Source: an uncultured delta proteobacterium (GTDB lineage: Bacteria; Myxococcota; Myxococcia; Myxococcales; Myxococcaceae). Taken from it: a stretch of DNA of 64,000 nt. The stretch spans positions 1-64,000 of the forward strand of contig CAVYSY010000024.1 of NCBI GenBank assembly GCA_963771175.1. The letters are read 5' to 3'. Position numbers and translations under genes: made by a program. This document shows positions 1 through 64,000 of the stretch, piece after piece (position 1 is the first letter of the stretch; each line of letters starts with the position of its first letter). The notes under the pieces were generated by a model. The model saw only the letters and a list, made by a program, of their open reading frames with translations. It ran no database searches and was not told where the DNA came from.

Positions 1-327
1 GCCCCCGGCATTGATGCGCGCCTGCTGCGCTCGCTGCGCCGCGGCGACTTCTCCGTGCAGGGGCGCCTGGATCTCCACGGGATGACCCAGGTCGAGGCCA
101 AGGGGGCCGTGGACCGCTTCCTCACCGACAGCCGCCACACCGGCAAGCGCTGCGTGCTCATCGTCCACGGGCGCGGACTGAACTCCAAGGACCAGGTCCC
201 CGTCCTCAAGCAGAGCATCCGGGAGTGGCTGAACCAGAAGCGCATCGGCAAGACGGTGCTCGCGTTCGCGACCGCACGTCCCCAGGACGGAGGCGCGGGC
301 GCCGTCTACGTGCTGCTGCGCCGGTAG
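1..327 (+). CDS. Smr/MutS2-domain protein, C-terminal part (5' truncated by the window edge)
   Basis: Frame is open from base 1. Smr motifs LDLHG, IVHGRG and DGGAGAVYVLLRR are present. Confidence 0.9.
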   Translation, partial: APGIDARLLRSLRRGDFSVQGRLDLHGMTQVEAKGAVDRFLTDSRHTGKRCVLIVHGRGLNSKDQVPVLKQSIREWLNQKRIGKTVLAFATARPQDGGAGAVYVLLRR

Positions 328-363
328 CTGGACGGCCGGGCGGCTCTGTGCATACATGCCGCC

Positions 364-1359
364 ATGGCACGCGAACTCATCGATCTGCACATCCACATGG
401 GCAGCTCCGTAGCTCCCCATGTCCTCTGGTCGCTGGCGCACCAGCAAGGCTTCAAGCTCCCCGTCAAGGACTACTTCGAGTTCGTCGAGCTCATCACCTC
501 GCGCCCCGGCAAGGTGAGCAGCCTCGAGGACTACCTGAAGATCCTCCACACCTGGACGGAGAAGATCCAGAGCTCGCCCATGGCCGTCGAGCGCTCCGTG
601 TACGAGATCATCGGCAAGGAGTACCGCGGCAGCCGCGTCACGCAGATCGAGCTGCGCTTCAACCCGATGAAGCGCAACCTCAACTCGGAGCTCGACCTGG
701 ACCACATCATCCACGCGGCGCTGCGCGGCATGGATCGGGCCATGCTCGAGTACGGAGTGAAGGCGGGCCTCATCTTCTGTCTGGCCCGTGAGTTCGATCA
801 CCGGCTCAACAGCATCCTCGTGGACAAGGCCATCAAGTACCGCAATCGCGGCGTGTACGGCATCGACCTGGCCGGCACGGAGAAGCACGCGCTGGAGCTC
901 GAACCCTCCGTGGTGACGCAGTACGAGGATCTCTTCGCCCACGCTCGCAAGGCCGGCCTCAAGTGCACGGTGCACACCGGGGAGACCCGTGGCACCGGCG
1001 CCGAGGGCGTCATGGCCGTGGTGGAGAAGCTCAAGCCCCACCGCATCGGCCATGGCATCCGTGCCGCCTATGACGAGAAGGCCATGAAGATGCTGCGCGA
1101 GAACAACGTGGTGCTCGAGCTGTGCCCCACGTCCAACCTGCACACCCGCGCGGTGGAGGGGCTCGATGAACTCAAGCACATCATGCGCACCTTCTGGGAC
1201 CGGGGCGTGAAGTTCACCATCAACACCGATGGCACCTACCTCCTGGAGACGGACATGCTCCGCGAGGTGGAGCTCGTCGAGAAGAACGGCCTCCTCTCTT
1301 CCGAGCAGGTGGACCAGACACTCGCCTGGGCTCGCCAGTCCTCCTTCATCCCCGCCTGA
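364..1359 (+). CDS. adenosine/adenine deaminase family protein
   Basis: DLHIH metal motif, ELRFNP, GIDLAG, HTGE, RIGHG, ELCPTSN, INTD. Confidence 0.88.
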   Translation: MARELIDLHIHMGSSVAPHVLWSLAHQQGFKLPVKDYFEFVELITSRPGKVSSLEDYLKILHTWTEKIQSSPMAVERSVYEIIGKEYRGSRVTQIELRFNPMKRNLNSELDLDHIIHAALRGMDRAMLEYGVKAGLIFCLAREFDHRLNSILVDKAIKYRNRGVYGIDLAGTEKHALELEPSVVTQYEDLFAHARKAGLKCTVHTGETRGTGAEGVMAVVEKLKPHRIGHGIRAAYDEKAMKMLRENNVVLELCPTSNLHTRAVEGLDELKHIMRTFWDRGVKFTINTDGTYLLETDMLREVELVEKNGLLSSEQVDQTLAWARQSSFIPA

Positions 1360-1364
1360 GACCC

Positions 1365-2489
1365 ATGTACCGGATCGCCCGCGCCCTTCTCTTCCTCCTC
1401 TCCGCCGAGCGCGCCCACCGGCTGGGGATGACCTTCCTGCGATGGCTCGGGCACCTCCAGGGGCTGTGCCAGCGGATGCGCGCGCGGACGCTCGCCGCCG
1501 TCACCTATGACGCCTCGGTGAAGGTGGCGGGCCTGGAGTTCGTCCACCCGGTGGCGCTCGCCGCGGGCCTCGACAAGGAGGCCGAGGCGGTGGACGGGCT
1601 GCTGGCGCTCGGCTTCGCCGCGGTGGAGGTGGGCACGCTCACCCCGAGGCCCCAGCCGGGCAACCCGCGCCCTCGCCTCTTCCGCATCCCCGAGAACCGC
1701 GCCCTCATCAACCGGATGGGTTTCAACAACCACGGCGCCGCCAATGCCGCCGAGAACCTCCGGGCCCGCACCTGGCACCCCGCCCCGGTGGGGGTGAACA
1801 TCGGCAAGAACAAGGACACGCCGCTGGAGAGCGCGGTGGACGACTACGTGGCGTGCGTGGACACACTGGCCCCGTTCGGGGATTACGTGGTGGTCAACGC
1901 CAGCTCGCCCAACACTCCTGGCCTGCGCAAGCTGCAGGAGCCCGAGGCGCTCGGCGCCCTGCTGCGAGCGGTGAAGGCCCGGCTCACCCAGGTGGCCCCG
2001 GGCAAACCCCTCTTCCTGAAGATTGCCCCGGACCTCACGCCCGAGGCCGTGGACGAGGTGGTGGACGTGGCGCGCGCGTGCGGGCTGGACGGGCTCATCG
2101 CCACCAACACCACCATTGCCCGCCCCTTCGAGCACCCGGTGGCGAAGGAGGCCGGTGGCCTGTCCGGAGCGCCAGTGCGCGAGCCGGCCAACGCAGTCAT
2201 CCGCCGGGCCTATGCGCGCAGCGGGGGCGCACTGCCCATCATCGGCGTGGGTGGCGTCTTCACCGCCGAGGACGTGTACGAGAAGCTGCGGGCCGGGGCC
2301 TCGGTGGTGCAGGTGTACACGGGCTTCATCTACGAGGGCCCGGGCATGGTGCGCCGACTGCTCGAGGGCCTGGGCCCGCTGCTGGCCCGGGACGGCTTCC
2401 GCTCGGTGCGCGAGGCCATCGGCGCGGACCACCGCACCGTGCCGTCAGCCGCCGTGCCCGAGCGCGAGGCGCCGCGTCCCCAGGTCTAG
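1365..2489 (+). CDS. pyrD: quinone-dependent dihydroorotate dehydrogenase (class 2)
   Basis: LAAGLDK, QPGNPRPRLFR, INRMGFNN, NIGKNK, NASSPNTPGLR, GGLSG. Confidence 0.95.
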   Translation: MYRIARALLFLLSAERAHRLGMTFLRWLGHLQGLCQRMRARTLAAVTYDASVKVAGLEFVHPVALAAGLDKEAEAVDGLLALGFAAVEVGTLTPRPQPGNPRPRLFRIPENRALINRMGFNNHGAANAAENLRARTWHPAPVGVNIGKNKDTPLESAVDDYVACVDTLAPFGDYVVVNASSPNTPGLRKLQEPEALGALLRAVKARLTQVAPGKPLFLKIAPDLTPEAVDEVVDVARACGLDGLIATNTTIARPFEHPVAKEAGGLSGAPVREPANAVIRRAYARSGGALPIIGVGGVFTAEDVYEKLRAGASVVQVYTGFIYEGPGMVRRLLEGLGPLLARDGFRSVREAIGADHRTVPSAAVPEREAPRPQV

Positions 2490-2611
2490 CAACCCGCCCC
2501 TCCTCTGCTCCTCCATGCGCAACACCTGAAGGCACTCCTGCGCCAGGGCTCAGCCCTCCGCGCTCGGAAGGAGGAAGGAGCAGGTGCTACCCTGGCCGGG
2601 TGAGGCGCCGC

Positions 2612-3610
2612 ATGTCACGCTGGGTAGCGCTGCTGCTTTTCATGCTCCTTGCAGGGTGTAGCGCCACCACACGCGGCGTCCGTCCCCGCACCGGCCAGGA
2701 CACGCTCAGGTTGGGCCTGCCCGTGGCGCCGCAGGCCCCACCCCCGCCCACACCGCTCCAGGGCATTGCCGGCGAGGGCCTGGGTAATGGCCTTCCACGC
2801 GCTGTGCTCCGGCTCGTCCCCCAAGGCTCCACCACTGCGGCAGAAGCAGTGACTGGTGCCGCCACGGGCGAGGCTCTCGTGGCGGGCGGCGCGCTGGTGG
2901 CGGCAGGCGGCAGCGTGGTCCTGGTCTGTTTGACCGTCAAGGCAGCCCTGGACGGGAGACAGACGCCACTCGACATCGCCGACACGTTCTACGGCACGCA
3001 TTTCGGCGACCTTCAGGGGTGGACCCAAGGCTGCTATGCACCCAAGGTCACGGTGCACCCGGGCACACCTGAGCGCACGCCTGAGCTGAAACCGACATCC
3101 GAGCCTCACGCGCCTCCCACTCCCGGGTCACGCGCCGAAAAAGGCAGAAACACAAAGCGTCTGGGTCGCATCTATGTGACCTACACGAAATCCCACAAAA
3201 CAACCAAACGCTCATACTCGGGCCGAACAAGCATGGCCATTGACCTGAATAAAGATTTGGAAGCACAAGCCAACCTGGCTGTTGCCGCGCGTGATCTGAA
3301 CCATCACATCAACCAAGACGAAAACGATGAACCGAAAGGCCCTGGGTTCCTGCCGGCCGTGCGTGACGAGTTCGATGTCGGAACCGCAGTCAACTATGCA
3401 AGCAGATATGGCGACGTCGCTTACTGGCGGATCCGCGGGAGAGAGCAGCAGTTGATCGATTTCCATGGGGGCGCTCAGTCCGATAATCAAGCACCGTATC
3501 GCACCGAGAACGCCCAGCGCGGCGTGGCGAAAGACAATCCGCTGGGCAGGCTGTTTCACGATGCCGCCACGAAGCACTGGGGGCAGCTCCACCCCTACAC
3601 CGGAGACTGA
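2612..3610 (+). CDS. lipoprotein polymorphic toxin (SitA-like) with a C-terminal URI/GIY-YIG-like nuclease domain
   Basis: ATG 2612 gives MSRWVALLLFMLLAGC (lipobox), then a hydrophobic Gly/Ala segment. The C-terminus reads IYVTYTK...YSGRTS...RGREQQLID. An immunity-like gene follows immediately. Confidence 0.7.
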   Translation: MSRWVALLLFMLLAGCSATTRGVRPRTGQDTLRLGLPVAPQAPPPPTPLQGIAGEGLGNGLPRAVLRLVPQGSTTAAEAVTGAATGEALVAGGALVAAGGSVVLVCLTVKAALDGRQTPLDIADTFYGTHFGDLQGWTQGCYAPKVTVHPGTPERTPELKPTSEPHAPPTPGSRAEKGRNTKRLGRIYVTYTKSHKTTKRSYSGRTSMAIDLNKDLEAQANLAVAARDLNHHINQDENDEPKGPGFLPAVRDEFDVGTAVNYASRYGDVAYWRIRGREQQLIDFHGGAQSDNQAPYRTENAQRGVAKDNPLGRLFHDAATKHWGQLHPYTGD

Positions 3611-3613
3611 GAG

Positions 3614-4072
3614 TTGGGCAAACAGAGATTCAAGACAGGCACGTTTGTCAGACTGACGCTCGCCGATGGCTCCTTCGGATACGGGAGACTGCTGGAATCA
3701 CCCCATGTTGCCTTCTACAATCACAGAACCCCGAACCCAGACTCTGATTTGGACCGGATTGCCTCAAAGCCCGTCCTCTTCAAGGTTGCCGTCAACCTGC
3801 TGGCCCTGAATGCGTGGGAGCCCATCGGATGGAGAGCGCTCGAGGAGCGCCTGACCCAGCCGCTCGTTCAGTTCAGGCAGGACGTGGGCGACTTCCGTCG
3901 CTGCACCATCTTCGACACCGTAGGCAACAAGAGAACCGCCGAGCCCCAGGAATGTGTGGGGCTCGAGCGGGCCGCGGTCTGGGAACAAGAGTCCGTCGAG
4001 GAACGCCTGCTCGATGCCTTCCTGGGGCGGCCCAACGCCGCTGAGGAGCACCTGAAGGTACGCCTGCGCTAG
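3614..4072 (+). CDS. immunity protein, Imm26 family
   Basis: N-terminus KTGTFVRLTLADGSFGYGRLL and later GLERAAVW...VEERL resemble Imm26. Starts 3 nt after the toxin stop. Confidence 0.75.
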   Translation: MGKQRFKTGTFVRLTLADGSFGYGRLLESPHVAFYNHRTPNPDSDLDRIASKPVLFKVAVNLLALNAWEPIGWRALEERLTQPLVQFRQDVGDFRRCTIFDTVGNKRTAEPQECVGLERAAVWEQESVEERLLDAFLGRPNAAEEHLKVRLR

Positions 4073-4217
4073 AACTGAGAGGGTGTTGAACTGGGGCAAT
4101 CAGGCGAGTCGGCGGAGCATGAGCCGGCTCACAGGTCCGGTGCGAGGCAATGGGTTGGTTCCGGCATTGCGGAACCCGACCGAGGGGCTCCATGACACCT
4201 TCCCGAAGCTCCTCCCG

Positions 4218-4721
4218 TCAGTAGCTCGTGCCGTCCCAGAGGTGGATTTCCTCCTCCCGGGTAATGCCAAGGTCGGTGGGTCGCACGGCCCCCTCCTCCT
4301 CGGGTCTCCAATAGGTGATGGCGCACTGGTCCGTGGTCACCGTCGCCACGGGGAAGGAGTGGAACCCCTGGTGCAGCTTGCCCTCGACGGGGCCGTACTC
4401 CGCCTCCGAGGTCTTGTCGCACTCGATGTTGCGATCGGTCTCCAGGAGCGTGAATTCCAGCACGCTCCGGGGCCCCTCCTCCGACAGGTGGAGCAGCTTC
4501 ATCCGTGTGCGCTCCCGCGCCACGTACGTCTCCCCGCTCGGGTCTTCCTCCTCCTTCTGGAACGAGGAGGTGACGGCGGCCGCCGCCTCCCGCGGCTTCT
4601 TGCCTCCGCCCCAGATGAGGACCTCGCGCTGGGCCCCGTGCGCCAGCGGGGAGACACCGCTGACCAGCAACAGGCCCAGGGTGATGAACGTGAAGCGTGT
4701 GCACATGCCGGACTCCTCCAA
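4218..4721 (-). CDS. hypothetical exported protein (possibly truncated or chimeric)
   Basis: Signal-peptide-like FTFITLGLLLVSGVSPLAHG followed by an LIWGGG motif. Function unknown. Confidence 0.45.
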   Translation of the reverse strand: MEESGMCTRFTFITLGLLLVSGVSPLAHGAQREVLIWGGGKKPREAAAAVTSSFQKEEEDPSGETYVARERTRMKLLHLSEEGPRSVLEFTLLETDRNIECDKTSEAEYGPVEGKLHQGFHSFPVATVTTDQCAITYWRPEEEGAVRPTDLGITREEEIHLWDGTSY

Positions 4722-4841
4722 CCCATGACCTCGAGTTCACTTCGTCCAGAAGTGTACCCGTGGAGGAGGCCGACCCAGGCGCACTGGACGGGTGCCCACC
4801 AGGCACATACGTTGCACGCCCCTGTCAAGAGGCTCACCGCC

Positions 4842-6108
4842 ATGAACAAACACTCCAGTAATCCCGAGAACCACGAAACGATGTCTGGGCAACCCCGCGC
4901 CATCGGCAGCGGCGGATTCTCCCAGACGCGGCTCGCGCGAATGCACGAAACCATGCGACGGCACGTCGAAACGGGCCGGATTCCCGGTCTCGTCACGCTC
5001 GTGTATCACCGCGGGCGCGAGCACGTGGACACGCTCGGCACCATGGCCTTCAACAGCAATGTGCCGATGCAGCGAAATACGATCTTCCGGCTCGCCTCCA
5101 ATACGAAACCGCTCACGGCGGTAGCGACCATGATGCTCGTGGAGGAATGCAAGCTCAGGCTCGACGACCCCGTCGACGAATGGCTTCCCGAACTGAAAGA
5201 CCGTCAGGTCCTGCGGACAATCGACAGCCCACTGGACGACACGGTCCCCGCGAAGCGCCGGATCACGGTGCGCGATCTCCTCACGTTCCGCTCGGGCTAC
5301 GGTGAAGTCGGCTTCTTCTCGCCAACATGTCCCCTCCAGAAGGCGATGATGGAAGCGCGATTACCTCTGTGCGAATGGATTTTCCCCGGCACACCCGACG
5401 AGTTCATGAAGCGCTTGGGTAACCTGCCGCTCGCTTTCCAACCCGGCGAACGATGGCAGTACCACATGAGCGCCGAGATACTCGGCGTGCTGATCGCTCG
5501 CGTCTCGGGCAAGTCGTTCGGGACATTCCTTCGCGAGCGCCTGTTTGAGCCGCTCGGGATGAAGGACACTGGCTTCTTCGTACCCGAAGCCATGCTCGAT
5601 CGACTCCCGACCTGCTACGGCACGAACTTTCCCGGCACTGAGCTCATTGTGTTGGACGAGGCGCGCGGCGGCCAGATGGCGCGTGCACCGCTCTTCGAAG
5701 CCGGAGCTGGGGGGCTCGTCTCGACCGTGGACGACATGCTCGCCTTCGGCCAGATGATGCTGAACAACGGCGTGTACGGCCGTGAGCGAATCCTTTCGCG
5801 GCCCACGATCGAGCTGATGACCACAGACCATTCTCACGCCCGAGCAGAAGGCAGCCTCGCCGTTCTTCGAAGACTACTGGAATGACCACGGCTGGGGCCT
5901 CGGTTTGGGATTGGTCACCCGGCGCAGCGATGTAGCCAACGTGCCTGGACGCTACGGATGGGACGGCGCCTTCGGCACTTCCTGGCACGTCGACCCGAAG
6001 GAACAGTTGGTGGGGATTCTGATGCTCCAACGTCGGCCAGACGTCCTGCGTATTCCCAACGTCACTCTCGATTTCTGGACCTCAGCCTACCAATTGATCG
6101 ACGACTGA
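4842..6108 (+). CDS. serine hydrolase, beta-lactamase class C-like; frameshift near 5830
   Basis: FRLASNTK (SxxK), LLTFRSG, FQPGERWQY, LFEPLGMKDT. The C-terminus (YGWDGAFGT) continues in the frame of ORF 5905..6108. Confidence 0.85.
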
Positions 6109-6157
6109 AACCGCCGCAGGGTGTACCCGGGGCTCGGAGGAGGGGCCCGAGTCAGGT

Positions 6158-6688
6158 CTACTGGGCGAGGTCGAAGAACGGCACCTCGCCGAGGAAATCC
6201 CCCTTGCCCACGTCGACGCCGTTGTGGCGCAGGATGGAGTAGGCGGTCGTAGCGTGGAAATAGAAGTTCGGCAGGGCGAACGTGATCAGGTAGTCGTTTG
6301 CCTTCAGGGCCTTGCCCGGCCGGAAAGGCAGGGTGATGGTCCGCTCGGCCGCGCCCTGGAACTGCTGCGGCGTGAGCGTCTTCAGGAAGGCAATCGTCTT
6401 GTCGATGCGCGCCCGCAGCTCCTCGACCGTCTTCTCGGTGTCCTCGAACACCGGAGGCTGGACGCCGGCGAGGCGCGCGCCGAGGCCCTTGGCGTTGTCG
6501 GTGATGACCTGGATCTGCCGCACCAGGGGGAACTGGTCGGGCGCGAGACGCGCGGTCAGGAGCACGTTGACGTCGAACTTCTTCTGGTTGGCGTGCGCCT
6601 GCGCCTTGTCGAACCAGCAGTGGACCTGGCCCAGGATGCGGATGAGCTGCGGAACGGTGAAGTCGTAGAGGTTCATGGTCGTCTCCAT
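6158..6688 (-). CDS. DUF1993 family protein
   Basis: ARLAPDQFPLVRQIQ and LPNFYFHATTAYSILRHNGVDVGKGDFLG. Confidence 0.9.
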   Translation of the reverse strand: METTMNLYDFTVPQLIRILGQVHCWFDKAQAHANQKKFDVNVLLTARLAPDQFPLVRQIQVITDNAKGLGARLAGVQPPVFEDTEKTVEELRARIDKTIAFLKTLTPQQFQGAAERTITLPFRPGKALKANDYLITFALPNFYFHATTAYSILRHNGVDVGKGDFLGEVPFFDLAQ

Positions 6689-6756
6689 CAGAGGCCACGA
6701 GACTTAGCACCTTGCAAGGCGCAAAGGCGGCCGCAGCGCTTCCCATTCTCCGGGCT

Positions 6757-9208
6757 TCAGCCCTCCCCCTGCACGCCCCCCTCCCCGGCCCCGCTCCTCC
6801 GGGGCTTCTGGTGCGCGCCAGCGTGAGCCGGTTGCCCATGGGCTCCACTCTTGTCAGGAGCCGTCGCCGGCGATTTCCCTCTCCGCCGTCGCCGCCGCCT
6901 TTTCAACGGAGCGCCCCCGGACTGTCCTCCGAGCTCTCGCAGAACCCGCGTGCGAACACCGCCCTCCAGACGCAGCTCTTGCATGAGCGTGTGCACCTGC
7001 TGAGCACCGTGCGGGTGGCGCAGCGCCTCGCTGAGCCGCTCGACGACATCAATCCGCAACGCCACGGTACCGAGCACTTCATATCCGAAGGCTCGCGCAT
7101 CCCGGCCGCCAAGTTCCGCGACATCGAGCACCGGTTCTCGCGGAACGCCCTTGGGTGACGGACTCTGCTGGAACAGCGCCGTCAGCATGCAGCGCCGTTC
7201 AAGCGCATGCGGTGCGAGCGCCTCGGCGACGTAGAGGAAGCGCTGTCCCTCGCGGACGCCCAGCGCCCTCAAGCGCTCTCGTGCCTCATCGTCCAGGAGC
7301 CGCCACTGCTCGCGCGCCTCACCTTGGGAAATCACTCCCAGCCCCTCGGCCAGGCGGTAGGCGAGGCCACGCATCGCCGCGGAGCGATCCCCTCCGGTGA
7401 GGGCCTCGGCTGGAAAGCCTCCCATGGCGTCGGTGACGAGGTCCCGCGCCAGCGCCACCAAACGGCGCTCGAGCCGCCGCCGCGCGCCTCCGGTCCAAAC
7501 CTCCGGCTCCGCCAGCGCGATCTGCGGTGAGCGCCGGTCCTTCCCGCGCACCAGACGGGCCAGCGGCTGCCCTTCGAACGAGATGCTTCCTGACGCGTCC
7601 ACCTGGAAGGCTTCATGCGTCGCGTCGACCACCCGCTGGACGAACTGCTCCTCTGTCATCGCGGCGCCGTCAGCGCCCGACGCCTCGCCCAGCAGGAGCC
7701 CCAATTTGGCGAAGGGGCTGTCCGACGCGGGCGGAGGGCTGTGCGGTGGCTCTCACGAATCGGCGTGCACTCCTCCGTGCGGCCCGTTGCACGAAGCGCT
7801 CCACGAGCCGCTCATGAAGGGCGTCGCCCAACGCGTCCTCGATGCGGCGGGTGCGCTCCTGCCACTGCTCGGCGTCGTGCAGCCAGCTCGAACGATGACT
7901 GATGTACGTCCAGATGCGGATGGCGGCCAGCCGGTCCATCAGTGTGTGGATGTCTCCGGAAACATCATCGAGCGGCGACACCTGTCTGGCCAGCCAGGCC
8001 TGTTCCAGCGTCCCGTCACCCTCGGAGAGCTGAAGGAAGGTCTCACGCAACAGCGCGACGTGCGAACCGAAGAGACCTTTGCGAAAATCCGGAATCTGGC
8101 AGACCTGCCACAGCAATTCGACCATGGCTCGGTCGGTGGCGACCTCTCGAATGGCTGGAACGCGCGAGAGTTCCCTGAGCGCATCGAAGTCGTCCGCGCG
8201 TTCCACCCGGATGAAGGCACTGTGGCGCGGAGCTCGCGACAACGAATCCAGCAGGGACTCCGGGCTCGAGAAATCGAGCGCTTCATTGCGCCAGATGAGA
8301 CTTCGTACCGCCGGGAACCGGTGTGACTCGATGGCCGAGACCACCCGCGGAGGCAGCTCGGACAGCGTGTTCAGGGTTCCGAAACTCCCGTCATTCAGGT
8401 GGCGCCCCGCGCGGCCCGCGATCTGGGCCAGTTCGTCCGGGAAGAGGTCTCGCTGCTCGGCGCCGTCGAACTTGGAGAGCGCCGCGAAGGCAACGTGGTT
8501 GAGGTCGAGGTTCAGTCCCATCCCAATGGCATCGGTGGCCACGAGGTACTGAACCTCCCCTGCCTGGTACATCGCCACCTGTGCATTCCGCGTCCTCGGG
8601 GAGAGCGCTCCCAGCACCACGGCAACCCCGCCACGGAGGCGGCGCAGCGCTTCGGCGAGCTCGTACACGCGGTCCGCGGAGAACGCGACCACGGCCGAGC
8701 GCGGAGGAAGGCTCTTCAGGGAGCGAGGCCCGGAATAGCGAAGCTGAGACAGGCGGGTGGCGCGCTTCAACGAAGCATGGGGGATGAGCGCCTGGACCAT
8801 CGGCCGCATCGTGTCCGCGCCGAGGAACCAGGTTTCCCGGCGCCCCCGCGCATGGAGCAATCGATCGGTGAAGACGTGCCCGCGTTCGCGGTGGGCGGCG
8901 AGCTGGATTTCATCCACGGCGAGGAAGTCGACCGGTCGATCGGTCGGCATCGCCTCGACCGTACAAATCCAATAATCGGGGCGTGGCGGCAGGCGCTTCT
9001 CTTCCCCCGTCATCAGTGCGACCCGCCCCTCGCCCACTCGAGCGGTCACCCGGTCGTAGACTTCGCGAGCGAGCAGGCGAAGCGGCAAACCGATCATGCC
9101 CGTGTCGTGCGCGAGCATGCGCTCGATGGCGCGGTGGGTCTTCCCCGTATTCGTGGGCCCCAGCTCCGCCACGACGACGGACGACCGGCTGGATGGGCTG
9201 GAGTTCAT
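6757..9208 (-). CDS. Suv3/MgpS-like SF2 helicase; frameshift near 7700
   Basis: GPTNTGKT (Walker A), VDEIQ, VATDAIGMGLN, QIAGRAGR. The C-terminal part is in ORF 6757..7704 and has an Arg-rich tail. Confidence 0.88.
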
Positions 9209-9447
9209 TGGCGAAGTCTAACCTCGAAGCAGGCCCTCCGCCCTAGGGGCTGGCCCACCGAGAGGCCGAGCACGGCTCCCTTGAGGCAGGCGTGTGCCCA
9301 AGGGGGGCTGCACCTCCTCTACAACGGCCCCGCGCTCAGCCCGGGGGCTCCCGTCAGCGGCCCTCCCCTTCCGCTCTGCTCTGGCGACATGCCCCGGGGT
9401 TCGCAGCTCATGCGCCGGGCATATCGTCCGGTGTACCCTGGGCGCGC

Positions 9448-10236
9448 ATGTCCCTGAGCCCCCCTTGGAGCGCCGCCTGGCTTGCCTGCTTGTTCATCGC
9501 CCTGCCGTTGCAGGGCGCCATCGCCGCCGAGAAGGCCAGGCCACCCGTGCGGCGTGAGGAGCGCGTCACCTTCGCGGTGGACGCCGCGTTCCAGGCGCGC
9601 GGAGGCGTCCAGTACTTCTATGAGCTCATCGACCAGGACAAGGACGCCCTGGCCCGTGAGTCCTTCGCGAAGCTCCAGCCGCTGGACGTGCGCGGACGCT
9701 GGGCGGGCCGCAAGGAGCCGCTCCACGTCATCGTGAGCCGCATCGTCTATACCCTCGACAAGGACGTGGCCTTCTTCACCGCCGAGCGAGTGAGGGACGT
9801 CGAGTACATGAACACCATACTCCCGGGCGCCGACATCCGGCAGAAGGCCCCCGGCCAGTACACCGTGGCGAAGATGCCCGCCAACAGCTTCACCCTGCGC
9901 TACCTGGGGCGCGAGGCGTTCACCGCAACACCTCGGGACGCGGCGCTGGAGCGCTTCCTGTCGCTCACTCCGGAGCTCGGCCTCCCGGACTCGGTGGTGG
10001 TGCAGGAGAACTTCGACTTCGCGCGTGTCATGGGGGCGCGCACCAGCGCCCTGAGCGTCACCTGGACGGCGCATTACCCGCTGGCCCCGGGCCGCACCCG
10101 CGTCGCCGTGTGCACCATGAGCCTACTCTACAACCTGCCGCCCTTCTTCCTCGGCGGCAAGCAACGCGTGCACGACGAGGCCCTCGGCGGCGCGCTGATG
10201 CTCATCCAGGCCCTCCGCGCCTACACGGTGGACTGA
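9448..10236 (+). CDS. hypothetical secreted protein
   Basis: Signal-peptide-like N-terminus and high-GC3 codon usage. No family recognised. Confidence 0.65.
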   Translation: MSLSPPWSAAWLACLFIALPLQGAIAAEKARPPVRREERVTFAVDAAFQARGGVQYFYELIDQDKDALARESFAKLQPLDVRGRWAGRKEPLHVIVSRIVYTLDKDVAFFTAERVRDVEYMNTILPGADIRQKAPGQYTVAKMPANSFTLRYLGREAFTATPRDAALERFLSLTPELGLPDSVVVQENFDFARVMGARTSALSVTWTAHYPLAPGRTRVAVCTMSLLYNLPPFFLGGKQRVHDEALGGALMLIQALRAYTVD

Positions 10237-10318
10237 CGCACCGAATCCCCCCCACGAAACTTTCCGCTGCGGTCGTGCGACAATTCCACAACCCCCCTGC
10301 ACTGAGCCCGAGCCCCCC

Positions 10319-12439
10319 ATGAGCATCCGCCGCATTGATGGTCCCAAGCCGGCTGTCCGCCCCTCCCCTGCATCCGAGAGCCAGCCGAAGAACACGGCGA
10401 AGCCCACCTCGGGACCGAACGTCGTCAAGGACGGCTTCGAGACCACCGCGAAGCGGCCCACCGAGCTGGCGCGCGCGGAGCAGACGCTGACATCGCCGGT
10501 GCCTCCGCGCCCGGGCCGCCTCGCACTGAACAGCGTGGAAGCGCAGGCCGCCATCCAGACCTCGCTCGCCCACCTCTCCCCGTCGGGTGGCGGCCGGCAG
10601 ACGCTGGTCGCCACGCCCGCGAACTTCGCCCCGAAGAGCGTGGAGCGCGACGCGCTGGGCATGACACACGTGCGCCTGGACCGCCAGCACGAGGGCGTGA
10701 AGGTCTTCGGCGAGCAGGTCATCACCCACCTCGACAAGAACGGCAAGCTGGCCAGCGTCACGGGCGAGCAGTCCGTCATCCCCGCCGGCCTGGGCAGCCA
10801 GAAGCCCCAGCTCAGCCCCGCGCAGGCCATCGACATCGCCCGCCAGGAGTTCGGCGCCAGGCCGGACCGCCAGCCCCACGCCGAGCGCGTCATCTACCAG
10901 GACAAGGCCGGCACCTACCACTCGGCCTACCGCGTGGAGATTTCCCAGCTCGAGGGTCAGCAGAACCCCCGCCGCATGAACTACCTGCTCGACGCCAACA
11001 CCGGGAAGGTCTTCGAGAGCTTCAACGAGATTGACGGCTACTCCAGGAAGGTCTCCGCGGCGAAGCCCCAGGCCACCGCCACGCCCACCGAGGTGACGGC
11101 CACCGCCACGCCGAAGGCGCCCATCAAGGACCTGAGCACCGTCACCTCCAAGGTGAACGTGGCCGAGGACGTCACCGTCGACAAGCTGAAGCTCTCCCTG
11201 GACATCGCCCACACGTACAAGGGCGACCTGACCGTCACGCTGACGAGCCCCTCGGGCAAGAGCGCGGTGGTGCACGACCGCACCGGCGGCGGCACGGACA
11301 ACGTGAAGGGCGGCTTCGACCTGAGCGCCTTCGCGGGCGAGTCGGCCAAGGGCGAGTGGACCCTGTCGGTGAAGGACAACGCGCGGCGCGACACGGGCAC
11401 CCTCAACAGCTGGGGCCTCTCCATCACCCCGAAGGCCGCGCCCCCCTCCGAGCCGCCTCCGGCCAATGGCAAGGCGGACGACACCTCCATCTACAGCGGC
11501 AACGTGGACCTCTCGACGAAGAAGAACGCGGACGGCACCTACGGCCTCGAGGACTCCACGCGCGGCAAGGGCGTGGCCACCTACGACGGGATGAACCGCG
11601 AGAAGGCCAGCGGCCAGACGGGCTTCAAGGACAACAATGACGTCTGGGGCGAGGCCACCGACCCGGAGCGCGCCCGTGCCGCCGTCGACGCGCACTTCGG
11701 CGCGTCGATGACCTACGACATGATGAAGAACGTCCTCGGCCGTGACTCCATCGACGGCGCGGGCGAGAAGCTCGTCTCCTACGTCCACGTCAGCAAGGAC
11801 TTCGTCAACGCCTACTGGGACGGCGACAAGATGAGCTACGGCGACGGCGACGGTAAGGATGCCGGCCCGCTCACCGCGCTCGACATCGCCGGCCATGAAA
11901 TCGCCCACGGCCTCACCGAGCGCACCGCCGGCCTCATCTACCGCAACGAGTCCGGCGGCCTCAACGAGGCCATGAGCGACATCTTCGGCGCGGGCGTCGA
12001 GTGGTACGCCGCCCAGAAGAACCCGGGCGTCAAGTTCAACTGGACGGTGGGCGAGACGGCCTGGACGCCCGGCAACGGCAACGAGGACGGCCTGCGCTAC
12101 ATGGACGACCCGACGAAGGACGGCTACTCCATCGACAACTACAAGAACTACCCGCAGCAGACCGAGGTGCACGGCTCCAGCGGCATCGCCAACAACGCCT
12201 TCTACCTGCTGGCCAACGGCGGGACGAATCGCACCTCCGGCGCCGAGGTGAAGGACGGCATCGGCATGGAAAAGGGCCTGAAAATCTACTACCGCGCCCT
12301 GGCCCACTACATGACGCCCAACACCACTTTCGCCCAGGCCCGCGAGGCCACCCTCCAGGCCGCCACCGACCTCTACGGCGCCAACTCCCCCGAGGCCCAG
12401 AAGGTCAAGGAGAGCTGGAGCGCCGTCGGCGTGGAGTAG
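10319..12439 (+). CDS. M4 (thermolysin-like) metallopeptidase: FTP/PepSY propeptide, internal proprotein-convertase P domain, catalytic domain
   Basis: NAYWDG, HEIAH, GGLNEAMSD, VHGSSG. P domain: IAHTYKGDL...GEWTLSVKD...GTLNSWGL. Confidence 0.93.
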   Translation: MSIRRIDGPKPAVRPSPASESQPKNTAKPTSGPNVVKDGFETTAKRPTELARAEQTLTSPVPPRPGRLALNSVEAQAAIQTSLAHLSPSGGGRQTLVATPANFAPKSVERDALGMTHVRLDRQHEGVKVFGEQVITHLDKNGKLASVTGEQSVIPAGLGSQKPQLSPAQAIDIARQEFGARPDRQPHAERVIYQDKAGTYHSAYRVEISQLEGQQNPRRMNYLLDANTGKVFESFNEIDGYSRKVSAAKPQATATPTEVTATATPKAPIKDLSTVTSKVNVAEDVTVDKLKLSLDIAHTYKGDLTVTLTSPSGKSAVVHDRTGGGTDNVKGGFDLSAFAGESAKGEWTLSVKDNARRDTGTLNSWGLSITPKAAPPSEPPPANGKADDTSIYSGNVDLSTKKNADGTYGLEDSTRGKGVATYDGMNREKASGQTGFKDNNDVWGEATDPERARAAVDAHFGASMTYDMMKNVLGRDSIDGAGEKLVSYVHVSKDFVNAYWDGDKMSYGDGDGKDAGPLTALDIAGHEIAHGLTERTAGLIYRNESGGLNEAMSDIFGAGVEWYAAQKNPGVKFNWTVGETAWTPGNGNEDGLRYMDDPTKDGYSIDNYKNYPQQTEVHGSSGIANNAFYLLANGGTNRTSGAEVKDGIGMEKGLKIYYRALAHYMTPNTTFAQAREATLQAATDLYGANSPEAQKVKESWSAVGVE

Positions 12440-12480
12440 CCCTCGGGTCGCTGAGGAATCCCTTCAGGCGCCCTGCAATG

Positions 12481-13038
12481 TCACCTGCCCGTGGAGGTGT
12501 GCCGCCGAGCGAGCACGCCCTCGATGAATGAAGCCTTCGCACGCGTGTACGCCTCGCGCTCATTTCGATGGCGATCGGCGAGCTCCCGCTTGAGTGCTGC
12601 GTAGGCCTGGGTCGCCTCGGGGTCCGCGCGCAGCTGATCCCGGAACGACAGGAAGATGCTGAAGGGCGGCGTCGTGGGCACGACCAGATGCAGGTGCGCA
12701 TATCTGCGCCCGTCTTTCGGCAGCACGTAGAATCGGCGCCAGGGCTGGCCATCGCGCTCGACGGGGACGAAGTGCCACCCCGCTGCGGCCAGTGCGGGGT
12801 CGGGGTCGGGCGCGTAGTCTCGGACCCCCGCGAGCAGATCCAGGATGGGCTTGGCCTCGAGCCCGGGGACGGACGTGCTGCCCACGTGGTGGATGCCTGC
12901 CGCCAGGCGTGGACCCAGTACGCCTTCCAGCCGCGCGATCTCCTCGGCCGCCAACTCCGGCCAGCGTGGGTCAGGGGGAGCAATCTCAACGGACTCCTGG
13001 GCCCAGGCGGGGACGGGTCCGGCTTCAGGGGAGCTCAT
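12481..13038 (-). CDS. GrpB family protein
   Basis: [35 protein letters not shown]. Confidence 0.9.
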
Positions 13039-13197
13039 GGGGACCCATTATACGCTGACTGCGCCAGCCCTCTGCCCGCAAGGCGTCCTCAGTTTCGCCT
13101 ATGCTCTTCGCTCACACGCACGTCCCTCCACGTCGGAGAGGACACAGATTCGGGCGCGTTGGCGACTTCTACAACGCACCACGCCAAGGAGATTTGC

Positions 13198-14784
<1,587 letters not shown>

Positions 14785-14787
14785 GCG

Positions 14788-15303
14788 TCAGCCCTCGACG
14801 CTGATCAGCAGTGGCTCCGGGAGCTGGCGCACCACACAATCTCCCGGGCCGCCATCCTCCCAGGCGAGCATGGCGAACTCCGCCGGGCCATCGAGCGCGA
14901 TGATGGGGTGGTGCCACACGCCGAGGTGGTAGTTCACGCCCTGGCCGGGGCCGCAGACGAACGCGGCGAGCCGCTCCACCTCCGGGCCGCCCGAGGGAGC
15001 GGTCGGCGCGACGCACACCAGGAACCGCGCGCAGACCATGGGCAGGAAGGCCTGGCTGGAGTGCGGGTGGTGCTCGAGCAGCTTCACCGTGAACGGCAGC
15101 TGCTGCGGCACCGAGCGGAACACCGCGAGGTTGGGCTTCGCGCCGCCGCGATCGCTCTCCAACCTCGCCGACCAGTCGAACCGCACCGCCGTGCCCTGGT
15201 TCGCCGACGAGCCGCTCTTCAGCCCCGCGGAGACGACGTCTCCATACGGCGCGAAGGCGTCCGGAGTCAGCGGCTGTGCGCGGATGACCCGAGGCGTACT
15301 CAT
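14788..15303 (-). CDS. allA: ureidoglycolate lyase
   Basis: LTPDAFAPYGDV, LLEHHPHSSQAF, QGVNYHLGVWHHP. Sits in a purine catabolic operon. Confidence 0.9.
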   Translation of the reverse strand: MSTPRVIRAQPLTPDAFAPYGDVVSAGLKSGSSANQGTAVRFDWSARLESDRGGAKPNLAVFRSVPQQLPFTVKLLEHHPHSSQAFLPMVCARFLVCVAPTAPSGGPEVERLAAFVCGPGQGVNYHLGVWHHPIIALDGPAEFAMLAWEDGGPGDCVVRQLPEPLLISVEG

Positions 15304-15631
15304 GAGCCGCGGTACGTCGAGAAGCCGAACGGGTTGAGCAACAGCGGCACGTGGAAGTGCTCCGAGGGCGCGTTCACCCGGAAGTCCACCGACACCGAGG
15401 GATAGAAGCTCTCGGTGCCGAGCCGCGCGTAGTAGGGCGCGACCTCGAAGGAGATCCGATACACGCCCGCCGAGGGGATCGACTCCAGCAGTGGCTTCAC
15501 GCGTCCGTCCGCGTTCGTCACCCCTCGGGCGAGCTCCTTCCACCCATTCTCCTGCTGCGCGTGCAGCGTCACCGTGACGCCCTCGCGGGGCGACCCCGGG
15601 AGGTGTCCAGGATGTGCGTGCTGATGCCCAT
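15300..15631 (-). CDS. uraH: 5-hydroxyisourate hydrolase (transthyretin-like); frameshift near 15595
   Basis: N-terminal ISTHILDT, TNADGR, HFHVPLLL and C-terminal YRGS. Confidence 0.92.
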
Positions 15632-15642
15632 GTGACTCTCCT

Positions 15643-16158
15643 TCAGCGTCCCGTCATCTGCTCGCGCAGCCACTTCTCGAGCCGCACGCGGGTGATCTTC
15701 GCCTGCTCCGCGGCGGCGGTCTCCACCTCCTCGGTCTTCTCTCGCTGCAACCGCTGCTCGAGGAGGGCCAGCATCTCCGGCGCGCTCTTCCCCGTCGCGA
15801 AGACGATGAAGATGAACCCGAACTTCTCGAAGTACTCGTCGTTCAGCTTCGCGAGCCGCTCCAGGGTCTCGGTGTCCGCCTGCGCCACCGCGCGCTGCTC
15901 ACCCTTGCACCATTCCGCGGACTTCTCGCTCTGGGGCGCCGCCTTCTTGTTCTGACCGATGCGCGGGTGCGCGGCGAAGGCCTCGAGGAAGTCCTTCGCC
16001 CCGAGCGACCACCACACCGCCTCCGCCGCCGCGAAGAGGGCACGCACGCTCGCGAACGGCCGCCGCGCGCTCATCCCGTCGACCCAGGCGAGCGAGCCGC
16101 AGAAGGACTGAAGCACCGTGCGCGCCTCCGACTCACCGAGCGCGTTCAAGCGCCGCAT
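15643..16158 (-). CDS. uraD: OHCU decarboxylase (possibly the C-terminal domain of an allantoicase fusion)
   Basis: AHPRIG, EQRAV, YFEKFGFIFIVFA, EQAKITRVRL. Confidence 0.9.
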   Translation of the reverse strand: MRRLNALGESEARTVLQSFCGSLAWVDGMSARRPFASVRALFAAAEAVWWSLGAKDFLEAFAAHPRIGQNKKAAPQSEKSAEWCKGEQRAVAQADTETLERLAKLNDEYFEKFGFIFIVFATGKSAPEMLALLEQRLQREKTEEVETAAAEQAKITRVRLEKWLREQMTGR

Positions 16159-17216
16159 CGCCGAGGCCTCCGCCTCGGTGTCGAGCGCAGTACCCGAAGA
16201 GCCGCAGCCGGTTCACGCCACCGTGCGGGAAGATGTGCACGCGCACGTGCGTGACGGGCATGGGGTAGCTCGGCTCGAGCTGGTGGCGCCGGTGCTGAAC
16301 GAGCGCCGTCTTGTCCACGAGCACGACGCCAGCCACTCGGCGCGCGGACGGAGCAGCCGCTCGCAGCGCGTCCGCGGACGATACCGCTGGCGTCCAGCGG
16401 CCTCGATGAGCGTCGCCTGCGGCGCGTTGCCCTTGAAGAAGTGCGTGTCGAGCTCGATGCGCTCGAGGACGCCGCGCCGCGCCGAGCCTCACCACGCACC
16501 AGTCGCTGCCCGGCGTGCGCCGCCGCTTCGTCTCCCAGCCGTCGCCCATGTTCACGCCGCGTCCCGGCAGGAGCAGGTTCGACGGCGGGCCGAAGAACTG
16601 GTCGCTCTTCGCCGGCGATGGTGCCGCCGTTCTCGATCGCCGCCAGGTCGACGCTGCCCGAGCGCCAGAACGTGCGCGTCCTCGGCGAGCACGACGCCGT
16701 AGACGCGCAGGCGGGCCACGCCGCCGTCCGGGTAGATGTGCAGCCGCACGTGGGTGACGCGCGGGCTCGCCTTCGCGAGCGCGAAGACGTTCGGGAAGTC
16801 CGGCTTCACCGCGCTCTGGTCGATCAGCGGAAACCACCGGCTCGTCCTCCAGGAGCGTCTGCGCCGGGGTAGCGGTGTACGGCGCCTCGATGCCCTCGAG
16901 GGACGATCTGCTGAGGCGCGTTGCCCTTGAAGTGGGTCGTGTCGACGAGCGCTCCACGCACGCTCCCTGGCGCGCCCAGCCGGATGATGGCGAAGTCGTG
17001 GCCGGGCTCGCGCTTGCGCTGCGACTCCCAGCCGTCCATCCACTTGCCCTTATCGGTGTACTCGCCCTCGAGCCACACCGGAGGGCCCGGCTTGAGCAGG
17101 TTCTCCTTCTCGGCGAAGTAGTCGTCGGTCGCGTAGAGCACGAACGTTCCGAGCAAGTCGGCCGAGAGATCCACGAGTCCCTTGAACTCCACGGGGACGG
17201 GCTGATGCGTCGACAC
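16133..17216 (-). CDS. alc: allantoicase; several frameshifts
   Basis: Two allantoicase repeats spread across frames: WMDGWESQRKR...DTTHFKGNAP...HIYPDGGVARLRVYG and MGDGWETKRRR...HIFPHGGVNRLRLFG. Confidence 0.88.
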
Positions 17217-17219
17217 GGG

Positions 17220-18578
17220 TTACCTCCGAACCGCCACGAAGCGGCCAACAGTGGCCGGGGGCTGGGCGGAGGCCGAGTCATACGCCATCCGGCCGCCCAC
17301 GAGGGTTTTCTTCACCTGTCCGAAGAGCCGCCGGCCGGCGTACGGCGTCACATGGTGCCGGTGGCGGAGGGCCTCGGGTTGGACGTCAAAGCTCGCCGCA
17401 TCGTCCCAGAGGACCAGGTCCGCGTCATAGCCGGGAGCGAGCCGCCCCTTCCGGTCCGAGACACCCACGAGCCGCGCCGGGCCCTCGACGTTCCAGCGGA
17501 GCATCTGCTCCACCGAGTGGCCGCGCGCCCTGGCCAGCGTCCAGAGCACCGACAGCCCGAGTTGCAGCGAGCTGATGCCACCCCACGCCTGGAGGAAGTC
17601 GCCGACCTCCGGCTTCTTCAGCGCGGGCGTGCACGGCGAGTGGTCCGAGACCACCATGGCGATCGTCCCGTCCTCGAGCCCGCGCCAGAGCAGCTCGCGG
17701 TTCTCCGCCTCGCGGATGGGCGGCGCGCACTTGAAGCTCGTCGCGCCCGCGGCGATCTCCTCCGCGGTGAAGGCGAGGTAGTGCAGGCATGTCTCGGCGG
17801 AGATCTGCACGCCGTCCTGTTGCGCGGCGCGGATCATCGGCAGTGCGGAGGCGCTCGAGAGGTGCACGATGTGCGCGCGAGCCCGGTGCTTGCGGCACAG
17901 GTCGATGACCATCGCGATCGCCTCGTCCTCCGCCGAGCGCGGCCGGGAGCGGAGGTACGTGCGGTAGTCGCGCGGATCCTTCCCGGCGACTTCCCGCTCC
18001 GCGGCCTCGAGCGGGCCCGGCGCCTCCGCGTGGACGAGCAGGGTCAGCCCCAGGTCCCGGAGCCGAGGCAGTGCCACCTCGAGGTCCGCGCGCGTGACAT
18101 GCGGGAACTCATCCACCCCGGACGGGCAGGTGAAGCACTTGCAGCCGGGCACGCCGAACTTCGCCAGGCCGTCGAGCGCGTCCACGTTCCCCGGAATCAC
18201 GCCGCCCCAGAACGCCACATCGACGTGCAGCTTGCCCTCGAGCGCCGCGAGCTTCGCCTCGGCCGCCTCGCGGGTGGTGGTCGCGGGAATGCAGTTCAGC
18301 GGCATGTCGACGACGGTGGTGATGCCACCCGCCGCGGCGGCCGCGGTGGCCGTCTCGAAGCCTTCCCACTCGGTGCGCCCGGGCTCGTTGATGTGGACGT
18401 GGCTGTCGACGATGCCGGGCGTGACGAGCAGGTCGCCAGCGTCGAGGACGTTCGCGCCTGGAGCGGGGGCGTCCACCGCCTCCACCTTGGAAATCCTTCC
18501 GTCCTGGATGTGAACCGATGCGGGACGAAGACCCTGCGGCGTGAGCACGCGACGGCCACGCACGATGAACGGCTGCAT
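17220..18578 (-). CDS. allB: allantoinase
   Basis: DSHVHINEPGRTEWEGF, DMPLN, FKCAPPIR, SDHSPC, AWGGISSLQ. Confidence 0.94.
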   Translation of the reverse strand: MQPFIVRGRRVLTPQGLRPASVHIQDGRISKVEAVDAPAPGANVLDAGDLLVTPGIVDSHVHINEPGRTEWEGFETATAAAAAGGITTVVDMPLNCIPATTTREAAEAKLAALEGKLHVDVAFWGGVIPGNVDALDGLAKFGVPGCKCFTCPSGVDEFPHVTRADLEVALPRLRDLGLTLLVHAEAPGPLEAAEREVAGKDPRDYRTYLRSRPRSAEDEAIAMVIDLCRKHRARAHIVHLSSASALPMIRAAQQDGVQISAETCLHYLAFTAEEIAAGATSFKCAPPIREAENRELLWRGLEDGTIAMVVSDHSPCTPALKKPEVGDFLQAWGGISSLQLGLSVLWTLARARGHSVEQMLRWNVEGPARLVGVSDRKGRLAPGYDADLVLWDDAASFDVQPEALRHRHHVTPYAGRRLFGQVKKTLVGGRMAYDSASAQPPATVGRFVAVRR

Positions 18579-18603
18579 CTGTTTTCCCTCCGGGTTCTCT
18601 ACC

Positions 18604-20178
18604 TTACGCGCCGAAGGCTCGGATGAGCTTCACGAGGCCGTCCAGCGTCTTGGCATCCTCGACGAGCGTGGGGTTCGGCGGCATCACCGGGCTCTTCCCC
18701 ACCGCCGCACCGCCCTCCAGGATGATCTTCTTGAGGGCCTCGTCGGAGACGCTCTGCTGCCAGGACTTGTCGTTGAAGTTGCGAGGCTTCGGGTTCAGCG
18801 CCGCCGAGACCGCGCCATCGCCGCCACCCTTCGGACCGTGGCAGGTGCTGCACACGTTGGCGAAGTAGGTGCGCGACGACTCCGGCACATCCACCGCATT
18901 CAGCGCGCTCACCGTCGCGGCATCGGGAGGAGGCGGAGCGGGAATGATCGGAGGCGCGGCCAGCTCGGGCATCTTCGCGCCCTCGGGCACCTGCCCGCCC
19001 TGGGCGAACCACGCTCCGACCAGGGCGCGCTCCTCGTCCGTCATGCCCGTGAGGTTGCCGAGTGGCATCGTCTTGGTGGCCACCGCGCGGACGAAGACGC
19101 GCTCCGCGTGGGAGCGGATGGCGTCCGGCGTGTTCAGGATGATGCCCTGCGGCGGCGCGGGGAACATCGGGCTCGAGGGGCGTGCCGCGTGGCAGGTGGC
19201 GCAGCGGGTCTGCATCACGGAGGCCACCTCCTCGAACTTCACCTGCGGCTTGCCCGCGAACTGCTCGAGCGCGGGATCCGGAGGCGGCCGCGTCAGCACC
19301 ATCACCCCGAGGAGCGCGAGGGCCGTGCCCGCCCACGTCACCGGCGGCGTCCTGGTGCGGAAGTTCATCGCGTACTTCAGCCCCACGCCGACGATGAACA
19401 ACAACCCCAACACCAGCCACGGCCGCGAGCTGCCGTAGGTGCTCGGGAAGTGGTTGGAGATCATCGTGAACAGCACGGGCAGCGTCAGGTAGTGGTTCTG
19501 GATGGAGCGGCCCTTGGCACGCAGGCCGTAGCTCGTATCGACCGGCTTGCCCTCGCGGGTCATCGCGAGCATGTGCCGTTGCGCCGGGATGATCCGGAAG
19601 AACACGTTCGCGGCCATGATCGTGCCGAGCGTGGCACCCACCTGGAGGAACGCGCCGCGGGCGCTGAAGACGCGGGTGAGCGCGTACGCCAATCCGGTGA
19701 TCAGCACGAGCCCCACCGCGGCGAACGCCCGGTTGTTCTTCGACAGCGGCGTCCTCCAGAGCAGCTCGTACACGCCGTACGCGAGCGGCAGGAGGCCCAG
19801 GCTGATGGCCAGCGCCTGCGCGTGGGTGAGCGGGTAGACGCTCGGATCAATGAGCAGCGACGCACCGTTGAGGTGGAAGACGATGACGAGCAGCAGGAAG
19901 CCGCTGATCCACGTCGTGTAGCTCTCCCACTTGAACCAGTGGAGCGTGGCCGGCAGCTCGCCCTGGGCGAGCGACTTGCGCTTCACCACCTCGTAGAAGC
20001 CGCCGCTGTGGGTCATCCACAGCTCGCCGGTGACATCGCCCTCGCGAGGGCGGCTCGGAGCGGTGAGGTGGCTGTCGAGCCACATGAAGAGGAACGAATC
20101 TCCAATCCACATGATGGCCGCGATCACATGGACCCAGCGGACCAGGAGGTTCAACCATTCTTGGAAGACGGCGTACAT
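18604..20178 (-). CDS. puuD: membrane urate hydroxylase PuuD with two C-terminal c-type cytochrome domains
   Basis: RWVHVIAAIMWIG, HSGGFY, LHWFKWESYTTWISG, NHYLTLPVLFTMISNHFP. Heme motifs CATCH and CSTCH. Confidence 0.9.
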   Translation of the reverse strand: MYAVFQEWLNLLVRWVHVIAAIMWIGDSFLFMWLDSHLTAPSRPREGDVTGELWMTHSGGFYEVVKRKSLAQGELPATLHWFKWESYTTWISGFLLLVIVFHLNGASLLIDPSVYPLTHAQALAISLGLLPLAYGVYELLWRTPLSKNNRAFAAVGLVLITGLAYALTRVFSARGAFLQVGATLGTIMAANVFFRIIPAQRHMLAMTREGKPVDTSYGLRAKGRSIQNHYLTLPVLFTMISNHFPSTYGSSRPWLVLGLLFIVGVGLKYAMNFRTRTPPVTWAGTALALLGVMVLTRPPPDPALEQFAGKPQVKFEEVASVMQTRCATCHAARPSSPMFPAPPQGIILNTPDAIRSHAERVFVRAVATKTMPLGNLTGMTDEERALVGAWFAQGGQVPEGAKMPELAAPPIIPAPPPPDAATVSALNAVDVPESSRTYFANVCSTCHGPKGGGDGAVSAALNPKPRNFNDKSWQQSVSDEALKKIILEGGAAVGKSPVMPPNPTLVEDAKTLDGLVKLIRAFGA

Positions 20179-20301
20179 GGGGCGGGACTCTACCTCGTTT
20201 CCCCCCGGGTTCCGAGGGGGAACCCCGGCACATGAGAGGACGGGGACCCTGTTGAAGGGGGAAAAGGTGGAGCCGGAAAAAGCGAGCCTCCCTCAAGCGG
20301 G

Positions 20302-21006
20302 TCAGGGTTGAAGCGGATGTTCATGGGGCGCGAGCCCTACCTCCGCGCTCTCCCTCGAACCACGGCACGGCAGCGGGGAGATCGTGAGCGTGGTGCATGG
20401 ATTCATTTCCCGGGCCGGGGGATGAGCTCGTCCCCGGACGAGCACCGCGGGCAGACCCGGCACCTTGAGGAACTCGACGTGCGTGGGGCGCGGCGTCACT
20501 TCAGGCCAGCCGGGCCTCGCGAGGGCCTCCAGCAGCTCCGTCACCGGGTACTGGAAGGACTCCACTCGCGCGGCTCCCACCAGCGGCTCCTGCCCCCACG
20601 CGAGCGCGATGCGCAGCCGCTCGCAGCGCGCCAGCTCCGGCACGTACACGGGCAGCCCCGCCGGTGCGCTCCGCTCCAGGTAGCGGCAGAAGGAGACCGC
20701 CTCCTCACGGTTGAGCAATTCCGGCAGCACGTCCGCCAGGAAGCCCTCCAGCACCGCGCCGAGCTCGGGCCGCAGCGCCGGGTCCACCCACGGCAGGTGC
20801 TCACGAACCCGCGTCACCCGGTGGTGGTCCATCAGCCTCCCGGCGCGCTCCACGTCCACCCTGTTGATGCGCGCCAGCCGCTCGCGCTCCTCGGGCGCCA
20901 GTGACAGCGCGCCGAGCGCCTCCGGGGCGTCTCGCAGGTAGGACGCACGAAAGCGCGGATCCACGTGCAGCCGCGCCAACACCTCGAGCATCTGTGGGTA
21001 GCCCAT
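20302..21006 (-). CDS. putative MNIO partner protein (DUF2063/HvfC-like role); 3' end uncertain, possible indel near 20430
   Basis: Directly downstream of DUF692. LARLHVDPRFRASYLRD N-terminus and YVPELARCE motif. Confidence 0.6.
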   Translation of the reverse strand: MGYPQMLEVLARLHVDPRFRASYLRDAPEALGALSLAPEERERLARINRVDVERAGRLMDHHRVTRVREHLPWVDPALRPELGAVLEGFLADVLPELLNREEAVSFCRYLERSAPAGLPVYVPELARCERLRIALAWGQEPLVGAARVESFQYPVTELLEALARPGWPEVTPRPTHVEFLKVPGLPAVLVRGRAHPPAREMNPCTTLTISPLPCRGSRESAEVGLAPHEHPLQP

Positions 21007-21022
21007 TCTCCGCTCCTCATGT

Positions 21023-21853
21023 TCAGGCTGCGTGTGCACCGTGGCGACGGAGGATGGCGCGGGCTCGCGCCAGCTCCTCCACCAGCCTCTCGAAGGGCGG
21101 GAAGTTGCTGTCCATCTCGAAGTTCACGCCCCGCACCGGACAGCGCGGCGCCACGTACTCCAGCAGCCGCCACACCTCCTCTGGCGAGCACTCCGAGTGG
21201 CTGTCCAGCCGCAGCCCCTCCATCGTCGTGCCGCCCGCGAGGTGAATCTGCACCACCCGCTCCAGCGGCAGCTTCTCCAGATAGCGGTACGGGTCGAACC
21301 TCCGGTTCACCGCGTTGCAGTGCAGGTTGTGCAAGTCCAGCAGCAGCCCGCAGTCCGCCTCCGTCACCACGCGCCGCAGGAAGTCCGCCTCGTCCAGCGT
21401 GGACTGCCCGTCATCAAACAGCCAGGCGATGTTCTCCACCACGAAGGGCCGGCCCAGCTCCGCCTGCACCCGGCGGATGTTGCGCACGCACGTCTCCAGC
21501 GCCTCCTCCACCCGAGGCACCGGCGTGAGGGCGCGCAGCGGCAGCCCGCCCACGCGCGTGAAGCACAGGTGGTCCCCGTGCCACACGCTCTTCGTCAGCC
21601 GCGCCACCCGTTCCACCCCCTCGCGGTAGCCCGGCGCGTCCACCCCGTCCGAGCCCACTGACAGCTCCAGGCTGTGACCCGCAATCGGGAAGCGCCTCGC
21701 CAGCAGCTCCAGCCGCCGCTGCGCATCCTCCGTGAGCGGCAGGAAGTGCTCCGGTGTCACCTCCAGCCAGTCCACGCCCGGGTTGCCTCGCGCCAGGTGC
21801 GGCTGCAACTCCCAGCGGTAGCTCAGCCCCACTCCAATGAAGGGAATGCCCAT
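21023..21853 (-). CDS. DUF692 family multinuclear non-heme iron oxidative enzyme (MNIO)
   Basis: DWLEVTPEHF, GHSLELSVG, GDHLCF, VENI, LLLDLHNL, QIHLAGG, DSHS, FEMD. Confidence 0.92.
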   Translation of the reverse strand: MGIPFIGVGLSYRWELQPHLARGNPGVDWLEVTPEHFLPLTEDAQRRLELLARRFPIAGHSLELSVGSDGVDAPGYREGVERVARLTKSVWHGDHLCFTRVGGLPLRALTPVPRVEEALETCVRNIRRVQAELGRPFVVENIAWLFDDGQSTLDEADFLRRVVTEADCGLLLDLHNLHCNAVNRRFDPYRYLEKLPLERVVQIHLAGGTTMEGLRLDSHSECSPEEVWRLLEYVAPRCPVRGVNFEMDSNFPPFERLVEELARARAILRRHGAHAA

Positions 21854-21866
21854 GGCCCGCCTCCTC

Positions 21867-22700
21867 TCACGCCTTGCGGCGCGCCATCACTTGCAGGTGC
21901 TGACCCGTTGCCGCGAAGCCCTCGTGCGCCATGCGCTCCTGCAGCGCGAGGATTTCGTCGCGCGCCGCCCACGCGTCGAACTCCGGCCCGCGCGCGGCCT
22001 TCATCGCCTCCAGCAGCTCGAAGAAGAGGACGGGCTTGCCGAAAATCTCCTCCACCTCGGCACCCGCGGCCTTCACCGCCTCGTGCAGCTCCTTGAGGGT
22101 GAAGGCGTGCACCGGCAGCCCGTAGGGGCACTTCGTCCTGCCCGTCAGCAGCGTGGCGAGCGCGTCCGCGGCCTTCACGTACTTGAGCGTCCCCACGAAG
22201 GCCTCGTAGCGGTTGTCCACGCCCATCACCACCGGGCCGCCCGGCACCACCACGCGCACCAGCTCCCGAATCGCGCGCGGGTACTCGTCCAGGCAGTAGG
22301 AGACGGGATCGCCCTCGCAGAACACCAGGTCGAAGGACTCGTCCGCGAAGGGCAGCTCCACCACGTTGCCCACCACGAAGCTCGTGCGCTCCAGCAGGCC
22401 CGCCCGCGTGAAGCCCGCCCGCGCCCGCTCCAGCATGCCCGGAGAGATGTCCAGCACCGTGACGCGGTGTCCTCGCTCGGCGAAGCGTGTGCCGTACTTG
22501 CCTCCCCCACCTCCGGCGTCCAGCACGCGCAAGGAGCGCCCGTCCATGGGCAGCAGCTTCTCCACCGCCGTCCACGTCAGGTGCTCGTAGGCGAGCCAGA
22601 AGAGCTTGAGCGCCACCTGCTGCGGGCTGGCCTGGTCGTACTGCGGGGACACCTCGTCGTAGCGGCTGCTGATGGCGGCTGGGGTGATGACGGCACTCAT
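21867..22700 (-). CDS. class I SAM-dependent methyltransferase
   Basis: VLDAGGGGG motif I, LDISPGML, LPFADESFDLV, VPGG. Confidence 0.9.
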   Translation of the reverse strand: MSAVITPAAISSRYDEVSPQYDQASPQQVALKLFWLAYEHLTWTAVEKLLPMDGRSLRVLDAGGGGGKYGTRFAERGHRVTVLDISPGMLERARAGFTRAGLLERTSFVVGNVVELPFADESFDLVFCEGDPVSYCLDEYPRAIRELVRVVVPGGPVVMGVDNRYEAFVGTLKYVKAADALATLLTGRTKCPYGLPVHAFTLKELHEAVKAAGAEVEEIFGKPVLFFELLEAMKAARGPEFDAWAARDEILALQERMAHEGFAATGQHLQVMARRKA

Positions 22701-22720
22701 GGGCGGGGCTCCAGAGGGGC

Positions 22721-24817
22721 TCAATAGTTGAAGGAAACCTTGGTCAGCAGCCGGCGCTCCTGCGCGCCGTTGAAGGGCTGGTCCGAGTAGACGACGAAGA
22801 TGTCGCTCCACTGCCGGTAGTGCCAGCCGACCACCGCGTCGAGCAGGGTGCCTTTCACGTTGCTGTAGTCGGCCAGATCCGTCACTGCGCCATGTTGGAA
22901 GGTGAGGCGCGCGTAGAGGTCCGGAGTGAAGTGGTAGCGCAGCTGCGCGTAGCCGGACAGCGAGTAGCCGTCGCCCGCGGTGCCGTACAGCGGGCTGTGC
23001 TCGGGCACGCCCTTGCTGCGAGTGTAGAAGCCGCTGAGGCGGGCCACGAAGCGCGGGCCAATCTTCAGGTTGAGCGCGCCGTTGAGGCCCTGGATTTCTC
23101 CGCCGAGGAACCTGCCGCCCAGCGCCGTGAGCGTGAAGCTCTGCCAGTCGTGCGGGAAGAGGGTGAAACCCACGGTGGCCACGCGATTCTTGAAGCCCTC
23201 GTTGTCGTCGTAGATGCCGTCCAGGTAGAGGGCGAAGTCGTGGTGCAGGTAGGGCTGGAGGTTGACCCGCTGGCGGTAGCGCGTGCGCTCGTGCGCGTGG
23301 TTGCGCCGCCACAGCGAGTCCCACGTCGCGTCCAGCCGCGGCAGGAAGCGCCACTTGGGGAAGGGGTTGAGGTAGAGGTGCGTGTTCCAGCCCTGCTTGT
23401 CCGTCACCGGCGTGAAGCCCAGCGGGTTGGCGTAGTTCTTCCCGATGTCCTCGAGCTGAATCCAGAACTCGGAGAGCGTGTCGAAGCGGTGGATGCCCAG
23501 GTGGAAGGCCTCGGAGCCGGAGTTGCCCAGCGGACTCCAGCTCTTGGCGGCCTGGGCCTGGATGAACACCTCCTCGAAGAGGTGGATGTTGGCGTCGAGC
23601 CCCACGACGCTGAAGCGCGCGTCGCCCTCGCGGTTGAGGCCGGTGACGCTCAGGGCCGAGCGGTTGCCCAAATCCTGCTGGAGACGCACGACGCCCGAGT
23701 TGACGTCCTCGTAGGTGCCGTCGCCCCGGTCATCGCGGTGCTGCACGTCCAGCAGCGCGAAGCCCAGCCCGCCCTTCTTGCCGGTGAGCTGCACGCCGCC
23801 CCACACCCTGTCATGGGGACGCAGCGCGATGCGGCGCGAGGTGAACATCTTGATGGGCGTGATGAAGAGCTGCTCGCTCTCCACGAAGAAGGGACGGCGC
23901 TCGGGCAGCAGCGGCGCCTCCTGGTCCAGCAGCAGCCGGTCCTGGTCCGCGTCCGCGTCCGCGAAGTCCGGGTTGGCCGTCAGCTTCAGCGCCAGCCACG
24001 ACGTGGGGTCGATGCGCGCGTCCGCGCCCACGTTGGGCCGGAAGAAGCCGCGACCGTCGCTCGACTTGAGCGCGAGCTGCGTGGAGACGTACGGCGTGAC
24101 GCTCCACGTGGCACGCGGGCGGATGCCCTTGAGGCCCGTGAGGTGCGGGTAGCGCGACACCTTCGCCGAGTTCACCCCGTCCGGCGTCCAGTTGCTCCAC
24201 TCCTGGGTGCGGTACTGCTCCCGGTCCAGGAGCATGCCGAACGTCATCTCCTCCTGCTCCGCGAACTGGAAGTTGGCGAAGGGGATGCGGATTTCGGAAA
24301 TCCACCCGTCCTCGACGATCGTGGCCTTCGTCTCCCACTCGCCCTTCCAGTTGGTGGAGAAGGCCTCGCCGTCATCGACAATCCGCCCGTCGGTGCGCAC
24401 GCCCAGCGGGTTCGTCCAGAAGTAGTAGGCGTTGCGGTGGTCCAGGAAGGTGTCGAGGATGACGGTGATGTTGTCCTCCTGGTGGAGGAAGCCCTCGTTC
24501 TGGACGGTGTAGGCCGTCACCCGATCCGGGTTCGAGTCGATGCAGTGGAAGGCGAAGTAGAGGTTGTCCTTGTCGTAGAGGATGCGGACCTTCGTGTCGT
24601 CCTTGACGGGCCGGCCGTAGTCGACGCGCGTGAGGTACCAACCGGAGATTTCTGGCGCCGCCTGCCAGGCGGGGTCGTCCAGCTTGCCGTCGATGGTGAT
24701 GGGCTGGTCCGTGTAGGTAGCCTTCACCTGATAGGTGGATTCGGCGTGCGCCAGCACCGGCAGCAGCGCGGCGAGCAGCGCGGCGCCCCAGCGACAGGCG
24801 GGAGGAGAGGGATTCAT
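22721..24817 (-). CDS. DUF5916-type outer-membrane protein with an N-terminal CBM9-like domain
   Basis: Signal peptide, PITIDGKLDDPAW, LDTFLDHRNAYYF, LTANPDFA, LPERRPFFVE. Ends in aromatic residues (SFNY). Confidence 0.8.
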   Translation of the reverse strand: MNPSPPACRWGAALLAALLPVLAHAESTYQVKATYTDQPITIDGKLDDPAWQAAPEISGWYLTRVDYGRPVKDDTKVRILYDKDNLYFAFHCIDSNPDRVTAYTVQNEGFLHQEDNITVILDTFLDHRNAYYFWTNPLGVRTDGRIVDDGEAFSTNWKGEWETKATIVEDGWISEIRIPFANFQFAEQEEMTFGMLLDREQYRTQEWSNWTPDGVNSAKVSRYPHLTGLKGIRPRATWSVTPYVSTQLALKSSDGRGFFRPNVGADARIDPTSWLALKLTANPDFADADADQDRLLLDQEAPLLPERRPFFVESEQLFITPIKMFTSRRIALRPHDRVWGGVQLTGKKGGLGFALLDVQHRDDRGDGTYEDVNSGVVRLQQDLGNRSALSVTGLNREGDARFSVVGLDANIHLFEEVFIQAQAAKSWSPLGNSGSEAFHLGIHRFDTLSEFWIQLEDIGKNYANPLGFTPVTDKQGWNTHLYLNPFPKWRFLPRLDATWDSLWRRNHAHERTRYRQRVNLQPYLHHDFALYLDGIYDDNEGFKNRVATVGFTLFPHDWQSFTLTALGGRFLGGEIQGLNGALNLKIGPRFVARLSGFYTRSKGVPEHSPLYGTAGDGYSLSGYAQLRYHFTPDLYARLTFQHGAVTDLADYSNVKGTLLDAVVGWHYRQWSDIFVVYSDQPFNGAQERRLLTKVSFNY

Positions 24818-26103
24818 CCTTGCTCCGGGGTGGGTTGCAGGAGGGAAGCAGCGGCGGAGGGCTCCCGCACCCGCGCCATGCCGGCGAGGGCCGCGAGGAA
24901 CGCTCCGGACGACAGGAAGAAGGCGGCTCGCAGCGAGAGGTGCTGCGCCAGGAAGCCGTAGGTGACGGGCGCCACCATCTGCGCCAGCGAGGCGCACGCG
25001 GCGAGCGCCCCCATGAAGCGGCCGCGCTCCTCGCGCGGGCACACCTCGGCGAAGAGCGCCGGCAGCGAGGGCCGGAAGAGGCCGTCCGGCACCGCGAGCA
25101 GCGCCCACGTCAGCGCCAGGGCCGCCAGGGCATAGGGCGCCGGCAGCCCGCCCACCGCGCCCATGGACAGGCTGAGCACCACCAGGCCCACCAGCCCCGC
25201 GGTGATGAGGCCGCCGCGCCGCGAGAGGCCGTCCGACAGGCGCCCGCCCACCGGCTGCACGAAGGCGAAGACGAGCCACGAGGTGGCGATGAGTGGCCCC
25301 ACCCACTCCTGCGGCGCGCCCAGGCGCGTGGCGTAGAGGGGCACGTAGATCGGGTAGAGGTTGAGCGCGAAGCTGAAGAAGAACTGGAAGACGAAGAGGC
25401 CGCTCAGCGCGGGGAAGCGGCGCATGTACTCGAGGGGCGCTACCAGCCCGCGCACGGCGAGCCGCAGCGCCTCGGCGGCCCGGGGCTGACCCTCGGTGCG
25501 CGGCGGGGCCTCGGTCTCGCGGAGGCCAAAGAGCACGAGGCTCCCCCCGAGGAAGAGCGCGCCGGCGAGGAAGAAGACGCGCTCCACCGACAGCCAGCGC
25601 ACCGCCGCGGACGAGGCCACCAGCGCGGCCACGAAGGTGAGGTTGCTGGCGCTGTCCAGCAGCGCGAAGACGGTGGCCCGCTGTCTGGGTGGCGCGAAGT
25701 CGGCCACCATGGCGCTGGAGACGGGCGAGGCGCTGCGCACCATCAGCAGCTTCAGCGACAGCACCGCCGCCAGCGCCACCGCGTTGGCCGTCAGCCCCAG
25801 CATCGGCACCAGCAGCGAGGTGCCCAGTGACAGCCCCACCACGAAGCGCTTGCGCCCGAAGCGGTCCGAGAGCGCCCCCAGCACCGGCTGCGCGAAGATC
25901 GGCAGCACCGACGCCAGCGTGAAGACGACACCGATGCCCTGCAAGTCCAGCCCACGCGAGCTGAGGAACACCGGCAGCACCGGGTTGAGCAGCCCCGAGG
26001 CGAGCGTGCCCAGCAGCCCGGAGAACAGCAGCACCCGCAGGTTGCCCAGGCCCCGCGTCAGCTCATACATCTCGCGCAGCGCGCGTGCGCCCCGGGCAAT
26101 CAT
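24814..26103 (-). CDS. MFS transporter
   Basis: About 12 hydrophobic segments and GALSDRFGRK (motif A). ATGA overlaps with both neighbours. Confidence 0.9.
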   Translation of the reverse strand: MIARGARALREMYELTRGLGNLRVLLFSGLLGTLASGLLNPVLPVFLSSRGLDLQGIGVVFTLASVLPIFAQPVLGALSDRFGRKRFVVGLSLGTSLLVPMLGLTANAVALAAVLSLKLLMVRSASPVSSAMVADFAPPRQRATVFALLDSASNLTFVAALVASSAAVRWLSVERVFFLAGALFLGGSLVLFGLRETEAPPRTEGQPRAAEALRLAVRGLVAPLEYMRRFPALSGLFVFQFFFSFALNLYPIYVPLYATRLGAPQEWVGPLIATSWLVFAFVQPVGGRLSDGLSRRGGLITAGLVGLVVLSLSMGAVGGLPAPYALAALALTWALLAVPDGLFRPSLPALFAEVCPREERGRFMGALAACASLAQMVAPVTYGFLAQHLSLRAAFFLSSGAFLAALAGMARVREPSAAASLLQPTPEQG

Positions 26104-26711
26104 GACGCGCGCCCCTCGGACGCTCCGGTCTTCGGGCCCACTCCGAGGATGCGCTCCACCGCCGCGACGAGGTCTGGCACCGGCCGCACCTCCAAGGCCG
26201 TGAGCGGCTCGGCCGTGAAGCCGCTGCCCTCGGGAACCCACATGGGCACGCGCCCCGCGCCCGGGTGCACCTGGCGCACGTAGGCGTCGGCCACCTCCAG
26301 CTTGCCCTGGAGGTACTCACGCGGCGCGGGCACCAGCGCCTGCTGCCCGTCCAGCACCACGCCGGTGGCGAGGAAGGGCGAGGGCAGTGCGCGGCCCGAC
26401 AGCAGCGCCACCCATGCGATGAAGATCGGCAGCGACGCGCTGCGCCCGTCCAGCGTCAGGCCGCGCCCCTTGGGTGACACGAAGAAGTCCGTCTCGTCCC
26501 AGGGCAGCGCATAGCGCGCGCGGCCGAGCGCCCCGAGGTGCTGCACGTGGCGCTGCCAGGCCGGCGCGTAGCCATTGTCTCGCGAGAGGTCCACCCAGGC
26601 TCGACCGGTTCCGGGGCGCACCGCCACTTCCACGGCCACGGGCCGGAACACGGAGCGGCCGCCGAGGTCCGCGTGGGTGAAGAGCAGCAGGGGTGCTGTC
26701 GTCGGAGACAT
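26100..26711 (-). CDS. stand-alone Lon-like (S16) protease domain protein
   Basis: DGRSAS (cf. Lon DGPSAG), ATG 25 residues after the Ser (cf. Lon MTG) and a Lys 46 residues after it (QGKLEVA). RPGTG near the N-terminus. Confidence 0.6.
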   Translation of the reverse strand: MSPTTAPLLLFTHADLGGRSVFRPVAVEVAVRPGTGRAWVDLSRDNGYAPAWQRHVQHLGALGRARYALPWDETDFFVSPKGRGLTLDGRSASLPIFIAWVALLSGRALPSPFLATGVVLDGQQALVPAPREYLQGKLEVADAYVRQVHPGAGRVPMWVPEGSGFTAEPLTALEVRPVPDLVAAVERILGVGPKTGASEGRAS

Positions 26712-26740
26712 GGCTCGGGGCGCGGGGAGGGACGGGGGAG

Positions 26741-26780
26741 GAAAAACAACGGGCGAGGAGGGGCATGCCCCTCCCCGCCC
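26741..26780 (-). terminator. intrinsic terminator/attenuator hairpin right after the RiPP precursor gene
   Basis: Minus strand GGGCGGGGAGGGG-CATG-CCCCTCCTCGCCC followed by GTTGTTTTT. Confidence 0.7.
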
Positions 26781-26789
26781 AGACAGCAA

Positions 26790-26882
26790 CTAGGCCGCGA
26801 TGATGACGGTGCCCATGCCGTTGCTGCAGGTGCACTTGTCGGAGGTGGCGGAAACGCGGACGATCTGGGCCTTGACGTACAT
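26790..26882 (-). CDS. putative RiPP precursor peptide, 30 aa: MYVKAQIVRVSATSDKCTCSNGMGTVIIAA
   Basis: ATG preceded by AGAGG, GC-rich third codon positions, a CxC motif and a downstream hairpin. Lies between the RRE and protease genes. Confidence 0.75.
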   Translation of the reverse strand: MYVKAQIVRVSATSDKCTCSNGMGTVIIAA

Positions 26883-26948
26883 GGTGGACCTCTGTGTTTG
26901 GGGTTGAGTCCGCCGCCTTGAGACAGACTGTCTCCCGGCGACGGTGTT

Positions 26949-26972
26949 TGTATGTGCCAAATGGCACACACA
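26949..26972. promoter_or_regulatory. palindromic operator-like site upstream of the precursor
   Basis: TGTGCCA-AA-TGGCACA perfect core at 26953-26968, extendable with one mismatch. Confidence 0.45.
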
Positions 26973-27056
26973 TCTGGGGAGCCTCCAGGCACGGCACGGC
27001 CATGGGCGGCGCACGCGCCCGGAGGACTCACAATTCCTTTCAGTGCTGCTCGCGAC

Positions 27057-27338
27057 CTACTTCGCGGGGGGCTCGCAGAGACCGAGGTCCTGGAACGTGC
27101 GCACCGTCACCAGCACGTCCTCTCGGATTTCGGCCTCCTGGCCGGAGACATCGAGGCGGGCCACGATGGACTGCACGGCGCCCTCGAGCGTCGTCCCGCT
27201 CTGGCAGAGGGAGAAGATGCTCGCGGCGGTGGCGTTGATGTTGAAGACCTCGCCCGCCTCCGTGTCCAGGAGGAACCAGGCATCCTCTTGCTGCTGTACA
27301 ATGACGCCCGGCACGGGCCGGGGAAGCAACTCAGCCAT
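27057..27338 (-). CDS. stand-alone PqqD-family RiPP recognition element (RRE)
   Basis: 93 aa: LLDTEAGEVFNINATAASIFSLC...IVARLDV...IREDVLVTVRTFQDLGL. GAGGAGG RBS. Confidence 0.85.
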   Translation of the reverse strand: MAELLPRPVPGVIVQQQEDAWFLLDTEAGEVFNINATAASIFSLCQSGTTLEGAVQSIVARLDVSGQEAEIREDVLVTVRTFQDLGLCEPPAK

Positions 27339-27350
27339 CCACGCCTCCTC

Positions 27351-27380
27351 AATGGCAAACGCCCAAATGGCAAACGCCCA
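27351..27380. repeat. perfect 15-bp tandem repeat (AATGGCAAACGCCCA x2)
   Basis: Read directly. It lies just upstream of the RRE ribosome-binding site. Confidence 0.85.
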
Positions 27381-27911
27381 CCATCCACCGTCTGGGCGCC
27401 TCGCGGGGAAACCGCGTTCCCTCAGCTCATGTTCAAGACTTGTAACCCAACTCATGTCGAGAGTTGAAGGACGCCAGACGTTCCGTGAAACACTGACAAG
27501 AAACACTACCACGCACGTCCCAGTGCCCTTCACGAGGGAAGACCCGAACACACGGAGCCGGGGACGCGTCTCCGAGGCAGGGCGGCTCCGGGGGGACGTG
27601 TCTGGTTTTATCGGGGAGGCCTACTGCGGTCGGACGGCGGGGGGCCGCGGGCGCCGCAAGAGGGTCGGGAGGGCCGCTGATGGGAGCCCCCGAGCCGTGC
27701 GCCGGGCCGGTGCAGAGACGGTGCAACCCCCTGGGGGTACACGCCTCCCTTGCCAACCGGTCTCCACTTCCTTAACTTCTGGGGAAGGTGCCGAGGGGCG
27801 CCTACCCGAAAAGACGATGTCACCCTCGCCTCGCCCCGCGGTTCGACATGTTCTCGATGAGTTCCTTCCACGGCCCATGAACGGGTGAGGGCCGCCAACG
27901 AGGGATTTGTC

Positions 27912-28478
27912 ATGGGAACCGACTCCCGCGCTGCGACTCCCCACAGCCTCCGCGAGTGCAAGGTCCGAGCATCCATCCTGCTCAAGGAGCTGTTGTCCTC
28001 CGAGCCGTCACGCGCCACGAGGGCCGCTGAGCGGATGTGCGCACTCCCCGCCTTCGCGCGCCTGTCTCCCGGCGAGCTGCTCGCACGCAAGGAGTCGGTG
28101 CGCCGCAAGCACGCGCTGGCCGTCATCGCCCAGGAGCAGGGCCATGCCTCCTGGGCGGAGCTCAAGCAGGCGCTGGGCGAGGAGGCGCCGTCCCAGCTCG
28201 ACACGGAGGCCTTCTTCGCCAGGAATCGGGGCGCCTTCCTCAACCGCTGGTTCTCCTCCTATGAGGAAGCGCTCGCCTCGCTCCGGGTGGTGGGGGGCTA
28301 CCTCTTCCCCTTCCGCGAGCAGTTCTTCATCACCGATGCCGGATTCCTCGCCGCGCTCGGGGTGGACCCCTCCGATTCCGACTGGGCGCGGATGGGATTC
28401 AACTGGGTGGAGCCGCTCGACCCGGCCGCCCGTGCACGGCTCGAGCAGAAGCTCATCGCGCTCGGCTACGCGAGCTGA
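27912..28478 (+). CDS. hypothetical protein
   Basis: Coding-like codon usage, with KHALAVIAQEQGHASWAELK and LNRWF motifs. No function recognised. Confidence 0.7.
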   Translation: MGTDSRAATPHSLRECKVRASILLKELLSSEPSRATRAAERMCALPAFARLSPGELLARKESVRRKHALAVIAQEQGHASWAELKQALGEEAPSQLDTEAFFARNRGAFLNRWFSSYEEALASLRVVGGYLFPFREQFFITDAGFLAALGVDPSDSDWARMGFNWVEPLDPAARARLEQKLIALGYAS

Positions 28479-28522
28479 CGCGCTCGTCATTCCTTCACGA
28501 TTCAGACCCGGAGAAGACGCTC

Positions 28523-28918
28523 ATGTCCTCGAATGACTCTGGAGCACCGCGTGGCAGCCGGACGCACCGCGCGGAGTTGAAACAAGCCTACAAGGAGAAG
28601 CCTCCCCCGATGGGGGTGTTCGCCGTCCGCAACCGCGCCAATGGCAAGGTGCTGCTGGGCATGAGCCTCAACGTCCCGGGAATGCTCAATCGCATCCGTT
28701 TCGAGCTGTCCACCGGCATCCACCGCACCTACCCCGCGCTGCAGGAGGACTGGAACCGCCACGGCGCCGACAGCTTCTCCTTCGAGGTTCTCGACGTCCT
28801 GTCCCCCACGGAGGAGCCCCGCACGGACCCGAAGGAGGAGCTGCGGGTGTTGGAGTCCCTCTGGCTCGAGCGGCTCCGCCCCTATGGAGAGGCCGGATAC
28901 AACGCCTTGCCGTCGTGA
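28523..28918 (+). CDS. small GIY-YIG nuclease-family protein
   Basis: MGVFAVRNRANGKVLLG, LQEDWNRHG, FSFEVLD and terminal GYN. Confidence 0.75.
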   Translation: MSSNDSGAPRGSRTHRAELKQAYKEKPPPMGVFAVRNRANGKVLLGMSLNVPGMLNRIRFELSTGIHRTYPALQEDWNRHGADSFSFEVLDVLSPTEEPRTDPKEELRVLESLWLERLRPYGEAGYNALPS

Positions 28919-28923
28919 GCGCG

Positions 28924-30303
28924 TCAGGCGCCTGCGCCGGGCTGCCGCTCGCCCCGGACGAGCACGTTGAACTTCATGCTCGGCCCGGGCGTCGGGGTCG
29001 TCTTGGTCTCGAGCACGTAGTCCGGCGGATCGAGCGCGAGGTCCAGCTTGTGGAAGAGCCGCGCCATGGTGAGCGACATCTGCACCTCGGCCAGGCTCTT
29101 GCCCAGGCACGTGTGCGGGCCTCGCCCGTAAGGGGAGTAGACGCCGGGCTTCAGGTGCTCGGCGCGCGGCCGCGCGTAGCGGTCGATGTCGAACTTCCCC
29201 GGGTTCGGGAAGTACTCCTCCATGAAGTGCGGCACGGAGGTCGCCGCGAACAGCAGCTCGCCTTCGCGGATTCGATGCCCGCAGAACTCGAAGTCGCGCG
29301 TGGCGGTGCGCATCTGGGCGACGGCGATGGGATAGAGCCGCATCGTCTCCATGACCGCCCCGTCGATTGACGGAATCTTCTTGAGATCCTCCTCGGTGAT
29401 CGAGCCCTGGGCGAAGAGCGCGTCGGCCTCGCGCTTCACGCGCTCGAGCACCTCGGGGTGCTTGAGCACGGAGTACACGAAGGCCGAGACCGTATTGGCC
29501 ACCGTGTCGAGCCCGGCGACGAACGGCCCGGTGAGGTTGAGGATCAGATCGCTGCCCGGGATCAGCTCGGGGTCGTGCTTGTTCGCCTCCATGATGTCGT
29601 CGACGAGGTTGCGCTTCGCCGGCTCGCGCGTGCCCGCGGCGACGCTCGCCTCGTAATCGGCGATCATCTTGCGCCCGAGCTCCTCGACGCGTGCCTTGGC
29701 CCGCTGGTAGCGCGGGTCCTTGAGCAGGAACCGCGGCCGCTGGCGCGTGACCAGGACGTTCAGGATGTAGAGGATCGTCGTGCGGATGTCCTTGACGTAC
29801 TCGCGCGGCGACTGACCCACGATCATGGCGCCGAGCTGCTCGGTGACGATGTACTGCATCGCCTGCAGCACCGGCACCTTCCCACCGACGCGCCAGTCTC
29901 GGGCGAGCACCTGGTCGGTGATGGCGATGAGCTCGTCGTAGCGGCCCTTGATCGAGTCCTTCGAGTAGCCGTGGCGCATGACGGTGCGCAGCTTGTTGTG
30001 CAGCTCTCCGTCCACGCCGGTCAGCGTCTTGCTCGCGCCGTACTCGTTGACCAGGCCCTCCCAGAACTCCTTCGAGCGCAGGCTCTCGCGGCCCTCGCGC
30101 GTGCCCATGAAGTTCGCGGCCTCGACGCCAGCGATCACGGCATAGGTGGTGCCCAGCAGGTTGACGCGGAACACCGGCCCATACTCGCGATAGCAGCGGA
30201 CGAAGAACCTGGCTGGATCCTTCGCCATCTCCAGGGTGTTGCCGATCAGCGGGATGCCGCGGACGGGGCGCGGCTCTTTCAGGACGGGGGCGGTGGTTTC
30301 CAT
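28924..30303 (-). CDS. cytochrome P450
   Basis: AGLDT (I-helix), ETMR (ExxR) and the heme motif PYGRGPHTCLG. Confidence 0.93.
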   Translation of the reverse strand: METTAPVLKEPRPVRGIPLIGNTLEMAKDPARFFVRCYREYGPVFRVNLLGTTYAVIAGVEAANFMGTREGRESLRSKEFWEGLVNEYGASKTLTGVDGELHNKLRTVMRHGYSKDSIKGRYDELIAITDQVLARDWRVGGKVPVLQAMQYIVTEQLGAMIVGQSPREYVKDIRTTILYILNVLVTRQRPRFLLKDPRYQRAKARVEELGRKMIADYEASVAAGTREPAKRNLVDDIMEANKHDPELIPGSDLILNLTGPFVAGLDTVANTVSAFVYSVLKHPEVLERVKREADALFAQGSITEEDLKKIPSIDGAVMETMRLYPIAVAQMRTATRDFEFCGHRIREGELLFAATSVPHFMEEYFPNPGKFDIDRYARPRAEHLKPGVYSPYGRGPHTCLGKSLAEVQMSLTMARLFHKLDLALDPPDYVLETKTTPTPGPSMKFNVLVRGERQPGAGA

Positions 30304-30700
30304 GGGGTGCGTTTCGTTGATTTCGCGAGGGTGGGGGCCCCCCGAACAGGTGTCAAACACTTCGTACGGACAAGCACTTCGTACACGGCTGATGCGTCGC
30401 ATCCCGTACAACGTGCCTGACACCTTCCCAGCACTCGAAGGGCGGACCCATTCACCCGCGCCCCTCTCGCCGAGCCGTCCAGGTGAACGGCCGCCATGAC
30501 CCTCGCCCTATTGCGCGGCCCTCACATCCGAGACCCCCCCACCACGAGACCGGCGCCTGCACCCCTGCTGTGGTGCCGCTCGACTGAGCCGGATTGGAAC
30601 CAGGAGCCCAGTTGCGGCGCTCTCGAATCGTGGTGCCCATTCTGACGAATGAGGAAGCACCACCCGAGTTCTTCGAAGGCACGACGAAAGGACGGCCATC

Positions 30701-31180
30701 ATGCAACCCGAGGCGCAGCAGGCGAGCGTTACCACTCCAACTGTTCGCGAAATCCGGATCGAGCGAATCTTCAACGCGGCCCGCGAACGCGTGTGGCAGG
30801 CAATGACGGAGCCGGAACTGGTCGCGCAGTGGTGGGGCCGAGGCAACAAGCTGGTCATCGAGCGAATGGAGGTTCGACGAGGCGGACACTGGCGTTTCGT
30901 CGAGCACGGCCCCGAGGGAATTAGTGGGTTCGAAGGCCGCTATCGCGAGGTGACGCCGCCAGAGCGCTTCGTGCACACGTTCGAGTGGGACGGCATGCCG
31001 GGCCACGTGGTGATCGAAACCGTCACGCTCGAGGAGCTCGCCGACGGTCGCACCCGGATCGTCAACACGTCCCTCTTCCACACCACGGAGGAGCGGGACG
31101 GAATGCTGAGCTCGGGAATGGAGCAGGGCCTCAACCAGAGCTACGCCGCACTCGACAGGCTGCTCGCCGCAGTCTCCTAG
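30701..31180 (+). CDS. SRPBCC/AHSA1 family protein
   Basis: RIFNAARERVWQAMTEPELVAQWWG, GGHWRF, SGMEQG. Confidence 0.9.
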   Translation: MQPEAQQASVTTPTVREIRIERIFNAARERVWQAMTEPELVAQWWGRGNKLVIERMEVRRGGHWRFVEHGPEGISGFEGRYREVTPPERFVHTFEWDGMPGHVVIETVTLEELADGRTRIVNTSLFHTTEERDGMLSSGMEQGLNQSYAALDRLLAAVS

Positions 31181-31383
31181 CTCATTTGAGTCCAGCCGGC
31201 CCACGGTGCGCACCGCGCGGAAGCGGTTGCGTCCTGACTCGTGCTCGTAGGCGACGACCAGCTCATCGCCCTCCATTCTCGAAATCCTCCTCGGCCAGCT
31301 TCACCGAGCGGTAGCGGCGCTGCCGCGCCCCTCCTGGGAGGGCGGTCTGAGCAGGCGTGTGCCCCAAAGGGGCTGCAGGGCGA

Positions 31384-31431
31384 GTGCTCCGGCGCGGCGC
31401 ACGGCCTTGCTGGCCCCGGCAGCCGCCCTCC
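31384..31431. repeat. 48-bp direct repeat, copy 1
   Basis: GTGCTCCGGCGCGGCGCACGGCCTTGCTGGCCCCGGCAGCCGCCCTCC, identical to 33123-33170. Confidence 0.85.
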
Positions 31432-31464
31432 TGCTCCAGCCCGCCGTCCGCAGGGGGGACTCCA

Positions 31465-31770
31465 TCTCCCCTATGCGTCTCAATATTGAACACTGACATC
31501 CACATTGGCGGCTTCGTAACAATCAATGTTTCCTCAACTGCATAACATGATGCTCGCATGGTGATTACAGCACACTGTTCGACCCTTGCGATGTAACTGG
31601 CGGAGCCATTTTGGAAGACTGCGTATTCATGGGCTCCCCCATGCCACGACACTTCCAAAATCGCATGCCGGCAGCAACGCCCCCATCGGCGCAGGCAGCG
31701 TTGTTTCAACAAAGGCCGCACCAAGCTCAACAATTCCTGGTGTTCCCACAAACACATCTCGGATGACTGA
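31465..31770 (+). pseudogene. decayed 3' half of a hexapeptide-repeat sugar acetyltransferase (PglD/NeuD-like)
   Basis: Across frames: DIHIGGFVTINVSSTA*HD / GDYSTL..CDVTGGAILEDCVFMGS / HATTLP...IGAGSVV...GVP. In-frame stop at 31543, frameshifts and low GC. Confidence 0.7.
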
Positions 31771-31903
31771 ATTTGAGCACTGCGGCAACACAGTCTCCTC
31801 AACCATCCCGATTACCCTAAAATCCTACTTGTAAAAGTGCTTGTGGTGCCCCCCAAACAATCATCGCTCTTCAGGAGTTTTATTTTCAATCAGGAGCCAA
31901 ACC

Positions 31904-33078
31904 GTGCTCAATACTCCCTTTTCTCCCTGGCCCTCCTTCACCGAAGAAGAAGCCAATTCTGTGCGCAATGTGATTCTATCCAACAAGGTCAACTACTGGA
32001 CCGGGCAGGAATGTCGCGAGTTTGAAAAGGAATTCGCCGCCTGGGCCGGTAGTGAGTATGCCATTGCCCTGGCCAACGGCACAGTGGCGCTGGATGTGGC
32101 GCTGCAGGCACTGGGCATCGGTGCCGGCGACGAGGTGGTGGTGACACCGCGCACCTTCCTCGCTTCGGTTTCCAGCATCGTCAACGCTGGCGCCGTGCCT
32201 GTGTTCGCCGACGTGGATCGCGACTCGCAGAACATCACCGCCGAAACCATCCGCGCGGTGCTGACACCGCGCACCCGCGCGGTGATCTGCGTGCATCTGG
32301 CCGGCTGGCCGTGCGACATGGACCCGATCATGGCGCTGGCGCCAAGCACGACCTGAAGGTGATCGAGGACTGCGCCCAGGCCCACGGCGCGCGCTACAAA
32401 GGCCGCTCGGTCGGCACCATCGGCCATGTCGGCGCCTGGTCGTTCTGCCAGGACAAGATCATGACCACCGGCGGCGAGGGCGGCATGGTCACCACCAACG
32501 ACCCGCGAGCTGTGGTCGAAGATGTGGTCGCTCAAGGACCACGGCAAGAGCTGGGAGGCGGTCTACAAGCGCCAGCAGCGCCGGGCTTCCGCTGGCTGCA
32601 CGAGAGCTTCGGCACCAACTGGCGGATGATGGAGATGCAGGCGGTGATCGGTCGCATCCAGCTGCGCCGCATGGCCGACTGGCATGCCCGCCGACTGGCC
32701 AATGCGCAGCGGATCTGGAATTGCGCGCGCCAGCTGCCCGGCCTGCGCGTGCCGGTCATTCCCGAGGACAGCGTGCATGCCGCCTACAAGTGCTATGTGT
32801 TCGTCGAACCGAAGCAGCTGAAGGCCGGCTGGGACCGCGACCGCATCCTCGGTGAAATCGCCGCACGTGGCGTGCCCTGCTCCTCCGGTTCTTGCTCCGA
32901 GGTGTACCTGGAGAAGGCCTTCGACAACACCAACTGGCGTCCGGCCAAGCGCCTGCCAGTGGCCCGTGAGCTGGGCGAGACCAGCCTGATGTTCCTGGTG
33001 CATCCGACCCTTACCGCCGCGGAAATCGACAAGACGTGCATGGTACTGGCCGAGGTGATGGCAGAGGCGACCGCGTAA
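31904..33078 (+). CDS. DegT/DnrJ/EryC1/StrS sugar aminotransferase; frameshifts near 32345, 32505 and 32575
   Basis: GTG start with a CAGGAG RBS. ANGTVAL, VHLAGWP, IEDCAQAHGA, SFCQDKIMTTGGEGG, GTNWRM. Confidence 0.88.
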
Positions 33079-33122
33079 CGGGCACGCCTTTCGCCGTCTC
33101 TGGACGGGGCGCGGCACGGCGG

Positions 33123-33170
33123 GTGCTCCGGCGCGGCGCACGGCCTTGCTGGCCCCGGCAGCCGCCCTCC
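33123..33170. repeat. 48-bp direct repeat, copy 2
   Basis: Identical to 31384-31431. Confidence 0.85.
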
Positions 33171-33233
33171 GCCTCCTCCCTTCTCCAGCCCGCCGCGCGC
33201 AGGAGGGCACGGGGAACTGGCCAAGGCTCCCCA

Positions 33234-33263
33234 TCGACAACGGCGGGACGAGGCCACCATAAT
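33234..33263 (+). promoter_or_regulatory. sigma70-like promoter (repeated at 34405-34434)
   Basis: TCGACA-N18-CATAAT about 30 nt upstream of the 142-aa ORF, conserved in both copies. Confidence 0.5.
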
Positions 33264-33293
33264 CTCCAGCCCCAACATCACCCCGAGGTTCGA

Positions 33294-33722
33294 ATGAGCG
33301 ATGGAACCGACATTGAGCAACTCGATGCCCCCCCGCCGATCTCCGCCGAGCTGCGCGCGAAGATCCTCGCGGACCCGAACGTGGCGAAGATGGCCGCGGA
33401 GCTCGAGATGGACCTCGACGAGTTCGTCAACACCGTCGGCTACTACATGAACAACCCGGGCGTGGAGCCCGCCTTCCTCGTCGTCAGCGACGAGAACCTG
33501 CGGAAGATGGGTGTCGAGCCGCCCACCGCCGAGGCCATCGAGGCCAACGTGCGCGCCAGCGTCGAGGCCATCAAGGCCGGCCAGGCTCCGAGCGGCTTCG
33601 ACGAGCCCCGCAAGAAGAACGTCGTGGACCTGGCTTCCCAGGGCGGCGCGGCCGTGAAAATCAACGCCGATCCTGGCCTCGAAGACGCGCTGAAGAAGGG
33701 CCGAACCTCGGTAAAGCCCTGA
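33294..33722 (+). CDS. acidic hypothetical protein, 142 aa (copy 1)
   Basis: ATG with a GAGG RBS. Differs from copy 2 by one residue (A/E). Confidence 0.85.
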   Translation: MSDGTDIEQLDAPPPISAELRAKILADPNVAKMAAELEMDLDEFVNTVGYYMNNPGVEPAFLVVSDENLRKMGVEPPTAEAIEANVRASVEAIKAGQAPSGFDEPRKKNVVDLASQGGAAVKINADPGLEDALKKGRTSVKP

Positions 33723-33830
33723 TTCCACGGGACTTTTCAAAAAATCTTCGTCCCCAGGAAACATCCAGCCGCAGCCCGCGATAATCCCTTCAACTCAGTA
33801 ATTTTTCCTTTCTACACAAGAGAGTGCGCC

Positions 33831-34289
33831 ATGGGCTTTATCAAGGGCATCGGCAAGGCGTTCAAGAAGATCGGTAGCTTCGCCAAGAAGGCGGTCGGCT
33901 TCGCGAGCAAGATTCTCAACGGCCCCATCGGGAAGATCGCCTCGTTCATCCCGGGCGTTGGTCCCTTCATCGCGGGCGCCTCGAAGATTGTCGGCATCGC
34001 CAACGGCGTGCTCAACGGTGGTGGCCTCAAGGGCATCATCGGCGGCCTCGTCGACAGCTTCGGCGGCGGTCTGCTCGGCAAGGCCGGTTCGCTCCTGAGC
34101 AAGACGGGTCTCGGCTCCGTCATCGGCCTGGGCTCGCAGGCCAACAGCACCGGCGGCGTCCTCGACCTGGTCAAGGGCCTGATGAGCTCCCGCAAGAACG
34201 ACCAGTCCGCTGCCGCTCAGGGCGACAAGTACAACCTGAGCCAGTTCGCCGCCTTCAAGGTCGCCGACCTGCTCCGCGCCGCCGCCTGA
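33831..34289 (+). CDS. cationic Gly-rich amphipathic protein, 152 aa (copy 1)
   Basis: MGFIKGIGKAFKKIGSFAKKAVGFASKIL... Strong codon bias and a terminator follows. Confidence 0.85.
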   Translation: MGFIKGIGKAFKKIGSFAKKAVGFASKILNGPIGKIASFIPGVGPFIAGASKIVGIANGVLNGGGLKGIIGGLVDSFGGGLLGKAGSLLSKTGLGSVIGLGSQANSTGGVLDLVKGLMSSRKNDQSAAAQGDKYNLSQFAAFKVADLLRAAA

Positions 34290-34314
34290 TCGGCCCGCAT
34301 CCGCTCTACTCCAT

Positions 34315-34350
34315 GGGGTGCACGCTCTCTGGCGTGCACCCCTTTTTCTT
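34315..34350 (+). terminator. intrinsic terminator
   Basis: GGGGTGCACGC-loop-GCGTGCACCCC followed by TTTTTCTTT. Confidence 0.85.
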
Positions 34351-34475
34351 TCCTGCCACGGCCCACAGCGCCCGCCGTCACGGGGAAGTGGCCAAGACTC
34401 CCCATCGACAACGGCGGGACGAGGCCACCATAATCTCCAGTCATTTCCAGTCCCAACATCACCCCCGAGGTTCGA

Positions 34476-34904
34476 ATGAGCGATGGAACCGACATTGAGC
34501 AACTCGATGCCCCCCCGCCGATCTCCGCCGAGCTGCGCGCGAAGATCCTCGCGGACCCGAACGTGGCGAAGATGGCCGCGGAGCTCGAGATGGACCTCGA
34601 CGAGTTCGTCAACACCGTCGGCTACTACATGAACAACCCGGGCGTGGAGCCCGCCTTCCTCGTCGTCAGCGACGAGAACCTGCGGAAGATGGGTGTCGAG
34701 CCGCCCACCGCCGAGGCCATCGAGGCCAACGTGCGCGCCAGCGTCGAGGCCATCAAGGCCGGCCAGGCTCCGAGCGGTTTCGACGAGCCCCGCAAGAAGA
34801 ACGTCGTGGACCTGGCTTCCCAGGGCGGCGAGGCCGTGAAAATCAACGCCGATCCTGGCCTCGAAGACGCGCTGAAGAAGGGCCGAACCTCGGTAAAGCC
34901 CTGA
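34476..34904 (+). CDS. acidic hypothetical protein, 142 aa (copy 2)
   Basis: Near-identical to 33294..33722. Confidence 0.85.
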   Translation: MSDGTDIEQLDAPPPISAELRAKILADPNVAKMAAELEMDLDEFVNTVGYYMNNPGVEPAFLVVSDENLRKMGVEPPTAEAIEANVRASVEAIKAGQAPSGFDEPRKKNVVDLASQGGEAVKINADPGLEDALKKGRTSVKP

Positions 34905-35023
34905 TTCCACGGGACTTTTCAAAAAATCTTCGTCCCCAGGAAACATCCAGCCGCTGCCCTCGATAATCCGTTCAAAGCAGCAACTTCAACCCCCGCAATT
35001 TTCCACACACGAGAGAGTTCGCC

Positions 35024-35482
35024 ATGGGCTTTATCAAGGGCATCGGCAAGGCGTTCAAGAAGATCGGTAGCTTCGCCAAGAAGGCGGTCGGCTTCGCGAG
35101 CAAGATTCTCAACGGCCCCATCGGGAAGATCGCCTCGTTCATCCCGGGCGTTGGTCCCTTCATCGCGGGCGCCTCGAAGATTGTTGGCATCGCCAACGGC
35201 GTGCTCAACGGTGGTGGCCTCAAGGGCATCATCGGCGGCCTCGTCGACAGCTTCGGTGGCGGCCTGCTCGGCAAGGCCGGTTCTCTCCTGAGCAAGACGG
35301 GCCTCGGCTCCGTCATCGGCCTGGGCTCGCAGGCCAACAGCACCGGCGGCGTCCTCGACCTGGTCAAGGGTCTGATGAGCTCCCGCAAGAACGACCAGTC
35401 CGCTGCCGCTCAGGGCGACAAGTACAACCTGAGCCAGTTCGCCGCCTTCAAGGTCGCCGACCTGCTCCGCGCCGCCGCCTGA
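35024..35482 (+). CDS. cationic Gly-rich amphipathic protein, 152 aa (copy 2)
   Basis: Protein identical to copy 1, with only synonymous DNA differences. Confidence 0.85.
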   Translation: MGFIKGIGKAFKKIGSFAKKAVGFASKILNGPIGKIASFIPGVGPFIAGASKIVGIANGVLNGGGLKGIIGGLVDSFGGGLLGKAGSLLSKTGLGSVIGLGSQANSTGGVLDLVKGLMSSRKNDQSAAAQGDKYNLSQFAAFKVADLLRAAA

Positions 35483-35507
35483 TCGGCCCGAATCCGCTCC
35501 ACTTCTT

Positions 35508-35544
35508 GGGGTGCACGCTCTCGGGCGTGCACCCCTTTTTCTTT
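35508..35544 (+). terminator. intrinsic terminator
   Basis: GGGGTGCACGC-loop-GCGTGCACCCC followed by TTTTTCTTT. Confidence 0.85.
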
Positions 35545-35944
35545 CCTGCCCCTGCCCACAGCTCCAAGTCCCCTGCCGCGCCCCTCCTGGGAGAGCGGCC
35601 TGGGCCGGCGAAGTGAACCTCCTCCGCCTCCTGTCCGTGAACAGCCCCACCTGGGCGAGCAGGTCCGCCGTCCAGGTGCGCGTGCCGTCGGTGCAGCTCT
35701 TCACCCCCCGTGTGTGAGTACGTGAGCGGGCTCTCCAGCGTGAGTGCTCAGCGTGCGCGAGGCGCAGGCGGCGGCTCGAGCGCCAGCAGGTGACCAGGCC
35801 TGACGAGCTGGACCAGGAATCATTCCGCACCCTCTCTCACTTCCTGGCCTGAGCGGGGCCACTCCTGGACTGGCCTGGCCAGGAAGCCTTACCAGTCCAC
35901 ACAGGTTGTCTGAGGTGTCCCCAGTAGCCGTCACCTGGAGTCCA

Positions 35945-37108
35945 ATGGCCGCGACAAGCGCAGAGCTCCGGAAGTTCGTCACCCCCGAGATCATCCATGG
36001 CTCGGGCGCCAGGCTCCTGGTTGGCCGCTATGCGCGCAACATCGGCGCCGCCAGGGTGCTGGTCGTCTCCGACCCGGGCGTGGTCGCCGCCGGATGGACC
36101 GGGGAGGTGCTCGCCTCGCTGGAGCGCGAGGGCCTGCCCTACCACCTCTTCACCGAGGTGAGCCCCAACCCTCGCGCCGAGCAGGTGCAGCGAGGCGTCG
36201 AGCACTGCCTCGAACATGGCTGCGAGACCATCGTCGCCGTGGGCGGCGGCAGCCCCATGGACTGTGCCAAGGGCATAGGAATCGTTCTCGCCCATCACAC
36301 CCCCATCCTCGACTTCGAGGGCGTGGACCGTATCCATTACCCCATTCCCCCGCTCATCTGCGTACCCACTACGGCGGGCAGCGCGGCGGACGTCTCCCAG
36401 TTCGCAATCATCACCGACACCGAGCGACGCCTCAAAGTCTCCATTGTCAGCAAGGCGCTCGTCCCCGACCTCTCCCTCATCGACTACGACACCACCCTCA
36501 CGCTCACCCCCGACCTCGTTGCTTGCTCGGGCATGGATGCCTTCGTCCATGCCGTGGAGGCCTTCAGCTCCAACGCGTACTCGGTGCTCACCGACATGTA
36601 CGCGCTCGCCGCCCTGCCCCTCTTGTGGAGCAACCTGCCGGCCGCGGTCGCCGAGCCACCAGACCCAGGGGCGCGCAAGGCGGTGATGATTGGCAGCATG
36701 GAGGCCGGGCTGGCCTTCTCCAATGCCTCGCTGGGGGCCGTGCATGCCATGGCCCATGCGCTCGGCGGGCTGGTGGACAACCCTCATGGCGAGGCCAATG
36801 CCATGCTCGTGGAGCACGTGGTGGCGTTCAATTACGAGGCCGCTCCGGAGCGGTTCGACATCATCGCCGAGCGGCTGGGACTCGAGCTGGCCGGCCTGTC
36901 CCCTGGCGAGCGGAAGCGGGCCCTGCTCGGTGCGATCCGGCAGCTCAAGCGACAAGTGGGCATGGAGCTGCGCCTGAGGGACAGGGGCGTCACCCGCTCC
37001 GACATCCCCATGCTGGCCCGCTCCGCCCTGGCGGACCCCTGCATGGTGACCAACCCTCGCCGCCCCAACCTACGCGATGTAGAGGTCATGTATGAAGAGG
37101 CACTCTGA
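35945..37108 (+). CDS. iron-containing alcohol dehydrogenase, ErcA-like
   Basis: LRKFVTPEII N-terminus, GGGSPMDCAKG, PTTAGS, FSNASLGAVHAMAH, HGEANA, TNPR. Confidence 0.85.
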   Translation: MAATSAELRKFVTPEIIHGSGARLLVGRYARNIGAARVLVVSDPGVVAAGWTGEVLASLEREGLPYHLFTEVSPNPRAEQVQRGVEHCLEHGCETIVAVGGGSPMDCAKGIGIVLAHHTPILDFEGVDRIHYPIPPLICVPTTAGSAADVSQFAIITDTERRLKVSIVSKALVPDLSLIDYDTTLTLTPDLVACSGMDAFVHAVEAFSSNAYSVLTDMYALAALPLLWSNLPAAVAEPPDPGARKAVMIGSMEAGLAFSNASLGAVHAMAHALGGLVDNPHGEANAMLVEHVVAFNYEAAPERFDIIAERLGLELAGLSPGERKRALLGAIRQLKRQVGMELRLRDRGVTRSDIPMLARSALADPCMVTNPRRPNLRDVEVMYEEAL

Positions 37109-38513
37109 GAAGAGGCACTCTGAGTCGTGGGCCCGCGGGGGTGGGGAGTTCCAGCGCGAGGAGATCATCGGCCTCGGTCACCGCTCGCTCCGCAAGAGCT
37201 ACTTCGGCGCACTCCAGGCCCGCCTCACCGAGCTGGCTCGCTTCCGCGCCCTGCTCGACGAGAGCAGCGATGCGATCATCCTCGCCGAGCTGCCGGGCTT
37301 CCTCGTGGTGGATGTGAACCGTGCTGGCCAGCGGCTGCTCTCGTGCTCCAGTGACTCGGTGAGTGGCCGGCCGCTCGAATCCCTCTTCGACCCGTGCGAG
37401 TGGAGCCAGCTCGAGGCGCACCTGCGCCAGAGACGGGAGCAGCCCCCGGGGACGCAGGGCCCTGGCCTGCTGACGCTGCGGCGCGAGGGCGAGGCGCGGG
37501 TGCTGGAGTTCTCCGTGCGGGAGGATGAATTCGGGCACCGGCAGTACCTGGTGTTGGTGGCACGGGACGTGACGGAGCGGGTGCGGGCCGAGCAGGCGCT
37601 GCGGAAGGCCAAGGAGGAAGCCGAGGCCTCGGACCGGGCCAAGGCGCGATTCCTCACCATTGCCTCGCACGAGCTGCGCACCCCGCTCACCGCGCTGATG
37701 TTGCTGCTGCAGCAGGCGACCCGGAGGCCCGAGCGGCTGTCGGCGGCGGGGGGCGGCCTGCTGGAGCGGATGATGAAGCAGACGCGCTGGCTGGCCGCAA
37801 TGGCAGAAGACCTGCTGGACGTGTCGCGCCTGGAGCATGACCGGCTCGTGCTGCGGAAGCAGCGGCTGGACCTGCGGTCGCTGGTGGCCGAGGTGGTGTC
37901 TGGTTTTCAAGCGCGGGCGTCGGATCGGCACCTGGGACTGGAGCTGCCCTCGGTGCCGGTGTACGTGGAGGCGGACCCCACCCGTACGGAGCAGGTGCTC
38001 TCCAACCTGCTGGAGAATGCCTTGCAATACTCGCCCCCAGGCACGCCGGTGGAGGTGCGGCTGACGCTGCGGCAGGGAGTGGCGCGTGTGTCGGTGAAGG
38101 ACGACGGGCCGGGCATCGCCGAGGAGGACAGGGAGCGGCTCTTCAAGCCCTTCGGCCGGCTGGGAGAGGCAGGGCAGAGCACCCCGGGGCTGGGACTGGG
38201 GCTGTACCTCTCGCGGCAGATTGCCGAGCTCCAGGGCGGGGAGTTGCGCGCGGAGTCGGCGAGTGACCGGGGCTCCACCTTCTCCCTTTACCTGCCGCTG
38301 GCGTGCGAGCTGCTCCAAGAGGATGCTGGGGGCACGGCACCTGGAGACGTGGATGGGCCCACGGGCAGGTGTCCCCTGAACGGCCCTTCGACGCAGCCTG
38401 CACCACTGAGGGTGTGGGCCGCCAGCAGCAGGCGAAAAAATAGGGCGCTCGCCGGTTCCTTGGAGTTCAACCAGCGAGCGCCCTGCATCACACCGTGGCC
38501 GCACGGTGCGTGA
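37092..38513 (+). CDS. PAS sensor histidine kinase with an ErcS-like N-terminus
   Basis: IIGLGHRSLRKSYF N-terminal motif, PAS domain, ASHELRTPL, NLLENALQY, DDGPGI, GLGLGL. Confidence 0.9.
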   Translation: MKRHSEKRHSESWARGGGEFQREEIIGLGHRSLRKSYFGALQARLTELARFRALLDESSDAIILAELPGFLVVDVNRAGQRLLSCSSDSVSGRPLESLFDPCEWSQLEAHLRQRREQPPGTQGPGLLTLRREGEARVLEFSVREDEFGHRQYLVLVARDVTERVRAEQALRKAKEEAEASDRAKARFLTIASHELRTPLTALMLLLQQATRRPERLSAAGGGLLERMMKQTRWLAAMAEDLLDVSRLEHDRLVLRKQRLDLRSLVAEVVSGFQARASDRHLGLELPSVPVYVEADPTRTEQVLSNLLENALQYSPPGTPVEVRLTLRQGVARVSVKDDGPGIAEEDRERLFKPFGRLGEAGQSTPGLGLGLYLSRQIAELQGGELRAESASDRGSTFSLYLPLACELLQEDAGGTAPGDVDGPTGRCPLNGPSTQPAPLRVWAASSRRKNRALAGSLEFNQRAPCITPWPHGA

Positions 38514-38521
38514 AAACTTCT

Positions 38522-39223
38522 TTAATTCGAATCCTCGTCAGACTGCACCGCGAACGAGCCGCTGACGGTGCTCACGTCAACGTCGTGCTCCCCGTTGCCG
38601 TAGCGCTGCTCGGTCGAGCCGAGGCTCACCCCGCGCCCGTTGAAGCGGCCGCCCACCGAGGAGAAGTCCACGGTGGCCCCCGCGCCGCGCGGCAGCTTCA
38701 GCTTCACGTCGCCGGATACGGTGCTCACCTCCAGCTCCTTCATCTTCTCGGGCGCCAGCTCCACATCGCCGCTCACCGCGGACACCTCCACCGTCCCCCG
38801 CGAGCCCTTCAGCGATATGTCGCCGCTCACCACGGACACCTCCTGCGGCCCCGCCACTCCGGACGCCGTCACGTCCGCCCTCACCGTGCTCACCTCCAGC
38901 GAGGAGTCGCGCGGCACCTTCAGCGTGAAGTGCGTGGCCACCGGGTTGTTGCAGTTGCTGGTCTTCCTCGAGCAGGAGCCGTCGCAGCACACCCGCACCG
39001 TCACCTCGTCCCCGTCCTTCTTCACCTCGATGGGGTACTTCGCGCGCTCCTCCTCGCCGCCCTCCTGCTTCGACTCCACCGACACCGACTTCCCGTCCAC
39101 CGCCTCCACCCGCACGGAGCCGTTGATGTTGGCGACACTCACCTTGGGAGTGCCATTCGTGTCGAGCTGCCAGGACTGAGATGCGGGAGCGGCGGCCAGG
39201 ATCAGGAGCAGGGCGAGATTCAC
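38522..39223 (-). CDS. DUF4097 beta-strand-repeat (adhesin-like) exported protein
   Basis: Repeated VSxVSGD motifs. Signal-peptide-like start at GTG 39223. Confidence 0.8.
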   Translation of the reverse strand: MNLALLLILAAAPASQSWQLDTNGTPKVSVANINGSVRVEAVDGKSVSVESKQEGGEEERAKYPIEVKKDGDEVTVRVCCDGSCSRKTSNCNNPVATHFTLKVPRDSSLEVSTVRADVTASGVAGPQEVSVVSGDISLKGSRGTVEVSAVSGDVELAPEKMKELEVSTVSGDVKLKLPRGAGATVDFSSVGGRFNGRGVSLGSTEQRYGNGEHDVDVSTVSGSFAVQSDEDSN

Positions 39224-39285
39224 GGCGGTTCCTCGGGAAGGGAGAAGGCTGTCGCCCTCCCCTACGAGCCGCCGGAAAAACGATT

Positions 39286-40435
39286 TCACCCGCCTCGCGT
39301 CACCCGCCGGTACACCACGTCATGCCGGCGCACCAGCCGCTCCAGGGACAGCTCCCGCTCCACGAAGGCCCGCGCCTCGGCCCCCATGCGTCGGCCCAGT
39401 TCCCGATCCCTCAGCAGCCGCTGGAAGGCCTCGCTCATCGCCTGGGGCTGGAGGGACGGCACCACCAGGCCCCGCTCCCCGTCCGACACCAGCTCCGGGT
39501 TGCCCCCCACCCGCGTCACCACCATGGGCAGCCCCGCCGCCATGCCCTCCATCACCGCGTTGGACAGGCCCTCGGCCGTGGAGCACAGCACGCCGAAGTC
39601 CGCCCGCGCGTAGAGAGCCGGCACGTCCGCCCGGTGCCCCAGGAAGTGGACCGTGTCCGTCAGGCCCAGCTCCTTCGCCATCCGCTCCAGCTCCGGCCGC
39701 CGCGGGCCATCCCCCACCAGGAAGGCGTGCAGCACGCAGCCCCTTGAGGCGCACCATCGCCAGCGCCCGCAGCAGATCCTCCTGCCGCTTCACCGGGTGG
39801 TTCATGTTCGCCACGTGCACCACCACCGGCACGCCCTTCGTGTCCGGAAGCGGCGCCTTCAGCCCCTCGCGCACCCGCGCGTCGAAGCGCGCCAGGTCCA
39901 GGCCGTTGGGGATGACGGACACCCGCTCCGCCGACAGCCCCTCCTCCTCCACCAGCATCCGGCGGACGGCCTCGGCGTTGGCCACCACGTGGTCCGCCAG
40001 CTGCGTGAGGGCCTGGAGCACCGCCCGCCGCGCCTTGCCGTGCCAGTGGGCCAGATCCAACCGCCCGACAATCACCTTCGTCCCCGCCAGCTTCGCCGCG
40101 GGCACCACCAGCATCGTCGAATAGAAGTCGTGCGCGTGGACCAACTCCACCCGCTCGCGGCGCAGCCAGCTCGCCAGCCGCACCATCTGGAGGGCCGAGT
40201 TGGGCCGCGCCAGCGAGCCCTTCAGGGGAAATACCTCCGGGACATGGCCGAGCTGGTGAACCGCCCCCATCAGTGGCCCCTCGTCCTGCAGCACCGCCAC
40301 CTGCACCCGATAGCTGGAGGGGAGCCCTCGCAACAGCTCCACCACCTGCACCTCGGTCCCACCGATGTGGAACGACTTGGTGAACTGCACCAGGCGAAGG
40401 GGCTCCTCCGCCATCCGCGCCTCCTCACGCCGCAT
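39286..40435 (-). CDS. GT4 glycosyltransferase; frameshift near 39740
   Basis: IGGTE, VHAHD, VIPNGLD, VGDGP, EGLSNAVMEGMAAGLP. Confidence 0.9.
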
Positions 40436-41744
40436 GGTTCGAGCCCTCCCAGCTCGCCGCCAGCTGCCCCTTCACCACCGGAATCTTCACCGAGTCCTCC
40501 GCCTCCTGCGCCTGGGCGATGCGATGGGCGCACGCCGCCAGACCGAACAGCACGTACAGGTGCGCGGAGAGGATGTAGCCGGAGAACAGGTCACAGATGA
40601 GATAGCCCGCCATGGAGGCCGAGAGCCCTCGGGCCAGCCATCCCACCTGGGTGTTGCGCGAGGCCGCGAAGGCCCCGCCCGTCGCGCCTCCGGCGAACAC
40701 CAGGAAGAAGAGCAGGCCTACCCAGCCCAGCTCGCCGATGACGTCCAGGAAGATGTTGTGCGCCACGTACGCGCGCGTCGCCTCGGGTGGCGCGTACAGC
40801 GGCCAGGCGAAGCGGAAGCCCCCGGCCCCCACGCCCAGCAGCGGCTTGTCCAGGCTGATGCGCGACGTCACCTGCCACGCGTACACGCGGCCCATGGCCG
40901 AGGCGTCCTCGTGGAACGTCGCCACCGTCTCGTTGCGCTGCCAGAAGCTCCGCGGCGCGAAGATGACCAGCCCCAGCGCGAGCGCCGTCCCCAGCAGCAC
41001 CGAGCGCAGCTTCTTCTGCTCGCGCAGGGCCCAGATGCTCATGGCCACCGACAGGCCGATGAAGCCACCGCGCGAGTAGGTGAAGACGATGGCCACCACC
41101 GCCAGGACCACCGCCACCGCGCACGCCGCGCGCCACGGCCAGCCGCTCTCCTTGCGCGCCAGGAAGGCCACCGCCAGCGGCACGATGATCGCCAGGTTCA
41201 TGGCCGAGCGGTTCGGGTCCGCGTACACCTCTATCCAGTGCGCCCGGTAGCCCTCCACCAGCGTCTCGGGCGTGCCGGTGAGGTACGTGTTGATGACGCC
41301 GTGGGACGTGACGAGCGACCCCAACACCATCGCCCCACACACCAGCGCCAGCCGCTTGGGCGTGGTCACCACGTTCACCAGCGTCAGGTAGATGGCCGTC
41401 AGCTTCAGCAGCTCGATGGCCGTGAAGCGCGTCACCTCCGGGTTCACCGACCACGTCATGGAGGCCAGCGCCAACCCCGAGAAGGCCAGCAGCGCCACGC
41501 CTCGCACCCCGTCGAAGTAGAGCGGCTCGGAGCGCCCCACCCTCCGCAGCGCCATCATCCCCGCCGCCAGCCCCGACGCGAGCAGTGCCGGCCGCAACGG
41601 AGCCAGCGCGGGTATCCACGCCTGCGGCACCATGTACATCAGCGCCGCGAACGCGGTCAGCGCATAGAACGCCACCACATCGCGGCGTTCTGTCGTCTCG
41701 CCAACCCCCATCCCATCCTCCTCGCGCCCGGAGCCCACGAACAC
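40425..41744 (-). CDS. O-antigen ligase/Wzy-like membrane protein
   Basis: Multi-pass membrane protein with YADPN, TYSRGG, PLLGVG and VAHNIFL...ELG. Confidence 0.85.
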   Translation of the reverse strand: MFVGSGREEDGMGVGETTERRDVVAFYALTAFAALMYMVPQAWIPALAPLRPALLASGLAAGMMALRRVGRSEPLYFDGVRGVALLAFSGLALASMTWSVNPEVTRFTAIELLKLTAIYLTLVNVVTTPKRLALVCGAMVLGSLVTSHGVINTYLTGTPETLVEGYRAHWIEVYADPNRSAMNLAIIVPLAVAFLARKESGWPWRAACAVAVVLAVVAIVFTYSRGGFIGLSVAMSIWALREQKKLRSVLLGTALALGLVIFAPRSFWQRNETVATFHEDASAMGRVYAWQVTSRISLDKPLLGVGAGGFRFAWPLYAPPEATRAYVAHNIFLDVIGELGWVGLLFFLVFAGGATGGAFAASRNTQVGWLARGLSASMAGYLICDLFSGYILSAHLYVLFGLAACAHRIAQAQEAEDSVKIPVVKGQLAASWEGSNHAA

Positions 41745-41855
41745 AGGCTTGCGCTAGCAGGCGATATGCCAGCGGCCCCCGAGGGCAAAGGTCCGTGGAT
41801 CCAACCCCTTAGCGATCAGGGCTCCCCGGCGCGGAGAAAGGGAGGACTGAAAGGA

Positions 41856-43530
41856 TTACGGCTCTCCGCCCTGCATGGGCAGCAGAACGGAGGCGATGGG
41901 ATTCAACTTGCCCTCCTGGAGGAACGACGGCGCCAGCTCCTCCAGCAGGCGAGCGAGCGTCACCCTCACCAGACGGCGCAGCTCGGGGCGGGCCGACTCG
42001 GGCACCGCCGGCTCCAGCACCGCCACCACCTTGTCGGCCACGTCCGGGCGCAGGCGCGGGGCCTCCGGGGTGCCCTCGAAGAGCATCGCCGCCAGCGCGT
42101 CGCCCCGCCCCGAGGGCACCGGGCGCGGATCCACCTTCCCCTCCAGCAGGGCCAGGGCCACCGTGGCGGCGAAGAACCGGTCCACCCCGAGCACGCGCGG
42201 CTCCACGCCGAAGCGGGCCAGCAGCTCGTGCGCTCGCTGCGCCGAGCCACCGAGCAGCGCGCCCAGCAGCGCCACCTGGGCCTCGGCCCGGGCCAGCACC
42301 TCCTCGCTGAAGGCCAACTCCCGCCGCGAGCGGAAGGGCACCGGCTCCGCGCCGGGCACCTTCAGCACGCGGCGCGGGCGCTTGCGGCGCAGGGCCTCGA
42401 GGGCGACGGCCTCCTCGGGAAAGAGCAGCGGCGTGCCCTCCACCTGGGCCAGGGGCTGCTTCATCAGCCGGTCCGCGCGGAACTTGAGCGCCAGCGTCAG
42501 CGAGAAGCCCACCTGGAAGACGCGCTTGAGCTCCGTGTCGCGCACCACCTGCGCGGCGCGCGCGGGATCTCCCCCCGTCAGGTGCTCCAGCCCCAGCAGC
42601 AGGTAGTCCCGGGCCATCTCGCCCACGCGGCGGATGGCGTCCAGCTCGCCCGGCTCCTCCACCTCGGCCACCAGCGTGGCGTTGGCGAGGTAGCGCAGCT
42701 CCGTCTCCAGGTTTTCCCGCTCCACCTCGTCCAGGGCGCGGAAGGCGGCCTCCAGGTAGTCCGGCTGGCCCTGCCCGGGCACGAGCGCCGTGCCCGCTGC
42801 CGGAGCCGGCGAGACACCCGTGTCCACCCGGCTGAAGAGGCGCATGGCATCCTCCAGCGGAGGGAAACCCATGTCCTGCAGCCGCGCCGTGCGGAAGCGG
42901 TACGCCGTCTCCTCCAGCTCGGTGGGCACGTCCCAGCGCGACGGCCTCGAGGAAGCGCACCGCCTCGAAGGGGTTGTCCGCGATGAGATCGTTGAGGAGC
43001 GAGCGCATGGCGGACAGCTCCGGCCCCTCCACGCCCTTGAACTCCACGAGGTAGCGCCCCTCGGGCGTCTCCAGCGTCACGCCCTCCACATGGACGTCCG
43101 GGTTCTCCTCCAGGTCGTGGAGGAGGGAGAACTCGCGCAGGAGCATCTCCAGCACCTCGATGTCCACCTTGCGCAGCTTCTGGAGGAACTCCGCGGAGTC
43201 GTCCCCGCGCGCGGCGCGCAGCCAGGTGAGCACCTCGTGCGGCGCGAGCTGGTCCTTCTTCCACCCGCCCAGGTCCACGAAGGTGCGGAACTGCTCGGGC
43301 GAGGCGAGCTGGACGAGCTCGGTCGAGTCCGCCAGTCCCACCTCCGCGATGGTGAAGTACAGGTCCTCCGCGGGCAGCGCGCGCACCAGCTCCCGCGCGC
43401 CGCGCCCTTCGAGGATGGCCTCGAGCCGCTTCCGGACGGGAAGGGCCGCGAGCTGCCGACGCACGAGGCTCAGCGCGTGCTGGGTGTCACTGCCGTTGCC
43501 ACTGCTTCCGTTTCCATTGCCGTTCGCCAC
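41856..43530 (-). CDS. conserved deltaproteobacterial protein (DUF6178-like); frameshift near 42935
   Basis: LPAEDLYFTIAEVGLAD, FVDLGGW, ELEETAYRFRTARLQDMGF across two ORFs. Confidence 0.7.
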
Positions 43531-43549
43531 GGCGCGTGCCTACCACAGG

Positions 43550-44161
43550 TCACGCCTTCACTGCGCCCAGCAACGCTTCCCACACCTCTTCCAGGCCCAG
43601 CTTCTCCGTGGCGGAGAAGGACATGACGGCCTCGCGAGGCAGGGAGAGCTGCTCGGCCAGGTCGTTGAGGCGGGGCTTGCGGCGGGCCTTGGGAAGCCGA
43701 TCGATCTTCGTGGCCACCACCAGGATGGGGCGGTTGGCCTCCTGCAGGTAGTCGAGTGTCTGGAAGTCGTCGGAGGTGGGTCCCACCTCGGCGTCGAGGA
43801 TGCTCACCACCACCTTCAGGTCCCGGCGCTTCTCCAGGTAGGTGGTGATCATCGTCTGCCACTGGGCGCGCTCCGTCTTGCTCACCTTGGCGAAGCCGTA
43901 GCCGGGCAGGTCGCGAAGCGCACGAGCTGCGCGCTTGCCCCCGGCCTCCACGTCCACGTCGAAGAAGTTGATCGTCCGGGTGCGACCGGGCGTGTTGGAG
44001 ACGCGCACCAGCTTCTTGCGGCCGGCCAGCGCGTTGATCATGGACGACTTGCCCACGTTGGAGCGGCCCACGAAGGCCACCTCGGGGGTGGCGTGGCCCG
44101 TGGGATAGCCCTTGGGCTCCACCGCGGTGGTCACGAAGCGGGCGTCGAGGATCTTGATCAC
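43550..44161 (-). CDS. engB: ribosome biogenesis GTP-binding protein YihA/EngB
   Basis: GRSNVGKSS, PGRT, DLPGYG, TKID. Confidence 0.95.
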   Translation of the reverse strand: MIKILDARFVTTAVEPKGYPTGHATPEVAFVGRSNVGKSSMINALAGRKKLVRVSNTPGRTRTINFFDVDVEAGGKRAARALRDLPGYGFAKVSKTERAQWQTMITTYLEKRRDLKVVVSILDAEVGPTSDDFQTLDYLQEANRPILVVATKIDRLPKARRKPRLNDLAEQLSLPREAVMSFSATEKLGLEEVWEALLGAVKA

Positions 44162-44162
44162 G

Positions 44163-44660
44163 CTATTTCTTCTTGGCCGGCTCGGGTTGAGGAGCCTCGG
44201 CGCGGGTGCCCTTCTTGCCAGTGCGCTCGGCCGACCAGTGGTCGATGGCCTTGAGCGACTCGACGAAGTCGAAGGGCTTGAGGGACGGAGAGGAGGCGTC
44301 GTGGCAGCTCCGGCAGGACTTCTCCGAGGGGTCCACCAGGCCCACGAGCCGGGCGAGCTCGGCGTCCTTCATCACGTAGGCGGGCGAGTAGTACTGACCG
44401 CCGCCGTGGCACGTCTCGCAGGTGACGTGGGAGACGCCCTGGGAGGCCTGGTCGGGCGCGTGGCAGGACAGACACCGCGCGTCCTTCTTCTGCATGTCGG
44501 AGAGCGAATCGCCGGCCCGGGCATGCTTGGACTGCATCCAGGCTTCATAGGCCGCCGGGTGGCAGCCCTTGCAGCTCTCGGGGCCGAGGAAATCGGCCGC
44601 CCCGGCGGCGCCGGAGAGGGCGAGGACGAGGAGGAGGATCCAAGAGCCGCGAGCGCGCAT
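44163..44660 (-). CDS. periplasmic tetraheme c-type cytochrome (c554-like)
   Basis: Signal peptide and four heme motifs: CKGCH, CLSCH, CETCH, CRSCH. Confidence 0.88.
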   Translation of the reverse strand: MRARGSWILLLVLALSGAAGAADFLGPESCKGCHPAAYEAWMQSKHARAGDSLSDMQKKDARCLSCHAPDQASQGVSHVTCETCHGGGQYYSPAYVMKDAELARLVGLVDPSEKSCRSCHDASSPSLKPFDFVESLKAIDHWSAERTGKKGTRAEAPQPEPAKKK

Positions 44661-44756
44661 TCGGCCCCTGCACTAGCAGACCCCCCCAGGCGGGGCAAGG
44701 CGGAGGTGCGAAAGAGGAGAGCTTGAGACGGCGCGGGTGGATCCGTTACACCTCGA

Positions 44757-45227
44757 ATGATGAAAACCATCGCCATCGTCGCCGTGCTCCTCGCCGCCGC
44801 GCCCGTGGTGGCCAAGCCGTGGCAGGGAATCGAGCCCGGGCAGTCCAAGCGCGAGCAGGTCCTCAAGAAGTTCGGGGAGCCCTCCCGCGTGGTCACCGCC
44901 GAGGGCAAGGAGATCATCGCCTACTTCGACCAGAAGGCCATCAAGGGCACCAAGCAGGTGCAGTTCAAGGTGGATCCGGGCACGCAGCTCGTCGAGCGCA
45001 TCGACGTCTTCCCCGGCCCGGTCATCGACAAGGAGTCGGTGGAGAGCACCTACGGTGCCGCCTGCCCGGCCGGCAAAGCGCCGCCCAGCCCCTGCTACCA
45101 GAAGAAGCTGACGGACGACTTCCGCACCTACCTGCTCTACCCCCGGCTGGGACTGGCCGTCTTCCTCAACGAGGACGGCAAGACGGTGCACTCGTTCATC
45201 TTCACCACCCAGCAGGCCGCGAAGTAG
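44757..45227 (+). CDS. hypothetical exported protein
   Basis: Signal peptide MKTIAIVAVLLAAAPVVA and strong codon bias. Confidence 0.8.
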   Translation: MMKTIAIVAVLLAAAPVVAKPWQGIEPGQSKREQVLKKFGEPSRVVTAEGKEIIAYFDQKAIKGTKQVQFKVDPGTQLVERIDVFPGPVIDKESVESTYGAACPAGKAPPSPCYQKKLTDDFRTYLLYPRLGLAVFLNEDGKTVHSFIFTTQQAAK

Positions 45228-45234
45228 GCCCACC

Positions 45235-45833
45235 ATGAAACTCTATGGACTGACGGGGGGCATCGCCTCCGGCAAGAGCACCGTGAGCCGCATGCTGCGC
45301 GAGTTGGGGGCGCAGGTGCTGGACGCGGACGTCATCGCCCGCGAGGTGGTGGAGCCGGGTACCCCGGGGCTGAAGGCCGTGGCCGAGCGCTTCCCAGGCG
45401 TGCTGGGCCCGGACGGGCACCTGGACCGGGCGAAGCTGGGGGCGCGCGTCTTCGGGGACCCGAAGGAGCGGTCCGCCCTCAACGCAATCCTCCACCCGCT
45501 CATCGGCCAGGAGTTCCTCCTGCGCACCCACGCGCTCGCCAGGCAGGGGGTGGAGCGCGTCCTCTACGACGCCCCGCTGCTCATCGAGAACCGGCTGCAC
45601 GACGGGCATGGACGGGGTGGTGCTGGTGTGCGGTGCCCCGCGAGGTGCAGAAGGCCCGGATGATGGCGCGCGATGGCCTGGACGAGGCGGCGGCCGAGGC
45701 CCGGCTGGCCGCCCAGCTTCCGCTCGACGAGAAGCGCCAGCACGCTACCTGGCTGGTGGACAACTCGGGAAGTCCGGAGATGACCCGGACCCGGGTTGAA
45801 GAGGTGTGGCGCGCCATGCTCGCGCGCGGCTGA
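45235..45833 (+). CDS. coaE: dephospho-CoA kinase; frameshift near 45605-45635
   Basis: GLTGGIASGKS, DADVIAR, LNAILHP, DAPLLIE. C-terminus AQLPLDEK...DNSG is in the next frame. Confidence 0.93.
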
Positions 45834-45856
45834 AGGCCGGCTATGCTCCGCCGCCC

Positions 45857-47038
45857 ATGAGCGAGAAGCGCAAGGAAGCCCGCGGCAAGGCCGGGACATA
45901 CTTCGTCACCGGATACCCGGGCTTCATCGGTAAACGGCTGGTCGAACACATCGTCCGCGAGGAGCCCAAGGCCCACGTCTACGCCCTGGTGCAGCCCAAG
46001 CACCTCAAGGAGGCGCAGCAACTGGCCGCGAGCCTCCAGGGCACCGGGGCCACGTTGGAGCTGCTCACCGGCGACATCGTGGACATGCACCTGGGCCTGT
46101 CCGGGGAGGAGTACCAGCGGCTGTGCGAGCGGGTGACGCACATCTACCACCTGGCCGCCGTCTTCTACCTGGGCGTCCCCAAGGAGACGGCCTGGCGCAT
46201 CAACGTGGACGGCACCCGCAACGTGCTGGAGCTGGCGCGCGACTGCGAGCACCTGCAGCGCTTCAACCACTTCTCCTCCTGTCACGTCTCGGGCGACCGC
46301 CTGGGCGTCATCGCCGAGGACGAGCTGGACTGCGGCCAGGGCTTCCGCAACGTCTACGAGGAGACCAAGTTCCAGGCGGAGAAGCTCGTCCAGCGCGCCT
46401 CCTCCTCCCTGCCCGTCACCATCTTCCGCCCGTGCAGCGTGGTGGGGGACTCGCGCACGGGGGAGATTGATCGCTTCGAGGGCCCCTACTACCTGGGCAT
46501 CCTCCTGGTGACGAGCCCGCTGGTGGTGCCGCTGCCGCTGCCCGGCAACGGCGTGGCCCCGCTCAACGTGGTGCCGGTGGACTACGTGGTGCAGGCGGTG
46601 TGGGCGCTCTCGCATGACGAGCGCGCCGTGGGCGGCACCTTCCACCTGGTGGACCCCAACCCGATGAGCGCCCGTCGCGTCTACGAGCTCATCGCGGAGA
46701 AGGCCCACAAGAAGCTGCCCCGCTTCAACCTCTCCGCCCGCGCCGCGGACGTGATGATGCGGCTGCCCGTGATCGAGAAGCTGGCCCGCCCCCAGCGCGC
46801 CGCCCTCAGCTACGTCAACCACCTGGCCATCTACAACTGCCACAACACCCTGGAGCTGCTGGACGGCACCGGCATCCGCTGCCCTCCCCTCTCCTCGTAC
46901 CTCGACCAGCTCGTGGCCTACGTGCGCGATCAGTACCGCCAGCGCCGCGAGCAGGCCTCCGAGGTGGAGGATCCCCTGGACCGAACCCCCGCCGCACCGG
47001 ATGAAGAAACGGCCGCGGGCTCTCGTCGGAACCGTTAG
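45857..47038 (+). CDS. extended SDR / thioester-reductase-like (NAD-binding) oxidoreductase
   Basis: YFVTGYPGFIG, HLAA, NVDGT, YEETK, RPCSVVG. Confidence 0.85.
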   Translation: MSEKRKEARGKAGTYFVTGYPGFIGKRLVEHIVREEPKAHVYALVQPKHLKEAQQLAASLQGTGATLELLTGDIVDMHLGLSGEEYQRLCERVTHIYHLAAVFYLGVPKETAWRINVDGTRNVLELARDCEHLQRFNHFSSCHVSGDRLGVIAEDELDCGQGFRNVYEETKFQAEKLVQRASSSLPVTIFRPCSVVGDSRTGEIDRFEGPYYLGILLVTSPLVVPLPLPGNGVAPLNVVPVDYVVQAVWALSHDERAVGGTFHLVDPNPMSARRVYELIAEKAHKKLPRFNLSARAADVMMRLPVIEKLARPQRAALSYVNHLAIYNCHNTLELLDGTGIRCPPLSSYLDQLVAYVRDQYRQRREQASEVEDPLDRTPAAPDEETAAGSRRNR

Positions 47039-47040
47039 CC

Positions 47041-47986
47041 ATGCGACACACCCTCTCCCGTCTCCTGTTCCTCCCGCTCTCCGCCCTGCTCGGCACGGCC
47101 TGTCTCATCGACACCGGTCCCCACCCCGTGAAGGACCCGTGCGACCCCAACCCGTGCACCCAGGGCGACAAGACCTCGTGCGTCAACGAGGACGGCAACG
47201 CGCGCTGCCTCTGCAAGCCGGGCACCGTCGCGCGGCCGAGCGGCGCCTGCGAGCCCGTCTCCACCACCAACTGCGCCGAGCACACCGGCGACAGCGCCGA
47301 GCCGGATGACTGCCTCGCGCGCGCCGTCACGCTCACCCCCAGCAGCTCGCAGCGGCAGCAGAGCATCGACCCCATCGGCGACTACGACTTCTTCCGGCTC
47401 GACGGCACCCTGAGCGACATCTACTCCGTCACCGTGGAGCCCGGGCCGGGCTCGCTCATGCCGCGCGTGGACGTCTTCGACCAGGCGGGCGTCTGGCTGA
47501 CCTCCCAGGATGGCCGTCCCAAGGCCCAGGTGGCCTTCAAGGCCCGCGCCACCGCGCCCTACTACGTGCGCGTGAGCCACTCGCCCATGGACCCGTCCGC
47601 CGCCACCGGCGCCTACGCGCTCAGCTTCTCCTCGCTGGGCCAGGATGACTACGGCGACAACTCGGGCGAGGCCACCACCGTCGTCCCGGACGTAGGCGGC
47701 ACCCAGAGCCCGACCAACCGCAACGGCAGCATCCAGTACGCCCAGGACGAGGACTGGATCGCCATCGCCGCCACCCAGGGCTACCACGTACCGCATCGAG
47801 TTCAACACCAACCGCTTCGTCCCCGCGCTCGCCGCCTTCACCCGCGAGGACACGAAGCAGCCGTTCCTCACCACGAGGAACTCGTACGTGGAGATTCGCG
47901 CGGCCACCACCACCACGCTCTACCTCGACTTCTACTCGCCCAACGGCGAGACGGGCGCCTACGAATTCCGGGTGCTGCGCTACTAA
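47041..47986 (+). CDS. lipoprotein with EGF-like and PPC-like domains; frameshift near 47785
   Basis: LGTAC lipobox, CDPNPC...CLC, and DYDFF / DEDW motifs. The shifted frame ends at TAA 47986. Confidence 0.7.
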
Positions 47987-48879
47987 CGCAGCGTGATGAC
48001 GTCCTGGTCCAGCAACTGGGCCAGGACGCGCAGCGTGTCCAGCCGGGACATGCCGGACACGGAGAAGAGGGCCTCGCAGCTCATCCTCCCGTCCAGCCGC
48101 GACAGCACGAAGCCCGCGCGCGGATCCAGCTTGAGCTGCATCAGCTCCTTGGGCGACAGCCGCACCGCGGGCACGCGCTTCAGGTCTCCCAGCTTCGCCT
48201 CCAGCGCCGCCTGCTGCTCGCGCGCGCAGCGCTCGCGGGCCACCGCCAGCCTCGGGTCGCCCGGGGCGATCGCCTCGGCCTTGAGCAGCAGATCCATCGC
48301 GCTCGACGCATCTCCCAGCGCGAGCAGATCCTCTACCCCCACCAGCAGCGTGGGCACCCCCTGGCGCGGGGCCGCCTGGGGCACGGGCTGCGGCGAAAAC
48401 ACGGGCAGCACCGATGGCAAGGGCGTGAGCGCCTTCATCGCCACGGGCCGAGCGGGAATAACCGGCTTCACCGCCACGGGCGGCTGCACGGCCTTGGCGT
48501 CGTCCTCGGCGAGGAAGTCCAGCACGTCGGCGGTGATGTGGCTCCCCTGCACGGAGACATCGGAACCCTCGGCGGCGGCCTCGTCCAGCAGGACGATGTC
48601 CACCTCCGCCGCGGGCTGCGGCGGGGGCACGAGGGAGATGGACATGGGGCGCACCTGGGGCACGGGCGCGGAGGCACGAGCGGCGGTGCTCTTCGCGAGC
48701 CACTCCTGCGCCCGGCGGTTGGTCGGGTCGTGCGCCAGGGCCCGCATGAACAGGCGCCGGGCCCCCTCCTCGTCACCACCCAGGCGCAGCCAGAGGCCCG
48801 CCTCGATGAGCTGATTGGCCCGGAGGACGCCATCGTTCGGGCCCGGGTCGATTCCAATGGAGGCTTGCGACGCGATCAT
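47983..48879 (-). CDS. hypothetical protein with TPR-like ends and a Pro-rich linker
   Basis: RALAHDPTNRRAQEWL and C-terminal LDPRAGFVLSRLDG. Confidence 0.7.
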   Translation of the reverse strand: MIASQASIGIDPGPNDGVLRANQLIEAGLWLRLGGDEEGARRLFMRALAHDPTNRRAQEWLAKSTAARASAPVPQVRPMSISLVPPPQPAAEVDIVLLDEAAAEGSDVSVQGSHITADVLDFLAEDDAKAVQPPVAVKPVIPARPVAMKALTPLPSVLPVFSPQPVPQAAPRQGVPTLLVGVEDLLALGDASSAMDLLLKAEAIAPGDPRLAVARERCAREQQAALEAKLGDLKRVPAVRLSPKELMQLKLDPRAGFVLSRLDGRMSCEALFSVSGMSRLDTLRVLAQLLDQDVITLR

Positions 48880-49107
48880 CGGACCTCCAGAACGGAGCCC
48901 TTTCGGGGGAACTCAGGAAAGCGCTTCAACTTCCGCGAAATCCTAAGCCCCGGCCCAAACCGCGTCAAACGCTATTGGCGGATTTTTTCAGGGCGAAAGC
49001 AACCCTTCATCCGCCAACATTCTTCTCGAATTTCAAGATTTTGAGATCACCCGCCTCCGAGGCGCACTCTCAGGAAATGAGCGTGCGCCCTCCGGAGCGG
49101 GCGGTGC

Positions 49108-50346
49108 TCAGGACTTCAGCGCGCGCTCGAGGATGCGCACGCCCTGGTCGATCTCGTCGTGCGAGACGACGTAGGCCGGGGCGAAGCGGATCGTCTTCTC
49201 GCCGGCCGCGTTGCAGAGCAGGCCGAGCTCGCGGCACTTCGCGATGAAGGGCGCGGAGTCATGGAAGAGCTCCACGCCGATCAGCAGACCGAGGCCCCGC
49301 ACCTCCTTGATGACGGTGGGCAGGCGGGCCTGCAGCTCCCGGAGGCGGGAGAGGAAGTAATCGCCCTTCTGCGTCACGTCCCGGAGCATCTGGGGCTCGG
49401 TCACCTTGCGGACGACGACGTTGGCGGCGGTGGCGGTGATGAGGTTGCCGCCGAAGGTGGAGCCGTGGGTGCCCGGCACGAGGCTCTTGCCGGCCTCCTC
49501 GGTGCACAGCATGGCGCCAATGGGCAGGCCGTTGCCGAGCGACTTCGCCAGGCTGATGGCGTCCGGGCGGATGTCGTCGTGCTGGTAGGCGAAGACCTTG
49601 CCGGTGCGGCCCATGCCGGTCTGGATCTCGTCCACGAGCAGCAGCAGGCCCTGCTCGTCGCACAGGGCGCGCAGACCCTTGAGGAAGCCCGGGGGCGCCA
49701 TGCGCACGCCGCCCTCGCCCTGGATGGGCTCCACGAGGATGGCGGCGGTGTGCGGGTTCACGGCCTTGCGCACCGCGTCCAGGTCCCCGTAGGGCACATG
49801 GGTGAAGCCAGCCGGCAGGGGCTCGAAGCCCTTCTGGTACTTGGTCTGGCCGGTGGCGGTGACGGTGGCCAGCGTGCGCCCGTGGAAGGAGTTCTCGAAG
49901 GTGATGATCTCGTAGCGGTCGGTGTTGCCGCGGTCCTTCTGGACCTTGCGGGCCAGCTTGATGAGCGCCTCGTTGGCCTCCGCGCCCGAGTTGCAGAAGA
50001 AGGCGCGCTCCAGGCCCGAGGCGGCGCAGAGCCGGGCGGCCAGGTCGATCTGCGGCTCCGAGTAGAAGACGTTCGAGACGTGCCAGAGCTTCTCGAGCTG
50101 GGTCCGCACGGCGACCACCACCTCCGGGTGGCAGTGGCCGAGCGCGCACGTGGCGATGCCACCGAGCAGATCCAGGTACTCGCGGCCGTCCGCGTCCCAG
50201 ACGCGCGAGCCCAGGCCGCGCTCGAGCACGATGGGCTGCTGCTTGTAGTTCTGCAGCAGGTGGGCCTTGGCCTTCTCCATCCACTGCTCGTTCTTGCCAG
50301 TGGCGGGAGAGGACTGGGGGACGGTATCGGTCTTCGCGGTGGTCAT
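49108..50346 (-). CDS. argD: acetylornithine aminotransferase
   Basis: FCNSGAEANE, SFHGRT, EPIQGEGG, DEIQTG, AKSLGNG, HGSTFGGN. Confidence 0.93.
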   Translation of the reverse strand: MTTAKTDTVPQSSPATGKNEQWMEKAKAHLLQNYKQQPIVLERGLGSRVWDADGREYLDLLGGIATCALGHCHPEVVVAVRTQLEKLWHVSNVFYSEPQIDLAARLCAASGLERAFFCNSGAEANEALIKLARKVQKDRGNTDRYEIITFENSFHGRTLATVTATGQTKYQKGFEPLPAGFTHVPYGDLDAVRKAVNPHTAAILVEPIQGEGGVRMAPPGFLKGLRALCDEQGLLLLVDEIQTGMGRTGKVFAYQHDDIRPDAISLAKSLGNGLPIGAMLCTEEAGKSLVPGTHGSTFGGNLITATAANVVVRKVTEPQMLRDVTQKGDYFLSRLRELQARLPTVIKEVRGLGLLIGVELFHDSAPFIAKCRELGLLCNAAGEKTIRFAPAYVVSHDEIDQGVRILERALKS

Positions 50347-50386
50347 GTTCGTGGTCTGGGGCACGGTGGCTCGCTCCCTCGGTGGA

Positions 50387-51781
<1,395 letters not shown>

Positions 51782-51792
51782 GGTGAAGTCCC

Positions 51793-52320
51793 TCAGAGCT
51801 CTTCGATGGTGATGTTGGAGTTGGTGTAGACGCAGATGTCCGCGGCGATCTGCATGGAGTAGGTGGCCACCTCGCGCGCGGACAGTTGCGTGTGCTCCAT
51901 GAGGGCGCGGGCGGCGGCGAGCGCGTACGAGCCTCCGCTGCCCACGGCGGCGATGCCGTAGTCGGGCTCGATGACGTCGCCAGCGCCGGAGAGGATGAAG
52001 GTCTTCTCGCGGTCGGCCACGATGAGCAGGGCCTCCAGACGGCGGAGGAAGCGATCGGTGCGCCAGTCCTTGCCGAGCTCCACGCAGGCGCGGGCCAGGT
52101 TCTTCTGGTGCTCCTTGAGACGGGCTTCGAAACGCTCGAAGAGGGTGAAGGCGTCGGCGGTGCTGCCCGCGAAGCCGGCGAGGACGGAGCCGTCACCGAT
52201 GCGACGGACCTTCTTCGCCGTGTTCTTCATGATGGTCTTGTCGAGACTGACCTGACCGTCACCCGCGATGACGACTCTTCCCTCTCTGCGCACGCAGAGG
52301 ATGGTGGTGCCGTGGAACAT
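51793..52320 (-). CDS. hslV: ATP-dependent protease subunit HslV
   Basis: [31 protein letters not shown]. Confidence 0.96.
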
Positions 52321-52440
52321 GCCTGGGGGTTTAACAAGGGCAGGCGGGCGTTTCCACGATTCACCCACTGCCTGTTCGCCCCCACACCTTCCCCGAGACC
52401 GGGGAACGACGCGTGCGCTCCAGAGGTGACAGGGGGCCGT

Positions 52441-52926
52441 TCAGGCCGGGAACAACTGCCCGCGCAGGTCCTCGAGCCCGCGTGGCGAGCACAGCTCGGG
52501 CGAGAAGAGGATGTCGAGCGCACGCTGAGCGAGCTCCGCGGCGGGCGCGGCGACGAGCACCCGACCACACTCCTCGAGCTGCTCACGGATCAGGCCGATG
52601 TCGCCGTACAGCTCGGCGAGCTTCATGCGGTCCTCGATCGTCAGGTCGCGCTTCAGCTCCGCGGTGAGCTGGCGCAGCTCCACCGTAGTCCCGTCCGCTC
52701 TCTGCACCGAGGGCTCGGGCTCGAGCGAATCCTCCTCCTCGGAGAGGAGCGGCCAGATGTCCGTCAGCTTCTTGGGGGCCACCACCAGCAGGTGTCCCAC
52801 GCGCCGGGCGCACGACTGGCATGCCGTGCCACCGAAACGGGGCAGGTACAAGGCGGGAGATGCTCCAGAACCACAGAGCAGGCAGGTGGCCACGACGGCG
52901 GGGGTAGTGGGCTCCATGGGGTTCAC
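52441..52926 (-). CDS. hypothetical protein with N-terminal CxxC...CxxC
   Basis: CLLC...CQSC. Lies between xerC and hslV. Confidence 0.65.
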   Translation of the reverse strand: MNPMEPTTPAVVATCLLCGSGASPALYLPRFGGTACQSCARRVGHLLVVAPKKLTDIWPLLSEEEDSLEPEPSVQRADGTTVELRQLTAELKRDLTIEDRMKLAELYGDIGLIREQLEECGRVLVAAPAAELAQRALDILFSPELCSPRGLEDLRGQLFPA

Positions 52927-53018
52927 CGTTAACGTCCTCCTTCAGCGGGCGCCAGTCGCTCTCGTGCTCCGCGCCCGGCGATTGTCCGCTCGGCAGGCAG
53001 GCCGCTCTCCACGCGTCA

Positions 53019-53927
53019 TCAGGCCCGGGGGTGCGCGGCGTCGTAGACGGACTGGAGCTGCTCCCAGCTCACGTGCGTATACCGCTGCGTGGTGGAGAGG
53101 CTCGCGTGGCCCAGCAGCTCCTGGATGCTGCGGATGTCCGCCCCGCCGCCGAGCAGGTGCGTGGCGAACGAGTGGCGCAGCGCGTGCGGGCTCACCTTGC
53201 GCTGCAGCGCGCACAGCAGCACGTACCTGTCCAGGTGCCTCGCGATGTTGCGCGCCGTCAGCCGGCCCCCGCGGTAGTTGAGGAACATCGCGTCCGGGTC
53301 CTGCTCCGGCCGAGGCACCGCGAGCAGCTCGCCCCGGCGCGCCAGGTACGCCTCCAGCGCGCGGATGGCCTGCGCGTTCACCGGCACGAGGCGCTCCTTG
53401 CTGCCCTTGCCCATCACCCGGGCGATGCGCCCGCTCCGGTCCACGTCCAGCAGGTTCAGCCCGCACAGCTCGCTGATACGCAGGCCGCCGCCGTACAGCA
53501 TCTCCAGGATGGCCTTGTCGCGCAGGCCCAGCACCGTCTTCTGCGACGGCATCTCCAGGATGGCGAACATCTCGTCGACGGGGAGCACCTTGGGCAGGCT
53601 CTTGGGCAGCTTGGGGCTCTTCACCAGCTTGGCCGGGCTGGCCGGCAGCAACTTCTCCCGCACGAGGTACTTGTAGAAGCTCTTGATGCTCGCGAGCCGC
53701 CGCGCGCGGCTGGTCGCGGCATGGTCCACCGCCAGCGTGCCGAGGTAGCCGCGGATGGCCGCGTGCGAGGCCGCCAGCAGCGACAGCTTCATCCGCTCGA
53801 CCAGGTAGCGCTCGAAGTCCACCAGGTCGATCATGTAGTTGCGCACGGTGTGCGGGCTGGCGCCCTTCTCGTCTTCGAGATGGACGCGGAACTTCTCCAG
53901 CAGCGGCGACAGCGGCTCGTTGCTCAT
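53019..53927 (-). CDS. xerC: tyrosine recombinase XerC
   Basis: SPHTVRNY, GLRISEL, GKGSKER, HALRHSFATH, LLGH, TTQRY. Located in the hslVU/trmFO neighbourhood. Confidence 0.9.
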   Translation of the reverse strand: MSNEPLSPLLEKFRVHLEDEKGASPHTVRNYMIDLVDFERYLVERMKLSLLAASHAAIRGYLGTLAVDHAATSRARRLASIKSFYKYLVREKLLPASPAKLVKSPKLPKSLPKVLPVDEMFAILEMPSQKTVLGLRDKAILEMLYGGGLRISELCGLNLLDVDRSGRIARVMGKGSKERLVPVNAQAIRALEAYLARRGELLAVPRPEQDPDAMFLNYRGGRLTARNIARHLDRYVLLCALQRKVSPHALRHSFATHLLGGGADIRSIQELLGHASLSTTQRYTHVSWEQLQSVYDAAHPRA

Positions 53928-53970
53928 GGGCGGCTCCAGCGTAGACGTCTCCGGGCCGCCCGCAAGCTTC

Positions 53971-55576
53971 TCACGGCTTCGCGGGAGCCACGTACACGCC
54001 GGCGTTCGAGCCCTTCAGCACGTACACCGCCAGCGAGTCCTCCGGGCCCGCGAAGTACGCCGGCACCTGCACGCCCTGGTCGAGCGTCTTCCGCGCCTGC
54101 GTCTTCACGTCGTACACGGCCACGTCGTAGGCGTCCGAGTCCATCCGCGCCGAGGTGGCCAGCACCCGGTTGCCGTCCCCGGACAGCTTGTAGCTGAAGA
54201 TGCCCTGCATCCACGTCCGCGGCTGGGCCTGCTCGGCCAGGGGCAGGTCCAGGGCCTTGAAGTCGCACGCGCGGCCCTCGCGGATGCAGTTCGAGCGGAA
54301 GATGAGCTCCTTGCCCTCCGGGGTGAAGCCGTAGCCGAAGACGCCCGGGTGGGCCTTCTGCGGCCTTCTCCGCGCCCACCTGGTACAGCATCAGGTCCAC
54401 CGAGTAGATGGGCTTGAGGAAGCGCGAGAGGAACGCCACGTGCTTGCCGTCCTTGCCCCAGACGAAGTTGGGCACGCGGCTGCCCACCAGCTTCGGCTCG
54501 CCGTCCGGCAGCGTCACCACGCCCATCAGCCCCGCGCCCGCTGGCAGGTCGTACTTCGCCAGGAAGCCCAGCGCCTTCGAGTCCGGCGAGAAGGACGGCT
54601 CCTTCACGCGCTCGCCCACCTTGCGCCCCGGCTCGCCCGAGGCCGGGCCCACGAACAGGTCGCCCAGCAGCTCCGGCTTCGAGCCCTCGGTGCGCGCCAG
54701 CCACTGCGAGTCCGGCGAGAAGGCGAACGCCGACGTCCCCGTGGCCACCTGCCGGCTCTTCAGCTCCGGCAGCTCCGCCACGTACAGGTCATAGGTGCCG
54801 GGCACCGCCGTGCTGCGCACCTGGTACGCCACGCGCTTCGAGTCCGGCGACAGCACGTAGTCGCCCACCTGGTCCGCCAGCTTGCGCGGCTCGGCCTGCT
54901 TGCCCGGCTCACCCGCCACCGGAATCGCCAGCAGCCCGCCGGCCGCCGCCAGCCGCCGCTTGATGAACAGCATCGAGCCGTCCGGCGAGAAGCCCGCCGT
55001 GGACACCTCGCCCGCCACCGTCTGGAAGGGGCCCGCCGGCAGCGCGCCCAGCTTCAGCACCCCGCCGTCCACGAAGGCCAGCTTCGAGCCGTCCGGGCTC
55101 GGCAGGAAGTACGACACCGCGCCGCCGAGCTTCTGGGGCTCGGCGGTGGGCTCGCTGAGCGCCAGCACGTGCAGCGCGCCGGACTGGTTCGCCAGGTTGT
55201 ACCCGGTGAGGTACAGCACGTGCTTCGAGTCCGGGGTGAAGAGCAGGCCCCCGGGCACGTTGGTCACTCCGTCGCCCAGCTTGCGCGGCGCGCCGCCCGT
55301 CACCGGCACCACGTACAGCGTGCCCAGCCGCATCTGCGGAGGAATGCCCTCCACGGTCGGCTTGTGCGTCTTCTGCAGGTACGTGGCGAACTGCCCGTCC
55401 TCGGTGACGCGCAGGTCCTCCGCCGGGCCCTCGGCCAGCATCACGCCCTGCCCGCCCACGGCCGCTCCGGCCCGGGCGCTCCCCTTCCCGCCACTCTCCT
55501 TGGCGTCGCCGCGCTTGCACCCCACCAGCGCGAGCGCCATCAGTGCACCCGCCACCACGGTTCGTCGAAGCATCAT
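53971..55576 (-). CDS. aglU: TolB-like beta-propeller lipoprotein, probable AglU orthologue; frameshift near 54355
   Basis: LVGC lipobox and repeated FSPDS/SPDG blades. Directly downstream of gid/trmFO, as I recall for Myxococcus aglU. Confidence 0.65.
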
Positions 55577-56930
55577 GCGGTCCTCTGGAGCTCCTGTGCG
55601 GGAGGCACACTCGGCAGCCACGTGGCGAGATCCGCCCGCGCCCGCTCCGCGTACCGCGCCCGCTTGTCCGCCTTCTTCACCCGCCCCGGCAGCGGCGGGA
55701 ACAGCCCGAAGATGACGTTGGTGGGCTGGTAGTCATAGTCCGGCGGGTGCGCCTCGCCCGTCACGTGCCGGTAGAGCGACCCCATCGCCGTGGTCGCCGG
55801 CGGCGGGACGAACTCCTGCCCCGTCAGCCGCGCGTACACCGCCAGCGCCGTCAGGTAGCCGCACGCCGCCGACTCCACGTAGCCCTCCACGCCCGTAATC
55901 TGTCCCGCGAAGAAGATGCGCGACTCCGCCTTGAGCGACAGGTCGCGCTGCAGCAGCCGCGGCGAGTCGATGAAGGTGTTGCGGTGGATCTGCCCCATCC
56001 GCAGGAACTCGGCGTTGGCCAGGCCCGGGATGCAGGTGCTGAAGATGCGCTTCTGGTCGCCCCAGGTGAGGCGCGTCTGGAAGCCCACCATGTTCCACGC
56101 CGTCCCCGCCTTGTCCTCCATGCGCAGCTGCACCACCGCGTAGGGCTGCTCGCCCGTGCGCGGATCCTTCAGCCCCACCGGCTTCATCGGCCCGAAGGCC
56201 AGCGTGTCATCGCCTCGTTCGACCATCACCTCGATGGGCAGACACCCTTCGAAGTATCTGGGTTCCTCGAAGCTGTGCGGCTGGACCTTCTGGCCCGCCT
56301 TCACCTCGGCGATGAAGCGGTAGTACTCCTCCCGGTTCATCGGCAGGTTGATGTAGTCGTCCCCGCCGCCCTTGCCGTAGCGGCTCGCGCGGAAGGCGAT
56401 ATTCATGTCGATCGAGTCCCCGGACGACGATGGGCGCCAGCGAGTCGTAGAAATAGAGCTTCTCGCCCACGTAGCGCTCGAGGTCCTTCGTCAGCGCGTC
56501 CGAGGTGAGCGGCCCGGTGGCCACCACCACCAGGCCGTCGGGCAGCGCATCCACCTCGCCATTGCACCACCTCCACGCCGGGGGCCTCGCGCACCGAGCT
56601 CGTCACCGCCGCCGAGAAGGCCTCGCGCTCCACCGCCAGCGCATCCCCCGCCGGCACCCGGTGCGTGTCCGCGCACCCCAGAATCACCGACGACAGCGTC
56701 CGCAGCTCCGCGTGCAGCAGGCCGATGGCGCTCTCCGGGTTGTCCGAGCGCAACGAGTTGGAGCACACCAGCTCCGCGAACTGGTCCGTCTTGTGCGCCG
56801 GCGAGCGCTTCTGCGGCTTCATCTCCCGCAGCGTCACTGGCACCCCGCGGCGCGCCAGCTGGTAGGCGCACTCGCTGCCCGCCAGGCCACCGCCAATCAC
56901 CGTCACCCGCTGAAACTTCACGTCCTGCAT
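55573..56930 (-). CDS. trmFO: folate/FAD-dependent tRNA (uracil-54) methyltransferase; frameshifts near 56560 and 56420
   Basis: [57 protein letters not shown]. Confidence 0.95.
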
Positions 56931-57206
56931 CACTCTCTCCACGGGCCGTCTCCTGGCCCATCCGGCAACTGTTAGCAGGACCGCCCCGGCCTGTCCCACC
57001 TTCTCACTCCTGCGTGTCCACCTCCCGGGCGCCGGACCCATGCCCGCCTGCCTGTTCCTCGGCCATCCGACAAGTAGGAGAAACAGAAGCAGTTTCCCTA
57101 CCTCGCCCTGGCTCCTAGCTTTTCCCCGTTCATCGCGCGGGACATTGGGTCCGGGCGACGCAGTGCATCATCGACGCAGCGCACCTTTGATGGAGCGACA
57201 AGGGCC

Positions 57207-57593
57207 ATGAACCGAGCCAACGACCTTCTGAAGATTCGCGACCTGCTCCAGCGACGTCGGCGGGACATCCTCAGCGCGAGCCAGGGAGCCCAGCGCGAGC
57301 TGTCCGCGCTGAAGGACCAGGATCGCGACCCGGAGTACGAGGAGAACGCCCAGGCGGAGCTGGCGGACTACACGCTCTCCAGCCTGATGGAGGCGCAGCG
57401 GCGCGAGGTGATGCTCATCGACGCCGCCCTGCGTCGCATGGACACGGGCGTGTTCGGCACCTGCGTGGACTGCGGCTTCGACATCCCCATCGAGCGGCTG
57501 GAGGCGCTGCCCTTCGCCATCCGGTGCGAGGAAGACGCGACGCGTCACGAGCTGGAGATGCGCGGCGGCCCGCAGGCCATCCCGTCTATCTAG
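57207..57593 (+). CDS. TraR/DksA family protein
   Basis: Coiled coil, IDAALRRM, FGTCVDCG..IPIERLEALP..RCEED. Confidence 0.88.
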   Translation: MNRANDLLKIRDLLQRRRRDILSASQGAQRELSALKDQDRDPEYEENAQAELADYTLSSLMEAQRREVMLIDAALRRMDTGVFGTCVDCGFDIPIERLEALPFAIRCEEDATRHELEMRGGPQAIPSI

Positions 57594-57627
57594 GCCGGAC
57601 TGGAGGGCGCCCGGGGAACGGAGCGCC

Positions 57628-58218
57628 CTACTGCGGCTTGCCCTCGTCCTGGAGGACCACGAAGCGGTAGTTCTCCAGCTCGTTCTGGCCGGCCGTGTAG
57701 AGCACGGTGAGGAGCATGTCGTACGGAATGCTCTTGTCCGCGATGATGGACAGCTCCCGATTGAACGGCGCCGCCGGGTTGCGCTCGGCGATGTACTTGA
57801 GCTTCTCCACTTCCTTCTTGAGCTGCGCGTCGAGCGGCATCACCAGCCGGCCCTGAAGGGCCTCGGGCGGGAGCTGCCCGTTCTTCAGGCGCAGCACTTC
57901 CCTCTCCCCCACGAGGATGTTCTTGGGGGTGACGGTGACGGCCACGGTGTCCTTGGGCGTGGCGCGCGTGGAGGACACGGGCGGCCGCACGTCCTCGCTG
58001 GCCGTCATCGCCGCCGAGGACGAGGCGAAGGACTTGAGGAGGAACACCAGGAGGATGGTCATCATGTCCATCATCGCGGTGATGTTCAGCTCCTTGATTT
58101 CGCCGGCCGCCTCGCGCTCCTTGCGCTTCTTGCGCGCCAGCGCCTTGCGGTAGCGCATCCGCTGCAGCGCCTCGTCATCCACCGGCACCTGGATGGTGCT
58201 CTCGCCCGGCGTCGACAT
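57628..58218 (-). CDS. ExbD/TolR family protein
   Basis: ELNITAMMDMMTILLVFLL and IIADK. Confidence 0.9.
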   Translation of the reverse strand: MSTPGESTIQVPVDDEALQRMRYRKALARKKRKEREAAGEIKELNITAMMDMMTILLVFLLKSFASSSAAMTASEDVRPPVSSTRATPKDTVAVTVTPKNILVGEREVLRLKNGQLPPEALQGRLVMPLDAQLKKEVEKLKYIAERNPAAPFNRELSIIADKSIPYDMLLTVLYTAGQNELENYRFVVLQDEGKPQ

Positions 58219-58220
58219 GA

Positions 58221-58742
58221 CTAGAGGGCTCCGAGGGTGACGTCCGGGAAGAGCAGGCGGTGCGACTTGTCCTGCGTCTCGCGGAGGGCGTCCATGGTCT
58301 GGATGAGCGCGTCGTAGGGCGTGTCCGGATCCGCGGCGACGATGACCTTGGTCTCGGTGGGGAAGGCGCTCTTGATCTGCACCATCTGCGCGTTGAGGGC
58401 GGCGTAGTCGTACGAGCCATCCGCCTTGACGGGGATGGTGGGGGCGCCGTCCTGGCCGAGGATGGCGTTCTCGCTGTTGACGAAGTGCCCCTTCTTGCTG
58501 ATGAGCACGCTGAGCACCAGGCTCGGCTGGTCCGGGTTCTCCTGGGGGGCCACGGTGGTGCTGGGGCCGCCGTAGCTCGGCGCGCTCACGTTGAGGATGC
58601 CGAAGGACGCCAGCCCGGTGATGGACAGCAGCATGAACAGGATGAGGTTCATGAGGATGTCGAGGTACGGGACGATGTTGAGCTCGCCCGACTCCTCCTC
58701 CTCACGAGGCTTCAGCTTCCGCCTGGAGTAATGGAACGCCAT
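58221..58742 (-). CDS. ExbD/TolR family protein
   Basis: ELNIVPYLDILMNLILFML and AADPDTPY. Confidence 0.9.
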   Translation of the reverse strand: MAFHYSRRKLKPREEEESGELNIVPYLDILMNLILFMLLSITGLASFGILNVSAPSYGGPSTTVAPQENPDQPSLVLSVLISKKGHFVNSENAILGQDGAPTIPVKADGSYDYAALNAQMVQIKSAFPTETKVIVAADPDTPYDALIQTMDALRETQDKSHRLLFPDVTLGAL

Positions 58743-58758
58743 GGGCCCCTCCGGCGCG

Positions 58759-59484
58759 TCAGGCGGCGCGGGCGTCGTCGAGGGTCGTCTCGCCCGCGGC
58801 GCGGCGCGCCAGCATGTTCTCCAGCTTGAGGGCGTTGAGCTCCATGCTCTCCACCATGCTCTTCGCGTACGAGGTGAGGAACAGGTGGAAGACGATGCAG
58901 AGCACCGCGATGGAGAGCGCGAAGGCGGTGTTGTTCATGGCCTTGGAGATACCGTCCGACAGCAGCGCCTGCTTCTGCTCCGCGGGCACGTTGCCGAGCG
59001 CCTGGAAGGTACCGATCAGACCGAAGATGGTGCCGACGAGGCCCACCAGCGTGGCGATGTTCGCGAGCGACCAGAGCCACGGAATCCGCGCGCCCACGTG
59101 CGGGGTGTTCTCGACGAGGGCCTCCTCCACCGCCTTGGCGACTTCAATCTCGCCACGGTTGGCGCGGGTGAGGCCGGCGCGGATGATCTTGGCCAGCGGC
59201 GATTTGGGGGCGGCGGCGCACAGCTTCACGGCGCGATCGATGTTGCCGGTCATCACCAGCTTGGTGACCTGCTCCATGAAGGGCGGCGCGTTGAGGTTGT
59301 AGCGGAACATGAGCGTCACGATCCGCTCCAGGGCCACCGCGAGCGCGGCGGCCAACCAGAACAGGTTGACGAACATGAAGGGACCACCGTCCTTGAAGAA
59401 CTTGATGACGGAGTCCACGAGGCCGAGCTTCGCGGGGGCCTGGGTCAGCACCACGTCCAGCAGCTCGCTCACCATGGGAATCAT
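58759..59484 (-). CDS. MotA/TolQ/ExbB proton-channel protein (start approximate)
   Basis: GGPFM, ATLVGLVGTIFGLI, GISKAMNNTAFAL. Confidence 0.9.
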   Translation of the reverse strand: MIPMVSELLDVVLTQAPAKLGLVDSVIKFFKDGGPFMFVNLFWLAAALAVALERIVTLMFRYNLNAPPFMEQVTKLVMTGNIDRAVKLCAAAPKSPLAKIIRAGLTRANRGEIEVAKAVEEALVENTPHVGARIPWLWSLANIATLVGLVGTIFGLIGTFQALGNVPAEQKQALLSDGISKAMNNTAFALSIAVLCIVFHLFLTSYAKSMVESMELNALKLENMLARRAAGETTLDDARAA

Positions 59485-59536
59485 CGCGAAGCAGGTCCTT
59501 TCGACGTCCGCGCCTGCCCCGGGGGCAGGCACTGAA

Positions 59537-59566
59537 CTTCTAGAGGACCCGCTGCGCGGGTGTCAA
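59537..59566 (-). promoter_or_regulatory. sigma70-like promoter for the motA/exbD/exbD operon
   Basis: Minus strand TTGACA-N18-TAGAAG. Confidence 0.45.
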
Positions 59567-59611
59567 GGCAGGGGCAGGCCATGCCCCTGAAATCCTTGAA
59601 CTTTCAGCCCC

Positions 59612-62251
59612 TCAAGCGACCGAGGAGACGTCGGGGCCGCTGGGGGCGGGAGCCGTGGCGGCGGCGGCGACCTCCGGCTCGACGATCTGCCGGCGGTAGT
59701 CGCACTCCTTGTTGGGGCAGGCGATGAACGGGCCGTCCCGCTTGGAGTACTTCTGCAGCAGGTAGGGCGACTGGCACTGCGGGCACGCCTCGGCGATCGG
59801 CCGGTCCCAGGCGGCGAACTTGCAGTCCGGGTAGCGGTTGCAGCCGAAGAAGATCTTCCCGAAGCGGCTGCGGCGCTCGGTGAGGTAGCCCTGCTTGCAG
59901 TCCGGACACGTCACGCCGATGGAGATGGGCTTGGACGTCTTGCACTCGGGGTAGCCCGAGCACGCGAGGAACTTTCCGAACCGACCGCGCTTCACCACCA
60001 TGGGCTTGCCGCAGTTCTCGCACTTCTCGTCGGTCGTCTCCTCCTCGATGATGACGATCTTCCCCTCGGCGTCGCGCTTGAAGTCCTTGGTGTTCTTGCA
60101 CTCGGGGTAGTTCGAGCACGCGAGGAAGTGGCCCATCTTCCCCCACTTGATCACCATGACGTTGCCGCACTTCTCGCAGGCCACGTCGGTCTTGACCTCC
60201 TCGCGCTTGACGTCGCGCATCTCCGCTTCGGCCTTCTCGAGCGTCTCCTTGAAGGGCTCGTAGAAGTCGTGGAGCACGGCCTTCCAGTTGGCCTCGCCCT
60301 CGGAGATCTGATCGAGCTTCTCCTCCATGCCGGCGGTGAAGGCGACGTCCAGCTCGTGGGGGAAGTGCTTGACGAGCAGCTCGTTGCAGATGACGCCGAG
60401 GTCCGTGGGACGGAAGCGCCCCTCCATCTTCTCCACGTACTTCTTGTCCTGGATGGTGGAGAGGATGGCGGCGTACGTGGACGGACGGCCGATGCCCCGC
60501 TCCTCGAGCTCCTTGACCAGGGTGGCTTCGGAGAAGCGCGGAGGCGGCTGGGTGAAGTGCTGCTCGTTGAGGAGCTTCTGCAGGCCGAGGATGTTGCCCT
60601 CGTCGAGCACGGGCAGCTCGCCCACGGCGTCCTCGTCGGACTCCTCACCGGAAGCGCGCGCCTTCTCCTGGGCGGCCTCCTCCTCGGGGGTGAGGCCCGC
60701 GCCGTAGACGGCCAGGTAGCCGGGGAACTTCAGCGTGGAGCCCGAGGCCCGGAAGGTGACCCGGCCCGCGGTGATGTCCGCGCTCGTCTGGTCATACACG
60801 GCCGGCTTCATCTGGCAGGCCACGAAGCGCCGCCAGATGAGCTCGTACAGGCGGTACATGTCCGCGGCCATGTCGTCGTTCATCGAGTCGAAGAACGACT
60901 TCACCTTCTCGGGCGGGTACTCGAGCGAGGTGGGGCGGATGGCCTCGTGCGCGTCCTGGGCGCCCTTCTTGGTGCGGTACACCACGGGGGCCTCGGGCAG
61001 GTAGTCCGCGCCGTAGGTGCCACCGATGAAGTCGCGCACCCCCGCCACCGCCTGATCCGACAGACGGGTGGAGTCCGTACGCATGTACGTGATGAGCGCC
61101 GTCTGGCCCTCCTCACCGAGCGGCACGCCCTCGTAGAGCCGCTGGGCGAGCGCCATCGTCTTCTTGGCGGTGAAGTGGAGCCGGTTGGCGGCCTCCTGCT
61201 GCAGCTTGGAGGTGATGAAGGGAGCGGGCGCGTTGCGGCGCCGCTCTTTCTTGTCCACCTTGGACACCACGAAAGAGGAGCCCTGGAGCTCCGCCACGAG
61301 CGCGTCGGTGGTGGCCTTGTCCTTCAGCTCGATCTTCTTGCCGTCCACCTTGGACAGCTTGGCCTTGAAGGGCGGCGGCCCGGCCGGCCCCTCGAGGAGC
61401 GCGTCCAGGGTCCAGTACTCCTGCGGGACGAAGGCCTTGATCTCATCCTCGCGCTCGCAGACGAGGCGCACGGCCACGGACTGCACGCGGCCCGCGGACA
61501 GGCCCCGGCGCACCTTCTTCCAGAGGATGGGGGAGATCTGGTAGCCCACGAGCCGGTCCAGGATGCGCCGCGTCTGCTGGGAGTCGTAGTTCTCCTGGCT
61601 GAGCTGGCGCGGGTGCGCGATGGCCTCCTGGATGGCCGACTTGGTGATCTCGTTGAACATCACCCGGTAGGCGTTGTCGTGGCCGAGCTGCTTGTGGATG
61701 TGCCAGGCAATGGCCTCGCCCTCGCGGTCGGGGTCCGTCGCGAGGAAGACCTTGTCCACGCCCTGGGCGGCCTTCTTCAGCTCGCCGAGCACCTTCTCCT
61801 TGCCCTTGATGACCTCGTACTGGGGCTCGAAGTCGTGCTCGATGTCCACGCCCATCTTGCTCTTGGGCAGGTCCAGGATGTGGCCCACCGAGGCCTTCAC
61901 CGTGTAGCCGGAGCCCAGGTACTTCTTGATGGTCTTCGCCTTGGCGGGCGACTCGACCACCACGAGGTAGTGCGGTCCCTTGCCGCGCCGGGAAGTCTCG
62001 GACGACTCGGAGTCCTCCGCGGAAGCCTCCACGGTGGCCAGGGCCCCGTCACCGTCCTTGCGGCGAGCGGCCTTCTTGGCGGTCGTCTTCTTGGCGGCGG
62101 ACTTCTTCGCGGCCGTCTTCTTGGCGGCCGTCTTCTTCTTGGCGGCCGTCTTCTTGCGCGCCACCGGCTTCTTGGCTTCCTGCTCAGGGGCCGCCGTCTC
62201 CTCGACCTCCATCTCGCCTGCCGTTGCCGTCTTCTTCGTGCGCGTCGCCAT
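59612..62251 (-). CDS. topA: DNA topoisomerase I
   Basis: VVESPAKAK, ATDPDREGE, SAGRVQS, ITYMRTDS, GIGRPST and C-terminal zinc ribbons. N-terminal Lys/Ala repeats. Confidence 0.97.
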   Translation of the reverse strand: MATRTKKTATAGEMEVEETAAPEQEAKKPVARKKTAAKKKTAAKKTAAKKSAAKKTTAKKAARRKDGDGALATVEASAEDSESSETSRRGKGPHYLVVVESPAKAKTIKKYLGSGYTVKASVGHILDLPKSKMGVDIEHDFEPQYEVIKGKEKVLGELKKAAQGVDKVFLATDPDREGEAIAWHIHKQLGHDNAYRVMFNEITKSAIQEAIAHPRQLSQENYDSQQTRRILDRLVGYQISPILWKKVRRGLSAGRVQSVAVRLVCEREDEIKAFVPQEYWTLDALLEGPAGPPPFKAKLSKVDGKKIELKDKATTDALVAELQGSSFVVSKVDKKERRRNAPAPFITSKLQQEAANRLHFTAKKTMALAQRLYEGVPLGEEGQTALITYMRTDSTRLSDQAVAGVRDFIGGTYGADYLPEAPVVYRTKKGAQDAHEAIRPTSLEYPPEKVKSFFDSMNDDMAADMYRLYELIWRRFVACQMKPAVYDQTSADITAGRVTFRASGSTLKFPGYLAVYGAGLTPEEEAAQEKARASGEESDEDAVGELPVLDEGNILGLQKLLNEQHFTQPPPRFSEATLVKELEERGIGRPSTYAAILSTIQDKKYVEKMEGRFRPTDLGVICNELLVKHFPHELDVAFTAGMEEKLDQISEGEANWKAVLHDFYEPFKETLEKAEAEMRDVKREEVKTDVACEKCGNVMVIKWGKMGHFLACSNYPECKNTKDFKRDAEGKIVIIEEETTDEKCENCGKPMVVKRGRFGKFLACSGYPECKTSKPISIGVTCPDCKQGYLTERRSRFGKIFFGCNRYPDCKFAAWDRPIAEACPQCQSPYLLQKYSKRDGPFIACPNKECDYRRQIVEPEVAAAATAPAPSGPDVSSVA

Positions 62252-62259
62252 GATTCTCC

Positions 62260-63378
62260 TCAAACCTTCTCGTACAACCTGCCAGGATGCTGAATGACGA
62301 GTCCCGACAATTCGAGTTCCACCAGCGCGCTCGTGAGCGCCGCGGGTGAGAGCCGGCTGCCGGCCAGCACCTCATCAAATGACCTGGGAACCCTGTCCAA
62401 CACCTGGTAGGCCCCCCTCGCTTCCACCGAGAGCTCCTCCCACGAGCAGCCCTCTCCTGGCGGCACGGTCCGGTCGGGATGAAGCCCCACCGCCCGCCAG
62501 ACTTCATGAACCGAGAGGCAGGCCCGGGCGTGTCCGTCCCGGATGAGCGTGTTGCACCCGGCCGCCCCCTCGTTCATCACATCACCGGGCAGGGCCAGCA
62601 CTGGCCGCCCCTGCGCTCGTCCCGCCTCCGCCGTGTAGAGGCTGCCCGAGGCCGCCCCCGCGCGGAGGACCAATACCGCGTCCGATGCACCGGCGATGAG
62701 CCGGTTGCGCCGGGGAAATGTCGTCGTGCTCGCCCGGACTCCGGGAGGCAGCTCACTGAAGAACACTCCGCCCCGGGCCAGGAAGTGCGGCAGCAGCTTC
62801 GCCTGGGCGGGATCCAGCTCGTCCAGCGCCGAGCCGAGAAAGGCCCACGTCTCCCCGCCCGCGTCCAACGCCCCCCAGTGGCAGGCGCGATCCACCCCCG
62901 CGGCCGCCCCGGACACCACCCCCACCCCACCCTCCGCCACCTGCCGGGCGAAGGTCCGAGCAAAGGGCAGGAAGCCCTGATCCGGGTGCCGGCTGCCCAC
63001 CATGGCCACCCGGCGCCGCGGCGGCCCCACCTGTCCCCGATAGAAGAGGAGCGGCGGCCCGTCCTGGGTCTCCGCCAGCCGCGCCGGGTACGCCCGCTCG
63101 CCCCGGAAGGCCACGCCCATGGCCACCGCCGCGCAGCGCTCCAGCACACGTTCGGCCAGCAACCCCAGCTCCGATACCTCCGCCAGCTTGCGCCGCACCG
63201 GCGCGGGCAGGGGGGCCTCGCCCACCCACTCCCTCACCGGACAGGCAGCCAGGCGAGCGACATTTCCCCCGGCGTAGGCGCGCAGGCCCTCCAGCGTCCT
63301 CGGACCCAAGCCGGGAACCACCCAGAGAGCCAGGAGCGCCTGCTGCTCCGCCGTGTACCTGTTCGTCGCGTCCGCCAT
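62260..63378 (-). CDS. dprA: DNA-processing protein DprA
   Basis: PPLLFYRG, AMVGSR, VSGAAAGVD, FPRRNRLIAG, SGSLYTA. Upstream of topA. Confidence 0.93.
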   Translation of the reverse strand: MADATNRYTAEQQALLALWVVPGLGPRTLEGLRAYAGGNVARLAACPVREWVGEAPLPAPVRRKLAEVSELGLLAERVLERCAAVAMGVAFRGERAYPARLAETQDGPPLLFYRGQVGPPRRRVAMVGSRHPDQGFLPFARTFARQVAEGGVGVVSGAAAGVDRACHWGALDAGGETWAFLGSALDELDPAQAKLLPHFLARGGVFFSELPPGVRASTTTFPRRNRLIAGASDAVLVLRAGAASGSLYTAEAGRAQGRPVLALPGDVMNEGAAGCNTLIRDGHARACLSVHEVWRAVGLHPDRTVPPGEGCSWEELSVEARGAYQVLDRVPRSFDEVLAGSRLSPAALTSALVELELSGLVIQHPGRLYEKV

Positions 63379-63558
63379 ACCCGACCCCCTCCTGGGCCCA
63401 CCTATATAGAAGATGGGTCCGACGGAGAGGGGCGGGACACATAAACACCGGACTGGCGGTGGTCAAGCGGCACGTCCCCTGCAATAGGGGTCAACCGAGC
63501 CGCTCCCAGGGGTTCCATCCCCCTTGCGGCCGGCCTTCCGGTCCCGCGTTCGGGTGCG

Positions 63559-63999
63559 TCAACGCTGGGCGGAGGGCTGCTGGTTCACCCGCATCACCGC
63601 CCGGTCCCCGGGGCCAATCTCCTGCAGGGACTGGACGAGGACGCAGTTGGAGGTGCGGTCCTTCACCTCGGTGACCATGCAGATGCCGATGTTCTCCGTG
63701 GGCAGCGGCGCCTTGGTCTTGCCCTTCGACGGCTCCAGCTTGAGCACCTCCTGGCGGGCGGGGTCGCCCTGGCGCGTGATGGTGAAGGTGTTGCCCACCT
63801 GGACGCCGTCGCTGCTGCCCTTGTCGATCACCAGGAACTGGTGCTCGGCGCTCATGGTGAGGTACGGCACGAGCGCGGTGACGACGAAGCCCTGGAGCTC
63901 CTTCTCGTTGCGCCGGGCCACCACCTGCTCCACCAGCTTCTCGCCGTAGGGGCCCACCAGGTCCCCGCGGGAGATGGCATCCCACGTGTCGGAGATCTG
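63559..63999 (-). CDS. C-terminal part of a probable LysM-domain protein (5' truncated by the window edge)
   Basis: Frame is open to the window end. VIDKGSSDGVQVGN motif and the position upstream of dprA are typical of such proteins. Confidence 0.55.
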   Translation of the reverse strand, partial: QISDTWDAISRGDLVGPYGEKLVEQVVARRNEKELQGFVVTALVPYLTMSAEHQFLVIDKGSSDGVQVGNTFTITRQGDPARQEVLKLEPSKGKTKAPLPTENIGICMVTEVKDRTSNCVLVQSLQEIGPGDRAVMRVNQQPSAQR

Positions 64000-64000
64000 C

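Follow-up and report, generated by a model that had tools for sequence, protein, structure and literature searches.

The window, the whole 64,000-nucleotide stretch of DNA that was analysed, contains eight co-oriented minus-strand genes, among them a gene for an MNIO (DUF692) enzyme. The first-pass annotation had given their order as PqqD/RRE, a 30-aa peptide, a Lon-like protease, an MFS transporter, a DUF5916 protein, a SAM methyltransferase, DUF692 and its partner, and all eight open reading frames were recovered at matching coordinates. They are listed below in the direction of transcription, together with a promoter candidate and RNA hairpins.

27439..27468, minus strand: candidate promoter, weak and sigma-70-like, 5' of the RRE gene
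27057-27338, minus strand: RRE gene, PqqD-type, stand-alone, 93 aa
26910..27029, minus strand: three stacked RNA hairpins, immediately 5' of the precursor ribosome-binding site
26790-26882, minus strand: precursor peptide gene, 30 aa, MYVKAQIVRVSATSDKCTCSNGMGTVIIAA
26750..26781, minus strand: terminator-like hairpin, 14 pairs and a U tract, straight after the precursor stop
26100-26711, minus strand: Lon-like gene, 203 aa, predicted Lon proteolytic domain with no AAA+ module
24814-26103, minus strand: MFS transporter gene, 429 aa (MFS_1, PF07690, 157.7 bits)
22721-24817, minus strand: CBM9-like/DUF5916 gene, 698 aa, PF06452 and PF19313 over cutoff
21867-22700, minus strand: class I SAM-dependent methyltransferase gene, 277 aa (Methyltransf_25, PF13649, 78.6 bits)
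21023-21853, minus strand: MNIO (DUF692) gene, 276 aa (PF05114, 255.3 bits versus a cutoff of 25)
20302-21006, minus strand: MNIO partner gene, conserved part approximately residues 1-191, TglI/NGO1945/MbnC-like predicted fold

The two ATGA overlaps reported earlier, at 26100-26103 and 24814-24817, are both present in the sequence, and the gaps among the remaining downstream genes, described as shorter than 25 nt, measure 20, 13 and 16 nt. The RRE-precursor and precursor-Lon-like gaps are 174 and 78 nt. GC3 ranges from 0.86 to 0.97 across all eight reading frames and is 0.97 for the 30-codon precursor frame. The D-x-C-x-C motif is found in only 3 of the 11,619 short Met-started ORFs of the genome, and the peptide recurs at the same place in relatives, which together set the precursor ORF above chance. 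Contigs from other DNA runs contain the cassette, one of them spanning 20000-26758 at ~99%; this indicates that the cassette is not an assembly artefact, and nothing beyond that. The gene annotations were all upheld, with the Lon-like and partner labels coming from predicted folds only. When the suggested HMM check was made, PqqD, DUF692 (PF05114) and DUF5916 scored over their Pfam cutoffs, whereas the Lon-like gene lacked a family match; neither it nor the partner has a Pfam or NCBIfam family above cutoff.

The eight-gene cassette is common to many predatory soil myxobacteria. Its order is identical in 14 of 14 loci fetched and in 13 of 17 named loci; the contigs of the other 4 begin within the cassette. 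The precursor, the Lon-like gene and the MNIO orthologue co-occur in an identical set of genomes (31 of 401), and the precursor is present in all 31 cassette genomes. One genus (g13, read as Corallococcus) carries the cassette in 20 of its 21 genomes, and Corallococcus coralloides DSM 2259, a type strain, has genes for the partner, the MNIO and the Lon-like protein (COCOR_07607, COCOR_07612; WP_014400388.1). Chondromyces apiculatus has an orthologue (P0195, 63%), and evidence of conservation beyond Myxococcaceae comes from proteins plus 4 short contigs of metagenomes. On metagenome contig L055, the Lon-like gene directly follows the RRE gene, with no precursor between. Flanking genes vary between lineages, with cassette order unchanged at different chromosomal sites; the differing flanks mark the cassette as self-contained. 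Because their flanking positions are not common to relatives, a nearby P450 gene (28924-30423) and the allantoin genes near the cassette were ruled out as parts of it. An rSAM/SPASM gene upstream in L036 was ruled out as a core component, being present in 1 of 9 loci examined. Metal-homeostasis genes do not occur within the eight-gene cassette. In the neighbourhood comparison called for previously, close MNIO homologues are accompanied by the small Cys peptide and keep the gene order. The claim that the cluster matches no characterised MNIO pathway also stands, as literature searches found no paper describing the cassette or its protein combination.

The MNIO retains the His/Asp/Glu ligand set for three irons: of 43 subfamily members, 42-43 share H60, H95, E140, D173, N176, H204, D217, H219 and E246, and the ligand spacing agrees with the DybH iron ligands H65/H102, D179/H210 and D228/H230 (PMC13733907). 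The enzyme forms a separate clade (support 100/100) with the subfamily-private residues W14, R107 and H175. The other three of the nine ligand positions were assigned after MbnB, to which they presumably correspond. No cutoff is reached for the characterised subfamilies in NCBIfam: the nearest models, BufB and HvfB, give 199 bits (cutoff 310) and 181 bits (cutoff 360), and MbnB, ApyH and ChrH give 31/325, 114/400 and 61/600 bits, the ChrH match being limited to residues 110-239. By these sequence comparisons, the enzyme is an MNIO of an uncharacterised subfamily. Two other MNIOs in the genome (labelled C19 and C50) are 37% and 31% identical and lie in different contexts, and a plasmid search gave no close MNIO (best 39.5%). 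The partner gene adjoins the MNIO gene. The Foldseek top matches of the partner are 8HCI and 8HI7 (TglHI), then 3DEE, with VIA Z values of 10.0 to 8hci_C, 8.3 to 3dee_A and 5.8 to MbnC; 8HCI is also the second-best PDB sequence match of the MNIO. The partner is thus predicted to have a TglI/NGO1945/MbnC-like, PME-type-2-like fold, with its final ~43 residues forming an unconserved extension.

The RRE matches PF05402 (PqqD) at 44.4 bits, above cutoff, and is conserved among relatives; among NCBIfam models, lasso_PqqD_Strm scores highest for it, with 36 bits versus a cutoff of 70. The model of the Lon-like protein (pLDDT 91.8) has Lon proteases as all of its Foldseek top matches (E 3e-10, TM 0.73). 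Ser91, which is invariant, aligns with the serine of Lon DGPSA, and Lys137, 46 residues further, is present in 23 of 24 alignment rows. These positions suggest a putative Ser91-Lys137 dyad, in which Lys137 would be the Lon lysine. The protein therefore resembles Lon (S16) proteases in proteolytic-domain fold and catalytic Ser position, but its ORF lacks an N-domain and an AAA+ module, the protease fold covering the whole 203 aa. At 15-22% identity to Lon, it occurs solely within the cassette in the genomes searched, the search for relatives having covered proteins of 111-356 aa.

The methyltransferase contains an invariant LDAGGGGGK motif. It reaches no specific NCBIfam cutoff, and none of its PDB, NCBIfam or Atlas matches settled the acceptor atom. 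The MFS transporter likewise reaches no NCBIfam subfamily cutoff. The DUF5916 protein scores 30.7 bits for CBM9_1 (PF06452) and 25.4 bits for DUF5916 (PF19313), the latter match limited to 99 residues, at the beginning of the 572-position model, and has an Atlas value of 0.98 to DUF5916 clusters. A crude rule picks out 14 amphipathic strand-like stretches in it; an N-terminal signal-peptide-like stretch, read by eye, and a C-terminal aromatic residue are also present, and the protein is probably an outer-membrane barrel. Four further DUF5916 paralogues (30-34% identity) are encoded in the genome; a literature search on DUF5916 found nothing.

Among 107 distinct precursor homologues collected, M1, D15 and Cys19 are invariant, Y2 is present in 106, and Cys17 is kept in 104 and replaced in 3; position 5 is A, S or P. 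The peptides follow one plan, in which a leader of approximately residues 1-16 precedes a constant D-K-C-x-C-x-x-G/T-M head and then a variable tail, with conservation falling steeply past Met23. The leader motif, Y-x-x-[A/S/P]-x-I, is lasso-like and reads literally Y-N-K-P in L034; residues 1-16 of the 30-aa sequence, read by eye, contain no hydrophobic h-region. The hypervariable tail is never under 7 residues and mostly closes with a terminal A-E/Q. C-termini are AE, IQ, AQ and similar, with Asp at none of 88. As calculated from pairs that are non-independent, ungapped and affected by GC3 bias, pN/pS is 1.9 for the tail, 0.33 for the leader, 0.42 for the head and 0.30 for the last two residues; tail composition is narrow. 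Each genome has 1-9 precursor copies, and same-genome paralogues usually carry an identical head (7/7 and 8/8 in several loci). One genome carries a seven-core fusion precursor (L034), suggesting that the modified residues are internal rather than C-terminal. Each tail of this fusion abuts the next E-I-x-R-V leader motif, which implies tail/leader overlap. Two genomes (G366 and G295) have separate precursor arrays without enzymes; two additional tail Cys occur in 6 of 6 of these orphan-array precursors, and a terminal Cys occurs in orphan precursors only. A G-T-V-I-x-x-A-A tail reappears on divergent leaders (P0145 and P0146). Complex prediction with the peptide, MNIO, partner and RRE gave 0.64 versus 0.52 for a control with the MNIO replaced, and this difference carries no weight for or against the pathway.

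The three-hairpin stack (subunits ~27029-26979, 26972-26949 and 26944-26910) has a folding energy of -88 kcal/mol (z -4.8). In the two hairpins nearest the precursor, 11 of 21 pairs vary on both sides among 8 chosen sequences, and Rfam gave nothing at gathering score for the hairpin region. Terminator-like sites number 4 in the region versus 3.3 expected, so the evidence for the hairpin after the precursor stop is its position, not the count. The promoter candidate was not called by a consensus promoter scan of the window; read by eye, it aligns with clearer TTGAC-N17-T(A/T)(G/A)AAA-like sites of several relatives. The RNA hairpins by the precursor, the precursor arrays, the hypervariable tail, and the multi-core and orphan precursors were absent from the first-pass annotation.

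The cassette shares features with several known systems. Bufferins, oxazolins and captophorins (BufABC, HvfABC) likewise combine an MNIO and partner with internal Cys substrates, often K-C, and BufB/HvfB are the top-scoring NCBIfam models of the cassette MNIO. These enzymes convert Cys to thiooxazole (10.64898/2026.06.05.730506), and some bufferin precursors contain repeated motifs (PMC12452194). However, bufferins and oxazolins have Sec signal peptides, DUF2063-RRE partners and DoxX (PMC12452194), whereas the cassette has a hydrophilic 16-residue leader, a discrete PqqD RRE and a non-DUF2063 partner, and adds a methyltransferase, protease, MFS transporter and barrel. Pfam gave no DUF2063 or DoxX match among the eight genes. 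Methanobactin clusters (MbnABC) are similar in their short leader-type precursor, two close internal Cys and MbnC-related partner fold. Methanobactin systems also have dedicated transport genes. The cassette differs from them in its discrete RRE, methyltransferase, Lon domain and hypervariable tail, and the MbnA and MbnC models have no match in it.

The aminopyruvatide cluster also contains an MNIO, partner and SAM methyltransferase, and ApyS methylates the MNIO product of ApyHI (PMC11117315). When produced in E. coli, ApyHI showed no activity (PMC11117315). That pathway targets a C-terminal Asp, requires a P450 cross-link, includes a B12-rSAM enzyme and has no protease (PMC11117315); in contrast, the cassette precursors lack a C-terminal Asp, and the conserved cassette lacks a P450 and a B12-rSAM enzyme. 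Chryseobasin (ChrH/DybH) shares a two-Cys motif followed by G/M. The ChrA product is S-methylated, and in CPACGMG oxidation begins at the second Cys (PMC13733907). The ChrH family has an extra C-terminal helical domain (PMC13056109), for which the 276-aa MNIO is too short, and the cassette precursor has no signal or lipoprotein peptide. The CPxCGxG motif is not seen in the 107 precursors, which show no such Pro or Cys spacing. The pearlin system TglHI supplies, in TglI, the best structural match of the cassette partner. The TglH substrate is a C-terminal Cys, which is added by a PEARL enzyme; no PEARL/LanB-like gene is among the eight. Lasso peptide RRE and peptidase pairs (B1/B2) resemble the cassette in placing a discrete PqqD-type RRE beside precursor and peptidase; the cassette RRE scores below the lasso model cutoffs, and its leader motif is a candidate YxxP-like motif. 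The cassette peptidase, however, has a Lon fold in place of the transglutaminase-like C96 type, and neither a lasso cyclase nor a C96 peptidase is found among the eight genes in Pfam or NCBIfam.

Our leading reading, held just short of even confidence, is that the cassette is a dedicated RRE-guided RiPP pathway with an uncharacterised MNIO subfamily and a product that keeps the variable tail. The data support the earlier interpretation of a pathway for leader binding, oxidation, methylation, proteolysis and transport, with enzyme action on the peptide and its chemistry extrapolated from sequence. The 5' hairpins and the 3' terminator-like hairpin bracket the precursor mRNA and may allow peptide to be made in excess of the enzymes. 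The discrete RRE would bind the lasso-like leader motif, and the MNIO with its partner would perform a four-electron oxidation of internal Cys19, and probably also Cys17, most likely giving 5-thiooxazole-type heterocycles. The methyltransferase would modify this product at the freed sulfur or the new N-terminus. The ATPase-less Lon domain would cut off the leader via its Ser-Lys dyad, and the MFS transporter and DUF5916 barrel would carry the product, in either direction, across both membranes. Mature peptides would thus combine a constant modified head with differing T/V/A/I/S-rich tails, each strain making a small peptide family, and would most likely work extracellularly as metal-binding or inter-strain interaction molecules. 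Tail retention is suggested by the tail pN/pS with its narrow composition and by the two extra tail Cys in orphan arrays. The pathway reading is favored by the conserved order, the three-way co-occurrence, the invariant D15 and Cys19, the nearness of BufB/HvfB and the ApyHI/ApyS precedent. It is weakened by the unpredictability of MNIO chemistry from distant homologues, BufB/HvfB scores far below cutoffs, the replacement of Cys17 in 3 precursors, L055 without a precursor, and a cassette without a metal-homeostasis gene.

The same pathway could instead release only the short constant head (~D/K-C-x-C-x-x-G-M), the tail being a follower or protease handle that is removed, with extra copies only raising the dose of a methanobactin-sized metallophore. 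We regard this possibility as tentative. The steep fall in conservation past Met23 and the tail/leader overlap in the seven-core fusion agree with it, extended beta-branched tails would suit a strand-binding protease, and a discarded tail fits the identical paralogue heads equally well. However, orphan tails keep extra Cys pairs, one tail reappears on divergent leaders, and no tail is under 7 residues.

A doubtful alternative changes only the MNIO chemistry: C-x-C-x-x-G-M would be turned into a two-Cys macrocycle or have its backbone rearranged, in the manner of ChrH/DybH, before S-methylation, or Asp15 would be modified instead. With its invariant second Cys and the small residue, x, G/T and Met after it, the head bears a loose likeness to CPACGMG (PMC13733907), but the ChrH model gives 61 bits versus 600 over residues 110-239 only, the ChrH-family helical domain cannot fit in 276 aa (PMC13056109), and 3 of the 107 precursors do without Cys17. 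Asp15 equals Cys19 in invariance, and the targets of MNIO family members include Cys, Asp, Asn, Phe and homocitrulline, with hydroxylation or cleavage of Asp among the known reactions; the private residues W14, R107 and H175 and a partner nearest to TglI also fit a different chemistry. A last alternative, that the genes do not form one pathway, is very improbable: the MNIO would then act on something other than the peptide, or the genes for the Lon-like protein, transporter and barrel would have another role and only travel with the MNIO. L055 and the four other DUF5916 paralogues agree with it, but against it stand the exact match of precursor, Lon-like gene and MNIO across 401 genomes (31 with all three), the translational coupling, and the unchanged order at different chromosomal sites.

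We also suggest, with considerable reserve, a new RiPP class. In this class, a lasso-type RRE would steer an ATPase-less Lon maturation peptidase, and the MNIO and methyltransferase would build an unprecedented C-x-C-x-x-G-M headgroup. Expanded and orphan arrays would give strain-specific tail sets, used via the DUF5916 barrel as signals or weapons. Although nearly every genome of the genus read as Corallococcus has the cassette, no RiPP is listed for this genus in a recent survey of clusters conserved among myxobacteria (PMC12766979). A 2023 review of RiPP leader proteases contains no whole-word Lon, S16, Ser-Lys or dyad (PMC10885120); if our reading is true, a Lon-fold peptidase would join the known RiPP maturation proteases, and DUF5916 would gain a first functional handle. 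If true, peptide engineering would also gain a useful scaffold, in which the enzymes recognise a constant head and leave the tail free to vary. MNIO subfamilies repeatedly provide new peptide chemistry, and the obvious, richly sampled substrate makes this one testable at once.

Eight minus-strand open reading frames, which the first-pass annotation had proposed as a RiPP gene cluster built around an MNIO (DUF692), were all found in the order and span given there:

27057-27338 (-), RRE
26790-26882 (-), 30-residue precursor peptide
26100-26711 (-), Lon-like protein
24814-26103 (-), MFS protein
22721-24817 (-), DUF5916 protein
21867-22700 (-), methyltransferase
21023-21853 (-), MNIO
20302-21006 (-), partner protein

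The proposed ATGA overlaps at 26100-26103 and 24814-24817 are present, the last four genes are separated by only 20, 13, and 16 nt, and GC3 is 0.86-0.97 in all eight. Profile searches also agree with the assignments: Pfam supports the PqqD, MFS, class I methyltransferase, and MNIO (PF05114) labels and gives CBM9_1 plus a short DUF5916 match for the fifth gene. The Lon-like and partner genes have no family above cutoff in Pfam or NCBIfam and were therefore examined by structure. A 15-nt tandem repeat (27340-27380) lies immediately 5′ of the ribosome-binding site of the RRE gene; related contigs have one copy more or one fewer.

The AlphaFold model of the Lon-like protein, built on a 24-row alignment (pLDDT 91.8), resembles the proteolytic domain of Lon. 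Lon accounts for all 29 Foldseek rows listed, the best at E 3e-10 and TM 0.73, so the predicted fold bears out the protease label. A profile search returned six weak matches, all to Lon (E 0.2-1.3), in which Ser91 aligns with the serine of the Lon DGPSA motif. Ser91 is invariant in the alignment, and Lys137, found in 23 of 24 rows, is the putative second member of a Ser-Lys dyad, judged by its 46-residue spacing; the spacing in E. coli Lon is 43 residues. The reading frame is too short to hold an ATPase module. For the partner model, Foldseek ranks TglI first (E 4.5e-4), followed by NGO1945, Os1348, and MbnC, with VIA Z values of 10.0, 8.3, 7.2, and 5.8, respectively. Its label is thus consistent with a predicted TglI/NGO1945/MbnC-like fold. 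The protein fits the short "PME-type 2" MNIO partners, which have a truncated RRE as described in PMC12452194; that truncation may account for the separate RRE gene. The C-terminal 43 residues of the partner (20302-20430) are an unconserved, low-confidence extension, also present in one relative (P0047).

Of 151 family genomes, 17 have a strong match to the Lon-like gene and one more has a weak match. Excluding two short contigs left 14 of 16 strongly matching relatives, for which regions of 17 kb were compared; all 14 contain the eight genes in identical order. Named loci derive from Corallococcus, Archangium gephyra, Pyxidicoccus, Citreicoccus, Myxococcus sp., and unclassified Myxococcaceae; 13 of 17 are complete, and four are contigs starting within the cassette. 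A 401-genome sample of the phylum was searched with Lon-like and precursor profiles and with an MNIO subfamily query; all three pick out the identical 31 genomes, every one from the window's family. By genus group, these include 20 of 21 genomes in g13 (read as Corallococcus), 2 of 2 in g34, and 5 of 32 in g48; the cassette is in one of 12 other genomes of the window's genus. This co-occurrence shows linkage, not many origins, because kin genomes are not independent. Close MNIO homologues, whose lack of a small Cys peptide and this gene order would have counted against the proposal, keep both, the order in 14/14 regions and the peptide in 31/31 genomes. A distant metagenome homologue (L055:845-960), in which the Lon-like gene directly follows the RRE without a precursor between, counts against a strict layout. 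The window's flanks have no match among 20 related loci; one site is common to five of nine loci, and the rest lie elsewhere. In Archangium gephyra SDU49 only, a radical SAM/SPASM maturase-like gene (L036:2327-3772, minus strand; best model TIGR04463, 221 bits, below cutoff) is divergent from the RRE.

Elsewhere in the window, an allantoicase gene (16133-17216) inside a urate/allantoin catabolism cluster is apparently split across several frames, with 130 aa matching PF03561 in one; this appears to be a frameshift or assembly error. A DegT/DnrJ aminotransferase (31841-33078) is split between two frames; the sequence there has lower GC, is unlike its neighbors, and is possibly foreign or misassembled. 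At 33036-34300, near-identical sequence occurs twice, and the frames 32793-33764 and 33795-34946 share their starting translation, suggesting local duplication or an assembly repeat.

The MNIO subfamily comprises 43 protein clusters at ≥56% identity, the next falling to 47%, and forms a clade with 100/100 support, the group itself having been set beforehand by that gap. It takes in Chondromyces apiculatus and Byssovorax proteins. The window's MNIO scores below every characterized-subfamily NCBIfam cutoff (bits/cutoff: BufB 199/310, HvfB 181/360, ApyH 114/400, ChrH 61/600, MbnB 31/325), and defining class features are lacking, in line with the claim that the gene set matches no characterized MNIO cluster. 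Judged by those features, the cassette, very probably an MNIO-dependent RiPP pathway, lies outside every characterized class; more than 13,500 uncharacterized MNIO clusters exist. Full-text searches of open literature, a scope mostly without subscription journals, found no account of the cluster or of its motif or locus tags. Two supplementary tables of PMC12452194 include WP_014400388.1, the MNIO of C. coralloides, solely in a list of DUF692 identifiers, and give no bufferin-type precursor for that genome. Figure S3 of that paper (new precursor alignments) could bear on novelty, and the RRE may already be catalogued in large RRE-Finder data sets. The third MNIO of the window's genome (G000:C50:143345-145303; 652 aa) has a long C-terminal extension and adjoins a sigma-factor-like gene.

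Precursors were compared as 107 distinct single-core sequences from the loci and a profile search over 1.84 billion representatives (23 matches), excluding one 75-aa call and a multi-core fusion. M1, D15, and C19 are invariant, followed by Y2 (106), C17 (104; absent from three distant peptides), I7 (103), R9 (102), and M23 (101). The leader motif, Y-x-x-[A/S/P]-x-I, resembles YxxP, the lasso-peptide leader recognition motif (PMC12710340). The tail past Met23 has 7-16 residues, is rich in T/V/A/I/S, and ends in AE in 63 of 88 precursors. Genomes have 1-9 precursor matches; among paralogues, the head is kept and the differences fall in the tail. Values of pN/pS are 0.33 for the leader, 0.42 for the head, 1.9 for the tail, and 0.30 for the last two residues (129 ungapped pairs, ≥85% identity). 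We read the tail value as relaxed or diversifying selection; positive selection is not claimed, because the pairs are non-independent and GC3 bias lowers pS.

The excluded fusion, from a single genome (L034:5586-6131 in G139), packs seven cores into 181 aa, with the Tyr leader motif in the first unit only and every tail passing straight into the following I-x-R-V. Its existence argues for internal targets, unlike those of Tgl, Apy, Mov, and Chr (PMC12452194, Table 1). Two g13 genomes carry a second array, of three precursors, without enzyme genes:

L096:6711-7139 (G366:C595), enzyme-free precursor array
L097:6689-7118 (G295:C348), enzyme-free precursor array

These peptides have the same leader and head as cassette precursors, with two extra Cys in the tail, one terminal, and are probably processed in trans. 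Each array lies between genes for a ZIP metal transporter and an SDR.

The RRE-precursor spacer contains three predicted hairpins (z -4.8). Of 29 listed spacers, nine fall outside g13, including the window's own; with L054 excluded, the covariation set was eight, the window's plus seven others. In the two start-proximal hairpins, 94% of cells pair and both sides change in 11 of 21 pairs, a level reached in 0 of 500 shuffles when scored on the same eight sequences used to derive the structure. Different hairpins are predicted for g13 spacers. A terminator-like hairpin lies directly 3′ of the precursor stop; together, the 5′ and 3′ elements suggest a stable, abundant precursor message.

The component genes and their folds, together with the conserved catalytic residues, the linkage, and the layout of the precursor, support the original reading as an MNIO RiPP cluster, and the whole cassette is very probably one pathway acting on the 30-aa peptide. 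In this pathway, the discrete RRE would bind the precursor and the MNIO would oxidize Cys; thiooxazole-type oxidation is most likely, given the nearest models (BufB and HvfB) and the statement that most MNIOs act on Cys (PMC13733907). The methyltransferase would act on the MNIO product, for which ApyS is a precedent (PMC11117315), the Lon domain would remove the leader, and the product would be transported. Retention of the tail in the mature product is favored, because orphan tails carry Cys and tail length is kept. The role can be guessed as metal binding, the class default, or, from the varied tails and expanded copy numbers, as interaction between strains. The points of note are the stand-alone Lon domain, the arrays of constant heads and variable tails, and the near-fixation of the cassette in one genus.

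Follow-up and report, generated by a model that had tools for sequence, protein, structure and literature searches.

The unusual peptide chemistry known from MNIOs is expanding fast. In the route to 3-thiaglutamate (pearlins), TglH acts on a C-terminal Cys that has been added to a scaffold peptide, and multi-core or combinatorial precursors are the logic of RiPPs of the cyanobactin or prochlorosin type. Formation of a thiooxazole or an oxazolone/thioamide is expected to lower the mass by 4 Da per Cys. Cys is the usual target residue of MNIOs, the precursor gene lies directly upstream of the MNIO gene in most of the MNIO clusters described, and the finding of small precursor genes is the main obstacle in MNIO work (PMC12452194). 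For the MNIOs that form 5-thiooxazole, the substrate motif contains Lys-Cys (E-G-K-C-G) and a catalytic Asp is essential; 5-thiooxazole has a UV band near 305 nm, and in FonB a second Arg and Phe250 adjoin the substrate (PMC13097082). The chryseobasin pathway includes an S-methylation, and homologues of its MNIO, ChrH, occur in Myxococcota (PMC13056109).

In the window, that is the whole stretch of 64,000 nucleotides analysed here (68% GC), seven genes on the minus strand encode, in this order, a 30-aa peptide, a Lon-fold protein, an MFS transporter, a DUF5916 protein, a methyltransferase, an MNIO and a putative MNIO partner (Table 1). The original prediction had taken the 30-aa ORF for a real precursor of a DUF692/MNIO cluster, with its Cys residues as likely targets, and this proposal is supported by synteny in 20 of 20 contexts, by co-occurrence in 29 of 201 genomes and by the invariance of C17 and C19. 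We consider it likely, on these comparative grounds, that the 30-aa ORF is the RiPP precursor gene of the operon that it heads, and the best reading of its D-K-C-x-C motif is that of the putative MNIO target.

Table 1. Features of the peptide locus in the window
Feature	Position	Strand	Details and basis
Shine-Dalgarno AGAGG	26889..26893	-	Six nt 5' of the ATG at 26882; equivalent upstream of homologous copies
Precursor peptide gene (likely)	26790..26882	-	30 aa + stop; sequence, homologues, alignment, codon-level purifying selection
Terminator/attenuator-like hairpin	26750..26781	-	14 bp, 11 G-C pairs, 4-nt loop, then TTGTTTTTCC; pattern scan
Lon (S16) proteolytic-domain-fold protein	26100..26711	-	203 aa; fold and PDB profile matches
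MFS transporter	24814..26103	-	429 aa; PF07690 E 4.7e-46; syntenic in all contexts
CBM9-like/DUF5916 protein	22721..24817	-	698 aa; PF06452 E 3.6e-7, PF19313 E 7.6e-6
Class I SAM-dependent methyltransferase	21867..22700	-	277 aa; PF13649 E 5.9e-22, PF08241 E 1.1e-20
MNIO (DUF692) enzyme	21023..21853	-	276 aa; PF05114 E 7.3e-76
Putative MNIO partner	20302..21006	-	234 aa; TglI-like predicted fold

The peptide frame runs from 26882 down to 26790 and encodes MYVKAQIVRVSATSDKCTCSNGMGTVIIAA before its stop codon (reverse complement ATG TAC GTC AAG ... GCG GCC TAG); the original prediction had left the strand unstated. As claimed there, the frame is buried in a longer call of the ORF list, which starts from a GTG and specifies 74 aa (26790..27014, minus strand), and it is preceded by an AGAGG ribosome-binding site of its own, found at 26893-26889, six bases before the ATG. 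The codons also proved to be host-like: of the 29 sense codons that follow the ATG, 28 have G or C in the third position, and GC3 reaches 0.97 and 0.90 in two 90-nt segments laid over the ORF, compared with 0.8-0.98 for the high-GC3 ORFs of the window. Residues 1-23 form a conserved module, which includes D15-K16-C17-T18-C19 and M23, and residues 24-30 (GTVIIAA) form a variable tail. The source genome holds one copy of the peptide (E 7.9e-15). The peptide matched no Pfam family even at E<=10 and no NCBIfam model at E<=1, and a search of the ESM Atlas gave top scores of 0.76 and no lead. That such a gene is easily missed is borne out by an exact-sequence look-up in a collection of 15 billion proteins, from which six of ten homologous peptides were missing; the other four were present, as was the window's own 30-aa product, and the named records of homologous peptides read 'hypothetical protein'.

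Peptide homologues were identified in 29 of 201 sampled Myxococcaceae genomes, the source genome included, at E<=3e-6. A single peptide query retrieved relatives from the 28 other genomes at E 3e-6 to 3e-11, and a profile built from 39 sequences reached E 1e-14 to 8e-20. At E<=1 matches occurred in 47 of the 201 family genomes, 29 of which were taken as real; the 18 remaining single-sequence matches (E 0.135-0.998) were rejected as chance. Genome G049 of the family sample is flagged unpublished, and no claim depends on it. When the profile was searched across 401 genomes of the phylum, strong matches were confined to Myxococcaceae (30 of 171 genomes, and the window), and the 229 genomes outside the family gave no match below E 1e-3; two out-of-family matches (E 0.004 and 0.007) span 11-15 profile positions and were treated as chance.

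In the 39-sequence alignment M1, Y2, R9, D15, C17 and C19 are invariant, and conservation is 90% or more at I7, V8, V10, A12 and M23. Among the N-terminal Y-x-x-x-x-I residues to which the original prediction had drawn attention as a possible likeness to RRE-bound leaders such as the lasso YxxPxL, Y2 is therefore invariant and I7 near-invariant in this alignment, and the cysteines do not vary, both C17 and C19 being fixed in all 77 nucleotide-distinct copies. Metal binding by Cys and Met, also raised there, is speculative. Asn21 had been suggested as a possible further target of the MNIO, and here the suggestion fails to hold up: of the 74 unique peptides, just 29 have N at this position and 35 have G there, thus Asn21 is unlikely to be an obligatory target. 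Among the 77 copies the entropy at codon positions 1/2/3 was 0/0.39/0.90 for V8, 0.10/0/1.47 for V10 and 0.10/0/1.46 for A12, and fixed residues vary chiefly at the third codon position, with a GC3 of 0.94. The ATG, the stop and the Shine-Dalgarno are kept across peptide homologues, and a Shine-Dalgarno-like motif, mostly CAGGAGAA, is equally spaced in the 40 upstream regions listed. The variation at third positions together with the conserved Shine-Dalgarno suggests that the ORF is a translated gene under purifying selection, and by these marks it is a genuine, conserved gene, more than a chance ORF. Public RNA from two candidate runs sharing 5-6% of sampled words gave short, mostly partial pieces over 20300-27100; the depth in the bin that holds the peptide was 1.5 in run X20 and 0 in run X19, with no listed piece on the peptide.

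The genes downstream of the peptide gene are tightly packed. ATGA start/stop overlaps join the peptidase stop to the MFS start and the MFS stop to the DUF5916 start, and the remaining gaps among the six genes are 13-20 nt, thus there is no room for another precursor gene by the MNIO. As read from their sequence, these six genes are one operon. Gene order and strand were identical in 18 of 18 contexts of 20 kb and in 2 of 2 further contigs, and the precursor gene, whose conservation beside homologous clusters the original prediction had posed as a test of itself, heads the operon in 20 of 20. Five flank genes of the window were used as queries (urate-oxidase-like, two small ORFs, a P450 and an AHSA1-like gene), and none had a match in the 20 homologous contexts, which sets the borders of the cluster. 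One set of 29 among the 201 family genomes contains the peptide (E<=3e-6), and exactly this set also contains the Lon-like protein (E<=4e-75) and an MNIO of at least 77% identity. MNIO homologues at E<=1e-20 are present in 171 of the 201, and copies at 77-100% identity are confined to the 29 peptide-bearing genomes, with the next-best paralogue at 48% at most. The DUF5916 protein is 70-90% identical in relatives and has, by eye, a hydrophobic N-terminus; a role in passage through the envelope may be inferred for it. The best NCBIfam matches of the methyltransferase were CmoM and BioC (carboxyl O-methyltransferases), far under cut-off, and candidate sites of methylation are the frequent C-terminal Glu and the putatively modified Cys.

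The peptide genes form tandem arrays of one to nine copies, spaced by about 130-220 nt. From the 29 loci (L001-L029) we extracted 84 peptide ORFs, 75 of them unique; apart from one ORF of 181 aa, the unique ORFs are 74 peptides of a single unit with 30-39 aa. The 181-aa ORF is the only peptide ORF of locus L016, where seven repeats of the unit (...A-E-I-K-R-V-S-A-T-T-D-K-C-T-C-S-N-G-M followed by 5-8 variable residues) take the place of separate copies. With this 181-aa homologue as the query for shorter proteins, 513 candidates shared words with it and none matched at E<=0.001. Beyond M23 the sequence is hypervariable, with 67 distinct tails among the 74 single-unit peptides; the tails span 7-16 residues with an abundance of V, T and A. 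The final residue is E in 57 of the 74 and Q in 11, and the 'AA' ending of the window's peptide is present in just 2 of 74. In the register of the L016 repeat, the [A/S][E/Q] at positions 5-6 of the single-unit peptides corresponds to the A-E that closes most tails, and cleavage after this dipeptide, after K16, or after both is conceivable. The usual logic of a conserved leader and a variable core does not fix the boundary between the two, because it is the conserved part that carries the cysteines. In two genomes an extra, orphan array (L060 and L061) lies on a contig of about 8.8-8.9 kb that holds no cluster gene, thus the linkage of peptide and cluster is not absolute; the tails of these orphan arrays carry two extra cysteines, and only three orphan-array peptides end in Cys.

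For each named MNIO equivalog of NCBIfam, the MNIO of the locus stayed under the curated cut-off, the nearest being BufB (199 bits, cut-off 310) and HvfB (180.5 bits, cut-off 360), thus the chemistry of the named equivalogs is not transferable to it. Compared by sequence with solved structures, it matched 3bww at E 2.7e-44, TglH at 8.6e-30 and MbnB at 2.7e-10. D248, the counterpart of the catalytic-base Asp of the MNIOs that form 5-thiooxazole, and the residues of metal-ligand type are invariant in 11 of 11 sequences and align with 3bww, and D248 falls on the Asp of the E-R-D-F stretch of that structure. W14 replaces the second Arg of 3bww and S249 its Phe; by their aligned positions these two residues fit a different substrate motif.

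The partner protein had no match to Pfam DUF2063 even at E<=10, and its profile gave no PDB match at E<=10. Its AF2 model (pLDDT 78.7) consists of a helical N-domain and a short beta-rich C-domain, with a strand-helix-strand-strand arrangement, a putative RRE-like domain, at residues 146-191 and a low-confidence C-terminal extension of 42 aa that is missing in relatives. The best structural match was chain A of TglHI (Foldseek 8hi7_A, E 2.8e-4; VIA Z 10.4, rmsd 4.0, 200 residues aligned), a chain that we infer to be TglI because chain D is the DUF692 protein. Weaker fold matches were NGO1945 (VIA Z 7.6 over 126 residues) and MbnC (Z 4.9; Foldseek E 1.9-3.0). Going by the predicted fold, the partner corresponds to the 'PME-type 2' partners named in PMC12452194. 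A predicted complex of the MNIO, partner residues 1-192, the peptide and 3 Fe gave an ipSAE of 0.02 in both runs, a value that, in runs made without controls, speaks neither for nor against binding.

By sequence, the MNIOs nearest to that of the window are the BufB/HvfB/FonB group of the captophorin/bufferin/oxazolin systems, which make 5-thiooxazole metallophores, and the catalytic Asp is common to both. A Lys-Cys dyad is likewise shared, but it stands in D-K-C-T-C here and in E-G-K-C-G there, and the enzyme of the window lies below the BufB (310) and HvfB (360) cut-offs. The captophorin/bufferin MNIO is accompanied by a DUF2063 'PME-type 1' partner, whereas the partner here is TglI-like and lacks the DUF2063 signature; in the specificity positions W14 and S249 replace Arg and Phe. 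The precursors of this locus have 30-39 aa and no Sec signal peptide, DUF2282, EGKCG or Cys-Lys repeats; the 30-aa peptide has a single D-K-C-x-C motif and leaves no room for a signal peptide. In place of a DoxX gene, the cluster has genes for a Lon-fold peptidase, an MFS transporter, a DUF5916 protein and a methyltransferase.

Several likenesses connect the locus to TglHI/TglA, since the partner has its best structural match in TglHI chain A, only one solved MNIO is nearer than TglH by sequence, and the precursors of both systems lack a signal peptide. However, the invariant Cys is internal in the peptides of this family, most of which end in Glu or Gln. Methanobactin precursors are likewise of about 30 aa, without signal peptide and with Cys near the C-terminal half, and methanobactin loci also combine an MNIO with a helical partner and dedicated transport genes. 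On the other side, the MNIO reaches just 30.9 bits against the cut-off of 325 of the MbnB equivalog TIGR04159, no NCBIfam MbnC or MbnA model was matched, and MbnC is only a weak fold match to the partner; the precursor gene lies away from the MNIO gene here, with hypervariable tails and tandem arrays. A resemblance of the N-terminus to the methanobactin leader (MbnA) was considered and dropped, with neither an NCBIfam model nor any search in its support.

Two close Cys followed by Gly-Met liken the present peptides to the chryseobasin family (ChrH/ChrA), but the spacing is C-x-C-x-x-G-M in them as against C-P-x-C-G-x-G, and the CPxCGxG motif occurs in none of the 75 unique peptides. Against ChrH the MNIO scored 61.3 bits (cut-off 600) and matched only positions 114-248 of 363; its length of 276 aa and this partial match suggest that it lacks the C-terminal helical bundle that is said to define ChrH. 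With the cyanobactin- and prochlorosin-type systems the locus shares many precursors per enzyme set, hypervariable product regions and, in one case, a precursor of seven units, whereas here the repeat holds the probable modification site itself and the enzymes are unrelated. By these tests, the system is a likely member of the MNIO RiPP pathways that is of neither methanobactin, captophorin/bufferin nor chryseobasin type.

The 203-aa protein encoded next to the peptide had no Pfam match at E<=10, Lon_C included, and no NCBIfam match. When a profile of 11 orthologues was searched against the PDB, all 13 matches were to Lon, although all were weak (E 0.2-1.1). An invariant D-G-R-S-A-S aligns with the catalytic-Ser motif of Lon; its S91 is aligned where E. 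coli Lon has the catalytic Ser, a position that the 1rr9 chain fills with Ala. All 11 of 11 orthologues share S91 and K137, and, reading by eye, K137 (in an invariant Q-G-K-L) falls on the catalytic lysine of Lon. The AF2 model (pLDDT 83.5, pTM 0.84) was matched by Foldseek to the proteolytic domain of E. coli Lon (3wu3_A, E 1.4e-9, TM 0.70/0.74), and the 27 matches listed were to protease domains of Lon, Lon-like proteins, RadA or BrxL. The profile and the predicted fold thus suggest a stand-alone Lon-fold domain without the ATPase part, for which a function as leader or processing peptidase is plausible. A Lon-type RiPP peptidase was not found described in the literature searched, which lay outside subscription journals and bioRxiv supplements.

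The stretch from the peptide stop to the peptidase gene contains a hairpin. In the window its folding energy is unexceptional for the GC content (MFE z -1.68; 9 of 200 shuffles fold equally well). Among the 29 loci, 27 have a hairpin (MFE -28 to -50 kcal/mol in 75 nt) after the last peptide gene, which is the peptidase-proximal one wherever the locus includes the peptidase gene, and the spacers within most arrays fold weakly. In the two loci without a strong hairpin a divergent further peptide ORF occupies that place. The hairpin is probably a partial terminator that raises the ratio of precursor to enzyme.

GC-rich genomes abound in spurious ORFs (153 ORFs of at least 25 aa in 14 kb here), and the peptide frame could be no gene at all, that is a chance frame or a conserved non-coding element; this is extremely improbable, considering that third positions vary under fixed amino acids, that ATG, stop and Shine-Dalgarno are conserved, that GC3 is 0.94 in the 77 copies and that profile E-values go down to 8e-20. 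A regulatory leader peptide (uORF) that attenuates the operon with the hairpin and yields no stable product might likewise be encoded by a short ORF ahead of the first enzyme gene, with a terminator-like hairpin and a run rich in T directly behind it. Such a leader peptide would explain neither one to nine tandem copies with hypervariable tails nor the seven-repeat ORF, the orphan arrays and the invariant Cys, Asp, Arg and Tyr, and we regard it as very improbable.

It might further be supposed that the peptide is a bacteriocin or signal, unmodified or only methylated, which is processed by the Lon-fold protein and exported by the MFS transporter, with the MNIO and its partner acting on another protein of the cluster or on an unlinked substrate. 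The peptide gene indeed adjoins the genes of the peptidase and the transporter and is about 5 kb from the MNIO gene, unlike the directly upstream precursor genes of most MNIO clusters described, and orphan arrays L060 and L061 show that the enzymes need not accompany the peptide genes. On the other hand, none of the 20 contexts breaks up the set of seven genes, no genome among the 201 of the family has the MNIO ortholog but lacks the peptide, the gaps of 13-20 nt leave no space for another small ORF by the MNIO, and two Cys, the usual MNIO target residue (PMC12452194), are invariant; this reading is thus improbable, if less so than the two above. In its arrangement the locus fits a RiPP operon, with the structural gene or genes followed by peptidase, exporter, tailoring enzymes and the MNIO with its partner.

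If the 30-aa ORF is the precursor of such an operon, the peptide would be translated from its own Shine-Dalgarno, and the hairpin would keep precursor mRNA in excess over enzyme mRNA. The N-terminal module (Y2, I7-V8-R9-V10 and A12) would then dock on the heterodimer of MNIO and partner, and the MNIO would oxidatively remodel one or both Cys of D-K-C-x-C; our best guess for the product is a heterocycle derived from Cys, for example a 5-thiooxazole like the one that the MNIOs nearest in sequence form at Lys-Cys. The SAM methyltransferase would add a methyl group, the stand-alone Lon-fold protein, a putative Ser/Lys peptidase, would trim the peptide, and the MFS pump, perhaps together with the DUF5916 envelope protein, would export it. 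Through its hypervariable tail, which is rich in V, T and A and usually ends in Glu, each paralogue would give a different product.

A bolder proposal, which we put forward tentatively and hold to be possible rather than probable, is that the locus represents a new RiPP class, in which a DKCxC...M site is remodelled by the MNIO and methylated into a warhead unlike known products, a library of tails is attached to it and a Lon domain performs the release. If true, the warhead would differ from 5-thiooxazole, oxazolone/thioamide and chryseobasin products, and the tails would form a natural library on one warhead, with up to nine per genome besides the seven-core precursor. Because the cluster brings a captophorin-like MNIO together with a Lon-fold peptidase, a separate methyltransferase and a partner resembling TglI, it may plausibly yield chemistry that is new and a RiPP protease of a new type. 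The system is unusual in its peptidase of Lon fold, in the tandem precursors with their hypervariable tails and in the form with several cores.

The peptide family was not found described in Pfam, NCBIfam or the literature searched (outside subscription journals and bioRxiv supplements). The text of the 2025 MNIO landscape paper contains no 'myxo' term, and its figures or Fig. S3 might include the cluster under a numbered group (PMC12452194); four genus names had no occurrence in the supplementary files searched. A precursor family with a clear signature and defined cluster borders is a lead for genome mining, and the 67 tails, the multi-core form and the Cys-rich orphan arrays provide a ready panel of substrates for reconstitution. 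The patchy spread in predatory Myxococcaceae and the diversity of the tails point to competition, signalling or metal handling as a possible role, one that is approachable in genetically tractable strains. The named records that bear the peptidase all belong to Myxococcaceae (19 of 19 loci), and the carriers are Archangium gephyra, many Corallococcus species, a Myxococcus sp., Pyxidicoccus caerfyrddinensis, Citreicoccus inhibens and MAGs; in one genome a TGA lies inside the peptidase frame.

The precursor of the putative MNIO-modified peptide takes several forms among relatives. At locus L016, known from one relative (a MAG record), the tandem array is replaced by a single 181-aa frame in which the unit ...E-I-K-R-V-S-A-T-T-D-K-C-T-C-S-N-G-M, extended by 5-8 variable residues, occurs seven times. 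This ORF is a multi-core version of the precursor, and downstream of it lies the same operon as elsewhere (L041). In another genome (L017), seven ORFs with an identical product (MYIQSE...VILSTDQVAQ) follow one another with a period of 128 nt, which looks like recent tandem amplification of the gene; the Lon-like gene of this genome contains an in-frame TGA.

Divergent and orphan copies were also identified. Two Corallococcus-type loci (L010 and L011) carry a divergent third peptide ORF, flanked by the array on one side and the peptidase gene on the other, with the sequence M-x-x-K-...-V-R-C-I-A-S-S-[G/D]-R-C-M-C-C-G..., which matches the query peptide at E ~0.2, retains its conserved R9, C17 and C19 and has further cysteines. 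Orphan arrays of three peptides are present in two genomes (L060 and L061), where the tails have two additional cysteines and Cys as the C-terminal residue, e.g. ...M-S-T-T-T-C-S-G-L-I-Q-S-D-C; each array is adjoined by an SDR-like ORF, and no cluster genes were found on these contigs of ~8.8-8.9 kb.

Features of the window and of related loci
Feature	Location	Strand	Remark
Purine-catabolism-type genes	window 16824-20178	-	directly downstream of cluster
MNIO partner, residues 1-63 (N-terminal helices)	window 20302-21006	-	likeness to Os1348
Partner C-terminal extension	window 20302-20430	-	past end of aligned relatives
Cytochrome P450	window 28924-30423	-	PF00067, E 4e-55
Locus with divergent third peptide ORF	L010:1346-1834	-	Corallococcus-type
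Locus with divergent third peptide ORF	L011:1346-1834	-	Corallococcus-type
181-aa multi-repeat ORF	L016:1423-1965	+	one relative, MAG record
Peptide ORFs	L017:569-1438	-	one genome
Orphan array, 3 peptides	L060:6700-7150	-	second array of its genome
Orphan array, 3 peptides	L061:6700-7120	-	second array of its genome
Second MNIO paralogue	G000:C19:21910-22725	+	window's own genome

The second MNIO, sharing 37% identity with that of the window, probably belongs to another, bufferin-type cluster. Among the flanking genes, the P450 is encoded on the same strand as the peptide gene, 2 kb upstream; it is probably unrelated to the cluster, because it was found beside the cluster in none of the 18 contexts from relatives. 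The purine-catabolism-type set, in which a urate oxidase N-terminal domain is fused to cytochrome c and which also includes an amidohydrolase and an allantoicase repeat, is likewise not conserved beside the cluster in relatives.

The N-terminal helices of the partner resemble the NHLP-clan protein Os1348 both in profile (NCBIfam NF038399, E 1.6e-4, below cut-off) and in fold (VIA Z 7.2, 62 aligned). They also show a resemblance to part of the OphA-type peptide methyltransferases (Z 5.3-6.8). At the other end, the window protein exceeds all nine aligned relatives, which terminate in ...V-P-G-L-P-A-V-L-V-R, by 42 residues modelled at pLDDT <50.
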